From contig NW_027191406.1 of assembly GCF_041146345.1 (NCBI RefSeq), positions 62,001 through 126,000 on the forward strand: DNA of 64,000 nucleotides, given 5' to 3'. The translations under genes and the position numbers were made by a program. This document shows, piece after piece, positions 1 through 64,000 of the stretch (position 1 is its first letter; each line of letters begins with the position of its first letter). Below the pieces are notes generated by a model. The model made no database searches, was not told the origin of the DNA, and saw nothing but the letters and a program-made list of their open reading frames with translations. Origin of the DNA: Neodothiora populina (Eukaryota).

Positions 1-1325
1 TTGTCTCCAGCATTGAGCTAGTCGAGTGGGAGATGGGGTAGTCGAGGCATGAGTCGAGCATGACCAGTGAAGGTTCAGTGATGGGTAGCGTTACGTGCTG
101 CACTAAGCTGTACGGTGTGTAAAGTCAGCGGCATCAGCTGGCATGTTGTACAGAATTGCTAGAGCTTCAATCAGAGCACAGCGACTGACTCAGCCTTGGT
201 CCTCTCATTTGATTGGAGTCATTTCTCGACAGCACCCAGACAATAGAGGTGCGGGGGCTCCATATTGAAGTTTTGACCTCCAGCTCATATCTGATATCAA
301 GCACTTGCCGAGGTCATCAAAGATATAGTCTATTAGACAACCGACGTGGAATCGATGACTGGTATTGGTCCTATGTGCAGCCGGTGTAAACCCCGTAAGC
401 GAAGTCGTTGTCGAGGTCTGTCTTAATGTGACTGTGACTGCGTTTAATTGTTGACAGATCACCGCCTGCTATTAATTTGACGGTGGTTAAGATGTCTCCT
501 TGCAGATCTCATATCAAACAGATGGTCATTGAAGACGTGGGGTGCTGGGATTGGATTTACCGGTAAATTGGTCTGTCATGATATCGTTGCCGACAGCCCC
601 AATTGCAGGCGCCAGCGGTTCTCGACGGGGGGGGGATGACCGAAATATTCACTCGATCGAACACGACCATGTCGATGTGATCGGGATCATTGCAGTGAGA
701 TCAACCGGAGTAGACAAGCAGTAGGTAATCACCAATCTCTTTCGAAAGTAGTACAGCTTAGACTCCTTACCGAGGATACATGCGGCCGCATCACAGTGAA
801 CAAAGGAAGGGATACAAAGCGGAGAACTCGAGGACATGATGCCTAAGGTAAGCATCGCGAGTCATGAACTTGCATGAATGCCATCAATATCTAGGCATAT
901 ATACCTTTAAAAGGAGAAGGGTTTGTACTATCATTATCTACCTACAGAATGTAGCCACAATTCGAGGGAGCCAACCAGAGCGCCGGACTGTTTTCGAGGC
1001 AACTCATGTGCTGCTGCTGCTGATTGTTTTCGAAATTACCGCATGCATGCTTCAAGGCTGCTTCTGATACGGACATGTCCATGTAGACTATCGCCCAAGA
1101 CAAGTGAACAAAAGGCACTGCTGACCATAAAAATTGGGAGAGATTATCTCTGTGTCTCGATGATTGCAATCGTGATTTGTACTTATGAAAGTTACTTCCT
1201 GCTTGTTTTCCCAACCAGAAGGAAAAGACCTTGTTTCCCCAACCTCGCAGCAGAGTAAGAAAAGTTCATCACCACACATCCTTCAGCTCCTCTCACGAGC
1301 ATGCTCTGATGCCACTCCCATCCTC

Positions 1326-1646
1326 TTACTTCCCACTAACATCTCCCTTTCCCTCCGCAGCACCAGCACCCTTATTCGATCCAGCACCGGTGGTATCTCC
1401 GACAAAGCCACCGACACCCTTGGTCGTGTTCTCCAGCCCACTACTCGCGTCGCCCAACGTCTTTCCCACGCCTCTACCCACGGAGCCGACGGCGCCTCCA
1501 GCAGTAGACAGAGTGTTGTTCAGCACGCCGCCTGTCGTTGAGGCGAGACCTGAGGCTGTCGAGGTGACGCCTGAGGTTATGCTGCCGAAGAGGGATTTTT
1601 GCTGGGCGGGCTTTTGGTCTGATGGGGTTTCTGAGGAGGAGGACAT
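1326..1646 (-). CDS. Small Gly/Thr/Ser-rich hydrophilic protein (LEA/hydrophilin-like), 106 aa
   Basis: ATG in good context (ACCATG), repeated G-x-x-G-x-T segments, and a TATA-like TTTTATAT upstream on the minus strand (~1778-1785). Confidence 0.6.
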   Translation of the reverse strand: MSSSSETPSDQKPAQQKSLFGSITSGVTSTASGLASTTGGVLNNTLSTAGGAVGSVGRGVGKTLGDASSGLENTTKGVGGFVGDTTGAGSNKGAGAAEGKGDVSGK

Positions 1647-2518
1647 GGTTGGGTGGGTTTTTTTGAGGTGAGATTGAGTTGGAGGAGTATGTGTGTTGGT
1701 TGTTTGATTTGTTTTTTGTTTTGGTCTGAGTGTATATGATGGATATTTGATAAGTGGATGAATGAATTGATAGATGGACAGAGTCGATGGACAGAAGAAG
1801 ACACCACGGGACGAAAGATATAAAAGTGGAGAAGAAGACGAAGAGGGTGATTGAACAATGACGACGAGGAAGAGTCGTTGCCTTGAGATACCTTGCTTGT
1901 ACCATGTCTAATGCTTCTTTGACCTTCTTGATCCTTACCTCTTGACTCTTCCTTGTCGTCTGACCTCTATCTCTATCATGACCTTGCAGCTTCTACCTTT
2001 CCATCTTACCCCGGCACATGATCCCTTGCTACTGATTGGACACGCTGTGGCATACACACGCACAAGCAGCGAGGTATCGTACAGGGATGGCGATACTGTA
2101 TGCCTACAACATAGGTGGATGCTTGTGACTTCAAGGTAGGGGGAAGTGGAGCTTGATGTCATTGATCATCCTGCCGTCTTCAAAGCGACACGAGATGGAC
2201 CGAAAAGGCGGGGGAGGAGGGAAGAGCGGGTTTCGGTCTGTTACAGGCGCCAGATCACGGCATGTTTTGCCGAGCGAAGCAACCCCGACCTAGAGGGGGC
2301 ACTTCCGGCTGCGATTTCCCTCTTTTGTTCTTGTTCTTGCTCATGGCAAAGTGGGTTCAATTGTTTGGTAACGCATCTCAAAGTAGTCATCAATTCTACA
2401 GCCACACCTTTTACGATTTGGGTATGCTTTCGCCGGGACGAGTAGGTGTAATGATTAGGAAGATTGTTTCATTTATGGTTTTCATCTGATCTCGTGGACT
2501 TGAACACCTTCAAAGAAT

Positions 2519-3540
2519 CTAATCGAAAATGGGCAGGAACACTCCGTAACCAGGAGGGTTGTTGAATCGGAGGCCTCTGTCGAGTCCTGAGATGGCCTTG
2601 ATTTCGTCCTCAGCAAGGTCAAATGAGCAGACATCCAAGTTCTGAGCCAGTCTGCCCTGGTTGTTCGACTTGGGGATGACGGCGACTCCGCGCTGGGTGG
2701 CCCATCTCAGCAGCACCTGTGCGGGAGTCTTGCTGTGCTTGTCGGCAATCGCCTTGACCGTGTCGTGATCGAAGAGTAACGGGCAGTCCTTGGCGGATTG
2801 CATGCCGAGCTCGAGGAATGACTGAGGACCAAAGGACGAGTATGCGGTGACGTGGATGTTGTTCTTCTTGCAGAGCTGGAGCAGGATATCCTGAGTCAAG
2901 TACGGGTGGTGCTCGATCTGCAGGGTGGCGGGCATGATACGAGCATAACGGAAAAGATCGAGCAACAAGGCGCCGTTGTAGTTGGAGACGCCAATGCTCT
3001 TGGCCAGACCCTCGTCGACAAGCTCTTCCATTGCCGCCCAGGTCTCGTGGAGAGGAGCCTTGACGGGAGTCGTCTCGCCGTTCTCATCGGCCCAGCCGGG
3101 AGGGTAGCGCACGCTGGGGTCGACGTACTTGATGGCGATGGGGAAGTGGACGATGAACAGATCAAAGTAGTCGATGCCGTAGTCCTGGAGCTGCTTCTTT
3201 GCGATGGGCTTGACGCGCTCCTTCTCGTGGAACGAGTTCCAGAGCTTGGAGACGATGAAGAGCTCCTCGCGCTTGACGAGTCCGTCCTTGATTGCCTTGG
3301 CGAATCCCTGACCGGCCTCCTTCTCGTTGCCGTAGTCGCATGCGCCGTCGAACAATCGATAGCCGGTCTTGATGGCGTTGTAGACGGTGTCGGCACAAGT
3401 GTCGTTGTTGACCTTCCAGAGGCCAAAGCCGACGAGAGGCATCTGAGGGTCGCGAATCAGAACATGAATGACCCGACCGATCAATTGGGCTACAAACTTA
3501 CCTCGTGGCCGGAGCTGAGCTTGACGGTAGGAGCGACCAT
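2519..3540 (-). CDS. XYL1: NAD(P)H-dependent D-xylose/aldose reductase (aldo-keto reductase family 2); 2 exons, intron 3443-3501
   Basis: The spliced N-terminus reads [23 protein letters not shown]. Motifs [36 protein letters not shown] and IPKS are present; the intron is GTAAGT...CAG. Confidence 0.93.
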
Positions 3541-3822
3541 GTTGGCGGTAGCAAAGTTTCGTGAGAAGAGAGCTGATCGATTCGACTTGAGCGAGAGAGG
3601 GACAAAAGCCGGACGGGTAGAGAATGTAGAAACAGCAGAAGAAGATCTAGGACGAAGAGAAAGATAAGAGGGAGCAGGACTGAGAATAAAAGTCAGCGAT
3701 ATTTAATGTTTTGGCTCTGCATGTCACCCTACCACCTGAACGGTCTGAGCACCTTCATTGCGTTCGGTGTCTTTGCCGGATCTGCTACTTATGGATACAA
3801 GACTTAGGGACGCTACTTTTGT

Positions 3823-4326
3823 GCGGGGCAGCTAAGTTGGTCAAGACGACCGAGTACTGTAAGGTAGTGTTGGATGAATCGGGCAAACATAGGCCACCAA
3901 CAGGCTAGGTTATGTAATAACGGAGGGTCACAGAGGGCGACGGAAAAGGATAATGTGTGTGAATAATGGCTAAGACAAGCAGGCCATGTAGGGATGTTTA
4001 CTACGATTCAATCCACCCACGATGCCTTCCTGATATCTGCAGCAAAACATACCTACCTATATCACCCCCCACGCAAATTCATACATTCAATCTGCAGATC
4101 AGCCCCAGTCCCAGTCGTCTCCAATCGTCGCTACTTGATGACAACTCGGGATATCTCATAGCAACAACAATGACCAAACCTTGGGAAAAAGACTTTGCCC
4201 AAGGACGTGGACCTTTACTGCAACCCAGGGCACCTCATGCGGGCATGCAACAAAGAAAGTGACTTGTACCCCGCAGTCGCAGACTGGCTCGTGCTTTGTA
4301 CTGTAACCTGTGTTTTGGCGGCTAAA
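3823..4326. promoter_or_regulatory. Putative XlnR (GGCTAR) and CreA (SYGGRG) sites upstream of xylose reductase
   Basis: GCGGGG 3823-3828, GGCTAG 3903-3908, GGCTAA 3968-3973 and GGCTAAA 4320-4326. This fits known regulation of fungal xylose reductases, but the motifs are short. Confidence 0.4.
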
Positions 4327-4982
4327 GTCTGTGTCGAGGCTGCTGCGAGGACACATTTACTGTGTGCCACCTTGCTGTACCTTGCCTTTTTATATCAGTA
4401 CGGATCCGAGATCATGTTGTTCGCATACTCTAGGATATGTGTGTCTCGCGAACCTGTAGGGTTTCTAGCAATTGATCAAGGTCCGCTTTGTCGTCAGGTT
4501 GTAACCTCAAGTCATACCACCTAGCCTGAACTCCAGCCGGGGTTGTGATGCCGATCAAGATTGCCGACCGGCCGGGGTTCTGGCCGTGTGTCTGTTGGAC
4601 CTTCCTTCTGTAAAGATACGGTAGTTGTGCTTGTCGATCATACAGTCTCCACTGTGAGACATTCCTGCTCGGTACTGTTGTCTGCTCTAGGCGGTGTTGG
4701 AAGGTGTAATGGATTGCTATGAATTGTTCATCATCTTCCCATTTTATGTGAGGTATCGGTGTATAAAGAAGAAGAAAAAAAGGACGCCGATAGTGCATGC
4801 CCCCCTCGCCTGTCCAATCACCTGCTTTTCCCTCGAAACAAATACAAGGCACATGTCACGCATTACAAGACGAATCTTTCGGCCTCGGAGCTCTGGTGTA
4901 CTAGCAATAGCCAGCGTTTTTTTCCATACTCCGAGAACCGTCCCATCAACCAGAGCATCGACATGCTCGAATCACATGACAT

Positions 4983-5627
4983 CTATGACGAGTACTTCTT
5001 GGTGACCTTGGCGAGGACTATCACGGCGAGGTTAGCCAGGCTCTGAGTTCTGTGCAGGATTGATGAATAAGAAAAAGAAAGAGAGGTACGGAAAGTGCTG
5101 TACTCACTGTGCAGAGCGACGACCGAGATGATGAAGCCGACGGAGAGGACGAGGACAACAAAGGGGTCGACCTTGAGACCGGGAGACTCGTCGGTGTAGA
5201 GTCCTGTTGGAGAGGGCGAATGTCAGCTTCTAGTACCTGTGTATATCTCATGTTTTTCTCCATAACCATCCATCATGCACCCATCTATCGACTCTTTGAC
5301 ACTCTTAAAAAGACAAACGTACTCAACATGGTGCTCGAGCTACCACCAGCACCAGCGGCTCTCGTTGAGCTGGGACGGGCATTGGCGACTTTATCCGCAC
5401 GGTCGGCGGCGGCCTTTCTCCTAATGGCGGTGGCTGGGCCACCTGGAGGCTTCGGCGATGAAGGACGAGCGCCTGTCGAGGAGCCAGAGGCGGCGGCGCC
5501 AGCGTTGACGGGGGATGCGGGACGAGGAGCAGACTAAGGAGTTGTCAGTTCTTTGTTCTCTCTCTCTTTCTGTGGATGCCCTCTGCGTGTATCTGTCCTG
5601 ATGCGGCCGAGTGTGTGCATGCACCAT
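4983..5627 (-). CDS. SBH1: Protein translocon subunit Sec61-beta; exons 5627-5625, 5533-5323, 5203-5108, 5017-4983 (missed by the ORF track)
   Basis: The spliced product is M|SAPRPASP...AIRRKAAADRA...RAAGAGGSSSTML|RLYTDESPGLKVDPFVVLVLSVGFIISVVALH|ILAKVTKKYSS*, the Sec61-beta signature. Introns are GT-AG with CTRAC branch points. Confidence 0.92.
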
Positions 5628-7350
5628 TGCGAGATGCAGAGTGATGCGAGAGTGCCGAGAGGGAAGGAGAGCGATGCGAGGCTGGTCGACGACTGCGTGC
5701 TGCAACACCACTTCCTCCACTACTGCCAGCGCAGTCGGTCAACCCGATCCCGTCTCGCGCATCTCTGTGCCACCCTCTCTAATCTCTGCTCTTGCTCATC
5801 GTACAAACAGACCGCAGACAGTATTGCGCCGCTCCTGATGAATCCGCGAGGGAGCAGGGTTCGATGATGGGGTATCGCAGTTCAGGAGATGGTGCAAAGT
5901 CAATCGTTCGTACCATTCTGGGAGTGTGTACAAGAGAGGATCCAGTCAATTGGTGTTCTGCGTAATAAAAGAACAAAAAGCAGAAAGAAAAGGTTGTTGT
6001 TGTATTGGGGGGTATCACAAGCAAGAAGAATCAATGGTCAAGTTAATTCAATGGCATCTATCTCCCAAACTCAGGGAAGTCGTGTGTCTCGCTCCTTCCT
6101 TAGCACTTCGCAGTACAGGACATGTGGAACTTTACAGCTGGCTCGACCCTTCTTCCACCCAAACTAGACCAAAGGCTTGGCAACTTTGCCTATTTTGCCC
6201 ACCTTACAGGTACTTTCCACTCAACAACTGGACTGGACTGGACGGAATATTCCCTTGTTGCTTAAGGTAACTCATATGCTGTACCCTACTACTGCTAAAG
6301 GGACATATCGTCATCCATCGTGCGAGTCCCTGTATGCTGTACTTGTAACAAGTGCAACTGTTCCCTGTGCTGTGTGTTTTCCCAGTCTGTTCTCGACTGA
6401 CTCGTGCTCTCTCGACTGATTGTGGGGAATAGAAAGGGGGCTCGGAGGTAAAGGTAGCATAAGACCCCGTCTATTTCACCCTTCTGGTACCTTAGAATGT
6501 ATGGTGTGTTTCAAACATTATCCACACGTTCCACTATCCTAAGCGATGACAATGGCGACACGACAATAGCAACGGCTACAGCAGCCGTGACAAAAGCATA
6601 CACGCTTGTAGACACTGTACTTCAAAGGTAGGAAAGTTATTGTTACCAGCCCAAGAAAACATATTTGTTGATTTTGACTCCTACCCTTGCCCCCTCTTGC
6701 GTGACCGTCCAACAGAAACCTCAACAAATCACCCAGAATATATATAGCCCCGCCCCCAATAAATATTCGCAATTACCCATCCGTCTGCGACCATGGCAGA
6801 GACAAATATTATCATGCGTCAAGCCTATCCGCCCAACCGTATCGAGAGAGCAGAACTCCATGATCCCAATACATGTTCAAACCCCCTGCTACCAATGATC
6901 AAAGACAGACTCCCTCGTCCGAGAAGAAGGACTGGTGGGATTGCATAGCCATTGATCCCGCCGACCAGGGAGAGAGAAAAAAGACCTTGGACCCTTCTTC
7001 TCCTTTCCCTCTTCGTGACACTTTCCCCTAACACATGCTTGTGTTCAGAACACGACTCCCCGAGAAACAGAGTAAAGCAAACATGACTAAAGCGCGAATC
7101 CCCAGCCCAATGGCGTTCCAATTTCAAATGACGAATTCCCCTTGACATCAGCATGCCCTTCCTCCTTTTTATCACCTTGTACGCAATCTGTGGTATCTCC
7201 CGTAGAATCCGATAGACACCTTGAATAGTTTTCTTTTCGCGAGGGGGAGACCAATGCAGTCGAAAACCCTTGGACAAAACAATGAGAAACTCCGTAATGC
7301 ATCAGAGAAAAAAAAGAAACAGCGAAAGAAAATAGGCGTCATGGGATCGT

Positions 7351-9004
7351 CTAGCCCCAGACCGATGCTTGGACGCCGAGAGAGTTCTTGGACGCGCCCC
7401 AGCCGCTACCGTTGGACGCCCACGAAGCTCCGAGTCCGCTGATGGGCTTATCGGCGTTGGTGATGTTGGATGCTGCCGATGCAGAGCGCTCCGTCTTGCC
7501 GTTCTCGCCGCCTGCATTGAAGCCGTAGCTCAGTGGGGACGGCAGAGGTGTCGTGGCACGCTGCTTGTTCAAGCCCGAAACTGCAGCAGGCTGTGGAGGA
7601 CGGGTGCCGATGGGCACGGCACCAGCAGCGGTAGACATCTGCTTCACCCCTTGGGCAACTGGGGGAGAGCCACTACGCGAGGACACAGAAGTGCGGGCAG
7701 AACTTTGAGCATTGTCAATCAAGCCGAAGCTGGTGGGGTTGGAAGAAGGAGAAGTGCTGGTGGGAGACTTTTGCAAGTCACGAGGGGGCATCTGCACGAC
7801 AGACTCAGTGCCGGGTTGGGCGGTCTGCTGAGCGCTAAAGGCATCGAAAGGCGAGGCACCACGAGGACCGACGGGACCGCCGCTGCTGGTCGATCCGACC
7901 CTTACGTCCTGAGACTGGCGACGCTGGGCGGCAGGAGCATTGGCTGCGCTGTCAGGGCTATACAAGTTTGAATCGTTTCCGTACAAGGCACGATGCTGGC
8001 GAGCGATGAGCTCGCGACGTTCGTCTTCACTCATGCCTGTATTGGGGCTCATGGAACGGTCTGGCTTAGTGGCGCCGGAAATGTCTGTAGGAAACGCAGA
8101 TAACGTCAATGCCATTCTATGGGGGGAATAAAACGAAAAGCTATTGCTGTTCTGCGATGCTCTTACTCCGGTTGTACTGTTGCTCCTGGTGATAGTTTCG
8201 GAGTTCCCTCTCTCTTTGCGCAGCCATCCGTCGCTTGGCCTGCATCATCTGTTCTGCCTCGTTCGCGCGCGGTGGCGGCGGCGCCTGCTGCTGGAATCGC
8301 TGGTTGGCGTAGTATCCCTGGAGGCCGGCCGCCGAGTTTGTGCGCATTCCATCGTACTCGCTCACCGAGTGGTGTCGAGCAGGACCGGTCGTGCGGGGGT
8401 CTGTAGAAGAGGAAAAGAAAAATGAGAATTCGCGTTCCTTGCTGTCAAAACATTCCATCTCCAACACTCACCATACTCGGCGCCATAAGGACGGCCCATC
8501 ATGTGCGGCATCGACTCTCTACGGCCAGGGCCGGGCAGGCCATGACTACCCATGAATTTCCCGCTCTTCACGAGATTGTCGCTCGCACGGTCAATCTCTG
8601 CGTAGGCCATGTCAGTCTTCCGTTCCCTAGCTGGCGCTTGTGGGCGGGACATGAACATCGACTGCAGCGCAGCAATAGCTGCAGAGCAAATTTCGTTATT
8701 CATTTTGCGTCGTAGGTGTGTTGACAGCCTCAGCGCAAATTGTGTATTTGTGGCAAGGTGGAATTAATGAACGCACCTTCGAATTGGGAACTGAAAGCCG
8801 CAGACTCATCTCTGGACGCGGATGCAGTGCCTGTTTCACAATATTTCTTAGAATCTCTGTCCTCTTTCTTTTTTCCTTTCAGATGGCCAGGCGTTTTGCC
8901 TATGGGGTTGACTAACTCGATCTCGAAGGAGGAGCCTGCTGCTCCCACGATGGTTGACGACCGGGTGCGGACCAGGATGCATTGTTCTCGTAGTAAGACG
9001 CCAT
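7351..9004 (-). CDS. Probably conserved fungal protein of unknown function, low complexity, 5 exons
   Basis: The exons join in frame: MASYYENNASW...PPSRS|S...FSSQFE|EIDRASDNLVKSGK...|DPR...AKRRMAAQRERELRNYHQEQQYNR|NISG...SEDERRELIARQHRALYG...GVQASVWG*. Introns are GT-AG. Confidence 0.75.
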
Positions 9005-10325
9005 GATGCTTTTGGGAATATCCAGACAATCGAGCCGAGTTTATGTACAGGTCCTGTTTTTTTTTCCCTCGTTGTGCCTTCAACTGAGACTTTGGATGAA
9101 ACCGTGCGCAATGAAGATTGCGACGGGGAGTGAATGAAGGATGCAATATGCGGACTGGGAACAAAGAGAGGGTCAGTCCGACGATTGACTCGGTTGAAGA
9201 TAAACACCCAATTGCTATGCTGCACAAAGACAAAGAATTACAACAATCAGATAAGTATGCACGTTGTGCGTGAGTAGACAAAATACATGCAGCTCTTCTC
9301 CTCCGATGCAAGTCCAACGGTTGAAAATCTTAAGCCTGGCCAGACGCTTTGCCGAGTGGGGGCGACGGACAGGAACAGACAGAGGAAGAAAGACGCAAAG
9401 GTGAAAGTGAAAGCGCTTAAGCACAAAAGGCCGACACTGATATTCTTGCTTTGATTTCACTCTGATATTTTCTTCTGAATCAATGACAAAACTCACCAGA
9501 AAGTGCAAATCGCAAAGGAATGACTGCTCTGCCGTAGAGCTTCGACTTCTCAGGCTATCTCAAAAGGAAGAAAAGGGAAGAAAGGAAAGGTCACAGCACA
9601 CAGTGGAGATGGACAAGTCGGTGGGAGATTAACTGCCAGCCAGAGATCAGAGATGGTGGACCGAGCGAGACTCAACTCTCCAGGGCCCTGCCGCTCGTTC
9701 GCTCGTCCGTTCGTTCGTTCGCTGGCCGCACCGACACTCCCCTCTAGTCCTTTTCCTCTTGCCGTGTCTCTAGGGTCAAAGTGTCAATCATCAGCATCTC
9801 ATTTCCTTAGACTGACTAGGTGGACAATAATGGCGGCCGCCAGTCATGTACCACAGTACAGACACTGATACCGTACCTTATTGCTCCTTACCAAGTCTGC
9901 TTTGTTTTATGTGTGCATTGTAAGAAAAAAGGTAGTCGCGCTGTTATTCTTCGCAGCTGTGTCGGATCACTTTCCTATGGCTGCAGCAAATCCATATCAC
10001 CATTATTATGACCATTATTACCATTGTTCTTTTGTTCCAACATTCAACATCGTCTCCCCGCAGTTTCTCTCACTTTCAAAGACTCGTGCATTTGTCCGTC
10101 TGTCCGCTGCCTGGCCGCGACCGACAATGGTTATCCTCATCCGGCATGCGGCTACCCGCACACTCTGGACCGATGCGCAGCAGCATACGGCAACCATTTC
10201 CAGGTAGGAGGCGCCCGCCTCGTGTATCTTCACCCCTCGTCTACATTGCCCGAAGTGCCCGTCCGTATATGGCAATTCGTCGCCCACGCGAGCCATCCAC
10301 ATTCGCTCAACAAGCTCGTACGCCG

Positions 10326-10344
10326 CACACACACACACACACAC
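10326..10344. repeat. (CA)9 microsatellite
   Basis: cacacacacacacacacac. Confidence 0.9.
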
Positions 10345-13042
10345 GCAATCCCACGATATTGCGAATGTGGCCACTTGGATCATTCTCACGCTCTTGCTGT
10401 GTGTCCGCCGACTTGATTCGGAAATAACATCACGTTATACGCGCAGCCTATCTCTGACCCCTTAGCAATCACTCATTTCCATTACTCCGCTCTCTCCACC
10501 CACCAGTACAACCTGACCCACGTTACAGACACCCATATCTTTTCCATGATCCCACCCTATCAGACATCGCCTAGCGCTTGGCATGTGACACTGAAGCGCA
10601 GAATTGCGCCTGTCATATGAGCCTTTTACTGCATGTACTTGATGTCTCTTCACTGCTCGGCGCCGCATGTTTCCTGCAAACCCCACTCGCCTCCCCGCAT
10701 TCGATGGTGCTCGCTACGAAGTGTAGCTACTTCTGTTTCATTAAAACGGCATCTCCCTCCGTGATATCAGAGGCTGAGAGGAGAAGCCTCTGAGATACAG
10801 CTCGCTCTGGCGCATCTGCTGATCGTCATGACTATGCGAGAGTCATCCGCAGGACGCCGCGTTGCATGCCCTTCGTCTGCTGCGGCTCTCGCATGTGCGA
10901 ATATCTGACTGTCCTTGCATGTTGACGCCTCTGCCTTACCTCGAGCCGGGCGAGTGCGTAGCCATACACACGCGTTGCATTATGGTACGGAGAAAACGGT
11001 GCCAGATACGAGCCGCTGCGTATCTTCGTTCTTAGACGACTTCTGAGCTGTACTAATTTTAGCTTCTTTCTCTACCTCCGAGTGATCTTGGTGTGTCTAT
11101 GAGTCCGCTCACCATCAGTATCGTCTCCTCAGTTCGCATTTAACTCACCAGGATATCCACGAGATAGTCCTGCCCGGCTCTTATGAGAATCACTTGCTAA
11201 AAGTTCTGTTGCTTTGACGATTCGGGGTCTTACTCCCGAGGCTTTCGATTCACTCCGTAAAAGGCCTATGTAAGAAAGATGCCACTCGATGTGCATAACG
11301 AAGTCCATTTATTGTTATTCACAGTCTTTGTACAGATGGTTCACAAGGCTTTATTCGCTGATTCTGAATAAGAGTCGTGAGGAAGTGAGCCGCTTCAATC
11401 TTGTGCCCTGCCAAAATCTCCTTGCTGAAATAGCCATATTGATAGCTCCATGTAAGACATTGAGTCTGGTGTAGCGCGCTACAGTTGTGGCGCTCATCCT
11501 ACATGCACCAATAGTACTGCCGAGGTGGTCGCTATCAGCAACATCGCAGAGACATGAACAATACTAACTAAAGAAGCTCTCGGTGACAATGACAACTGAT
11601 CAACGGTAAGGCTCATCATGACGGTGGAAAATCTGAATAAACGTGGAATGAGGCTAGGGATTATGCAAGATCAAATGACCATCCACTACGCTTAAGCTCA
11701 ATCATCATTGTTGCAGATGACCAGATGACTACAAACAAGCCTGCATTCTGGTTCGATTCACACGACCATCAGTGCCAGCAGATGTTGAGTCTGCGGAACT
11801 CAACTCGAATTTGGCACATATGGCCAGAACATCACTCATCGAGGATGTCCCTAGGCATCAGCGATGCACCTAGCAATGTACTTCACATTATAATCTAACA
11901 TGTTCGCGGATATGCAAGTCGGCAGCAGTTAATTGGACACAGGGTCTTGGCGAATGTTTCAGCCTAGAACTGCTTCACACTTGAAACAAGTGCAATCATG
12001 ACATGTCGTTCAACCAACTTATTACGGATACTTTCTGCCTGGATCCTGATGAACCCAGCGTGGTGTTTCTTGGGTCTTTTGGAATTGAACTTACAGGTTC
12101 GCATAGCGACGGCTATATTATGGTTACGCTTTCACACGACACTCTGTGTCACATATAACAGCATTTGTACGCTTCAGTCTTATCACACAGTGTCTGTCTA
12201 AGATAAGCTTTCCATCTGCGACGTGTGAACAAAAAATGTCTCGCCTTATCGACAGACAGATTCAAACCAGAGGTCTTTCCATAAAAACACTCTGAAGATT
12301 GATCATACCACCCCGTTGAACATGCGTACATAGTGTTGTCCTGGAGATGGATTCGCACATGCTGCTACTGTGTGCCAATACTCCAGTCACACGACATCCG
12401 AGACACACAAGAAACCATATCTGATGCAGGGGCTTCGTCAGTTGTTGATCTTCCCTGTTATTTTGTCATGCACTCAGAGCGAATAATTCTTGGTCATTTG
12501 CGGAAACTAACATGGCTATTCTTGCTTTCAAGATTTGTTTCTCTCTTATGATCAATGGTTGGTATACTACTACCGTTATAGCATATATCAAGGTAAGTAG
12601 GGATCGGTAATTCTTCTGGTTGTCTCTTGCTCTTTCCTTTCGGCCCTGTGTTGACTTCCTCGAGCACGGTTTCACGGTCTCCAAGCATTCACTCTTGGTT
12701 CCCTATGGAGGTGCAGAGATCGCGCCGTGACCCACTTTGATACAAATATAGGATCCAGAAGACTCTACGCTGTATGACAATGTTGGCGCGCGCATGCTCG
12801 CAGGTCTTCTATTCGCCAGCTTTCACATAGGGCGCGTGTATAGCAGGCGCATCTTTGTTGAGAGTAGAATTGCCTGAATAGGACACCATCATTCCTCGGA
12901 TCCTCCTGTCGCCTGCGTTTCTCGAAGGTCAGATTTGTCGACTATCTATCCTGAAGCATCCCTTGTAATACAGAAGCAAAGTAGAAGGTGGAGCTACAGC
13001 AGATAACCAGATTCCTGAAAAAGCTAGTTGCTATACGACGAT

Positions 13043-14155
13043 ATGATGTTCACGATCAGCATCATTGAATTCTTGTGTAGTCATTTACAGAAGGCTGCAC
13101 TTCCTCCAAAGATATCACAACAGTCCGATGCTCGGGATCAAGCGCAGAAGCAAGACGGACCGTCCAAGGCTCCGAACACAAGAAAACTGGTGAAAAGAGA
13201 CATCAAAGACCTTAGTCCTCGACCATCGCTTATGTCATTTTCTGATTCACCTTCTGCTATTCACCACCAAGAGCGTCAGGGCTCGTTTCCCATCTTGGCC
13301 TTGCCATTAGACATCCTTCATCATCTCTACACCTCCTGTCTTCCACCGAGCGCCTCAGTCGCACTTGCTCTCACATGCCGCAGTCTCTGGTTCTCACTTC
13401 CGCCAGTTTCGCGCATCACGCGATCCCTGGATCTAGCACAGGAATGCAGCATCGATGCCATCAGATATCATTTCGAGGAGAGTTGCGAGATGCGTGGGAC
13501 GAGGAGAAGTGATCTAGAGAACCGCGCCACCGAAGCAGGGACAGAAAGTACCGAAGGCGAAGATACGAACGCCGCAGGGAAGCGCAGCACTGCGAACCAG
13601 CCGTCTGGATCAGGAACATGTGTAAGACGAGAAGGCCGTGTACGCTGTGCGCTATGCAAGTCTCTGTATCGCGTATCGCTGTTCGATCGCGCTGGCTTCA
13701 TCGCACTAGACGTGGACTCGTCCTCCTCGTCTCCGTCTTCTCGGATCACCTCAACACATGGACCAATTGTCAGCGCAACAGACGAGCCCATCACGGCGAG
13801 GAACAGGAGCAGCACAGCCCATCCCTCGGGATCCATTAACGTACGAAACCGAGTCTGCAAATGGCACGACGGCCGTTTCCATCGAACAGTGCGACGGGGA
13901 TCAGTTCGTACAGCAACAGCCACAGCTAGGAGCGGTCGTAACAGTAGTAGAAGCCACATGGAGGAGAGAATAACAGAAGGCTGGACCCTGGAAGAAGCGT
14001 GCATGCATTGCGGATCCGTATTCGTGTGGGACGGCGGCGAGTGTGGCTGTAGTTGCCAGGCGTGCTGGCGCAGGGAGGTGTGGTGTTTTACGCATGTTGC
14101 TGGGGTGGAAGAGGAGCGGATCCGGGATGATGTTCATTCGAGGTGGATGTTCTGA
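13043..14155 (+). CDS. F-box-like protein with Cys-rich C-terminus (start codon uncertain)
   Basis: F-box-like ILALPLDILHHLYTSCLPPSASVALALTCRSLW; Cys clusters CALCKSLY and CMHC...CGCSCQACW. Confidence 0.65.
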   Translation: MMFTISIIEFLCSHLQKAALPPKISQQSDARDQAQKQDGPSKAPNTRKLVKRDIKDLSPRPSLMSFSDSPSAIHHQERQGSFPILALPLDILHHLYTSCLPPSASVALALTCRSLWFSLPPVSRITRSLDLAQECSIDAIRYHFEESCEMRGTRRSDLENRATEAGTESTEGEDTNAAGKRSTANQPSGSGTCVRREGRVRCALCKSLYRVSLFDRAGFIALDVDSSSSSPSSRITSTHGPIVSATDEPITARNRSSTAHPSGSINVRNRVCKWHDGRFHRTVRRGSVRTATATARSGRNSSRSHMEERITEGWTLEEACMHCGSVFVWDGGECGCSCQACWRREVWCFTHVAGVEEERIRDDVHSRWMF

Positions 14156-14640
14156 GGTGTTACGTTGTGGAAATGAAGATGTGGTTTGAGCTATAGATTG
14201 ATATCGAGAGGCAATGGCAAAGCCTGCGAGTATTGTTGTTCAGCAGTAGAGTCGGCGAGTTAAATTACTCGATGGGCTCCTCTTCTCTGGTAGTAGTCAT
14301 TGACGATGATCATGATGAGGCACACGCCAGGCTTGAGCAACTTTGAATTTCTCCGAGCTTCGTAGCATTTATGTTTCTTGAGTTTGATGTTTTGGTTTCA
14401 TCCAAGTAATAAGTTATATAGCCGTATACATGTAATCGCGCATTCTGGGTCGTCAGATGGGGTATCTCTGTGCAAATCTCATCTTTGTAATAATCACGTC
14501 GAAAGCTTCAACAAACCCCTTTTACAGGCACTTTGTTTTTTGAAGTTCTTCCTTTATCTTCTCCTTCCTCGTTGTTCTTGTTGTTGTTGTGTGTCTTCTT
14601 GCAGTCTTTTCTTTCTCGGTCAGTTGGTCTATTATCTTCC

Positions 14641-15510
14641 TCATGCTTTCTCGTTCTTCTTGTCCTCCGAGACCACAACGACGACTGCCGGAGATTTCTC
14701 ACTGCCGCCAGTGGTGTTCCATGATGTCCTCCACTGGGACACGGCCTTGACGGCGTCTCGGTATCCGTCTGCCAGGCTGTCTTCCTCGTAGAAGGCCTTC
14801 TCGACGTCGTGTCCGCAGCTCGCGCCCTCAACATTGCGGCCACGCACTTCAAGTCTCACTGCGTAGCGTCGGATGTAAAGACCCAGTCCCCATTGGGCGG
14901 TGGTCCAGAGCACCAACATGGCAAGAAGAATCATGCGAGCGACGGAGATGCCGAGCTCGCAGTTGTGTCGCATCTTCATCGTTTCCATCCATTGCTCGTT
15001 GTTCGGAGTTGCTACTCCAGGGCCATGAAGCGAAGACTCCTCGGACGGCAACCAGAAGGAGGCGGAAATTTGTGTTAGGCAGAGATCGGATGTTAGATCG
15101 TGAAACAGGAACAACACTCCAATCTTTGGTACTAGTGAAAGTACTGTGTCGATGAGAAGATGGTTCGAGAAGATCGTGAGGAGAGTCGAGGATCGCTTGG
15201 GTTCACTGTAAGCGCGGGCCATTTGTGTGGCGGAAAGAAAGCGTCAAAGCCAGTTTCTTGGCTGAGTTACACCTCTTTCATTATAAGAGGGACAATGCAA
15301 TTGAAGTGAAGCAGAAAAAGGTGATAAACTTACGTTGATCGAGCCCATGACTCCCAAAAAGCTCAAAACACAGCCATACCAGGCATAACCGCTGATGCTC
15401 ACTGCGACATAGAGTGGATCGCTAGGCAAGTATGTGCACAAATATGCCGTCAAGGCGTGGTAAATGAAGATTCCAGATGCGACCATCAGACTCAAGGATC
15501 TGGTGAGCAT
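14641..15510 (-). CDS. Hypothetical multi-pass membrane protein (at least 2 exons; acceptor site uncertain)
   Basis: A hydrophobic exon 1 ends at a GTAAGT donor (15333); the downstream ORF has further TM segments (ISVARMILLAMLVLWTTAQWGLGLYIRRYA). Confidence 0.55.
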
Positions 15511-17570
15511 TTTGTTAGGATCAACGATTATTCTCCTGGTTTTACTGAATATCCATACCTTCCAGCATCTGCTCGGGTCTCCATTGCGGCGTTGATGGCG
15601 GTTTTTTTTTCAATTCTCACAAGCCGGGATTGTTCGGCGTTTACACGGGTAGACAGAAGTGACGATCTCGTGTGGCGTTTGTAGGTTGCAAGTAGCTTTG
15701 CAGCTTCGCCGGACTCAAGAGGACCAGCTCGAGTGTAGTATATTGATATTGTGCGACGGTATTTGGGAGAGACAGAACTTGCTTGCAGCGACACCAGCGC
15801 GCGAAGGGGACGCAGCTCTTAATGCCAAACTTGTAAAAGCAAAAAGAGGCCTGAGAGCGAGTTGAAATGGAATGATTCAGAACTAAAAACGTCATGTCAC
15901 CATGAATACACCTTGACACTCCATTTTCCACTACACCTTTCCGCGCTGGTCCGCTTTGCTTACGATTTGCTTACGATGTGCGGCATCTTGGCAACAAAAG
16001 CCCGATCCCGAATGAGCACCGATCATGACTGCACCGGAGCCTGTACCAATTCCCTCAGCTCTCTTTTCTTATCACTCTTACATCCCAGGAATGGTATGGT
16101 CAGAAAACAGAGAATGACTCGCACTGTGCGACAGACGGAGATCCCCTGCCTCTGCAGCTCATAGTCGTGCAAAACGGTGGTTGCTGTCGAATTACAGAAC
16201 ATTCCTCACCCTTCAATGCTGGGCCGGATGTGGGATCCCTGAAAAGCCAACATCATCGATAAGGCACTTGCATCCAGGTCCAGACACGGGTACCTCAATA
16301 TAAAAGGATCCTCTTCTACCCGTTATGTCCGACAAGCTAATATGGCGTTATACTAAGACTTGAGCTTCTGACTCGCGTATCGTACGAACTTGCAGCCCAA
16401 TCAGCCCAGGAGTCCAGTACGTAGTGGATGGAAAAAGCCGCAGGTTTCGCATCTTCACGGGACCACCTGCCCCTGGCTCCGAAGGAAAGGGTATACAGTA
16501 ATTCGTACCTGTATTGCGCTACAAAGGCAGTATAGTGCCTTGGTTTGATCGTCAAGAATGCTGTGGCCTGACACGAGTCACCCGACTTCTCATCGAGATG
16601 TAGGTGTAGTCCACAGTGATCGGCGTCATAAGAGCTGTTTCTCATATGGTATCGCACGATGCTTAGGATCCCGTCCTACCCTGCTTGGCAATCATGTCTG
16701 TGTGCGGCTTCCCGGACAAGCCGGTTCCGCTTTTTCTTTCCTCTTGCCGAGGGAGTTATCTCCGACAGCTCACCATGACCCCGCATCAGAAACCACAATA
16801 CAGAGAGAGGTTCCTTAATATCCATGGATACCATTCTGTACATTGGAACAGCTTGCGAATATACTTGTATTTGACGAGCCTAGATACTGTAGCTACTAGC
16901 AGTGTGAACTCGTCAATTGCAATAGGCGCCGAGCAACTTTTTACACATAGCAATCTACTCCAAAGCCACGCTCTTCGTGACTGTTGCCATGGTAAGTGCA
17001 GCTGCGCCGTTTGTACTTACATTATTCCAACGCTATAGTCCCAATAGTGTCCACTCAAAGGCAAGGACTAGAAGAAGACAACACTGGTATGTAAAGCTGC
17101 AGTCAGCTGGTCTCGGCCTCCGTTATCCTCGGGGGAAGGTACTTGCGCACTTGAGCTGGTCTACAGTATCCATGCTCCACATGCGCGTGTCTAATGGATC
17201 CAAAAGGCCACCAAAGGCAGACACGACCTGTGATGTACTCATGTACCTGTATAGGTATCCACTTACCCCGATCTCATGTGTGGGTGCACCGAAGATCTCT
17301 GAACCCTAAGGTAAGGCAAAATAGGTGGTGGTTGACTATGGCCCTGCTATTGAGCAATAAGCCAGGGTTGCCCTGTTTATGGTATGCCTATCGAAAGTAG
17401 ATCACGTACAATTCGAGCGACTAACTTGCACATATAGCTACAGTACTTGTACTGTACTGTAGTTCCGTCCCACTTGAGCCTCATCGCACGAATGGCCTCG
17501 ATCTCATAACATCTTATCCCACTCTCCACCGTAGATACTTGTATCGAGGAGCACCCATACGATAGACGTC

Positions 17571-17920
17571 AAAAAAATCCACTCCGACCTTTAAGCGCAC
17601 CGAAAAGGGGCAACTCTACACGCAACCCGCTAAGCTTTGCCGGAAAAGAGCACCAAGACAAGGCCAAAACAATGACAGACCCTGAGTATTCAGGCGCCAA
17701 AGCAGTCGAAGAGCAGGACGAAGAAAAAGGGTTTTTCTTCTCCTCTGCTCTCCGCGGGTATTGCGGGCACCAACCGAAAAATCTAGCCGTCCAGCCGTAG
17801 GTAGTACCGACCGGAACAACCGGCCGAGTCGTCACTACCTTATCTGACTGACCGAACCGAACCGGCCGGCCGACTGACGGACTTTTCTCCACTTGAACGA
17901 AACCAAGGTGCGGTAGAATC
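17571..17920 (-). ncRNA. Candidate structured non-coding RNA (~350 nt), family not identified
   Basis: Several long hairpins, complementary 5' and 3' ends, a G/U-rich minus strand and a terminal T7 run. Confidence 0.45.
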
Positions 17921-18267
17921 GATATCCATACATTGTGGTATGCGAACATGATGTTGCAGGATACGAATACGGTTGTAGGGCATTGTAGGATGAAGAAGGG
18001 TTTTTTTTTTACTTTTTCGTTCGTGATCTGACTAATTGGCGATTCTCTATCCCTGTCGAACCTGGACTGTGAAGAACATGTGTTCGATGCTGGTACTCAC
18101 CCACCCCAGCTGTATAGAGAGCCAAGGGATATTTTATCATCATCCTAGCATCATTCATCTGTTCGTAATCTTTGGAAATACAGTCAGTGTTGATATCAGT
18201 GCCAAAAAGTGGTCGGTGAAGTCAATGCTTCAGACATACTCATACAGGACAACATTGGCAAAAGGTG

Positions 18268-18360
18268 TAGTCGCACTGGGGATCGAACCCAGGACCTTTC
18301 GCGCATTCAGAGTCGCTAGGACATGTGAAGCGAACGTGATAGCCACTACACCATGCGACT
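18268..18360 (-). tRNA. tRNA-Val (anticodon CAC) with a 20-nt intron after position 37
   Basis: Full cloverleaf: AGTCGCA TG GTGTAGTGGCTATCAC G TTCGC TT CAC A [intron] C GCGAA AGGTC CTGGG TTCGATC CCCAG TGCGACT A. Confidence 0.95.
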
Positions 18361-18876
18361 GGTTACTGTAGTTCACATTGTGTATGGAATTATAACGCTC
18401 ATAAGCAGAGTGATACAGTCAATTCTCAGCACTCGCTCGACGTTCACGCATCGGCTCGTCCAATGCTCACTGCACAGTGGGAGGTAGTTTTGTTGTGGCC
18501 TAACATCTGTGAAACACTATAAATACGAGAATATGACGCATGCTTTATACATGCTTTGATCTTTAAAGCTGTAGTTCAATTAAAGCCCATTCGGGTTTCT
18601 CTCCGATCCATTCACCCCGAGATGATCACTCGCTCTACTAACGAGTAGTGACAAATAAAAGTACTACAAGAATCGAACCCCGCTCTGTCAAGCGTATTGT
18701 GGTATGTAAATATATATCCGGACAAGAAGAGGAGAAAAAAGGTAATAGTGCCCGGAGGTTAACTGTGGATCCCTCTGAGCTGTCTATAGTAAAGGTAAGT
18801 GGATCAGCTGAGGGATGTCGATGTTCAGATGAGAGAAACATATTGCGACCCAATCGCGAAAGGAGGTGATGGGTTT

Positions 18877-21800
18877 TCAAGTATGGTGTAGCCGATTAGC
18901 GAGTGTATCCTTCAGCTTCGATAATGAGAGAGGCTTTGCGAGGAAATCATCTGCGCCGGCTTCTCTGAACTGTTGTTGAGCTTTGGGATTCACGACCGCA
19001 GTAACCGCTATTATCGGTCGTCTCCTTGTCAACACTCCTGAAAGCTCTAATTCCCGGATCTCTTTCGTTGCTTGTGTCCCGCTCTTCCTGGGCATGCTCT
19101 CGTCCATAATGATGACATCTATGGTGGCGTCATGCTTGATCAGCTCGTCTATGCCAGCTTGGCCATCATCTGCCACCAGTACGTCGTAGTTGAGAGCAGC
19201 CAACATTTTCTTAGCCAGTTTTTGATTAATTGGATTATCTTCCACTACCAATACTGTCAGTCTTGGCGTTTCCAGTTTTCGTGATCGGTCATCGTCGGGT
19301 ATTAGGGTTGGCATGACCTCGACCTCAGGCGCGAAGCGGAGGGTTTTAGTCATCACCTTATCCACGGGGCTTTGCTGCTTGTGTTTTATGCGCTTCTCGA
19401 ACAGATGCCATATTAAAGGCTTCTGCAGGACTATACAGTGCGCAGCTCGTTGAACGCCTTGCAATTCTTGCAGTGTGTCTTGACTGTTGCTTGGTACCAA
19501 GACCAAGGTAGAGGTGCGCTGCATCAGTAGATTATACTGTGGCGTATGCTTCCTAAGAAATTCCGCATCTGCCCAGATGTAGTCCAGCTCGACGTCCGGC
19601 AGACCCGCAAGTCCTTGAGCTATATAGGTCTCATATCCGAACAGTCGCCATGATAGTTGGAGACCTTGAGTGTACACAGAGACATCGTCGTGCACGAGCA
19701 GTCCTACGCGACGTGTACCTGGCCGTTTTGTAGACTCCATATATAGCGAAGTTGTTTGCAGGGGTAGCGTCAAAGTGAAGACGCTGCCACTTGGCGAACT
19801 ATCGTCCATCTCGTCGCGAAAGTCGCTCTGTACCTCAATTGTGCCACTCATCTTTTGCACTAGTTCTCGGATGATGGCTAGTCCTAGCCCGGATCCCCGC
19901 TGTTTTCCTCTGACTTCACCCTGCTCAAAGGGCTCAAACAACCGAGGCAGAAATTCTGGATCGATGCCAACTCCAGTATCTCTAACTTCTGCAACCAGCT
20001 TGTCGCCGGCAACACGGACCGTCAGCATGATATAGCCGGACGACGTGAATTTGAGAGCGTTCGAAAGCAGGTTCATGAATATCCGATGAATATAGCTCTC
20101 GTCCATGAACACTGTCTGAGGTACGTCAGGTGAGACAACTAGAAAGACTTCGACCGTCGCTTCATCATCGATGTTGGGAAGAAGAGCGATGATGGACTCG
20201 CAGACTTCTCGAATGTCTAAAGCAACCGGTCGATATGCAGCCTCTGCATTACGCTCTAGCTTTGACCAGTCAAGGACGTTCGTGGTGATCATTGATAAGG
20301 TTTTGGTTGCCCTTTGGATTGAACACAACAGGGCACGTCCCTCTTCAGTCAGTTCCTGTTGGCTCAGCAGATCACTGTAGCCCTGCAGATGATGTAGTGG
20401 TGTACGGATCTCGTGAGATGCAGAGGCAACGAACTCGCTCCGCGCCAAAGCGGCTGCTTCTGCGTTTTCTTTTTGTGCGATGGCCTTCCAAAGTTCCTTT
20501 CGTGTCCAGACAATCTCTGCGAGCTTATTCCGAGATGCTGTGGCACTATAAGTCAGGAGTAAGTTTGCAATAACGCAGGTAACCCCTGCCACTCCAATCA
20601 CTGAATTAGCCAACGCGGGTGGATATCCTCTTTGTTCTGTAGTTGCTTGTTTCGACCAGAAAGTTGCTGCTATCATGCCTACATGGTGCATTCCGTTCAC
20701 ACCTATCGTGGCTACGACAGAAAAGAGCAGTTGTTGGCCAAGATGCGTCTCCATGTTGGCCATGAGGATAGAGCCGACCAAACACACAATCCAGCTGATC
20801 AAGGCCGACGATAAGACCAATAGAGGGTTCAAGGTGTAGTATCCATTCGGTATACGCAATGCTGCAATTCCGACGTAGTGCATAGTATCGATAGCGAGGG
20901 ACCATACAAATCCCTTGAAGATATTGACCGTCGTGCACCCAGCCCAGAATGCCTTTGCGAGTGTAATTACTGCCCAGCCCGTCGTCTCACCTCTCCGATA
21001 TACCATGCCAATTGCGGAGTTCAATCCGCCAAGATATCCAGAACTCGACCCGCCTACTGAGGAGTCTCGACGCAAAGAAGACCAGTCGCTCGATGTCCTT
21101 GTGCCTGTTTCTGTCACCTCTGCTTCGCTCACCGACCTCATAGGACTTCTTGCGTCGAAATCCTGCATATGAGGACGACTTGGGTGTAGCCAAGCTTTAC
21201 TGGCTGAAGACATTCCGCTTCGACTCGTAGCATCACCGGAGCCAGCATCATTGTAGTTGAAGCCATGACTCGGCGGCTTCAAAGCGTTAGTTCCCGGACT
21301 TGCGGCAGCACTTCCAGGCTGTAGAGGAGTCAAAACAAGGTCGTCTCCGCTCTGATACCGAGCAGCATGAGAGACGTGCTCGTCGAAGTAGCCCTCTTCA
21401 GCCTCTCCATGTCCGTCGTTAGCAGCCACGCCGTCTGCCTCGTCCTCGCTGGACTCTAATAGAGGCTCTGAGCTCGGCGTATCCTCGACGTCGTCGTGAT
21501 AGGGGTGCATTTGCTTCTTCTTCTGCTTACGTGCTTCCCGCGAGCGCCTAGCCTGGCGTCTTCGATGCTTCTGGAACCGGTCCCACAAGATGTCTGAAGA
21601 AAGGGAGATCCAGGTGAACATGATGGCCAGAACAGCACTTAGTGCTGTTAGTGGCGCATCGATGCCAATTTCCAAATCAAATTTACACGCCAACATGGCC
21701 ACTTCGTGGAGACACCTGAGACACTGTAAGCATTACTTACGATAATTTACAAGATCGCGCATTACCAAATGCCAGTGAATCCAAACAAGATCGCACCCAT

Positions 21801-21977
21801 GGCTGTCCAGCATGCCACAGCCCGGAAATGCACTGCCATGCGGGCTTGACAAAACACCTGCGTCGCGGTAAAACTGCCCAAGAAGCAGATACCGATTGAC
21901 ACCGCGATCAGAGCCGGATCCCATTGCGGTTCCAGCAGGCGATATTCCGCCTGACCGACGCCGTGCGAGCTCGTCAT
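18877..21977 (-). CDS. Hybrid sensor histidine kinase with N-terminal MHYT membrane domain, HisKA, HATPase_c and C-terminal receiver; intron ~21716-21765
   Basis: MHYT-like motifs WCLHEVAM, DTMHYVGI, GMHHVGM; H-box SHEIRTPL; N-box NLLSNALKFT; G1 DTGVGI; F-box LFEPFEQ; G2 GSGLGL; receiver LVVEDNPINQ...IIMDESMP...FLAKP. Confidence 0.92.
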
Positions 21978-22951
21978 CGTGTCCTCGCAGCAATGAAGTC
22001 GAGGGTATTCAATAGTCAAACATGATCATGTGTCATGGCGGCGAAATTGCAAATGTTTCATCGAAAACAGAGGTTGCTACAAGCATCTCGCATGTCGAAG
22101 GGGGAGGCCTGGCGGAAAACGACCAGACCATGATCCCATGGGGTCCTTGCCATCTGGCTTTGTCACGCTAAGAAACTGTATATCTGAACTGTTGGAGTAA
22201 CCTTATTTTCGAAAAGTTGACCGCGTAACAATGTCCTTGAAAATTCCTTTGCGTTGTCCTGCCTTCTGCTGTGTATACTACAGAGGTGCTGACGACGAGC
22301 TCATGAATAAACCATTGCCTCGAGTTCTTATGCAGGGTCCCTCGAAATAGCTGCGCGCCATCGGATTGGGACTGTGGACGTTAAAGCTCAGGGCATCGGC
22401 AACAGAGTAGAAATGCTGCCAAGACCCGGCTGAGTGAGCTATGCATCGAGGGTCTTTCCCCTAAAACAACACATGTACCCTACATTGGGTACGAATTGGG
22501 GCGGTGCCAATTACCTTACCGTACGACATTTGCTCCTTGTTTAGTATAATGCTTGGCTCAGCAATGGAAGGTCAGACGGATGGGCGAAATGCTGTGAGGT
22601 ACGTCACAAACATCACGGTGTATCTTGGGCCCACTGTGACGTCTGCGAGATATCCCTAGAGCAGAGATAACACTGTCGCATCATGTAGCTTGGGAATCGG
22701 AAGAAGAACGAACGGTGTAAATACAGAAGATGACAGTCCAGGGGCAGCATGGCTGCAAGGCGTATGTTGGAGAATGCTGAAAATTATGCACGATAGTCAG
22801 CAATGGTGCCATTGGGCATTCGTATTGTTTATTATCGTGACAAAAGATGCACAAGACCCAGAATTTTTCCAATCCCTTTGAAACGCCATTGATCACAAAT
22901 CTTGCTAATGCTACATCACTTCAGCCGAGTCTGACGTTTTCACACAGACTT

Positions 22952-24847
22952 TCATGCATCCGTGATACAGCCCTGACTTGCGTTCGTCACGTTCTTGGCG
23001 TACTTGTAGAGCGTGCCCTTCTGGTACTTGAGGGGGGTGCCTTCCACTCGAGCTTCCTCCTTTGCATCTCCTCGTCGCTGACATCCGCATCAATCACTCT
23101 CTTCTCGGCATCAATGGTGATGATGTCACCGTCTCTGACGAGTGCGATGGGACCACCGTCTTGAGCCTCAGGGACGATGTGACCGATGAGGAATCCGTGA
23201 GAGCCTCCACTGAAGCGACCATCGGTAAGCATAGCGACGTCGTTGCCGAGTCCAGCGCCCATGATGGCCGAAGAAGGCTTGAGCATCTCTACCATACCAG
23301 GGCCACCTCTGGGTCCCTCGTAACGGATGACGCACACAGTCTTTTCACCCTTCTTGATCTCGCCGCGCTCGACGGCGTGAATCAGACCGTCCTCGCCATC
23401 GAAGACGCGTGCCTTACCGGTGAAGATGGTGCCCTCCTTGCCGGTGATCTTTCCGACAGAACCGCCGGGTGCTAGGCTGCCGTAGAGGATCTGAATGTGG
23501 CCAGTCTTCTTGATCGGGTTGCTCATGGGACGAATAATGGTCTGGTCTGCAGGGAAGCCGGGCGCGTTCTCGACGTTCTCCTTGAGGGTCTTGCCGGTGA
23601 CGGTCATGCCGCTGCCGTCAATCACACCTTCCTTGAGCAAGAATTTGATGAGAGCGGGGGTGCCGCCAATGCCGAATAGATCGCCCATGACGTGCTTGCC
23701 AGAAGGCTTCAGATCTGCCAGGAAAGGCGTCTTGTCACTGGCCTTCTGCATGTCGTCGGGAGTGAGGGTGATGCCGACGGAGTGAGCCATTGCGATAAGA
23801 TGAAGAACAGCGTTGGTAGAACCACCGGTGATGTTGACAAGAACCATGGCATTCTCGAAAGCCTTCTTGGTCATGATGTCGGAAGGACGGATGTCCTCCT
23901 TGAGCAAGTTGCGGATGGCACCTCCAGCAGCAAGACACTCGAGCACCTTGGCCTGAGACTCGGCGGGGTTCGAAGATGAGCCGGGAAGGGACATGCCCAT
24001 AACCTCGATGACGGAAGCCATGGTGTTGGCAGTGTACATGCCACCACAGGCACCGCCTCCTGGACAGGCGTGCTTGATAACGTCCATACGCTCCTCCTCG
24101 GTGATCTCACCAGTAATGAACTGGCCATAAGCCTGGAAAGCAGAGATGATGTCGAGCTTGTTGTTTTGGGGCATGTTACCACAACCAGCAGCGATACTTC
24201 CGCCGTAGACCATCAAGGCGGGACGGTTTACTCTTCCCATGGCCATGATGACACCCGGCATGTTCTTGTCGCAACCAGGGATGGAGATGTTGGCATCATA
24301 GAATTGACCCTGCATGACAGTCTCAATCGAATCGGCAATAATGTCACGAGATTGGAGAGAGTATCTCATGCCAGTGGTGCCGTTGGAGATTCCGTCACTG
24401 ACACCGATGGTGTTGAATTGCATGCCCTTGAGTCCCGCTCTCTTTACACCCTCGGTGACCTTGTTGTTCAGATCCATCAAATGCATGTTACAAGGATTGC
24501 CAGAGTACCACACCGAGGACACTCCAACCTGAGCCTTGTTCATGTCTTCGTCAGAGAAGCCAGTGGCGTACAGCATAGCTTGTGAAGCGCCATGTGCCTT
24601 TGGCTGCGTGATAGCCCGACTGACCTTGTTCAGGCCGGCGGCATCGGTGCCAGAGTTATCACTATATAGACGCGTTTGCTGCGATAAGATGCGACTGTAG
24701 AAAATATACACATGTCAGACCGAAGGAGCTTGAATTTCTTTCTTTTTGTATGCGAGTAAAACGTCAAAATTCTTACGCTGATCGCCATTGGGCCGTTGAC
24801 CTGAATGCTGGCCTTGCAGCCTTAGCTGCGATATGCGACGACAACAT
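22952..24847 (-). CDS. ILV3: Mitochondrial dihydroxy-acid dehydratase; intron 24695-24776; apparent 1-nt deletion frameshift at 23032-23037
   Basis: Motifs [57 protein letters not shown]; Arg/Ala/Ser-rich presequence. The conserved tail [26 protein letters not shown] lies in a shifted frame. Confidence 0.95.
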
Positions 24848-24960
24848 TGCGACGTCCAATATCACCAGAGGTGTTGAGAGGAAGCTGGAAACAATGGAGG
24901 TAGACTCATTTCCAGAATACCATGTGGTCCGACTCACCATCTACTCCAAACTTTCTCCAC

Positions 24961-24966
24961 GAGTCA
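24961..24966 (-). promoter_or_regulatory. Putative Gcn4/CpcA (cross-pathway control) site in the ILV3 promoter
   Basis: TGACTC on the minus strand, ~115 nt upstream of the ILV3 ATG. Confidence 0.4.
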
Positions 24967-25429
24967 TTTCAGCGTCTTCGCGATATCGCTGACGTCTGAC
25001 TAAATCGTCGTTGTGATTGGATACTGCTTATATCCGATACCGCCATCCACTTTTTTCTCTGTATAGAGCCCTAATAGCCCTGCTGTGCTCTGAGAAATGC
25101 AATCCGGACAGTATTTCATGTGGGGTTGTCGAGGATGGGTACCGCGCCAAGCTAAGCGGCAAGATTCCGTCGATGAAAAGCATTCCCGAAATAATTATAT
25201 TGTTGTATACAGATCTGGTGGAAGCAGGCTTCACATGTATATGATTGAAATCTCTTGACCAGCAACTTCCTTAGTTGGGTCCTTTCTATGATAATCTGAG
25301 ACTTGGAGACTCGAGAATCTCATCAAGACTCATTTTGCCACACTTTAGACGAATGATTGGCCGTTCAATTACTCCCTTACCTGAGTAATCGGACAACAGG
25401 AAAAGATTGCCACTGGTCAATTCGACGTC

Positions 25430-28400
25430 ATGGCTATCCGGAATGTCGGGGACAGACATGTCCTGCCCGAGGCTGAGATACGCAGCACAGCAATGGGCGG
25501 GGGTAATCTTGTGCCGAAAGATACTACTGATCAAGACATCCCTATAGCATTTCAAAAGTGAGCATTTCCTACGTCCTCGTGCGCACTGTCTCGTCCAAGG
25601 ATTGGAACTTTACTAAACATACTCACTTAGACTATGGAACCTTGCTGAAGATCTCCTGTTTACTATCAATGATATTGACACCCCTGGCGGACATAAGACA
25701 GCTGCCTGTAATCTACTCTGCACTGTGATATCGCAGTGCTCACGCTCGCAAGTAGAACAATTCCGCGCTCTTGTCTGGGAAGAGCGGGTGTGGGCTAAAG
25801 CATTCGATGTTTTCCTTGCCCAAAATCATGCATTGAGTGTCAAGCCCCTTCGCCAGCTGTTGGCTACCTTGACTACCGCCCTAGACGAGTGCTCAGATAT
25901 ATCTATGGCTGAGGCAACCAAGACTATCATCCTTCAGAGCCTTGTTGGTATCCTGTGCAGTACAACCGAGCATGTTCCCATAAGACCCGCCATGCAGGCT
26001 TTGGCACACTTTCTGCATAAACATCTCATGCGATCTCACGAGGTCTACGAGGCTATTTGCACTTTACGGTCGTCGGCTGCGGAACTCGAGGAACGTGTTG
26101 TACTTCTGGACGTTGTTCTGAAATGGGCTCCTTACGATGATTACAGCTCCGCTTCTGGACTACTGGCGTCTGCCATCCTGGAATCTCAAGCACAGCCAGT
26201 AACATCAGCAATTGAAACTCCCATTGCGCAACCAACGTTCCATTCGGAGCGGCAAGTATGCTGGGCGGGACCTGTACTCACAGTTCTGGAACATGATCCC
26301 TCTCGTTTGGAGAATTATCGCCACTATGTGCTTCCTGAGCTTTTCAGACATTCTCTACCGGATTTCGTCGCCTTCATCGAGCGCCTAGGACTTCATGAGA
26401 TACTAAGCGGCAAGTCTTCCGGCCAGTCGCTTCATCTACCGCACGCCCAAATCGAGCGGATCTTGTTCTGTGCCCTTTCGGTGGGAAACAAGATGGGGTT
26501 GGTACAAATAGCAGAGACCCAGAAAGTTGGACCACAAGATGGGCTGTTTCTTACCTCGAAAGCTTTGTGTATTCCAGATGTTCTTCTCGGGGACTTGGTC
26601 CTTCGTTCGTCCACGACGGTCAGAATTGCTGGTTTATCTATGCTCATTTCTTCGAGTGCCACCACCAAACCGCTCACACATAGTACAATGAAGGCCCTCA
26701 GAATCGGGTTACCTTTCTTACACGCCGATGCTGACGCAGGTTTTCGCAGCGAGATGTTCAGCTTGATCCGCAACCTGACTGATCGGTTGAGAGGTGCGAC
26801 CTCTAACCTCGCGAAATTACACACTGGGCACGGCACAATACGCGGGAAAGGAACTATGGTCGCAAGTGACGGGTTCAAGTCCAACGACGCCGGGCGTTTA
26901 CTTCATGCTCACGAGCGATTCCTTTCCTGGTACATTTCTTTCCTGAAGATGGAGCTACGACCCAGTGCAAGCTACCAGAGACATATTTCTGCTGTCAAGT
27001 GTATTGCTCTTGTTTACAAATCTGGAGTCGATTCGCGTATCCTCCTCCGCCTCCGAGCCAAGACCGCCTCACCTAAGGCAGTATGGCCCTTCCATATCGA
27101 CATCATAGATGACACTGTGACGGAATTACTGCTAGACCTCCTCCTTGACCCCTTCGATGATGTTCGTCAAGGTGCAGCAGAGCTTCTCAGCATAGCTCCT
27201 GACATGCCCAATGATTCCTCCTTAGCTGGACTACATGACTCTGATCGTTTGGCGAATATCCTCGGCAAAGCGGAGCATACAATGAGGTTCACTGGTCGAG
27301 CAGATCATGCCGACGGTGTGGCGCATCTATACAACACAATCTACAATCGTTGTTTAAATACTGGTACAGTGCGCGAGGAATGGTGGATATCCCGCTGCGG
27401 TGTACTGGAAAAACTTGTCTCTGCACTCGAACATACACTCGAGGTAGCTGCGCATGACATGAATAAGGCTGTCAGCGAGCAACCCCTGCACGGGATTTTC
27501 ATAAGTTTGAGGTGCACAAATATACAATCTGATCCCAATCCATACACTGACTTTCACTCTCAGGTATATCATGGAGACGCCCGGCTTCTACAAGGCTTTT
27601 GCCACACCGGATTCTACTTCGACGTTGCAGGCATTGCATCTGCGTTTATATACATGCTTCCATGCAGTGTGGCACTGTGTCAAGACCACGCTTTGCAATG
27701 ATGCACCAGAAGGCCATGTTCCCGAGGAAGTAGAGGAGAACGATGATGTCGATACCAAGGATGTGTTGAGTTATTCATGGAGAGCACTGAAAGAAGCAAG
27801 GTTTGTTTTCCAAGTGGAGAGAACTGATCATTCATTTGCTGACAGCAGTAGTCTTGTAATGCGGACCATGGCAAAGAGTTGTCCTATTATAGATTGCACA
27901 GAGTCTTTGATGACAAGCGACCAATTGAAAGATCTGGGAGATCTGTCCTTCACTCAGCTTGCCGAACTCCGACATCATGGAGCATTCTCTACCGTTTCCC
28001 AAACCTTTGCAACATGTTGCACCCGTGCCTATCAATGTGGTGGAGCTACCACAGAATTTCTGGATGACTGGTACAAGGTATGACTACTTGGGCTTCTACT
28101 TAGCGCTGTACCGGCTGACAATTTCACAGCGAGCTCTCCTTTGCATCCAGAACCAGACCACTATCAATACTCGTCGATCGGCAGGTTTGCCAGCGCTCAT
28201 GGTTGGGCTTGTCATTGCAGATGATGGCAAAAGCGATCTCTACCAAAAAGCGTTTCGTGACCTGACAGTGGAAGCGACGAAACCCGTCGATGAGATCTCC
28301 GGAAATGCTGACGGTTTGTCGCAAGTACACGCCATGAACTGTCTAAAGGACATGTTTAGGAACTCGAAGCTTGGGGAGAGATCGGAAGCAAATATTCCGG

Positions 28401-30670
28401 ATGCTCTTGGTCTGGCCTCGAACTGCCTTTCTTCAAAAATGTTAGTGTGTCCGAGTGATACATGTTTGATCTTACTGACTGTGGAGCAAGTTGGGCAATA
28501 CGAAACTCTGGCCTCATGCTCTTCCGAGCCCTCCTGGATCGTCTTCTAGGTACAAGCGAGGCTTATGTCGACCACGAGACCGCTCCACAAAGTCGTCTGT
28601 CCTTTAATGCTGTGCCGAACCTGATGAACGTCATATTCTCTCTAATATCACCACCCCTGGACAACACCGAAGATCTACTTACCGAGGGAGTATTTCCGGC
28701 GTTGCAACTTCTTCAGCGGACTCCGCCTCCCGCAGAGCATTTGTCGGCCGTGCAAGATGCGATTTTGAGACTCACGGCAAGCTCGCAATGGCACATCCGC
28801 GAAATAGCTGCGGAGACGTACGCGGTTCTGACTCATCAGACACAACGCTTAGCACGCGCTCTACAATTGGTAAGAGCTGAATATGTGTCAGCGAATGCGC
28901 TTCACGGAGCACTTTTGGCTGCGCGTTGTCTATTGCAAAGTCGCTATACGAAAGTGCAGCATGATGGTAAGTACGGAATCTACATCAGCTGCTGGCGAAT
29001 ACTGACGATCGAAGACCTTAGAGATATCTTTCAAGCATTGTGTGATGCAAAGGTAGCACTCTACGAAGCAAAATCATGTCCTTTTACGAAGGCGGCATTT
29101 GTCGATTTGTACAACGACTGGTGTCAAGCAGCATATCTCTCGCATCACAAGCTGCAGATCACTGGTATGTGCAGGTGGTAGCATGACTTATAACGCACGA
29201 CTGACCTATCGTTTTGCAGAGACCTTGCCACTTTCAACATCCGCAGAGCTGATTGCACTATTCCATCTCGATCGCGACACGTCGGCTGCGTGCTCAGCTT
29301 TGAGAGCGTCTCTCTCGGATGCATTATTACAGGAACATGCATATTTGGAATCCATTGACAAGTGCAATCTTTCCGACACCAGAGCTGCGCTCCTGGGATT
29401 GGCGGACTCTGATGCAGATGCTTGCACTACTGCACTCATTTCTGCATGCACCTCTTGCAGCAACAACCCCGAGTTTACTCGAATGTCACACAAACCTCTC
29501 GCCAGTGTGTGCGCGAGCTTGTTGTTTGACTCTGCTAGTTACACAGACATTGAAGTCCAAGCCGCGGCGCAAGATGTTCTTATTTCTTTACTGAACTCGA
29601 AAGAGGCTAGCGCCGTACAAGACATCCTTTCAGACAGCACTGAGGGTCTGTACTTGCCTTCGAATGCTGCGACGCCGCTATTTCAGGACGATAGGCTGGT
29701 GTTGCAGGGTGCTTTGCTCGATCTTCGTCTTTGCGGTACCGACATGACTGCACAATCGTTGTCAACCGATTTTCATGCCTGGATCAACGCTGTAAGAGCC
29801 GCGCTGCACGAAGACAATCCCTTCGACACCCGCTTTGCTGCCTCGCAAGCCGCTGCCAGGATACAGCAGGGACTTCGGGTTGTGTCCACAGCCCCTGCGT
29901 TCTCTACTCCATTCTTGATCTACTGTCTCACCGTGTATGATCTCACCAACGATGACGACGAGGAGGTCCGCAATCTTGCCGCACAGACAGCCTGCCGCAT
30001 CCTTCACGCGACGAGATTCTCCAGCCACGACCTCGACCTCGTTCCGCTTGCGGCGGGCGCTCGACTCGCGGGATTCATAGCACAACGCTTCGACACGGAC
30101 ATAACGCTCTTCGCCACAGCGACATCGCGTCTGATGGACGGAAAGGGAACTCCTCGAGAGGGTCCGTCAGTGCAACAAGCATTAGCAAACGCTAGCCGAC
30201 AAGACAGCGCGCTGTTCGTACAAGAGAAGCAGAATCTGTTCCTGGACGAGGTCAGAGAAGCGCGTTTGTGGTCGCAGGTGCTCATGCGCATGTCGCGCCA
30301 GGCTGTGTCACCACCAGATCTACACACACTATGCGATTGGACTACACATGGGCTAGAGACACTGCTCTCGAATCTGGACACAGAGGCAGATGGTCCTCTG
30401 GGGTGGAAGAGGCGACCGGACCTGTTCGTGCTCGGACTACAGGTCATCTACGCCATTGAAGCGTTGCTGGTTCTGAACAGAGACTGGCGAGGTGCGGTAC
30501 CGATCAGCGCAGCTGAAGTCAGAGATAGACTTGTGCGACTTTTGCAACGAGGACAGGCAAATGAGGTGCATCCGTTGTTGTTGAATCAGATCAGGAAAGT
30601 ACTGGCGAGGGCTGTTCGAAGAGGTGTGGGACATGTGGCGGCTGTCTTGCGCGGTATAGATAGAGCGTAG
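25430..30670 (+). CDS. TRM732: THADA/Trm732-like HEAT-repeat protein (DUF2428), partner of the tRNA 2'-O-methyltransferase Trm7; multi-exon, 5' exons tentative
   Basis: Motifs TRRSAGLP, LRHHGAFS, VHAMNCLKDMF, WAIRNSGLMLFRALLDRL, DPFDDVR, LF-x-x-EKQNLF; GT-AG introns link the long ORFs. Confidence 0.88.
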
Positions 30671-31611
30671 GGTCCAACAGATCCATGTATCTTATTTCAC
30701 TCAGACTGGTTCTCAATGCATGCATGCGTGCTTTATAACAGCTCACATCCTCTGAATCGAAACCTGATGCAGTTCTTGGTGTCTCTTGACAACAAGCAAT
30801 CCTCGACCTGTCAACGCACCCAAGCCTGCCTCTCCTGTGCCTCCGTGCCACGCACGACATTTCTCAATCTAAAAGGTATCAATCACTCCGCGTACCAAAC
30901 CAAGCTAAAGCTAAGCTATATCTTACCATAGGAGCGAAAGTCTAGCCATATCTTCCTCCTCGAAAAGTTCGTGCACAACAAGAGCCAGACGGACGCCATC
31001 AAGTCAAACAGCAACAAGATCCCCACTCGGCTGGAGGAGAGAAAGAAGAGAGTCAGGGAGATCAGTTCTAATCGTATTGCCCCTTACAGAGGGTCACACG
31101 GCGCAGTAACTCCGTACTGATTATACAATAAGACTACGCGTGCGCTTGATCACCGTCAGATCAGAGTCAGACCTCCAGCAGTACCATCTTGCCGTAATCT
31201 CCGTTTGAACTCACGATCCTCACGTGTCTGAACAACCCGAGGAGACACTACGGACACACGCTTTGCGGGTTCGACTTCTCAGCTCACGGCGGAGATTACC
31301 ACATCGGCTCGTCTCGAGGTACCTTATCTTTGGAGCCCTTTGCTTGTAGGTACGTGGACTTGTTACTCGTTACCCCTGAACCTTTGACGAGTCTAATTCG
31401 CAGCTCGACGGGTTGAAGACTGATTGCTAGAAGCCAGGTACAAAACATCATAAAACCAGCCTTGACTCCCACGAGGCCTCTACAGCAGATCTCTCAAACA
31501 CCAGGACTTCACTTGCCTAGATCCCATAAGCTGCAGAAAAGATACCTCAAACATACCCTCATCCCCCCACCCCCAGCCTCGGAACATAAAAGGCAAAAGA
31601 GCATATCAACA

Positions 31612-31830
31612 ATGAAGGCAAGCTACGCCGTAATCCTGGCCCTGGCGGTGATTTTCATCGGCATGGTGGCGTTCTGGTACTGGTGGACGAAGAGGCTTGA
31701 TGATTTACTTGTCGGGGAGGCGATCGCTGTTATGGAACTTGAGGGTGCTCGTTCTGATGGCCGTGAGCATGGTGGTGAAGATAATGGCGGCGGTGGTGGT
31801 GGTGGTCAGGGGGAACAAGGCAAGGGATGA
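31612..31830 (+). CDS. Small single-pass membrane protein (72 aa), hypothetical
   Basis: ACAATG context, N-terminal TM segment AVILALAVIFIGMVAFWYWW followed by basic residues, Gly-rich tail. Confidence 0.4.
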   Translation: MKASYAVILALAVIFIGMVAFWYWWTKRLDDLLVGEAIAVMELEGARSDGREHGGEDNGGGGGGGQGEQGKG

Positions 31831-32070
31831 TGATGGTATACATAACTTTTCAGTGGGAAAATCTGGACTTGGAGATGCATATGGTATAGACAGCGTGGCG
31901 TAGTCGGCAGCTTTGTTTGTGTGACTGAGCGCCATTCCGAGATGCAGGAAACAAATAATGATGAACCTTCTTACTATTTACTCTGCGTGCTTCGGCGTCG
32001 TGTCACACTGTATACACTCACTTTAGTCGCACGATAGACCAGTCTCGGAAAGTTGTTGTGCGATGGACGA

Positions 32071-32228
32071 GAGAAAGAAAGGCTCCACGCAGTGGCGCTG
32101 TCCGCGCAGGACATCAAGACTGAAGTAGGGGAATGATAGAGAGTGATTGATATACCAGACTAGAAATAGAAAGAGAGGCTCCATGCACCGTTCTGTCCGC
32201 GCAGGACATCAAGGCGGAAGTAGGGACA
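32071..32228 (+). repeat. Diverged direct repeat (2 copies, ~96-nt period), each able to form a hairpin
   Basis: AGGCTCCA...CTGTCCGCGCAGGACATCAAG...GAAGTAGGG at ~32080-32130 and ~32176-32225. Confidence 0.85.
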
Positions 32229-32421
32229 TATCTCGCGGACGTGAACAAAAGCAGATGAATGAGAACCTATAGCGTTTGGATATACTGTATAGCTGGCTAG
32301 TTAGGTTCCTGCTGAGCCGTAGTAGCCCTGCAGAAGTAGAAGTGTACAAGTGCGCTCGGGCAGCCTGCGTCTCAAAGTAAGGGTATATATCTCCCGAAAT
32401 CAGGACAAACCACAAGTCGAT

Positions 32422-32576
32422 TCCTGGCTGGTGTAGTCGAAACACCCCTTGCTGAACCTCATGCCGTATTACAGTACCAGGTGTCGCCCTCGGTCTCAAG
32501 ACCTAGTCAGCGCGCACACACTTCTTGGCGGCGACTTTGCGAGGCGTCGGCTACCGTTCGATTCCGGGGTCGGTGA
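32422..32576 (+). ncRNA. tRNA-like Pol III-type unit 1 (GAA at the anticodon position, ~81-nt insert, degenerate T stem); ncRNA or pseudo-tRNA
   Basis: TATATA at ~32384, A box TGGTGTAGTCG 32429-32439, D stem GTGT/ACAC, anticodon stem CCTTG/CGAGG, B box GTTCGATTC 32556-32564, acceptor 6/7 pairable, followed by T4 runs. Confidence 0.55.
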
Positions 32577-32662
32577 TTTTCTCCTTTTGCACTTCTTTTC
32601 AGGTGAGGAAAGGGTGGAAACAACCCTTGTAAGACCCCAGGTCAGCAGGAGTCTGTACCCGA

Positions 32663-32837
32663 TCCTGGATGGTGTAGTCGGTAACGCCCCCGCTCACGGC
32701 AAGCGATCATGGTCTCTATCTTGGTAAGTCATACCGGGCCCGATACCAGCTCAGCTGGTTGTAGTCGGCTTTTACGAAAATGATACGGGCTAGAGGTTGT
32801 GGGATGTCTGGGGTTCGATTCCGGGGTCACTTTTTTT
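32663..32837 (+). ncRNA. tRNA-like Pol III-type unit 2 (CAC at the anticodon position, ~99-nt insert, broken acceptor stem); ncRNA or pseudo-tRNA
   Basis: A box TGGTGTAGTCGG 32670-32681, D stem GTGT/ACGC, CCCGC/GTGGG stem, B box GGTTCGATTCC 32811-32821, T8 terminator 32830-32837. Confidence 0.55.
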
Positions 32838-33722
32838 TCTTTTGATCTGTTTTATTCCTGTGGATGTGCGTCGATGCTGCAGGGGCATTTGTTCTGATGT
32901 CTTTCGAGACAGTCCTGGGTCCATGTCGCGTGTTGTTCTTGCTGATCCACGTATTGTGATACAGCGGCATGCCATGCGTCTTGGATGACTTTTATACTCT
33001 TTCCGTTTTGTGTATGAAGAGTCATCAGACTTACTGGTATGCAGCGACCGCTTGATTCGGACTCGATCTGATGTCTGCACCGGAAGCGACAAGCAAATGG
33101 GAGTTTTACTGCTGCCTTGCCACGGTATTCCGACGAATGCAATCAGCTCACCGGCGTATTCGAGCAGGGGTTCCGTTTACCATCATCATTATCACCGTCG
33201 AATATAGGATGCCTCTAGTCTTGTCATCGAGTCATTGCGATCTGAGGGAAGCGTGCCAGGTCCCGATTCACGTTGTCGGATGATAAAAAGTGAGACGGGC
33301 AAGAAGTCTATGGCCTAAGGTAGGTCTATCTACTGTATCTAATCAATCAACAAAGAAGTGAAGTCGCGGTCGGAAGATCATCGGGAGTGAGTCATGGTGT
33401 ATCTCGGATCAAGCAGCCGGGCGGAGGTGGTTGTCGCTGTACTGTAAGTACAAGTACTTGTATAGCAGAAAGTCAACCTGTGAACCCTAGTGCAGGGCTG
33501 CCAAGAGCGACGCCTTCCCAAAAATTCCATCGTTGCTTCCGCGTTCGGTTTCGGTCGTGACGTGAGGCCAACAATTCGTCTCTATCTTCTCCATTTTCTC
33601 TATACCATCTTCCTATCTTCATCTCCATCCTGTGCTCTTCTTCCATCTGGTGTGCACCATAGTCGCCTTTCCTCTCTCCTCACATCTATTCACAAGAAAT
33701 ACAAACACAAAAACAGCAAGAG

Positions 33723-34437
33723 ATGGGTGTGTGGGACTCTTTCACAGGGCGCAAGTCGCAAACCTCGCCTTCGCCGTCTTCGGAAGAGACAGTGCAGGAT
33801 CCAGCAGCAGCAGGAAGCAACACGATTGATGCCTCAGACGTCTCGTCCTTCATGAACACCCCAGGCCTCTTCGATCCCGCTTCCCTACATCCTCTCGCCG
33901 GCCTCAACCAAGACACGCTCGACTACCTCAACCTCGACGACTCGACTCTCTCCGATCTGCCCGGCAACCAGAGCGCTCTTCCCTCGCGAGGCTGGTCCGA
34001 CGATCTTTGCTACGGCACCGGCACCACATACATTGCCGGTCTGACGTTGGGAGGAGCATGGGGTCTCGCCGAAGGGCTGAACAAACTGCCTTCCACCGCT
34101 CCGCCGAAGCTCCGCCTCAATTCCGCACTCAACTCGATCACGAGGAGAGGTCCCTTCCTGGGCAACTCTGCCGGAGTCATCGCCATGGTCTACAACGGCT
34201 TCAACTCTCTGATCGGTCACTACAGAGGCCAGCACGACGCCCTCAACAGCATCACCGCCGGTGCTCTGAGCGGCATGCTGTTCAAGAGCACAAAGGGCGT
34301 CAGGCCCATGATGATCTCAGGCGGCCTTGTGGCGACCGCCGCAGGTGGCTGGGCTGTGAGTCTATTATACATGTAGCCATAATCTGCTCATCATACTAAT
34401 TTGTCTCGCTCAGTTTGCACGCAAGCTCATCTTCTAG
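33723..34437 (+). CDS. TIM23: Mitochondrial inner membrane translocase subunit Tim23; intron 34356-34413
   Basis: LHPLAGL, LPSRGWSDDLCYGTG, KLRLNSALNSITRRGPFLGNSAG; the last exon reads FARKLIF*. Confidence 0.95.
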
Positions 34438-35656
34438 ATTGCCGCGCCTTTCCCTCCTTTTCCACCATCTCTTGCTCAATCCAGTCGACTGAGCGAGAGC
34501 CAAGACTCTTTGTCTTTTCTGAATCTGCGGCACAGGAAAGCCGGCTACACCCCGCCTGCCTGCCGTGGACCAAAAATGTAATTGTAGATATGCTGTGGGC
34601 ATTGCGACGGCGTCTTGGAAAAAATATGGTCTATGAGTTGTGCCTTCTCACGCGCCCCCCACTCTCCTCTCCCTGTTGATATCTATTTTCTGGCTGGGCT
34701 GCAAGGCGTGTGGGTTGGTCAATCGATGATGTGATAGGGCAGGATGAAGGACCACGGTGAGTCTGTTCTGCCCATTCCGCCATTTATCTGTATTTCTTCT
34801 TCCTTTCGGCAATAGAGATTTATTCTGTTACTCTGCCTCTATTTCTCAGAAACGCCTGGCACGTTTTTCACGCTTTCCGTCAATATCGACCTTTTGTCAT
34901 GCATGTGATCCACAATTTCTTGTAGCTCCCTTGGCTCATTCAGGGGCTACATCGAGCCCATGGCAAAAAACACGCATACTCGCAGCATGCTTCGGACACT
35001 TGGTCATAGTACCCACCATTTTTATAATTGTCGATTGGAACGCCTCTGACTTGAGTCTTGTCTGTGGAAGGATGATCTTGGATCTCAGACATGCCCATCT
35101 ATGTTGCAAGGACTTATCAGGTATGGGTGTCAGCAAAACGGGGCACCTGAGGATATACACATTCGCTATAGATCTCGGAGTCAACGAGCACCCGTTATCT
35201 GCTTTGTTCAAAAAGCTGCTATGTTCACAATCTTGGTCGAGACGGACAGTTTGGGTCAGTATTGTAGTCAAGGGCTATAGTGGTCGCAGCGCTTCCGACG
35301 TCGGTCCGCCATGTTGTTGGTAGGGTCGATTAGTAGTATCGGAAGACAATGCCAACTCCCACTGACTGGCGTTGCTGAAGAGATCGCTTCCACTTGAGCC
35401 CTTTGGCTAGAGGGACTAACAGCCGAGACTACACGTAAGGTATCGTCGTTTCAAAAGAGCTTCAACAAGCACACCTTGTGTTAATACATCAGACCTTAGG
35501 CCAACAGCAAAGATCATGGTACCAGCCATCCAATTGGGGTCCTGAGGATCAACATTGTCTACCAAATACTGCGACTGGCTCTGAGAAATTCAAAAGAACA
35601 ATTCCGGAAGACGACTAAGCAGCGCCGAGATCCACTACTGCATCTACACCAACACA

Positions 35657-36565
35657 ATGGCAGACGGTCAAATTCCAAGACGCGTATCTCACCCCATCAT
35701 GACGACTGTCCTTCCCGTAACAGAACAGATGCGAGCAGGATTCATAGACAAGGAATCCATGGACACTATGGAGCTGATGTCTAGTGACGACCTGGAATCA
35801 AGCCCTGCTGGGAACGCAAGAAACACCACAACCCACTCTTCGACCCCAGCCCGTGGCTCCACGCGTGCACGAGGACGTGGATCAGGACGAACCCAAGCTC
35901 GCGGACGCGGTCGTGGTCGTCCTCGCACATCTGGACGTGGACAGACAGGAGGAAGACGCCGTGCTGCCACCTCTCTTCGCGCTACTACTACAAGAACAAC
36001 AACTACTACCACGCGCCAAGGATTGCGATCCAGCATGGTGATGTCCGAAGACAGCGCATCAAGCGACTCCACTTCCAACAGCGACAGCAGTGATCACGCT
36101 GAAAGCAGTGACGACGAGCTCTCGCGTCCTCCTCATGCGTCGTCTACCGACATGTTCCAGACTCCCACTCCATGGCTTGCGTCTTCACAATCAGCAGAGA
36201 TATTTGAAGAATTACAGCTTTCCTCACTCCAACACCAAGAACCCCTGCCTCAGTCAACCGCAGAATCTCCCTCTCACAAATTCCTCCCCACATCTCCCCT
36301 CTCCTCCGACAATGACAACGACAACGACAACGACATCCAGCCCCACTACCTCTCCGACGTCGCCCTGCAGAACGCCTACGACCAAGCCACAGAGTCCGCC
36401 TGGCAATCAGCCAGCAGCGACTTGTCGTATGCCATTGCGTCGTCGATTGCGGTCCAGACCAGGCACACGCCTGTGAGGCTGGCGGTGCATCGCTTGGAGG
36501 CTTGGATCGAATGTGCTTGTGGATCTGGGGAGGCGGTTGGGGAGTGCAGGTGTGGAGGTTTTTGA
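35657..36565 (+). CDS. Hypothetical low-complexity protein with AT-hook-like RGRGRPR and Cys-containing C-terminus
   Basis: 302-aa ORF, ACAATG start, RGRGRGRPR, acidic Ser-rich tract. Confidence 0.5.
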   Translation: MADGQIPRRVSHPIMTTVLPVTEQMRAGFIDKESMDTMELMSSDDLESSPAGNARNTTTHSSTPARGSTRARGRGSGRTQARGRGRGRPRTSGRGQTGGRRRAATSLRATTTRTTTTTTRQGLRSSMVMSEDSASSDSTSNSDSSDHAESSDDELSRPPHASSTDMFQTPTPWLASSQSAEIFEELQLSSLQHQEPLPQSTAESPSHKFLPTSPLSSDNDNDNDNDIQPHYLSDVALQNAYDQATESAWQSASSDLSYAIASSIAVQTRHTPVRLAVHRLEAWIECACGSGEAVGECRCGGF

Positions 36566-36842
36566 AGTCATGGTTACGGTCTCTATTGAATGGGTAGGCG
36601 GGAGGAGTTGTTGGAGCTGACAAGGGTCGGTCACTATTGGGGCTTGTGTGCGGGGACACACAGGACATTCAGGGTATTCGCGGCGTTCGGGGCATCCAGG
36701 ATTTTCAAGACATCCGCGAGGCTCAGGGGAACACGATACACGAAGGTCAGAGCATCTCACTGGATGCAACTCACCATACAATGATCCGGACGGCGGATCA
36801 GCGAGAGAGAAGGCTTTGTATACTAGATCAGCAACTTTGCGA

Positions 36843-36878
36843 GCGGAAGCGGAAGCGGAAGTGGAAGTGGAAGTGGAA
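36843..36878. repeat. Compound hexamer microsatellite (GCGGAA)3(GTGGAA)3
   Basis: Read directly from the sequence. Confidence 0.9.
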
Positions 36879-37322
36879 AGCTTCAAATCCTTTTAAAAGC
36901 AGTCGAATCACTATCACTCACTCCAATAATCACTTACTATGATCCGTCACACCAACGGCTAGCTTTCTTCGCACATATACAGATGCATCCCGGCCACATG
37001 GTCTTTGTGAGTTTGGCTTGAAGCTGCTGTGTTGGTATTGCTGGGTGGTCTATCCCCGGCTCCTGCTCCTGACGCTTGGCAGCGTCACTTGAGACTATCC
37101 TTCACTTTTGTTCTATACGCCTGTTCTGCGTTCACGGCTCTCCAGATCAAAATTTCAAAGTGATACCGTGATCACAAATCATGAAGATTCGTCCAATGTC
37201 CAAAGTGTAGCGATCAGCCTCCCCATCGCCCTTACCAGACCTTAAATCTCTTCCACTACCATGTGAGCATAGCACATACAGAACCCCTCCGTCGCATCGT
37301 AAGTAGACAAAGTGAGCTCCCA

Positions 37323-38195
37323 CTACCCAGTGAGATCGAGCGACGAAAACCACGCCTCCAGCTCGTCCTCATCGGTCGACTCTTGCATAGTAACGTCCTC
37401 TCTCTCCCCTAAAAGACACTCAGAGCCCTCTTGCTCCCCTCTAGCAACACCGCAAAACCTCTCAGGATGAAACCACCTCAACGCCTCAACCTTATAAAGA
37501 TGCATCAACCTCCACTTCAGCCCTTCCTTCCTACACTTCAACGCCGGCTCCCTTGGATTCGTCGCAGCGTGCTCCCTTTCGCGCGCAGAGATCTGATCAT
37601 TCACCGCAGCCAGCACGCCTTGCGCCAGCGGGCTCTCAGCCGATCTATACCGCGGCTGTTTCTTGATGCCGTCATTGAGCTTGTGAGCGTCCTTGACGAC
37701 ATGCAAGCCCGCGCGGGCGATCCAGTCGTAGGAGGGGCCTATACAGCCATGGTAGGCAAGCACAGGGAGCAGGTACGCTGGCGCTGGAGTCTTGCTCTCG
37801 TTGTTCTTGGGGGGGGGGATCAGTAGGGCGCCGAGACAGGCTTCTTTCCGGCCTAGATGGCCGATCCGAGATAAGTAGATGCGCATTGTGGTCAGCTCTA
37901 GGTGCAGGACGAGCGCGGCCTGTAGGTCGGCGTAGTTGGGTGTTGCTGCTCTGATGTTGTTGTAGATGATGGTGGCGATGATGTCGTGCTGCCATTGGAA
38001 GCCTGGGATGTAGACATTTTCTCGGGGTCGGATGGTTTCGTCGATGGCCTCTTCACCAATCTGAGGCAGAGGTAAGGGAGCATCTTCCATCGGCTCATCG
38101 TGGTCATTGTCGTATATGGTGCTGCTGAAATTGGGAACAAAAGCAGCTCCATAGGAAAAAGCAGATCCAGATCCATGTACTAAAGAGGACTCCAT
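37323..38195 (-). CDS. Hypothetical protein, 290 aa
   Basis: Long uninterrupted ATG-initiated ORF; no recognised motif. Confidence 0.5.
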   Translation of the reverse strand: MESSLVHGSGSAFSYGAAFVPNFSSTIYDNDHDEPMEDAPLPLPQIGEEAIDETIRPRENVYIPGFQWQHDIIATIIYNNIRAATPNYADLQAALVLHLELTTMRIYLSRIGHLGRKEACLGALLIPPPKNNESKTPAPAYLLPVLAYHGCIGPSYDWIARAGLHVVKDAHKLNDGIKKQPRYRSAESPLAQGVLAAVNDQISAREREHAATNPREPALKCRKEGLKWRLMHLYKVEALRWFHPERFCGVARGEQEGSECLLGEREDVTMQESTDEDELEAWFSSLDLTG

Positions 38196-38879
38196 GACGA
38201 TCCTTCTTTGCTTGAGTTCGCTTCTGTTCTACAATGACAATGCTTGAAAGACTAGATAAAGCAGTCGGGGCTCCTCTCTTTCCGTTCCAGACTTTTATTT
38301 TCGCAGACAGATAACCACAGAATGGACGGCACTAGGAGGAGTCCAAACTCACTAGCGCACGAGCCCGTTCCCTGACAACGATGTCCATAAACAAGTGTAT
38401 GCCTAGGATGCTTCTCTAGCATAGCTAAGTCTTGTCTCTTCGCAGTAGTAGTTTTCTATAGCGTCGTCGAGATACCGTGCTGCCCACTACAAGGTGTGTC
38501 ATGTTTCTGGCCGTTAGTTGCAGGTTTATCTGTCGGTATTTAGGCATTTCTTCTCTGTCTAGCCATCTCCGCTGGATATAAGAATGCTTGTAGTGAGTGT
38601 TGTTCGCTTTCAATCTCTGCCTAGAGCTGTGGAGACCAAATTCGTCACTTGTAAGTGAGCGGACAACGACTTCAGATGGATAGTAGTAAAGATGGCGGAT
38701 ATCCAGACACGCAGATACAGATTACACGCGCCCAGGATCGTTCCTACTTGTGGAAGCTGCAACGCATTTCTTGCGGACTCTTTACGATTTCGAGAGATTG
38801 AAATCCATTAGTCTAAGGCTGACTACAAAATAGAGAAGTGGAATCAATCCTAATGACTAACCCAAAGCATCTCAAATAT

Positions 38880-39902
38880 CTACATGGTCACGACAATCTT
38901 CTTCGCAGACACCCCTTTCTTCTGAACCTCCAACGCATCCTGAATAGCTCCAATTCCCTTCCCTACCACCTCTGCCGGCGGCGTACAGATAAATGAACCC
39001 TCTGCAAGCGCCTGTGGCAGGAAATCCACAAAGACCGCAGGACCAACCTCATCGTCCCGAAGAGAACTACCGAAGATGAACTTCGCTTCGACGCCTTCCG
39101 GAATGTCTCCAGATGGCTGCTTGACGGTAGCGACGGACTTGACCCCGCCTACTTTATCTACCACTCTCGCACAAGGTACGGTGCCGTCACCGACGCAGGC
39201 AAGAGCACCAGCACTTGATTTCCCTTGGAACGCCTCGATAATCTCGGCGACGACCGTGTCGCTCCTGTAGTCAAAGACTTTACTGGCTCCGAGTCCCTGG
39301 ACATATTCGAAATTTTTAGGGGATGTGGTGGCGAAAACCTCATAGCCTGCAGCAACGGCGAGTTGGACAGCGTTACTCCCGACGCTGGTCGCAGCTGACC
39401 ATATGAGCACCGTCTTGCCGGACGGTGTTGGTTTCGTTGCCTTGGGGTGTTGCAATCCCAGGAACCCCTTTTGGAATAACCCGCATGCTGCCGTTGACGT
39501 GCCCAAGGGCACAACACAAGCAGATTCATAGCTTATGCTTTCGGGCATTTTCGCGGACAAGTGGTCGTCTAGTAAAACAAAGGACTGGAAAGCCCCATGA
39601 GTAGGACCGCAATTGAAGAAAGCAGCCAGGCCGAGCACACGATCGCCTGGGCTGAATCGAGTCACGGCACTGCCGACTTGCACTACTTCGCCAGCAACGT
39701 CGCTTCCGAGAATGGTGGGATACTGCAGAAACCCAAAACGGTCATCGCCAACTTGCTGGATAAACCAGTCCACGGGGTTAATGGCTACCGCTGCAGTCTT
39801 GACGACGATTTCGTGCTCCTTTGGAGAAGGGTAGGGCGCCTCTTTGGTTTCGTAGGTCTTGGCTCTGGAGGCGGTCTGCCAGGCGGCTGTGTTCTGGGAC
39901 AT
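38880..39902 (-). CDS. Medium-chain dehydrogenase/reductase, enoyl-reductase (LovC-like) type
   Basis: AVAINPVDW, ILGSDVAGEV, GAFQ, VLIWSAATSVGSNAVQLA, LGASKVFDY, GVSAKKIVV. Confidence 0.9.
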   Translation of the reverse strand: MSQNTAAWQTASRAKTYETKEAPYPSPKEHEIVVKTAAVAINPVDWFIQQVGDDRFGFLQYPTILGSDVAGEVVQVGSAVTRFSPGDRVLGLAAFFNCGPTHGAFQSFVLLDDHLSAKMPESISYESACVVPLGTSTAACGLFQKGFLGLQHPKATKPTPSGKTVLIWSAATSVGSNAVQLAVAAGYEVFATTSPKNFEYVQGLGASKVFDYRSDTVVAEIIEAFQGKSSAGALACVGDGTVPCARVVDKVGGVKSVATVKQPSGDIPEGVEAKFIFGSSLRDDEVGPAVFVDFLPQALAEGSFICTPPAEVVGKGIGAIQDALEVQKKGVSAKKIVVTM

Positions 39903-40565
39903 GATGAGGTTTGATCGAGGCTTAGAAGTTGATCTAGGTGACTGAGATAGAATACAAGTATTGAATTATGGTCAAATCAATCGGGGATGACTTGGTATTG
40001 ATCGAATTGAGTTGGTTTGCAAGTATACTGTATGGAGCTGATCAATGACCATGTGAGCCCGACCAGAGTATCTCATCGCTTATATGTTCTCTGCCTCGTC
40101 TGCGCCAGCTCATGGCATGATCAAGTAGTGGGCGGCCATCGGGGACAAGATATTACCGGATTCGGTAATCCCTATATCGATGACGGAGATAAGAGCAGAT
40201 CATGGAGATGATCTGGCAATTTCGTCTATTAGAAGAGCGGCCGAAGATGACAAATCGACACTTGACATGCTCAAGGATTAGTAAGGCGGTGTTGTTGATG
40301 TACAGTACTGGATGCTTTCATTGCACTAAGAAGTCTGCAAAGGGTTAGATACGTATGGTGTGGAGCCCCGGCTTACGATATGCACTGCGATGGTGTGGAG
40401 GGCTTTCGGCCGAGGCAGCGGACCTCAACGCCGAGATTCTTGGGAATGGCTGAGATTTGACCTATTGCTTGACAATACCAACTTGATTTGCAGCTATGAT
40501 TCATGTACAATTTTTGTACGCGATACTTCTCGATTCTTTCCAAGGACATGACGCATATCTATAGT

Positions 40566-41701
40566 CTAAGTGCTGGACGCAATAACCTTGGACACTACCT
40601 TTCCCAATGAGTCCATCTCGGGATTGCCAATCTTTGCGTTGTCGCTCTCGTTATAGAGAGTGCCGCCCTCTGTCCAGATCCTTCGCAGAGTATAAACTGT
40701 AGCTACTGGATTGCATGATTCCCACGCGTTCTTCTCCAGTTCCTTCAGCTTCGGGAGAGAGGTATAGTTGACTTGCCACTTTGCGCCACCGGTCTGGTTT
40801 TCGAACTCATGTAGAATCTCATGGCCAGTGGTGGTGAACGAGTTGACCTTCAACGCCTTGTTCTTTGATGGTGCAGGGTGTTTTAGAGCTGCTACCAACA
40901 ATTTTCCGACACTACACATGAGGACGACGCATGATCAGTAGACTGAACTTCCGGAAGCTGCGCAGTGCAGCTTAACACAGTATAATGAGAAAAACTCACT
41001 CTTCCATGGTAGTGAGACTAATTTTCTCATCACCCGTGCCTAGTAGAGTCGCGGTCTTGCTTCCAGGATCGAACGAACCATACTCTGCGTTCTTGCTCTT
41101 TGTGATGAACAGGTCCGCATAAGGACCCGTGACCAGATATGTGTACTCGAGCCGCTTGATGTGCTCGCGAATGTAAGCCCGCACTTGCAACTTCAGCTGG
41201 TGTGGCTTTTCGTGTGGTGACTTGATCGGGTCATATTCAATATCTGTACCGTACTCGGAGGGAAAGAAGCGCTTAATCGTCGACGACGCCTCGGCCCATC
41301 TGATCAGATCAATTTGGGATGCGATCACGTTGCGGCCCACAGCGCTAACGACAGTGTCGAAACCTGTACACACAAGACTCATGAGCTCAGCACATATACT
41401 TCCAGCTTTTCAATATGTTCTTGTGAAGGTGATGACTTCATTGGGGTGTATTAGGAGACACGGTGAACTTGCTTTCATATGCTTTGAGGACGTCCTCTTG
41501 CTTGGCCAGATCCCCCACGATGACCTTGAGGCCTCGAGATTGCCATTGTTCAAGCTGTGCCTTCTTGCTCTCAACAGTCGTCTGCGATGTGAAGATAGCT
41601 ATGTCACCAAAAGCAGATCGAGCTGTAATGAGAGCATCGGTAATGAATTTGCCGATCACCCCTGTGCCTCCAAATATCAGGATATTCCTGGTTGCAGACA
41701 T
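40566..41701 (-). CDS. NmrA/isoflavone reductase-like SDR; introns 41364-41472 (GC-AG) and ~40912-40999
   Basis: [43 protein letters not shown]. Confidence 0.88.
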
Positions 41702-42208
41702 CTCGCTGTATGATAGCTATTACAGTGTCGAATGGAAGGCACGGCGACAGGTTCAGCAAGATATTTGCTGTCCTGCATGCCTTGAATTTGCGTGCTACAG
41801 ATCAACACTGGCGTCAATAGCGACCCCACTACGTCGGTGATATCGGACTTATAACGCTACAGCTCAATTGCATGCTCATCCTGATACTGCTGACATCGAA
41901 CTTCATGATGTTCGCAGCCAATACGCCTTCGTCTCAGGTCCTTCGGAGCTTTCGGTATCCACAGATGCTCCAGTACATGATCGGGTATATAGTGATTCAC
42001 ATTTACTTCTAGGAAAGCATAAGAGGCACGGCATTTAGCCTGTGTGAACACAGTGCTGCGGCTCTCGTGAATTTTCGATCTTCCTTCTACGTACTACCTC
42101 TTTCACGCTTACTGGTGTTCATTCCATGGTTCTCATGCGAGCATTTGAACGGAGATACCTGTAAACGCATCGAAGGGTAATGGCAGGATAGACATGAGAA
42201 GAGACCGT

Positions 42209-42220
42209 CTTATCGATAAG
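42209..42220. promoter_or_regulatory. Palindromic double GATA site (CTTATCGATAAG) between the NmrA-like and dioxygenase genes
   Basis: Perfect 12-bp palindrome, with further GATAA matches near 42249 and 42324. Confidence 0.35.
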
Positions 42221-42465
42221 GAATCCACTTTAAGTGGCGGGACACAGGATAAAGTTTGCACTTGGTAGTCCTGAGGCTTGTCATCGACATTATTTTATAT
42301 TGTACACAGTACCTTACATTCCAGATAATCGTTGATCTTGAGATAGAATCAATATCTTGTAAATCGATCTGTCTTTACTAGCTAAGGCTTTCAATATATC
42401 AGCGGGGATTTTTCAAAGGTACATGAAAAGATTGTCCGATATCGGCACATGCTCAATCAACGAAT

Positions 42466-43624
42466 ATGGCAGGCATTGAGAAGGTATGCTCTGTTGAACT
42501 CCTCAATGACACTTTGCTCACCCATATCCAGTCACCATTCCAAATCCCTCTAGTGGACTTCAGCAAGTACCTTCGAGGCAACGAAATAGAGCGCACAGAA
42601 TGTGTTGCAGAGATCATGAAAGGCTTCACCAGTTCCGGCTTCGTATACCTTCGTAACAGTGGACTCTCGCCGAAGAACGCCTTTGAGTGGTCCGAGAAAT
42701 ATTTCTCTTTACCACTGGAGGAGAAGCAAAAATTCCCTAATGTCGACCCGGCTGTGAATCGAGGCTACAGTGGGATTGGTGTAGAGAAAGTGACAAATGC
42801 CGAAAGTGAGGAAGATATCGCCACCCTCCGCGCCATGGTGCCAGACATCAAAGAAAGTATCGAGATTGGAAGTGAATCATCGGAATATCCGACCAAACCA
42901 CACGCCAATCATTGGCCGGAGTCAATACCCGGTTTCCGCGAAGCAATGAATGAATTCTTCAGCCAATGCGATCACTTGCACAGGACCCTGCTGAGCGCGA
43001 TCGCAGAAGGCTTGGGCATTGCGCCTACCTACTTTGACAAGCAAATCGCTGCAGGAGACCATTGCATGAGGCTACTACATTATCCTGCCGTGCCAAAAGC
43101 TGTACTCACCAAAGAGAATGCTGTACGGGCTGGGCTTCATACTGATTATGGCACGGTCACCTTACTTTTCCAGGATGGTAGTGGAGGCCTTCAGGTTCGA
43201 ACACCAAATGGTGACTTCCTGGATGTAAGGAGCATTGACGCTGTTTTGTTCTGCAAATCCGAGGCTGACCTGCTGCAGGTCCCACCGATCGACGATAGCA
43301 TAGTCATTAATGCAGGTGATTTGCTACAGATTTGGTCCAACGATGTGATCAAGTCAACATATCACAGAGTTGTTTCACCACCCGATGCTCCAACCACTGA
43401 TGACGACAAGTTTTCTGCTAGGTATTCAATCGCTGTCAGTATTGCCATCCACTTGATGTTATTGTACTTCTTCTGACTGTTTCTGACAGTTCTTTGCTCA
43501 TCCCGATCACGACAAAGTTGTGGAAGCAATTGAGACGTGTTGGGATGAGGTTTCGCGGCCAAAGAAGTACGGGCCAATTATGCCGATTGACTGGATGATC
43601 AAGCGTCTTGCGGCGACTTACTGA
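42466..43624 (+). CDS. 2-oxoglutarate/Fe(II) dioxygenase (IPNS/DIOX_N family), 4 exons
   Basis: IPLVDF, NRGY, DIKESIEIG, RLLHYP, HTDYGTVTLLFQD, INAGDLLQIWSND...STYHRV, RYSIA|FFAHPD. Confidence 0.92.
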
Positions 43625-45317
43625 TTGGCGCATATGGATGCGACAGACCAAGTGCATCGTCTGCTCCTGGGTAAATTGACTGATTGGAAACCGCAGAGGC
43701 GCAGACTGTTACATATGCAAATTTTACACTTAGCTGGGACTCACTCGCGTTGCCACAGCAAGTTAAGGTATAAAATTATCGGTACATGGCCATAACACGA
43801 GACCGTTGCATTCCACCCAAGAGCGATACCTGTTCCGTAGACAAATTAAATGACTCTTCTCCTGTTCACGAAGTTCATTGATAGTCGAACGCATGATTCA
43901 TGCTCGTCGGATTCGCCCGAGGTAGTTTGCCCCTGTGCAGGTAATCGTTACGAAACGACATCAGCCTTATAGTACAAATAGCGATGACGCTGGGAAGACG
44001 TACCGGAGAACGATTGGTAAGTTGGTAAGGTAAGGTAAAGATAGACGACGTATCGTGGACGGACCCAGCGAACGGGAAACACATCCGCATAGCAATGTCA
44101 TGTTCTAGTACTTCCCTCTTATTCCGCAGTCAAGATCCGATTCGTTCGAAGGATGGGCGAGTAAGGCTTGCACTGCATCATCGAAGGATTCGAGTCGCGT
44201 TTCCTTTCTTGGCTCCAGCATAACCGTTCAAGATCGTGCGATAAGCTTTGTTGGCATGCTTGTAATTGCCTTATCTGTGTGCTGACAACTGCTTACAAGT
44301 CTCTGAACCAGACCTCAGGAACAGTAAATAAGCCGTGATACAATTCTCCTTGACAGGCCTTGACAGGTCGCGTGCCCACCATACTGTATGTATATAGGTA
44401 GTGAGTGCATTGTTCACATGGCACAGCGGGGTTCCCGCCGGCAACAGTGCAACAAAATCTTGTCTGGCAATCCGGTTATTCTAAGGGTGGTAGGGATCTT
44501 CGTGGTTGCTTTTGGAGATCTTGCAGGTAATTTTCGATCCTGCGCGACCACATTCACCGTTCCCCTTCGTCTTGTAGGGCATTCGCGACCGGTCACGATT
44601 CTCAAGAGGTTTCAACATGTCGAACACACAATTGAAGCGACACTTCTTACATGCTCAAAATGCGCAATCCTTCCAAGTAGCCTTACATGTTCATGCTGCG
44701 CAGTTGGTATAGACACAACCGATGACGTCCGATTTGACGAGAGGTTAATTGTGGTCAAGCACTAAAGTGACAAGAACAGGTACTCGCTGCATCATTCGCA
44801 GGCAACATTGACCGTGATTGGTTGGGGTCCAATATATCCGAACGGCTTACCCGCTTGTGGCGTTAGAGTATGACGTTACACTTACCATTTACACGTGAGC
44901 TACATCGGAACATCTTTAGAACAGAATATGAATCCGTCACATGAATTATGGTAAAGGGAAATTCGAATCAGAAGTGACTCTGCAAATGCTGTCGTTTCAT
45001 GAAGCAACAAAAGCGTTGCGTTGTTGCAATGAGTCGATGATAAGCGCACTGTGGCAACGCCGCCCTTGCTTGGATCGGACACCCCATGGGAAAGATAGAA
45101 AATCCGCGAAAAGGCCGATGGGGCTCCCACAACGTTGCATATACAGAATCCACTTTTATTGACCTTGCTCCATCCAAAACCCGGGCGAGGCGGGAGACAC
45201 CCTGGAGCCGCTAGGTGGGGAATACGCGGGTGGTTAAATAGAGATGCATCACCCCCGGATACACTGTTTTTTGACTAAAGCTTGCCTCCGCTTTATTTCT
45301 TGTTGATTGAGTTCATC

Positions 45318-47282
45318 ATGTCGTCCACACCGGATAGTCTCAATGAGAAGTCATCCAAGGATGAGCCTCTTGGTGGTCTTACCAACGCCCCGGCTGGTGG
45401 CATGGTTGAGCATGCTGAGAACAGTGCCATTCCCCCAGTAAAGACTACTGAGAAACGTCACCGTGCTCGCTTTCCCAGCATATCTACCCCAGGGACCAAA
45501 TTGGAGCAAAAGAAAACAATCGACGACCCAGATGTATTCATCCTCGATGAGGAAGACTGCTACGAAGAATTGGGTTTCTGTTATCCGAATTGGAAGAAAT
45601 GGGGCATTCTTACTAGTAAGTATTGATTTACTCTTTGGTGGTCGACAATACTGATCAATTGCTCTTCATAGTCATTTTCTGGATCCAGGTATCCATGAAC
45701 TTCAACACTAGTCTTTATTCCAACGCTATCAGTGGACCCAATGGCGGTATAGCAGAGGAATTCAACATCAGCGAACAGGCTGCTCGTTGTGGTGCTATGA
45801 TTTTCCTCGTCTTATACGCTTTTGGCTGCGAGCTGTGGGCCCCTTGGTCTGAGGAGATTGGACGGTGGCCCATCCTTCAGCTTTCGCTGTTCCTTGTCAA
45901 TATCTGGCAACTACCTGTTGCTCTCGCGCCCAACTTCGCCAGTGTTATGGTCGGCCGTGCCTTGGGTGGTCTGTCCTCTGCCGGAGGATCCGTCACTCTG
46001 GGTATGATTGCTGATATGTGGGAGCCTGACAATCAACAATACGCCGTTGCCTATGTCGTCTTCTCTTCTGTTGGTGGATCCGTTCTTGGCCCTATCGTTG
46101 GTGGTTTCGTCCAACAATTCTGCAAGTGGCGCTGGAACATCTGGATTCAGGTATGTTATTAGCTCCACTCAGAGCGCTGCTGTGTACTCTAATTGCTGAC
46201 AAATGGTGTTTCAGCTTATCTTTGGTGGTGTTGTCCAAGCAGCTCACTTTTTCTTTGTCCCGGAGACTCGTACGACTGTTATGATGAACAAGATTGCCAA
46301 GAAGCGCAGAAAGAGTGGCGAACAGCCTAATGTTTACGGACCGACCGAGCTTATCCCATGGAGGGAGCGATTCGAGGCCAAGGAGATTCTACTTACTTGG
46401 GTCAGACCGTTCAAGATGTTCCTCACCGAGCCCATTGTTCTCACTCTGTCCCTTCTGTCCGGTTTCTCCGATGCTCTGATCTTCATCTTCTTGCAATCTT
46501 TCTCTCTGGTGTTCGACCAGTGGGGTTTTGAACCAATGACTGATGGACTCGCCTTCATTTCCATTGGTGTTGGTTACATCATTGCATGGATCTCATTCTT
46601 CCCCGCCATCGCGCGTAACAAGCGCCAGCGCGCAGAGAAGCCTAACGATGAGCATGCACAATACGAGTCTCGTTTGTGGTGGTTGCTGTTCACAGTGCCC
46701 TGCCTGCCAATCGGTCTTTTCATCTTTGCCTGGTCAAGTGGAGGTCCCCCAATCCATTGGATGGGTCCTATGGTCGGTGCCGCCATCATCGGCATCGCCA
46801 ACTACTCGATTTACATGGCTACTATTGATTACATGATCTGCGCCTACGGACCATACTCTGCATCGGCCACTGGAGGCAACGGATGGTCTCGCGACTTTCT
46901 CGCAGGTGTGCTCACCATCCCAGCAACTCCCTTCTACAATAACATCGGTGGCAAAATGCATCTTCAATACGCCTCGACCATTCTCGCATGTATCGCGACA
47001 CTCCTGGTCGTTTCCGTGTACGTGATCTACTGGAAAGGCCCCGTACTCCGCAAGAGATCCAAGTTCGCCCAGCAGCTCAACAACGCCCGTCAAGAGAACG
47101 GTGGCAGAAGAGTCTCCGTGGTCCCTGGTAGCAAGACCGCGAGTCGAAACAACAGCTACGCTCGCTCGTCGAGCAGGCCCGGCAGCATTGCTGCCTCGAG
47201 ACAGAACAGCATTGCCGGCACACCTGGCCAGAGCTTCGCTGCTGCTCACAGACAGAACAGTCTCGCCAACACCACGGTTTAG
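45318..47282 (+). CDS. MFS transporter (DHA1 drug:H+ antiporter-like), 3 exons
   Basis: WAPWSEEIGRWP, GRALGGLS, GPIVGGFV, WRWNIWIQ, VPETR, RPFKMFLTEPIV. Confidence 0.92.
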
Positions 47283-48132
47283 GCTCTCTTTTCCTCTTTT
47301 TATCGCGCAATGACGTGCATGTTTTGTTATGAATGGTGGATGTTTGACGAAGAACTTATCACATTATAATACATCCAGATCTCTTCTGCGATGCGTTTCG
47401 GTTGTCGCGGGATCATGACTGGTGAAGATACCCATACATAGTTCCTTTTGGACTCCTTTTACCCTTACACATAATACAAGTCAGTCTTGCTGACTTCTCA
47501 AATTCGACCGTGCCAACCTCATCATGCAGTGTATCGAACAAGTCGGATGTGATTTCATGACTGAGATCATTGTACTCCCGTGACATCTCCCGCGACATCT
47601 GCTGATTTGACAGACATGAGAACTCAGTGTTTGTCTATCTTACACCATCCTCGCAAGAATACTGTTGTCGGCGCCATAGCGCATCGTGCTATTGCAGAGT
47701 GCGTGATATAGCTGCCGAATACCTTCTCACTTACTCACCAGCGTAAGGTATGCACCTGGAATATCCAGTCAACAAGTGTTGTATCGCAGGACAATAATCG
47801 ACAAGGACAGGGTTTCCCTCCCGACTAAAGGCACAGCTATCGCTGTGCAGAAATGCTTGAGAGCAACCTTGGCGTCGTCATTACTTAGATCCTTCCCCGC
47901 CAAAACAGGTACCATCTGCGGAGAAGAGGCCCACGCATTAGGGTGCGCGTATCAACACTGATGTTCTTGACATTTCATCATTCACTTGCGACCCTAGCTT
48001 CTGGCGAAGAGCGCCTGGAGGTTATTTGATCGATATAAGTTTTGCGTATATAACTACGTTGTTTTCTAAGGTTGATTGAAAACATCGTTGCCATCGAAGA
48101 GGGTGACTATTTACACACCTTACCTGTAAAAA

Positions 48133-49437
48133 ATGTCGGAGACAAACAGATCTGCGCTCAAAGAGTTCCTTGCAGTATGAGATGACTTTACCCTGATAAA
48201 TGCCTTCCAAGTGTCACTTACGAAAGTCCTAGTCCATTGCGACGATCAAGGGAGATCTTGCGAATATCACCGCCCCACCCTTTCTACTCGCATCCCAATC
48301 GACGGTCGAGTTTCCGTCGTATTGGGCGGAGCATCCTTCCATTTTTGTCGCACCTGCATCTGAGCCTGATCCCGAAAAGCGAGCTTTGCTCGTTCTGAAA
48401 TGGTTCCTTGCAGCACTCAAGCGCCAGCAATACGCAGGCCGTGACGAGAAAGACGGGGTCAAGAAGCCACTCAATGCTTTCTTGGGGGAGCTTTTCTTCG
48501 CTGATTGGACCGACGAGGCTGGAACAACTAAATTAGTTTCCGAGCAAGTCAGGTAATCCGCCACATCTTTCGTTGGTATGGCACTGCTGTTGACCGCATG
48601 ACTGACAATCTCAGCCATCATCCACCAATAACAGCATGCTATCTATGGAATGACGATCATGGCGTCCGCGCCGACGGATTTGCTTGCCAGTCGATTACCT
48701 TCAATGGCAGCGTGAATATAAAGCAAATGGGTCACGCAATCCTGCATGTCGTCAAGTACGACGAGGATTACCTAATACCACTGCCGAATGTCAAGGTACA
48801 AGGTCTTCTGACAGGCTCACCATATCCAGAACTATCAGGTACTTATCAGATCATTTCGTCAAGCGGCTATGTCTCGGAAATCGACTTCAGTGGCAAGAAG
48901 TTGTTCGGCATATCAGGTAAGAAGAATATCGTACGTGCAACACTTTCAGGCCGGAGAGACGCAGGGAAGAGCAAGCCTCTCTACACCGTCGAAGGCACCT
49001 GGAATGACAAGTTTACGATCCGAGACGAAGGTAGTGGGAAGGACATTGAGGTGTACGATACTTCTGCGAACCCAGCAACTCCCCTGCGGACCGCGGACTC
49101 GACTCTTCAGGATGCCTGGGAGTCGCGTAAGGCATGGGGCCAAACAATACAAAGTCTGAACAACGGACAAATGCAGGCGGCCAGCGATGCAAAGTCGAAA
49201 GTCGAGGAAGGTCAGCGTGAAATGAGGAGACAAGAAGCACAACAGAGAAACAAATGGCAGCCAGTCTTTTTCCGCAATGATCCTCAGGACGAGAGGTACA
49301 GCAAATTGGCCTCTCTAGCTGAAACGACACCTGAACTGGATCCGCAATTGGGCTTCTGGAGATTTGATTTGGACAAGGCCGATGCAGCGCGGAAGCCTTT
49401 CCATGGAGAGTCGAGGCCAGACAATACGGCGTCATGA
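48133..49437 (+). CDS. Oxysterol-binding protein, short Osh4/Kes1-like, 3 exons
   Basis: GDLANITAPPFLL, KKPLNAFLGELF, EQVS|HHPP signature, WESRKAW, KSKVEEGQR. Confidence 0.9.
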
Positions 49438-50285
49438 TATCTGGCGTCGTCTCGATGTGAGCAGTTCTGCGCGTCGTCGCTTATACTATACCTTAGCGAC
49501 ATAGTGGATCATAGCACCTAATCGCGCTGAAGGTGTGATTATACACCGAGCTCTACTGTATGCTGCAGACCTGCTGAGAACCCTTACTGAAGCGTCTTTC
49601 GTTCGAGAAACATTGATGGCTTGCGTGTAAGTCTCAAGTTGACCGATCCGTAAGCAAACTCCATGGGTCACGTACGAGAAAGAATCTCGGCTGCAGAATG
49701 CTGGCTGAGGCATCTCATCAGATGTGTGATGATTGTCGACGCTCATGATGGGGTTGTCGACTGATTCCGAACATCTGCATCAATGAAGGGGCGAGCTTGC
49801 TTAGTTAAGCGACATATCACACGATCCAAGGTAGACTCCACGAATTGTGGGGCCTCTCACCACATAATTTCTCTCCAGTCGTTGACAATTGGTAATTCAC
49901 CAAAATGTTGCCCAAAGGTCAGACACTGTCAGTCGTTGCCTCTAGGCAAGGTAAGGTCAAGACTTAGATGGGCGGCCAGCTTCGCCGCCTGATGTATGGT
50001 GACCTTGCGGATAAATGATACGCCGAGGCGGCGGCGTTAGTCGTAGTCGCCGAAAATCTCTCTTTTTGTGGCGACGCGAGAAGGTATGCCGAGCGACAGT
50101 CACCGCTTAATTAATACTAACGATTTTTCGTAATTATTCCGATAGAAGGAATTAAACACATACCCGTCCGGAGGGAGTCGCTTTTTGATTATCTGACAAT
50201 TGTCCGATATAGCCACGTCTATTATTAGACTCGTCGAGCTGAAGACAGCCGACTTTTGACGCAAGATAGCAATAGTAGACGGAGG

Positions 50286-51120
50286 ATGCCACCTACCATT
50301 TTTGTTGTGCGCCACGCCCAAGGAGAGCATAATGTCAAAGTGAGGAGAGCAGCAAGACGATTGATATACTACCATACTCATGTGTTCTTCATAGCGACGA
50401 CATCATTTGCGTGATCCCCACATTACGGAGTTAGGCAGGAAACAGTGCGATCAGTTGCAAAAGTCCTTCCCTTATCATGATGACATTTCGATTGTCATGG
50501 CCTCACCCCTTATACGAACTATTGAAACGGCATCTTTTGGATTGGGCCCAGCTCTGAGTAGACCTGATGTCCCATTCCTTCTTGTACCAACTGCACAAGA
50601 AATCGCAAATCAACCATGTGATATTGGTTATCCACCGCAAGAACTAAAACCGATGGTTCTAGATATGTTGTCGAAAGAAGATCTGAAATTTAATACGTCA
50701 AAGATCGATTTCAGCCTCGTAGAAGATGGGTGGAACTCCAAGGTATGCACCAGCTGACCCAGTCAGGCCATTTACGGACTAACCATCTAGCAGAAAGGGG
50801 TATATGAGGCCAGCTACCATGCTGTTGAGGCGAGAGCAGCGTCGTTGCGCGCATGGCTATACAAACGACCGGAGAAGAACATTGCTCTTGTTTCGCACGG
50901 AGCTTTCCTGCATTACTTTTCAGAGGATTGGACGTCGTTTGATGGTGCCAAGGGGACAGCCTATGAAAATTGCGAATTCAGAAAGTTTACTTTTAGCGAG
51001 GATTCCACGGAAGAAGAAGCCCATTTGATAGAGCATGGAGATGGGAAGATCAAGCAGGGACGACCTGACGGTGTCCATGCACATGTCTTGTCCGCGATAA
51101 AGCAAGTAGAGAAAGCATAA
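50286..51120 (+). CDS. Histidine phosphatase / phosphoglycerate mutase-like protein, 3 exons
   Basis: VVRHAQGEHN, DPHITELG, ASPLIRTIET, LVSHGAFLHY. Confidence 0.88.
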
Positions 51121-53551
51121 ACCTATTTAGTCAAGCGGTGTCGCGATTGTTGATATTTCGAGCGTTCACGGCTGGGCAATGCGTGGTTTCATAAATTTGA
51201 AGCAAATACCAATCAGGGGATTATCATCGGATATGATGACTTGTGGCTAGAACCAGGAAAGAGGGTGGCGGAATGTGATGAACGTGCGCATATCGATAGA
51301 GATTCGATGTGGTAGACTGCGATTTTTGAGCCAGACCCAGACCAAAGATTAGTTGCAAAGCTTGCCACTGCCCATTGACGCGATCTTACCAAGGTACAGT
51401 ATCTTGTATGGCGAGAATCGGAGACTTCACGTGAGTATGTGTAGATGGTGAGGGCTATCGATCGGCTCGATTAGACGTACAGAGACGAGGAATGGGCTCA
51501 TAGACATTGCTACCTTCCGGTGTTCCAGTCGCTTATTCGCACACTTCGACCATTTGAGATTCTCTGAGATTCGGGGGCCAACCGGGTCTCCGTTTTTCTT
51601 CCACAACGATCGAAGTGAAATATCATGATTCGTATGAATGCGTGGGTATGCGCCGGTACCACATGATCAAGTACGAGGAGAAGAGCCGCAGTGACGCTGC
51701 AATATCATGGATCTGTTCGGATATCATGATTTCTTGACCCAGACTTTTGGCGCTGCAGCGGTTGAGCCAATTATCGTGCTTCCGATGTCCTCGATTCTCG
51801 TCAGCGAATCCCAATGAATACATTTGCCCACTACAGTGTCTGGTAAGCTTTAACATATTTCATGAACCATTGTCGGCCGATCTCGGATGTAGTCGTAGAT
51901 GCATGGTCCAGGCCACAATACTTGTTCGTATCGAACCAAATACAGCACAAAAGCTCCATCGAAGATGACAAGTCAAAGAACGAGGCGCTGCGGCGTCCTG
52001 AAACGGATCGTTTCGGGTGACTATTGCGTCGCGTAGACCAGGAGGAAGTAGTAATACCTTGTAGTATACTTACATGAGGAAATTACTGGGACAACCGTTA
52101 AGGACTGTGTGAGTGTATGTATATGGACCATAATAATGCGCAGCATCTCGAAGCAGGAAATGTGAGCAATCGGTTAAAGTGGATTTGCCCTTGATCGTAA
52201 GTTGTAGCGGCAACAGGCGCTAAGCCTAGTACGTGCAGGTCCCCACCTGGAGTACACGCCGTCCAGATTGTGACACTTCCTCCACTAAGCTACAGCATTT
52301 TCAGTGTGACTCGCAGTAGGCAATGGGGCCATCAACTTGACAGGCAGCGTAATCGTGCTACAGTCCCCGTGTCGTTTCATATGTAGATGTCATGACCAAA
52401 ACAGTATAGTCCGATACGTGCATCCTTGTCAGGACATTGCAAATAGGCGACCTCAGCGTACCGACTGCAAGGCATCGGTGTTGCAGCCTACCAACAGGCG
52501 GGGCGCCAATGGACCGGATGTACCTCCCGCATCGTCCGGACGGCAGATCGACAAGGAGTCTCGTGTTTGACAGCAATATACGAGTATTGGCACTCAGTGA
52601 GAGCAAAGGAGTGCGGCTTCAATATGAAAAGCGCAATGCCCAAGCGATCTATCGTTGCGAGGGTGTCGCCCAAACTCCATAATCAGATCCTTAGGATAGC
52701 CGTTTATGGCTAAGTTCAGAACCGGGTCGCTCCCCGCAAGTGACCCTGCGAGTGACCTTAATGCAGCAAACTGCTTGTATTCGTCCACACGACTAAGTTG
52801 AAGCTGTGGCATGAAACCTTGAGTTACACGGAGGCCCGGCATGGCGGTTCCCAGAAGTCGAAGTTGCTTACCTCTTCTCACTACTGACACTACTGACAAA
52901 GTTCTCAGTGCTTGCAGACATTGGATGTCTCAGCACGAACTGTCGCACAGTATGGTCGCAGAAACGAGTATCTCCTGACCGTGTGGTCTATGGGCGGTCC
53001 ACTCACTGCGCGCCACTGGTTAAGATTTTTACCATCAAGTGCGATCGCTGCCACTTTGACACAAGTATAATTGAGTTGACTTGATAAAATTACCTTTCTG
53101 GGACGGAGATGCATGCACTATGCAACAAAACCATAATATCCGTATCTCGCAAACGGACCTGGAAACACATCATACCGACAGACGTGGTCGATGGGAGAAG
53201 TACCGACTGCAATAGCACCTGCATTGTTGATCAGCCATGTCTTCCATATTGATCAAGCAATGTTAGATTCAATACCTGTCATAACCGGTCTCAATCCTGA
53301 ATGTTCTCCGACGTTTGGATTGGTATAAGTACTCCGGTATAATATTCTCGCCCACAAACCATAAGTGTACTCTGAAACACTGGCGAGTGCTTTCTGTCTC
53401 TCCTTTGCATATTGCAGCCCCATCGTACTATGCAACTAGAATTAAAAGGTCTCACGTAGGCTATTCTCGAAGTATAAGCAACAGTTCAGGTCCTTTCCCT
53501 TCACTTCACTCGAATTGACTTTATCATACCAAATCCATCAATCTGAACAAT

Positions 53552-54887
53552 ATGGAGTGGTACCCGGATGATAAGTCTTTGGCACTAGGGGACCGACCCA
53601 ACAATATCACAGTCGTTGCTGCTACTTTCGTAGCTCTTTCCTGGGTCTCGGTGTCACTCAGAGTGTACGTGCGGGCATTCATGATTCATGCCTTTGGGCC
53701 TGATGACTGGATCATGTTGCTTACCTTGGTATGACGGCCTAAGATTGAAACGTAATACACCATTCTGACTTCATCAGGGCCTATATACGGGCCTCTGCGG
53801 GTGCTATATAGCAACCGCGCTCATCGAGGGCAGCGAGGAAACGCGAGAGGCCGTGAAGCTAGGCATAATGGCCGAGTTGCCGATCATGGCAAGATTGTTA
53901 CGGGTATGTTCTTTCCTTGGCTACCGGTAAGGGGGTTAGGCCGAGCTGACACTCGAAGATTATCGCTCCTTTGATGGGCTTGTACCTATGGGTCACGATA
54001 GCTCTCAAACTTTCGCTTGCAATCTTCTTCCTCAGAGTCATAACTCAAGAGTGGCATCGAAAAGTGGTATATGTCACAACAATCTTGTACACGCTATACG
54101 GCCTTGCCTTCTCCTTCATCGCCATATTCCAATGTGGCAATCCGAATGACTTTCTTGTCAGTGAGATGGAGGGGAAATGTATCAAGATAAGTGCTTTGAA
54201 ACCCATGAACTATGCCTCTAGTTCGCTGAATGCTTTAACGGATTGGATTGTATGTGCAACTGAACTCGCGACTGTGGATCCATGCTGATTGTTCTGAAGT
54301 ACGTTTTCTTCCCACTCGCGGTCGTATGGAAAGCACGAATGCCACTTTCGTCCAAGTTGTCGGTTGGGTTTCTACTCAGCATGGGGGCGATGGGGAGTAT
54401 ATCATCTCTCATTCGCATCGCCTACATACCCGGACTAGCGCCCGGGCCTCACTTCTTCTCGAATGCTATCGACATCGCGGTTTGGTCCATAATCGAGCCT
54501 GGTTTGGGTATATGTGTAGCGTCGCTAGCAACACTGCGGCCTCTTATCAGAAGTATTGTGGAAACAACTCGCAAGTCTTTCGGAAGCAGCGAAAGAAGCG
54601 AGAGTACTGTTCGAGGCAGCAGAAGCTACAGGATCCCTGCAGCTCAAGCTTGGGCTATGAATCTTATCGAAACAGGAAGACATCGGATTCATGATCCAGA
54701 GAGCGGTGTGGTCTTCGACATGCATAAGAATACTCCAAGGAAAAAACCGAGCCAGCGCAAGGAGGTGCACCAGGACAAAGTCACACTAGTCAGCGAAGAA
54801 AATGAGGCCCTCCCATTCAAACCTACAGCACCAGCGCCAACGCATTCCTCACCAAAGGGTAGTCTAACTAGGGGCTCACAGCACTGA
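53552..54887 (+). CDS. PTH11-like (fungal rhodopsin-domain) integral membrane protein without CFEM, 4 exons
   Basis: VSLRVYVR...FGPDDW, KLSLAIFFLR, AIFQCGNP, LTDWI, WSIIEPGLGICVASLATLRPL. Confidence 0.88.
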
Positions 54888-55379
54888 GATCACGCTCGCA
54901 GTCGAAACCAGTACCGGTAACAGTAGGTTCTGGCAATAGATAGGGTTACAATCTCCATACTGCAAAAGGTAGCCCTTTTAGTTGTCTCGATAATACAAGA
55001 TAGAATTGTTCCCGAAGTCCACACAGTAATTACAGTACTGTACAGTGCCAGTCGTAGTGAATGATTGCAGGATTGGGAGACCTTAGTCAGCAACTAAAGC
55101 TGGGACGGTTGCGACATACACTACGCCTCGATAGGAAGGTGACCAACAACGCAAATGACGATGCGTGTCTCGTAGGGCGTACGGTAATTGTCCGCGCCCT
55201 ACGAGTCACTACGCGAAGCTCCGTGCGACGAGCTGGCAATATGATAAACAGACCTTTGGCCATGTAATAGGGGATAGGAGAGATATAAAAGATGGCCTCC
55301 TACCGCGATGATACATGAAGCGAGTCTATAATTGATATGGTTGAAGTATACGAGAATTGAAGTATTTGCAATATCAGCC

Positions 55380-56081
55380 ATGAGTCGTAAAGCCAAGTAT
55401 CCCGAGGGCGCGCAACTGGTACCAATAGACATACATGCGTCGGAGGAGTGGGACATGCTCTATCGCCAGAGAGTAACATGCGGATGGAACAAAGAGAAGA
55501 TCCAGCCATGGCGAGCATCCATGGCAAGGGGAGAGCGGGTGCTATTCTGGATCACGATCCCGGCCAGCGACCGTACGATTGGTCTGGAGTCATTGCATAA
55601 AGAATTAGAAGTCGTTACTTATCCTGTCGGGCATGTTGCATTATGCAAAATCGACATTCCGGAAAATGATGAAGGACCAGATCTGAGCCTCGCTTCTGGC
55701 GATGGCAATATTATTCATATAACCACTCTCTTCGTCCTACCACAAGTCAGCGATCTGGGACTTGGAAACTTTGCTATGGATGAATGCGAGCGATTGGCGC
55801 GAGTTGAGCCATACGGGAGTCGTCACTGTAGCACTGTCACTCTTACATGTATATCTAGCCGCTACCACAACAAGGAGGACGATGGTCCAGATGGTTCAGG
55901 GCGGTGGGCCCTGCTCGGCATGGATATACCTAAGCGCGACCATTCGTCCTGGTACAAGCGGCGAGGCTACTTGGGATACAATGAGGAACTAAAGCATTTC
56001 ACTGAGCTAAAGGACGGGTCGAAACTTGGGTGGTATGCACAGTGTATGCGGAAAGAGCTCGATAGCACTGAATCGTTATGA
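55380..56081 (+). CDS. GNAT-family N-acetyltransferase-like protein
   Basis: QRVTCGW, PVGHVAL, ITTLFVLP...LGLGNFAMDECE, WYKRRGY. Confidence 0.7.
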   Translation: MSRKAKYPEGAQLVPIDIHASEEWDMLYRQRVTCGWNKEKIQPWRASMARGERVLFWITIPASDRTIGLESLHKELEVVTYPVGHVALCKIDIPENDEGPDLSLASGDGNIIHITTLFVLPQVSDLGLGNFAMDECERLARVEPYGSRHCSTVTLTCISSRYHNKEDDGPDGSGRWALLGMDIPKRDHSSWYKRRGYLGYNEELKHFTELKDGSKLGWYAQCMRKELDSTESL

Positions 56082-58745
56082 GCATGGCCGGATTGTTCGG
56101 TTGAACATGTCCGTTCGCTGCTCTCTGTGCTCCCCTCAAGTCTATGAACGCTATACTTTGAGAAGTAATGAGATCATAGGCCTTTACGTGAGCCTGATAC
56201 TGTCATGGCGGGGTGGACTTTAGACTTAGGTTCAGATGGTGTTCATATATCTGTACAGACTGAGATTGCTATTGATACGGATAAAGTGGCCTGGATGGGA
56301 AAGTCTGCAAATACTCACATTGCAAAAAGCGGGTTATGATGCACATGTATATAGAGTTGCCAATTCAAGCTTTTCGCCTCATTGCCCAGATCCACTATAT
56401 GTTATGTTCAGGCGACTGTAATCTGCTCTTGGTTCTCGAACACAGCTCCGTGCAGATTCGTATCTGACATTGGCAGTACATTTGGCACCTCGTCAACATG
56501 CGCAGTCACGTCCAAGATCGGGTTACTGCTGCGAGGATGAGCCTGGAGGTTATACTTCTTCAATCGAAAGCTCTTGTGAGAGCAAATTTTGGAAAACATG
56601 TACACCACGGAACGATAGCCATGCCTTAGTCCTTGCACGTGGAGATTATATCACGTCCTAGGTCTCCAAAGTAGCGTTGCAGAGGCCTTGATATACAGAT
56701 AAGGGAAGCATGCCACTCGTTTGGGTATCTGTATCAAGCAGAAATGAGCGTATGCCAGATTGCGCTCGAAGAAATCACATTTGCTAGTCATGAGCCTTGC
56801 GAATATCCAAGCTGGCGTGTCGCAGATACCAAGGTACGGTACCTGTCGTGCAGTCTTCCTTTTTTGAGCATGTATTAGAAGTGAGCCTGAAGCAATCAAT
56901 GTAATCAGTCCGCATTTCGTCAGGATTTGATCGACTGATACACGCAGGCTCTTGACTGAGTTGCCAATGAGATCGAACTGAATAGCCCAGAAATGAGTTA
57001 TTGAAGCCGATAATGTACTTAGTAGCCAGGCTGATCACATGGGTGAGTGTGAGCATTAGACGAATCACCGACCACCGCACTCACACTATCTGGTCCTGGT
57101 TTCCCCAACTCTGCATCCATTCGCCGACACGACATTTGAGACACCTCAGCTTGAAAGCTGACGGTACCATGGTAGCGACCAGCGATAGGCCGACAAGACT
57201 GATGAGGACTCCACGAATGTGAGAAAAGCGCAAAGTGTCGATACTGGAATTGCTCGAGAAATGCGTAACCACCCACAAGTCACATCTCCATTCCCCACCC
57301 CCTTCATAGGTCGCTGGCAGTAAATATTGGCACACCCGACTATGGCAGCGGCTGGGGCAGCGGTTGCTATCACTTCATTTCAGCTCTTGGCTCACTGCGC
57401 CCAATCTGTACGCTTTCGATGCATACAAGCACAATATAGCAATACGGGCCTCGAGTGAGATCCGGAGGGCACGACTCTGAGCACTTCGATAGGCAATGAT
57501 CAGTGTGCTGTTGTGCTGCGGCTACTTGTATACTCGGCCTGATGCCCATCCGACCGAGGTACATCAGGCATGAGACCTTTGACTGGAGGGATTGACCCAC
57601 TTGTATGTTGAATTTAGAGGGTGGAGATTTGAAACTTTCAGGGTTCTAACCGCGCAACTGATTATCAATTGCTCAAACACAAAGGTACATACACGTTATA
57701 TATCGCGAGTTCGTGATATCGAAGGAAATTACGCGACAACATGCATAATGTTGCTCCGCAAACACGGCTGTTCCTTATACCTTGGGGCCGAAAAAGAAGT
57801 CTGTCTCATATATATTGCAGTACATGTTGCTCGCCACAGATTATCGGTGGGAAAGCTCATACCAGACCAACGAGAGTCGCGAACTGCTGGGTTTCTCTGC
57901 AAGGCCAACCACTGTTTTCATGCGCATTTGCCTGCCGGAGCACATCTCATCTAGTGACTGCGTCTGGTTGCTATCTTAGCGGCCGCTTCGCTGGAGATCT
58001 ATAAGACCTTCAACCTATCTAGTCGTTCTGGCTATGGGCGGATTCGGTCGTCAGGCTGACTTCTTGCATATACATATTCACGTAGGTGACGAAGGTGACG
58101 TGGACAGACAGGCGACCATTAAGTTACTAATGTTCCATAATCGTCGGTATAACACGAATATTATTAGTTTCGGTGCTAATGTATAGACGACGCGCAAAAC
58201 AACACAGCACGTTACCGAACCTCAACATTTCATATGATTGAAACTTGGATGCTCACGGTCGAGTTCTGCTTCTTTAGACCTCTACTGTGTTACTGGAAAT
58301 TCGTCATCCGCAAGCTTTATCAGACCTTGTCGGTCGCATGAAGCACTCAGTCACATAAAGTGTCCGGCAGATCAATATAGCATCTTCCGAACAAATGAAC
58401 TATCCATTATCCTCTAGCCTGATTAATACCGGGTTCCCAACTCTGCGGTAGCTACTGTGCGATGTAACACAATGTGTTAACATGCATCACTGTGCGACCA
58501 TAACATGATCGAGCTATAGCTCTCAGGACGGATTGACGCCTGGTTATTCCCTTTCGAGAAGAGGAGGTCGAGGTAGTCAAACAACAGCTGCAAGGATGCT
58601 GGGTCAAGCACTCTGCCCAAAGCATCGCTGCGATCCCAGGGTCATTCAGTGGGGTGGGGCATGTCATCGGAGAAGCACTTATATAGAGCTACTGTCTCCT
58701 CAATGACGTCCCAGCACGCAACAACGCTGCTTTAACAAAATCAAA

Positions 58746-60511
58746 ATGCAGAGCTTCTCTTTCGTTGATGACGCTCAGTCCTCGAGGCTGGGCGTCCACA
58801 TGCTGGGTATCGTGGAGGGAGCTATTCTACTCGTGTGTGCTGTCCTGCTCCTTTCTCTGATGATGCTAACACCGTCAAGTCATTGCTATGCTATGGATTG
58901 AGCGCAATTTATAGTGTTTATTTCCATCCGCTATCTCACATTCCCGGCCCGTGGTACATGGCGGCATCTCGTATACCATACATCATTGCTACAATCAAAG
59001 GATCGACGCCTACCTTCATGTCAGACCTACACGAAAGTTATGGAGATGTCGTAAGATATACCCCCAACGAGGTATCTTTCATCTCGGGTGAGACTGCATG
59101 GGCAGACATCTATGGTTTCCGGACAGGCAGAAATAAAGGCACCGGCAGTTTCGAGAAAGACCGCGTATGGTACGCACCAAGTGTCGATGATGTCGACAGT
59201 ATGGTTCGGGCACATGGAGCGCATCATGGCCGTCAGCGACGAATCCTGTCGCACGCATTTTCTACGCAAGCCCTGAAGCAGCAGGAAGGGTTGGTAATGC
59301 AGTATGTCGACTTACTTGTCAGCCGATTGAAGGAGGTTACATCGAGGTCTGATGCTGCGGTTGACATGAGCAAGTGGTACAACTGGACCACCTTTGACAT
59401 TATAAGTGATCTCACATTCGGAAAGTCACTCGGATGCCTCGCGGATCTAGCCACTCACCCTTACGTCGATTTAATAATGAACTTCATCAAGGCTTTCGGA
59501 ATGTACTATGTTCAGTCATACTGGCCGTGGGTAAACTATCTCGGATCCTTCGTTGTCGATCCCTCTATAGCCGCAAAGGGCAAGGAAGCGGATGATTGGT
59601 TCAGGTCACAGACACACAAGAGGTTAGCCGACCAGACCAGGCGTCCTGACTTCATGCACATGATACTTGCACATCGCTACGACTATGGCCAAGGAGAGGG
59701 AATTTCTGATGGAGAGATTGTCTCCAATGCAGCTAATCTTCTAGCTGCTGGCACAGATACCACATCGATCGTTCTTTCTACTGCGACGTTCATGATGCTG
59801 ACGCGCCCAGAAGAATCGAGTAAGCTGAAGGCGGAAGTAAGAGAGAGGTTCACGTCCTCTGACGAGATCACCGTCGATGCTGCCAGTCAACTTCCCTATT
59901 TGAATGCATTTATTACCGAAGCCATGAGGCACAAACCTCCAGTCCCCGCTGGCTTTGTGCGAAAGGTGCCTCTCGGAGGAGCAGAAATCAGTGGCTATCA
60001 TATTCCTGGAAACTGTGATGTAGGGATCGCCCTGTTCATCATCAACTATTCAGCGCTAATCAAGTGGCTGACATACATTCATCAGGCGTCAGTTTCTGTG
60101 TCCCAATACGCCGCATATCACTCTGCCCGCAACTTCGCCCTTCCCAATAGCTTCATTCCGGAACGCTGGATTGAAGGTGCAGATTCTCGGTTTGCATCAG
60201 ACAACAAAGCAACATTCCAGCCGTTCAGCTTTGGTCCTCGGAAGTAAGCAACCTATCCACTTCGCTTCTTATATATTTACAAAGACACGATTTCTGACTT
60301 TTGCACTACCAGCTGCATTGGTAAAAACCTAGCATGGATGGAAATGCGTATGCTATTGGCCAAAATGGTTGTTAACTTCGATTTCGAAATGGATGAAAGA
60401 AGCAAAAGTTGGGATACTGACATGCCGGTTCTGGCACTTTGGCAGAGACCAGAGCTCTTTGTCAAGGTTAAAGAAGTCAAGCGGGCGAGTGGATCTACTT
60501 TACCACTGTAG
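58746..60511 (+). CDS. Cytochrome P450 (CYP65/Tri11-like), 4 exons
   Basis: FHPLSHIPGP, AGTDTT (I-helix), EAMR (ExxR), FIPERW, and the heme motif FSFGPRN|CIG split by an intron. Confidence 0.93.
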
Positions 60512-62076
60512 TCAGGCAATGAAATTGATGACCGGCTATGTCAGCAAGTTTCAGATCGATGCTTTCCGACCGAATGAAGTCTCCACACTACCAAAATACA
60601 TCATCAAGTGATCCCTGACTCGTGGAATAGTTCGGCTTTACTTGACAGTGAGAAATGAGATGATACGAACGCTGTCCGAGTCAAGGGCTGCCTCTTCTCC
60701 GATTTTCGAGTCAGACATAGAAGTTCTTTAAATATTCTATCGGCAAAAGCTTAGGCGAATTGCAAGCACGGACAATGGGATGAAACGCCGCACCAGGAAT
60801 GACCAGGATAAAAGTCTAGAGCCGGCTCAGCCAGCCCTCTTTTCAATGCCGACAACGGAACCTGTCTTACTTTGGCTGCACATGGAAAGTCTTTTCTTAC
60901 TGGAGTCCACACAGGCAAAGATGACCATTGAGTAATGATGTCTTTGGTGAGCAAGTGCAGCCGCAGCCACTCAAACCTCGCAATAGATCTCCCGGATACC
61001 GTAAAGTCTATACAGCGGCATGGCCGCTCTCAGAGATTATTGTTTGGCGCTGCACAAGCGTATGGTGAACCTACAATGGCAAGAGCTTACGTATATTTGA
61101 GCCACCAGGTATGCATACTTGAACCCGCTTTGGCTCTGCTAGAATATGGGCACGCAAGCACGCTAATTGATCGACGAGCATATCTAGATCGTATAGATTA
61201 ATGGAAAACCTTCGACGCTGGATCGACAACTGTGCTTTGGAACTAACGTAGATAGCCCCTCAGGATACTTCGATGAACCAAAAGCGATGCCTTTCTTTCT
61301 CGAAAAAACGTTGCCCACATATCGTGCACCTTTACTGGTTTATCTGACAACGTGAACCTCGGCCGGCAATTGCAGGGCACATGGGCCATAAGGTGGCGGC
61401 AAAGATCGGGACTAAAGCGGGATACCGCAACCTAAGTTTCGCTTCCACGAGCCTCACGTTTCAATGCACGGAACTCGACTTGACGGCAGTCAGTCTCGCC
61501 TCGCCAGGAACCAAAAGCTCGGGCTCGGAGCCGGCCATGTGGAAGTGAATGTCGATTTCCCGTACCTTAGATTTGGGACCACAAAACCGTATGCCGTCCG
61601 ATGGGCCTTCCTCGAGATACGATTGGCAGCCACGTGGGTTTGTGGATCGATGGCGTCGACATAGTACAGCTGTAAATGTTAAGCGACTGTTTCTTGAGGT
61701 TGGTGCTGCAACGGAGTCAGAGAAGAATGGCCTTTTTTTTCTCCATCTCCCGATGAATACTTGCCTTTGTCCACTTTCGGTCATTGTAGACCAGCCTATC
61801 CCCCGATGAATTGCAGAATCGTTGAGTGAAGTAGTCTTCTCCGACTAGACAGACACCACCACAGTTCCAACACGGAGAAACCATCTAGACACACTCGACA
61901 ACGACACAGGCAAATAGTCCGACGACCAGGTGATGCCAGACACCTGACCGTATTCAAAAGTCAAGTTCTCGAAATAATACCACTGTCTTTCATTTTCTTT
62001 TCATTTGATATACGATAACGACCATTTCTTTCCTTTGTCTTGTTCTCTGCACATACGGATCGGCCAGCAAGTAATC

Positions 62077-63702
62077 ATGTCGTCTCCAACTCCAACTATA
62101 GAGCAGCTCAAGTCCGTACCCATGGCCATTTCGGCCTCGGTCTTTCTCATCGCATCGTGGATAGTGGTTGCACTACGCATATATGTGCGAGCGTATATGA
62201 TTCGTTCGTTTGGATGGGACGATTGGCTCATGGTGGTGACTCAAGTCAGTATTATCGATATTTTTCATGCTCGTGAGGAAGAGCGTAAAAGTGAGCTAAC
62301 ATGACTTGGTAGCTCTTATTCACTATAATGTGTGCTCTGATATTGGTGATTTGCTCGACGGAAATCAACTATGGAATCACCGGAGAAGCAGCAACTGTGA
62401 TTGCGACTGTGAGTCTTCTTCATGTCACTGAATCGCAAAAAAGTGCAAGAAAAGGACTGACAAAGCAAACAATAGTCCATGGTCACCATCTTCGGAATCT
62501 ACATTATAACGACGCTATTCCTGAAACTAACCCTCTGCCTCTTCTTCCTCCGCGTCCTCCACACCCGTCAACAGCGGACCCTCATAATCATCACGGCGGC
62601 CATCTCAGTCCTCATCTCGCTAGTCTGGTTCTTCATCGCCATCTTCCAATGCGGCAACCCATCACTCTATCTCGTCCATCAACTGGAACACAAATGCCTC
62701 GACTTTGGCACCGTCCTCGCACCAATGAACTACATCCACGGCATTGCAAACGCCATCTCGGACTGGATCTTCGCCATCGTGCCCATCCTCGTCGTCCTCC
62801 GCACCCAGATGACACCCCGCGCCCGCGCCTCGGTCATCGCCATCCTGGCTCTAGGCGCAGCAGGCAGCATCTGCAGTGTGATCCGTCTAGCATACGTGCA
62901 CGTACTACACGTGCGCGTGGACCAACTCTTCACCGCAGCGCCAATGTACGCCATCGTGTCTCTGATCGAGCTGGGCTTCGGCATCGTAGCAGCGTGTCTC
63001 GCAACACTGCGCCCGCTGTTTGGACAATGGATCGAGAAAGCCTCGACGTACGTCGGTGGCATGTCATCAGGCGCGGGGCGCAGAAGCCGCAAAGCAGCAG
63101 CAGGCACATCGACATCTCGCACCGGCGGAGGAAACGGCACCAGAGCCTCAGACCACGGCATCGTCATGGAGCGCACGATCCGCGTAGGCTACGAGTCGGA
63201 GCAAGGCAAAGAACTCAAGACCCTGCCCTCGTCATCAGTGCACGGCATCGGATTCATCAGAACCTCCAACGAAGACGCAACGCCGCCGCCGACGCCGACG
63301 ACGCAGAAACCTGCCATGATGCAATCCGCTCGCACGACGAGGTCGTATACTACGCAGAAGGAGACATGGGATCCGACGCGCGACGCGGAGAAGGAGTTTG
63401 TCGTTTCTATCCATGGCTTCGTTGCGGCTGTCAATCGTGATGGGTCGACGACGCCGGCTGCGAGGGGTCATGCTAGTCCCACTGCGGCGCGATTCCACTC
63501 ACATGTACATTCACATTCGCATTCAAATTCGCGGTCGTTGCGTTCAGATGATGTGACGGCGAGGGCCCTGGTCGAGTCGGATAGCAGTGATGTCGGGAGT
63601 CGGAGACAGAGTGGTAGCCAGAGAGGGTCCGCGAGGGATCGGTCGAGGACGGGGAGTACGTCCAGCGGAGACTCTCTGCTAATTGTTCAGGAGCATGTAT
63701 AG
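62077..63702 (+). CDS. Second PTH11-like rhodopsin-domain membrane protein, 3 exons
   Basis: VALRIYVR...FGWDDW, KLTLCLFFLR, AIFQCGNP, ISDWI, SLIELGFGIVAACLATLRPL. Confidence 0.88.
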
Positions 63703-64000
63703 AGTAAAAAGCTGTACAGTGGAGGATGTACGAAAGCGAAACATTTTTTCTCATTTCGGTTCGGTTTTTTCCTTAGAATGATACACAGAAATCGTCTACC
63801 ATACTATTACAGGATAAATTGTCCATCTTTCCATATCGACAAAGAAAAGACGCGCGTATATAGGGATAAGGCTCTTGCCAAATCGACAAAGAGCACAATC
63901 AACAAACAAGCTTATAAGCCCGCTTATACCACGGCCAAGCAGCCTGCTGCGCCCGTTCTTCGGCCAAAATCTCCGAGAGATCTAAATCACGTCGTCCGCT

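Follow-up and report, generated by a model that had tools for sequence, protein, structure and literature searches.

Vault RNAs, which are transcribed by Pol III, have a terminal stem formed by their 5' and 3' ends, with box A close to the former and box B close to the latter. Yeast carries the relics ZOD1 (an ancient tRNA-Ile) and iYGR033c (with a tDNA-Arg ancestor), which are bound by TFIIIC, TFIIIB, and Pol III and are weakly transcribed (PMC5356446). In animals, the tRNAs that host tRNA intronic circular RNAs (tricRNAs) are described as functional; their body is intact, they have a proximal base pair and a bulge of 3 nt, and an RtcB-type ligase carries out the circularization (PMC6614914).

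Here, we compare these systems with a locus of Neodothiora populina, contained in a 64-kb stretch of contig NW_027191406.1 (64,000 nt, hereafter the window). An earlier note on this DNA had claimed two neighboring tRNA-shaped units with a common shell and long structured inserts. The pair and its shell were borne out, and the structure of the inserts was not. The units lie between Trm732-type and Tim23-type genes, and a surface-level literature search found no description of such units. The features discussed below are as follows, in positions of the window.

18267-18360, minus strand: real tRNA-Val(CAC), with a 20-nt intron and an Rfam tRNA score of 53.2 bits
32384-32390, plus strand: TATA-like heptamer TATATAT, upstream of tRNA position 1 of unit 1 (32422)
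32419-32576, plus strand: unit 1, a tRNA-derived shell, 116 nt from A-box 11-mer to B-box block
32429-32439, plus strand: unit 1 A box, the exact 11-mer TGGTGTAGTCG, same in unit 2
32459-32539, plus strand: unit 1 insert of 81 nt, enclosed by the anticodon-type stem 32447-32451 / 32540-32544
32556-32571, plus strand: unit 1 B-box block, the 16-mer GTTCGATTCCGGGGTC, identical to that of unit 2
32577-32580, 32585-32588, and 32596-32599, plus strand: three T4 runs 3' of unit 1, possible weak Pol III terminators
32661-32830, plus strand: unit 2, a tRNA-derived shell, 132 nt from A-box 11-mer to B-box block
32670-32680, plus strand: unit 2 A box, the exact 11-mer TGGTGTAGTCG
32757-32767, plus strand: third, imperfect A-box-like copy within unit 2, with 2 mismatches
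32813-32828, plus strand: unit 2 B-box block, the 16-mer GTTCGATTCCGGGGTC
32831-32838, plus strand: T8 run, terminator of unit 2 (T7 in the single spanning Logan contig)
32910-33065, plus strand: possible decayed unit 3, with TCCTGG at 32913, CTTGCTGA at 32938, and a B-box relic at 33050-33064

Exact copies of the A-box 11-mer of the common shell stand at 32429 and 32670 and nowhere else in the 64 kb; a search that tolerates as many as 2 mismatches gives 30 matches (the 2 exact ones included) versus 14.5 expected. The B-box 16-mer occurs exactly at 32556 and 32813 and nowhere else in the window at up to 3 mismatches. Both A boxes satisfy the A-box core TNGNNNANNNG (PMC11724288), the B box of each unit contains the critical TTCGA core, and the 11-mer precedes the 16-mer in both. 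The 5' shell (direct-repeat family D5) is identical between the units at 17 of 18 positions, and the shell overall at approximately 34 of 36. Alignment of unit 1 with unit 2 gave a z score of 6.1, with none of 1,000 shuffles scoring as high, and this signal lay entirely in the shell. The global alignment of the interiors gave a score matched by 304 of 1,000 shuffles, and the mutual similarity of the inserts was reached by 747 of 1,000 shuffles globally and 630 of 1,000 locally. Since the shell is far better preserved than the interior, decay has not been uniform, which supports the earlier doubt about simple decay.

At the DNA level, both well-kept units hold what a type-2 Pol III gene needs, namely, an A box, a B box with its TTCGA core, and a downstream T run, and we agree with the claim that they are tRNA-derived and have kept their boxes and T-run terminators. 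The T8 run said to close unit 2 is present at the expected place, and in this unit the terminator takes the place of the acceptor 3' strand. The TATA reported about 35 nt upstream of unit 1 was likewise found, as TATATAT lies 32-38 nt before position 1; TATATA has 21 copies in the 64-kb window, so that the chance of one falling in a 15-nt zone is about 0.5%. We found no TATA-like element upstream of unit 2, nor of tRNA-Val. The third A-box-like copy described in unit 2 also exists, 44 nt upstream of the B box and without T1 and G3 of the A-box core. It is followed by an internal T4 at 32770-32773 that equals in strength the terminators 3' of unit 1 and of tRNA-Val, the latter having only a T4 run downstream. 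Pol III transcription of unit 2 may therefore end before the B box.

We read this locus, with moderate confidence, as tRNA-gene relics that are arrayed in tandem and specific to the lineage, and that retain a type-2 Pol III promoter together with terminators, with an unconstrained spacer between the boxes. The array comprises two well-kept units and possibly a third, decayed one.

That the units descend from tRNA genes is also visible in their remaining stems. The D stems and anticodon stems of both units pair as had been claimed, and the anticodon-type stems stand at tRNA-like offsets, which points to a tRNA with an insert in its anticodon loop as the ancestor. A full 5-bp partner 8-12 nt before the B box arose in 780 of 20,000 shuffles of unit 1 (3.9%) and in 413 of 20,000 of unit 2 (2.1%). 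We take the shell to resemble that of a tRNA of the acidic-amino-acid type. The geometry around these stems departs from a tRNA: the gap from the anticodon 3' arm to G53 in unit 1 is 11 nt and not the 8-9 nt once assumed for it. Of the two anticodon-position triplets proposed, GAA stands for unit 1 (positions 34-36, with U33 present and C at position 37). The CAC proposed for unit 2 does not, since it needs a register shifted by one that leaves the stem unpaired. The paired register, with stem CCCGC/GTGGG and loop T-C-A-C-G-G-C, has C at position 33 and ACG at 34-36.

At the RNA level, neither well-kept unit has preserved its T stem, its acceptor stem, or a canonical geometry of the anticodon loop, and they are not tRNAs. 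The T stems form 3 of 5 pairs in both units, and the acceptor stems 6 of 7 in unit 1 (three of them G-U) and 3 of 7 in unit 2, where the 3' strand continues into the T8 run; the degenerate T stems and the broken unit 2 acceptor had been described correctly. ARAGORN at its default threshold called neither unit a tRNA, whether in default mode or with introns of 0-200 nt allowed; the tRNA model of Rfam, run on 1.2 kb with E up to 10, matched neither. The loss of decoding features that the earlier note had inferred is thus upheld. We find it scarcely credible that either unit is a normal, working tRNA gene whose intron happens to be exceptionally long. The A and B boxes would suit such a gene, as would the D stems and anticodon stems, but the absence of a call, the defective T stems, the acceptor of unit 2 running into its terminator, C37 in unit 1 (a working tRNA has a purine there), and C33 in unit 2 (in place of U33) all oppose it. 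The spanning contig agrees with the window save for one T of the T run, which argues that sequencing error is not the cause of these defects as far as the contigs show, although the assembly may itself derive from that contig's run, which would then not be independent. The genuine tRNA intron of the window, in tRNA-Val(CAC), is 20 nt long, as had been stated.

The inserts had been proposed as cargo, with the shell driving Pol III and tRNA-type splicing freeing a stable insert RNA, whether linear, circular, or of milRNA type. They do sit inside anticodon-type stems, in units with intact boxes and terminators, and the helices named for them exist. These helices do not exceed chance expectation, however: the minimum free energy (MFE) z scores are -0.80 for the insert of unit 1 and +0.06 for that of unit 2, no better than shuffles, and those of the whole units are +0.85 and -0.59, so that the description of the inserts as long and structured fails. 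The inserts are also unlike between the units, and we saw no box C/D or H/ACA motifs on reading them. Nor were the splicing-endonuclease determinants found to be retained. With a unit 2 acceptor of 3/7 pairs and T stems of 3/5, the tRNA body that the eukaryotic endonuclease measures from is defective. The proximal pair between position 32 and the intron, a criterion taken from PMC6614914, is absent in unit 1, where C32 faces T or C, and is U-G only in unit 2. The same paper describes the fungal heal-and-seal pathway as one that phosphorylates and degrades the intron. We consider a cargo cassette highly improbable; the idea is unsupported for these inserts, and nothing shows the long middle parts of the units to be structured or useful RNA.

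Two other readings of the locus were dropped. Pfam assigned no family to any of the four open reading frames overlapping the units, and coding was set aside. Three weak Rfam matches to snoRNAs (E 0.5-4.7), one of them on the minus strand between the units, were judged to be chance because their 13-19 bits fall far under the gathering scores of 45-80.

We also weighed whether the units might be inert tRNA pseudogenes, dead copies with neither factor binding nor transcript, whose boxes are intact by age or luck. The broken stems and the lack of a tRNA call agree with this, as does the lack of a counterpart among the other fungi sampled. For A. niger, PMC6108506 reports 6 pseudogenes among 284 tRNA genes. 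A possible third copy without both boxes would further indicate that the array does decay. This candidate is marked by direct-repeat family D3 and by a composite motif that occurs in the window only at 32422 and 32913, and it lies one period downstream in an array whose period is approximately 241-257 bp. Its alignment gave a global z of 1.0 (reached by 180 of 1,000 shuffles) and a local score reached by 189 of 1,000, and 75 of 416 real tiles scored as high. Because these alignment-level tests are nonsignificant, we do not put unit 3 forward as a firm claim, and a third, decayed copy downstream of unit 2 is possible. What speaks against inert copies is the very uneven pattern of decay: the units agree at approximately 34 of the 36 positions of the shell, but randomization has overtaken the interior, the 5' arms of the T stems, and the 3' strands of the acceptors. 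Neutral, uniform decay after duplication would not leave blocks of 16/16 and 17/18 beside interiors so unlike each other. We therefore regard inert pseudogenes as unlikely, though not far-fetched.

The units are single copy. A single contig of the source organism runs over 32086-33300, where it shows 0 other letters and an even depth of 30-31. No second site with at least 80% likeness to the units was found in the source organism's contigs. With flat single-copy depth and no second site, the units do not form a SINE family, and the earlier suggestion of a SINE or ncRNA family is not supported in these contigs. They could still be low-copy, tRNA-related, SINE-like retroposons of the kind represented by AfuSINE2 in Aspergillus fumigatus, whose elements are low in copy number, tRNA-related, and 140-493 bp long, one of them with an extra GGTTCGATTCC box (PMC5063351). 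This, too, seems quite improbable to us. The B box stands at the 3' end, directly before the terminator, so that no body or tail unrelated to a tRNA follows it; the direct repeats fall into 7 families, none of which brackets a unit; and the head-to-tail tandem points to local duplication and not to retroposition.

At first sight, pieces of the X3/X4 runs over 32878-33156 suggested an abundant RNA. Their start falls at a PstI site (CTGCAG, 32876-32881) and their end at CCGG (33151-33154), and we therefore read them as a restriction-fragment library rather than as transcripts. The X7 run, which is probably DNA, covers just 32161-32328. Stretches that X3, X4, and X7 leave uncovered carry no information.

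In the metagenome contigs, a pattern of A box, 105-135 nt, and B box had 0 matches. We further surveyed 80 loci of other fungi, each taken around a Tim23-type gene (protein identity, 64-84%). ARAGORN found no tRNA in these 80 loci, and a loose search for A- and B-box pairs gave 8 rows, all of them with 2 mismatches per box and none resembling a tRNA. Plus-strand B-box-like matches upstream of the Tim23-type gene in 8 loci were not tRNA-like on reading. The intergenic DNA of the 80 loci does not align, and the Trm732-type neighbor is inverted in 23 of them and was not seen in the other 57. Given this unalignable DNA and rearranged neighbor, none of the 80 is a true syntenic comparison.

We infer factor binding, transcription, and selection on the shell. 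If the units are promoter-bearing relics, TFIIIC would sit on the B box and reach through its flexible linker to the A box 116-132 bp upstream, TFIIIB and Pol III would be set approximately 10 nt upstream of GAT(T)CC, and transcripts would terminate in the T4 runs or in the T8 run. The products would be RNAs of approximately 170 nt or one read-through RNA of approximately 420 nt, neither aminoacylated nor spliced. The sequence between the boxes would be unconstrained spacer and not cargo, and the promoter shell would be what is kept. TFIIIC tolerates A and B boxes at varying distances from each other, and yeast tRNA genes space them 31-93 nt apart (PMC5356446); the 116-132 nt found here exceed that range, which counts against relics of this kind, as do the internal T4 of unit 2 and the lack of a comparable unit in the metagenome contigs and the 80 loci surveyed.

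The conserved shell reaches 9-10 nt upstream of the A box and 6 nt downstream of the B box, and these extensions are mutually complementary, which a pure DNA-promoter reading does not explain. A novel fungal Pol III RNA derived from a tRNA gene might account for it, with the shell serving as promoter and as an interrupted terminal stem of approximately 14 bp (8-9 plus 6 bp) around a core of approximately 100 nt that varies. In the MFE folds of both units and in the RNAalifold consensus, GAT(T)CCTGG is joined to (T)CCGGGGTC, and AGTCGR to the TTCGAT portion of the B box, and the pairing part is exactly the shell conserved beyond the boxes. In unit 2, the terminal 9-mer pairs at 9 of 9 positions, which is true of 12 of the 63,991 9-mers of the window, and the transcript would stop right after the stem, at the T8 run. 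The predicted stem includes G-U pairs and would thus exist only in plus-strand RNA. Yet overall folding is no better than that of shuffles, the units have no Rfam family, and no relatives were found in the metagenome contigs. The stem is identical in the two copies and hence offers no covariation, with 14 of 14 shell pairs unchanged or altered on one side only, and its complementarity was spotted after the fact. We hold such an RNA to be doubtful, with a small share of our confidence.

If the array is indeed one of promoter-keeping relics, it would be an ordinary by-product of tRNA gene turnover, and its main use would be as a warning for annotation, in that tRNA finders with long-intron settings could make false calls at this locus. 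The locus would carry more weight if selection lies behind the intact shell. The units may then represent a tRNA relic outside budding yeast that persists because TFIIIC or Pol III occupies it, such as a boundary that separates the Trm732-type gene from the Tim23-type gene, or they could mark the beginnings of a new Pol III RNA.

Among known systems, the animal tricRNA hosts share with the units a long sequence in the anticodon loop of a tRNA-shaped, Pol III-type unit (PMC6614914). They differ in that the units have a defective body, with no proximal pair in unit 1, and belong to a fungal host, for which the same paper gives heal-and-seal ligation with intron degradation. The AfuSINE2 elements, as portrayed in PMC5063351, are likewise fungal, low-copy, and tRNA-related, with Pol III boxes, no cloverleaf, and a similar size, whereas the units stand in tandem, are single copy in the source contigs, and have neither target-site duplications nor a body or tail after the B box.

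Vault RNAs resemble the units in the predicted terminal stem, the positions of the boxes, the variable core, and the U-run end, a resemblance of layout only; the units have no Rfam match, and their stem is predicted from two identical shells. Were the units Pol III RNA genes, which we think rather unlikely, a vault- or Y-RNA-like layout would have been reached independently in a filamentous fungus. ZOD1 and iYGR033c differ from the units in that their occupancy was observed in yeast, whereas that of the units is a prediction; here, moreover, there are two (perhaps three) tandem units, with boxes 116-132 nt apart and a shell identical between copies. By analogy with these two yeast loci, the units would be decayed tRNA genes that encode no tRNA and keep an internal promoter, from which at most weak Pol III transcription would be expected.

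The two tandem tRNA-shaped units singled out by the earlier note lie within a 1.9-kb gap that runs from the end of a small ORF at 31830 to the start of a Tim23-type gene at 33723, in the following setting:

18267-18360, - strand: nuclear-type tRNA-Val(CAC) with a 20-nt intron, the sole tRNA detectable in the window
28462-30670, + strand: Trm732-type gene (PF25151), upstream neighbour
32419-32576, + strand: unit 1
32661-32830, + strand: unit 2
From 33723, + strand: Tim17/22/23-family (Tim23-type) gene (PF02466), downstream neighbour

The window as a whole is eukaryotic DNA of fungal appearance. Trm732 is the partner of the tRNA position-32 methyltransferase. The tRNA-Val(CAC), which ARAGORN mislabelled as tRNA-SeC(tca) in its default bacterial mode, is followed by a T4 run alone.

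The units share a common shell, as had been claimed, by which we mean the outer tRNA-like parts with the A box on the 5' side and the B-box block on the 3' side. The A-box 11-mer TGGTGTAGTCG has two exact copies in 64 kb (32429 and 32670), the B-box 16-mer GTTCGATTCCGGGGTC has two exact copies in the window (32556 and 32813), and the 5' shell TCCTGG-N-TGGTGTAGTCG is identical at 17 of 18 positions between the units (direct-repeat family D5). This likeness exceeds chance: unit 1 against unit 2 gives an alignment z of 6.1 and a score reached by none of 1000 shuffles. The two shells agree at about 34 of 36 positions, whereas sequence is randomised in the interior, in the 5' arms of the T stems and in the 3' strands of the acceptors; of all the features, only this contrast is left unexplained by plain decay. 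The interiors resemble each other no more than shuffled sequences do: the whole-interior global score was reached by 304/1000 shuffles and the insert-versus-insert scores by 747/1000 and 630/1000.

Descent from a tRNA is borne out as well. Anticodon-type stems with a full 5-bp partner 8-12 nt before the B box exceed chance (780/20000 and 413/20000 shuffles), and the ancestor was therefore a tRNA with extra sequence in its anticodon loop. We rejected the units as present-day tRNAs, since neither ARAGORN nor Rfam called one and the T and acceptor stems are defective. At its default threshold, with introns of 0-200 nt, ARAGORN found no tRNA at either unit, and it returned poor, mutually overlapping models at lowered thresholds only; the Rfam tRNA model, which gave 53.2 bits for the real tRNA-Val, had no match at E up to 10 in a 1.2-kb search. 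The D and anticodon stems are pairable in both units, and the T stems are degenerate (3/5 paired in each). Unit 1 has an acceptor stem paired at 6/7 positions, three of them G-U, and two surplus nucleotides in the stretch that links the anticodon 3' arm to the T arm; in unit 2 the acceptor is broken (3/7 paired), with the T8 run beginning inside its expected 3' strand. The triplet CAC assigned to unit 2 does not hold, because the register in which the stem pairs puts C at position 33 and ACG at 34-36. Nor do read errors appear to hide ordinary long-intron tRNAs: one Logan contig, from a sequencing run of the source organism, spans 32086-33300 and matches the window at every base bar one T of the run after unit 2 (32831; T8 in the window versus T7 in the contig), so canonical stems are not masked by sequencing error, as far as a possibly non-independent run shows.

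Judged by sequence, the best-supported reading is that the units are a tandem array of tRNA-gene relics keeping a putative type-2 Pol III promoter; the earlier proposal of a promoter kept and decoding lost is supported. A TATA-like heptamer precedes unit 1 at a position suited to a Pol III TATA, and none precedes unit 2 or the real tRNA-Val (the window has 21 occurrences of TATATA). The T8 run after unit 2 and a third A-box-like copy (32757-32767) are likewise present, and unit 2 holds an internal T4. As described in PMC5356446, TFIIIC is elastic over the A-B distance and has the B box as its chief binding determinant, and Pol III transcription initiates 10-12 nt ahead of tRNA position 1 and terminates at T runs. 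The way T4 is read in this fungus would decide whether transcription of unit 1 stops by itself or continues into unit 2, and whether that of unit 2 halts at the internal T4.

The conserved shell reaches beyond the boxes, and its extensions are complementary to each other. The MFE fold of each unit and the RNAalifold consensus alike predict pairing of GAT(T)CCTGG to (T)CCGGGGTC and of AGTCGR to a portion of the B box, a total of about 14 bp; the terminal 9-mer of unit 2 is 9/9 paired, equalled by only 12 of 63991 window 9-mers. This pairing would favour a functional RNA, but it was noticed post hoc, the identity of the two copies in the stem leaves no covariation, and we regard such a function as unlikely. 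The perfect preservation and self-complementarity of the shell add a little interest to an otherwise modest case.

The earlier note had further suggested that the tRNA-type shell expresses structured cargo from its inserts. Inserts of 81 nt (unit 1) and 99 nt (unit 2) are present, but we found no evidence for structured cargo: they show no structure above shuffle level (folding z -0.80 and +0.06) and no conservation, and whole units gave z +0.85 for unit 1 (162/200 shuffles at least equal) and -0.59 for unit 2 (59/200). Retention of splicing-endonuclease determinants is not supported either, with a defective tRNA body, no proximal pair in unit 1 and only U-G in unit 2. Within the unit 2 insert, 32724-32764 (+) resembles a short fungal spliceosomal intron (41 nt, GTAAGT start, TAG end); its excision does not restore a tRNA, and the resemblance is probably chance. 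According to an Aspergillus niger paper, fungal tRNA introns longer than 100 nt were not known, and such ARAGORN models were discarded there (PMC6108506).

One period past unit 2, TCCTGG at 32913 is followed 25 nt on by CTTGCTGA and then by a damaged B-box-like stretch (33050-33064), colinear with unit 1 (direct-repeat family D3). With both strands of the window searched, the composite TCCTGG-N17-23-CTTGCTGA occurs at 32422 and 32913 only. The alignment did not reach significance (the global z is 1.0, 189/1000 shuffles attain the local score, and 75/416 real tiles score as high), and a decayed third copy from 32913 onward is possible only. If real, it would make the insert older than the duplication, in an array that decays where boxes are lost. 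A piece overlapping it, 32878-33156, is 100% identical in runs of a second labelled organism that lack the rest of the stretch; its start is a PstI site and its end a CCGG site, and it therefore looks like a restriction-fragment (GBS-type) library, and we rejected it as a transcript or conserved element.

The suggestion of a SINE or ncRNA repeat family was rejected. Depth is flat at 30-31 over 32132-33300, about 28 Mb of source-organism contigs hold no second place at 80% likeness or more, and no direct-repeat family brackets a unit. These results speak against a SINE, even one of the low-copy AfuSINE2 type known from Aspergillus fumigatus (PMC5063351). Some 200-350 nt upstream of unit 1, a direct repeat (32072-32130 / 32168-32225, spaced by about 95 nt; identity 94% over 33 nt and 90% over a further 20 nt) carries two small palindromes, CCAC-GCA-GTGG and TGTCC-GCGCA-GGACA. 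In the source-organism contigs, depth summed over its core, 32072-32114, rises to about 1480 where the flanks have 31, and many contigs terminate at its borders, so it looks like a short repeat, about 43 nt long, dispersed in dozens of copies. The entire intergenic region is enclosed by a 20-nt inverted repeat that is 85% complementary and based on ATGATGATGG (31827-31846 / 33170-33189); its right arm begins a box C ... box D-like stretch at 33141-33188 (-), the source of a weak Rfam C/D snoRNA match (E 4.7, 13 bits), and more box-C-like motifs lie at 31826-31840 and 31958-31964.

A metagenome-contig pattern scan (A box, 105-135 nt, B box) gave 0 matches. A protein-guided scan with the Tim23-type ORF yielded 80 fungal loci at 64-84% identity, with a tRNA, a credible A+B pair or an alignment to the window's intergenic DNA in 0/80. 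Synteny is lost at these loci, so this means that no counterpart was found, not that orthologous loci lack one. A Trm732-type neighbour occurs in 23/80 (L010, L013 and L016 among them) and was not seen in the closest relatives among the 80; it is always on the opposite strand to the Tim gene, whereas both are on + in the window, which means that the window's lineage carries an inversion or rearrangement beside the tRNA-like array.

Set against known systems, the units differ from tricRNA hosts, since tricRNA biogenesis depends on a pre-tRNA that can be spliced and has a proximal base pair and 3-nt bulge, and the same source gives fungi a heal-and-seal pathway in which the intron is degraded (PMC6614914). 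On the best-supported reading they join an established class, tRNA-gene relics whose Pol III boxes look functional. In yeast, relics of tRNA-Ile (ZOD1) and tDNA-Arg (YGR033C) are described as still occupied by the machinery, ZOD1 being weakly transcribed (PMC5356446). The units, known from sequence, are likewise tRNA-derived with a putative Pol III promoter, and their A-B spacing of 116-132 nt exceeds the 31-93 nt which that source gives for yeast tRNA genes.
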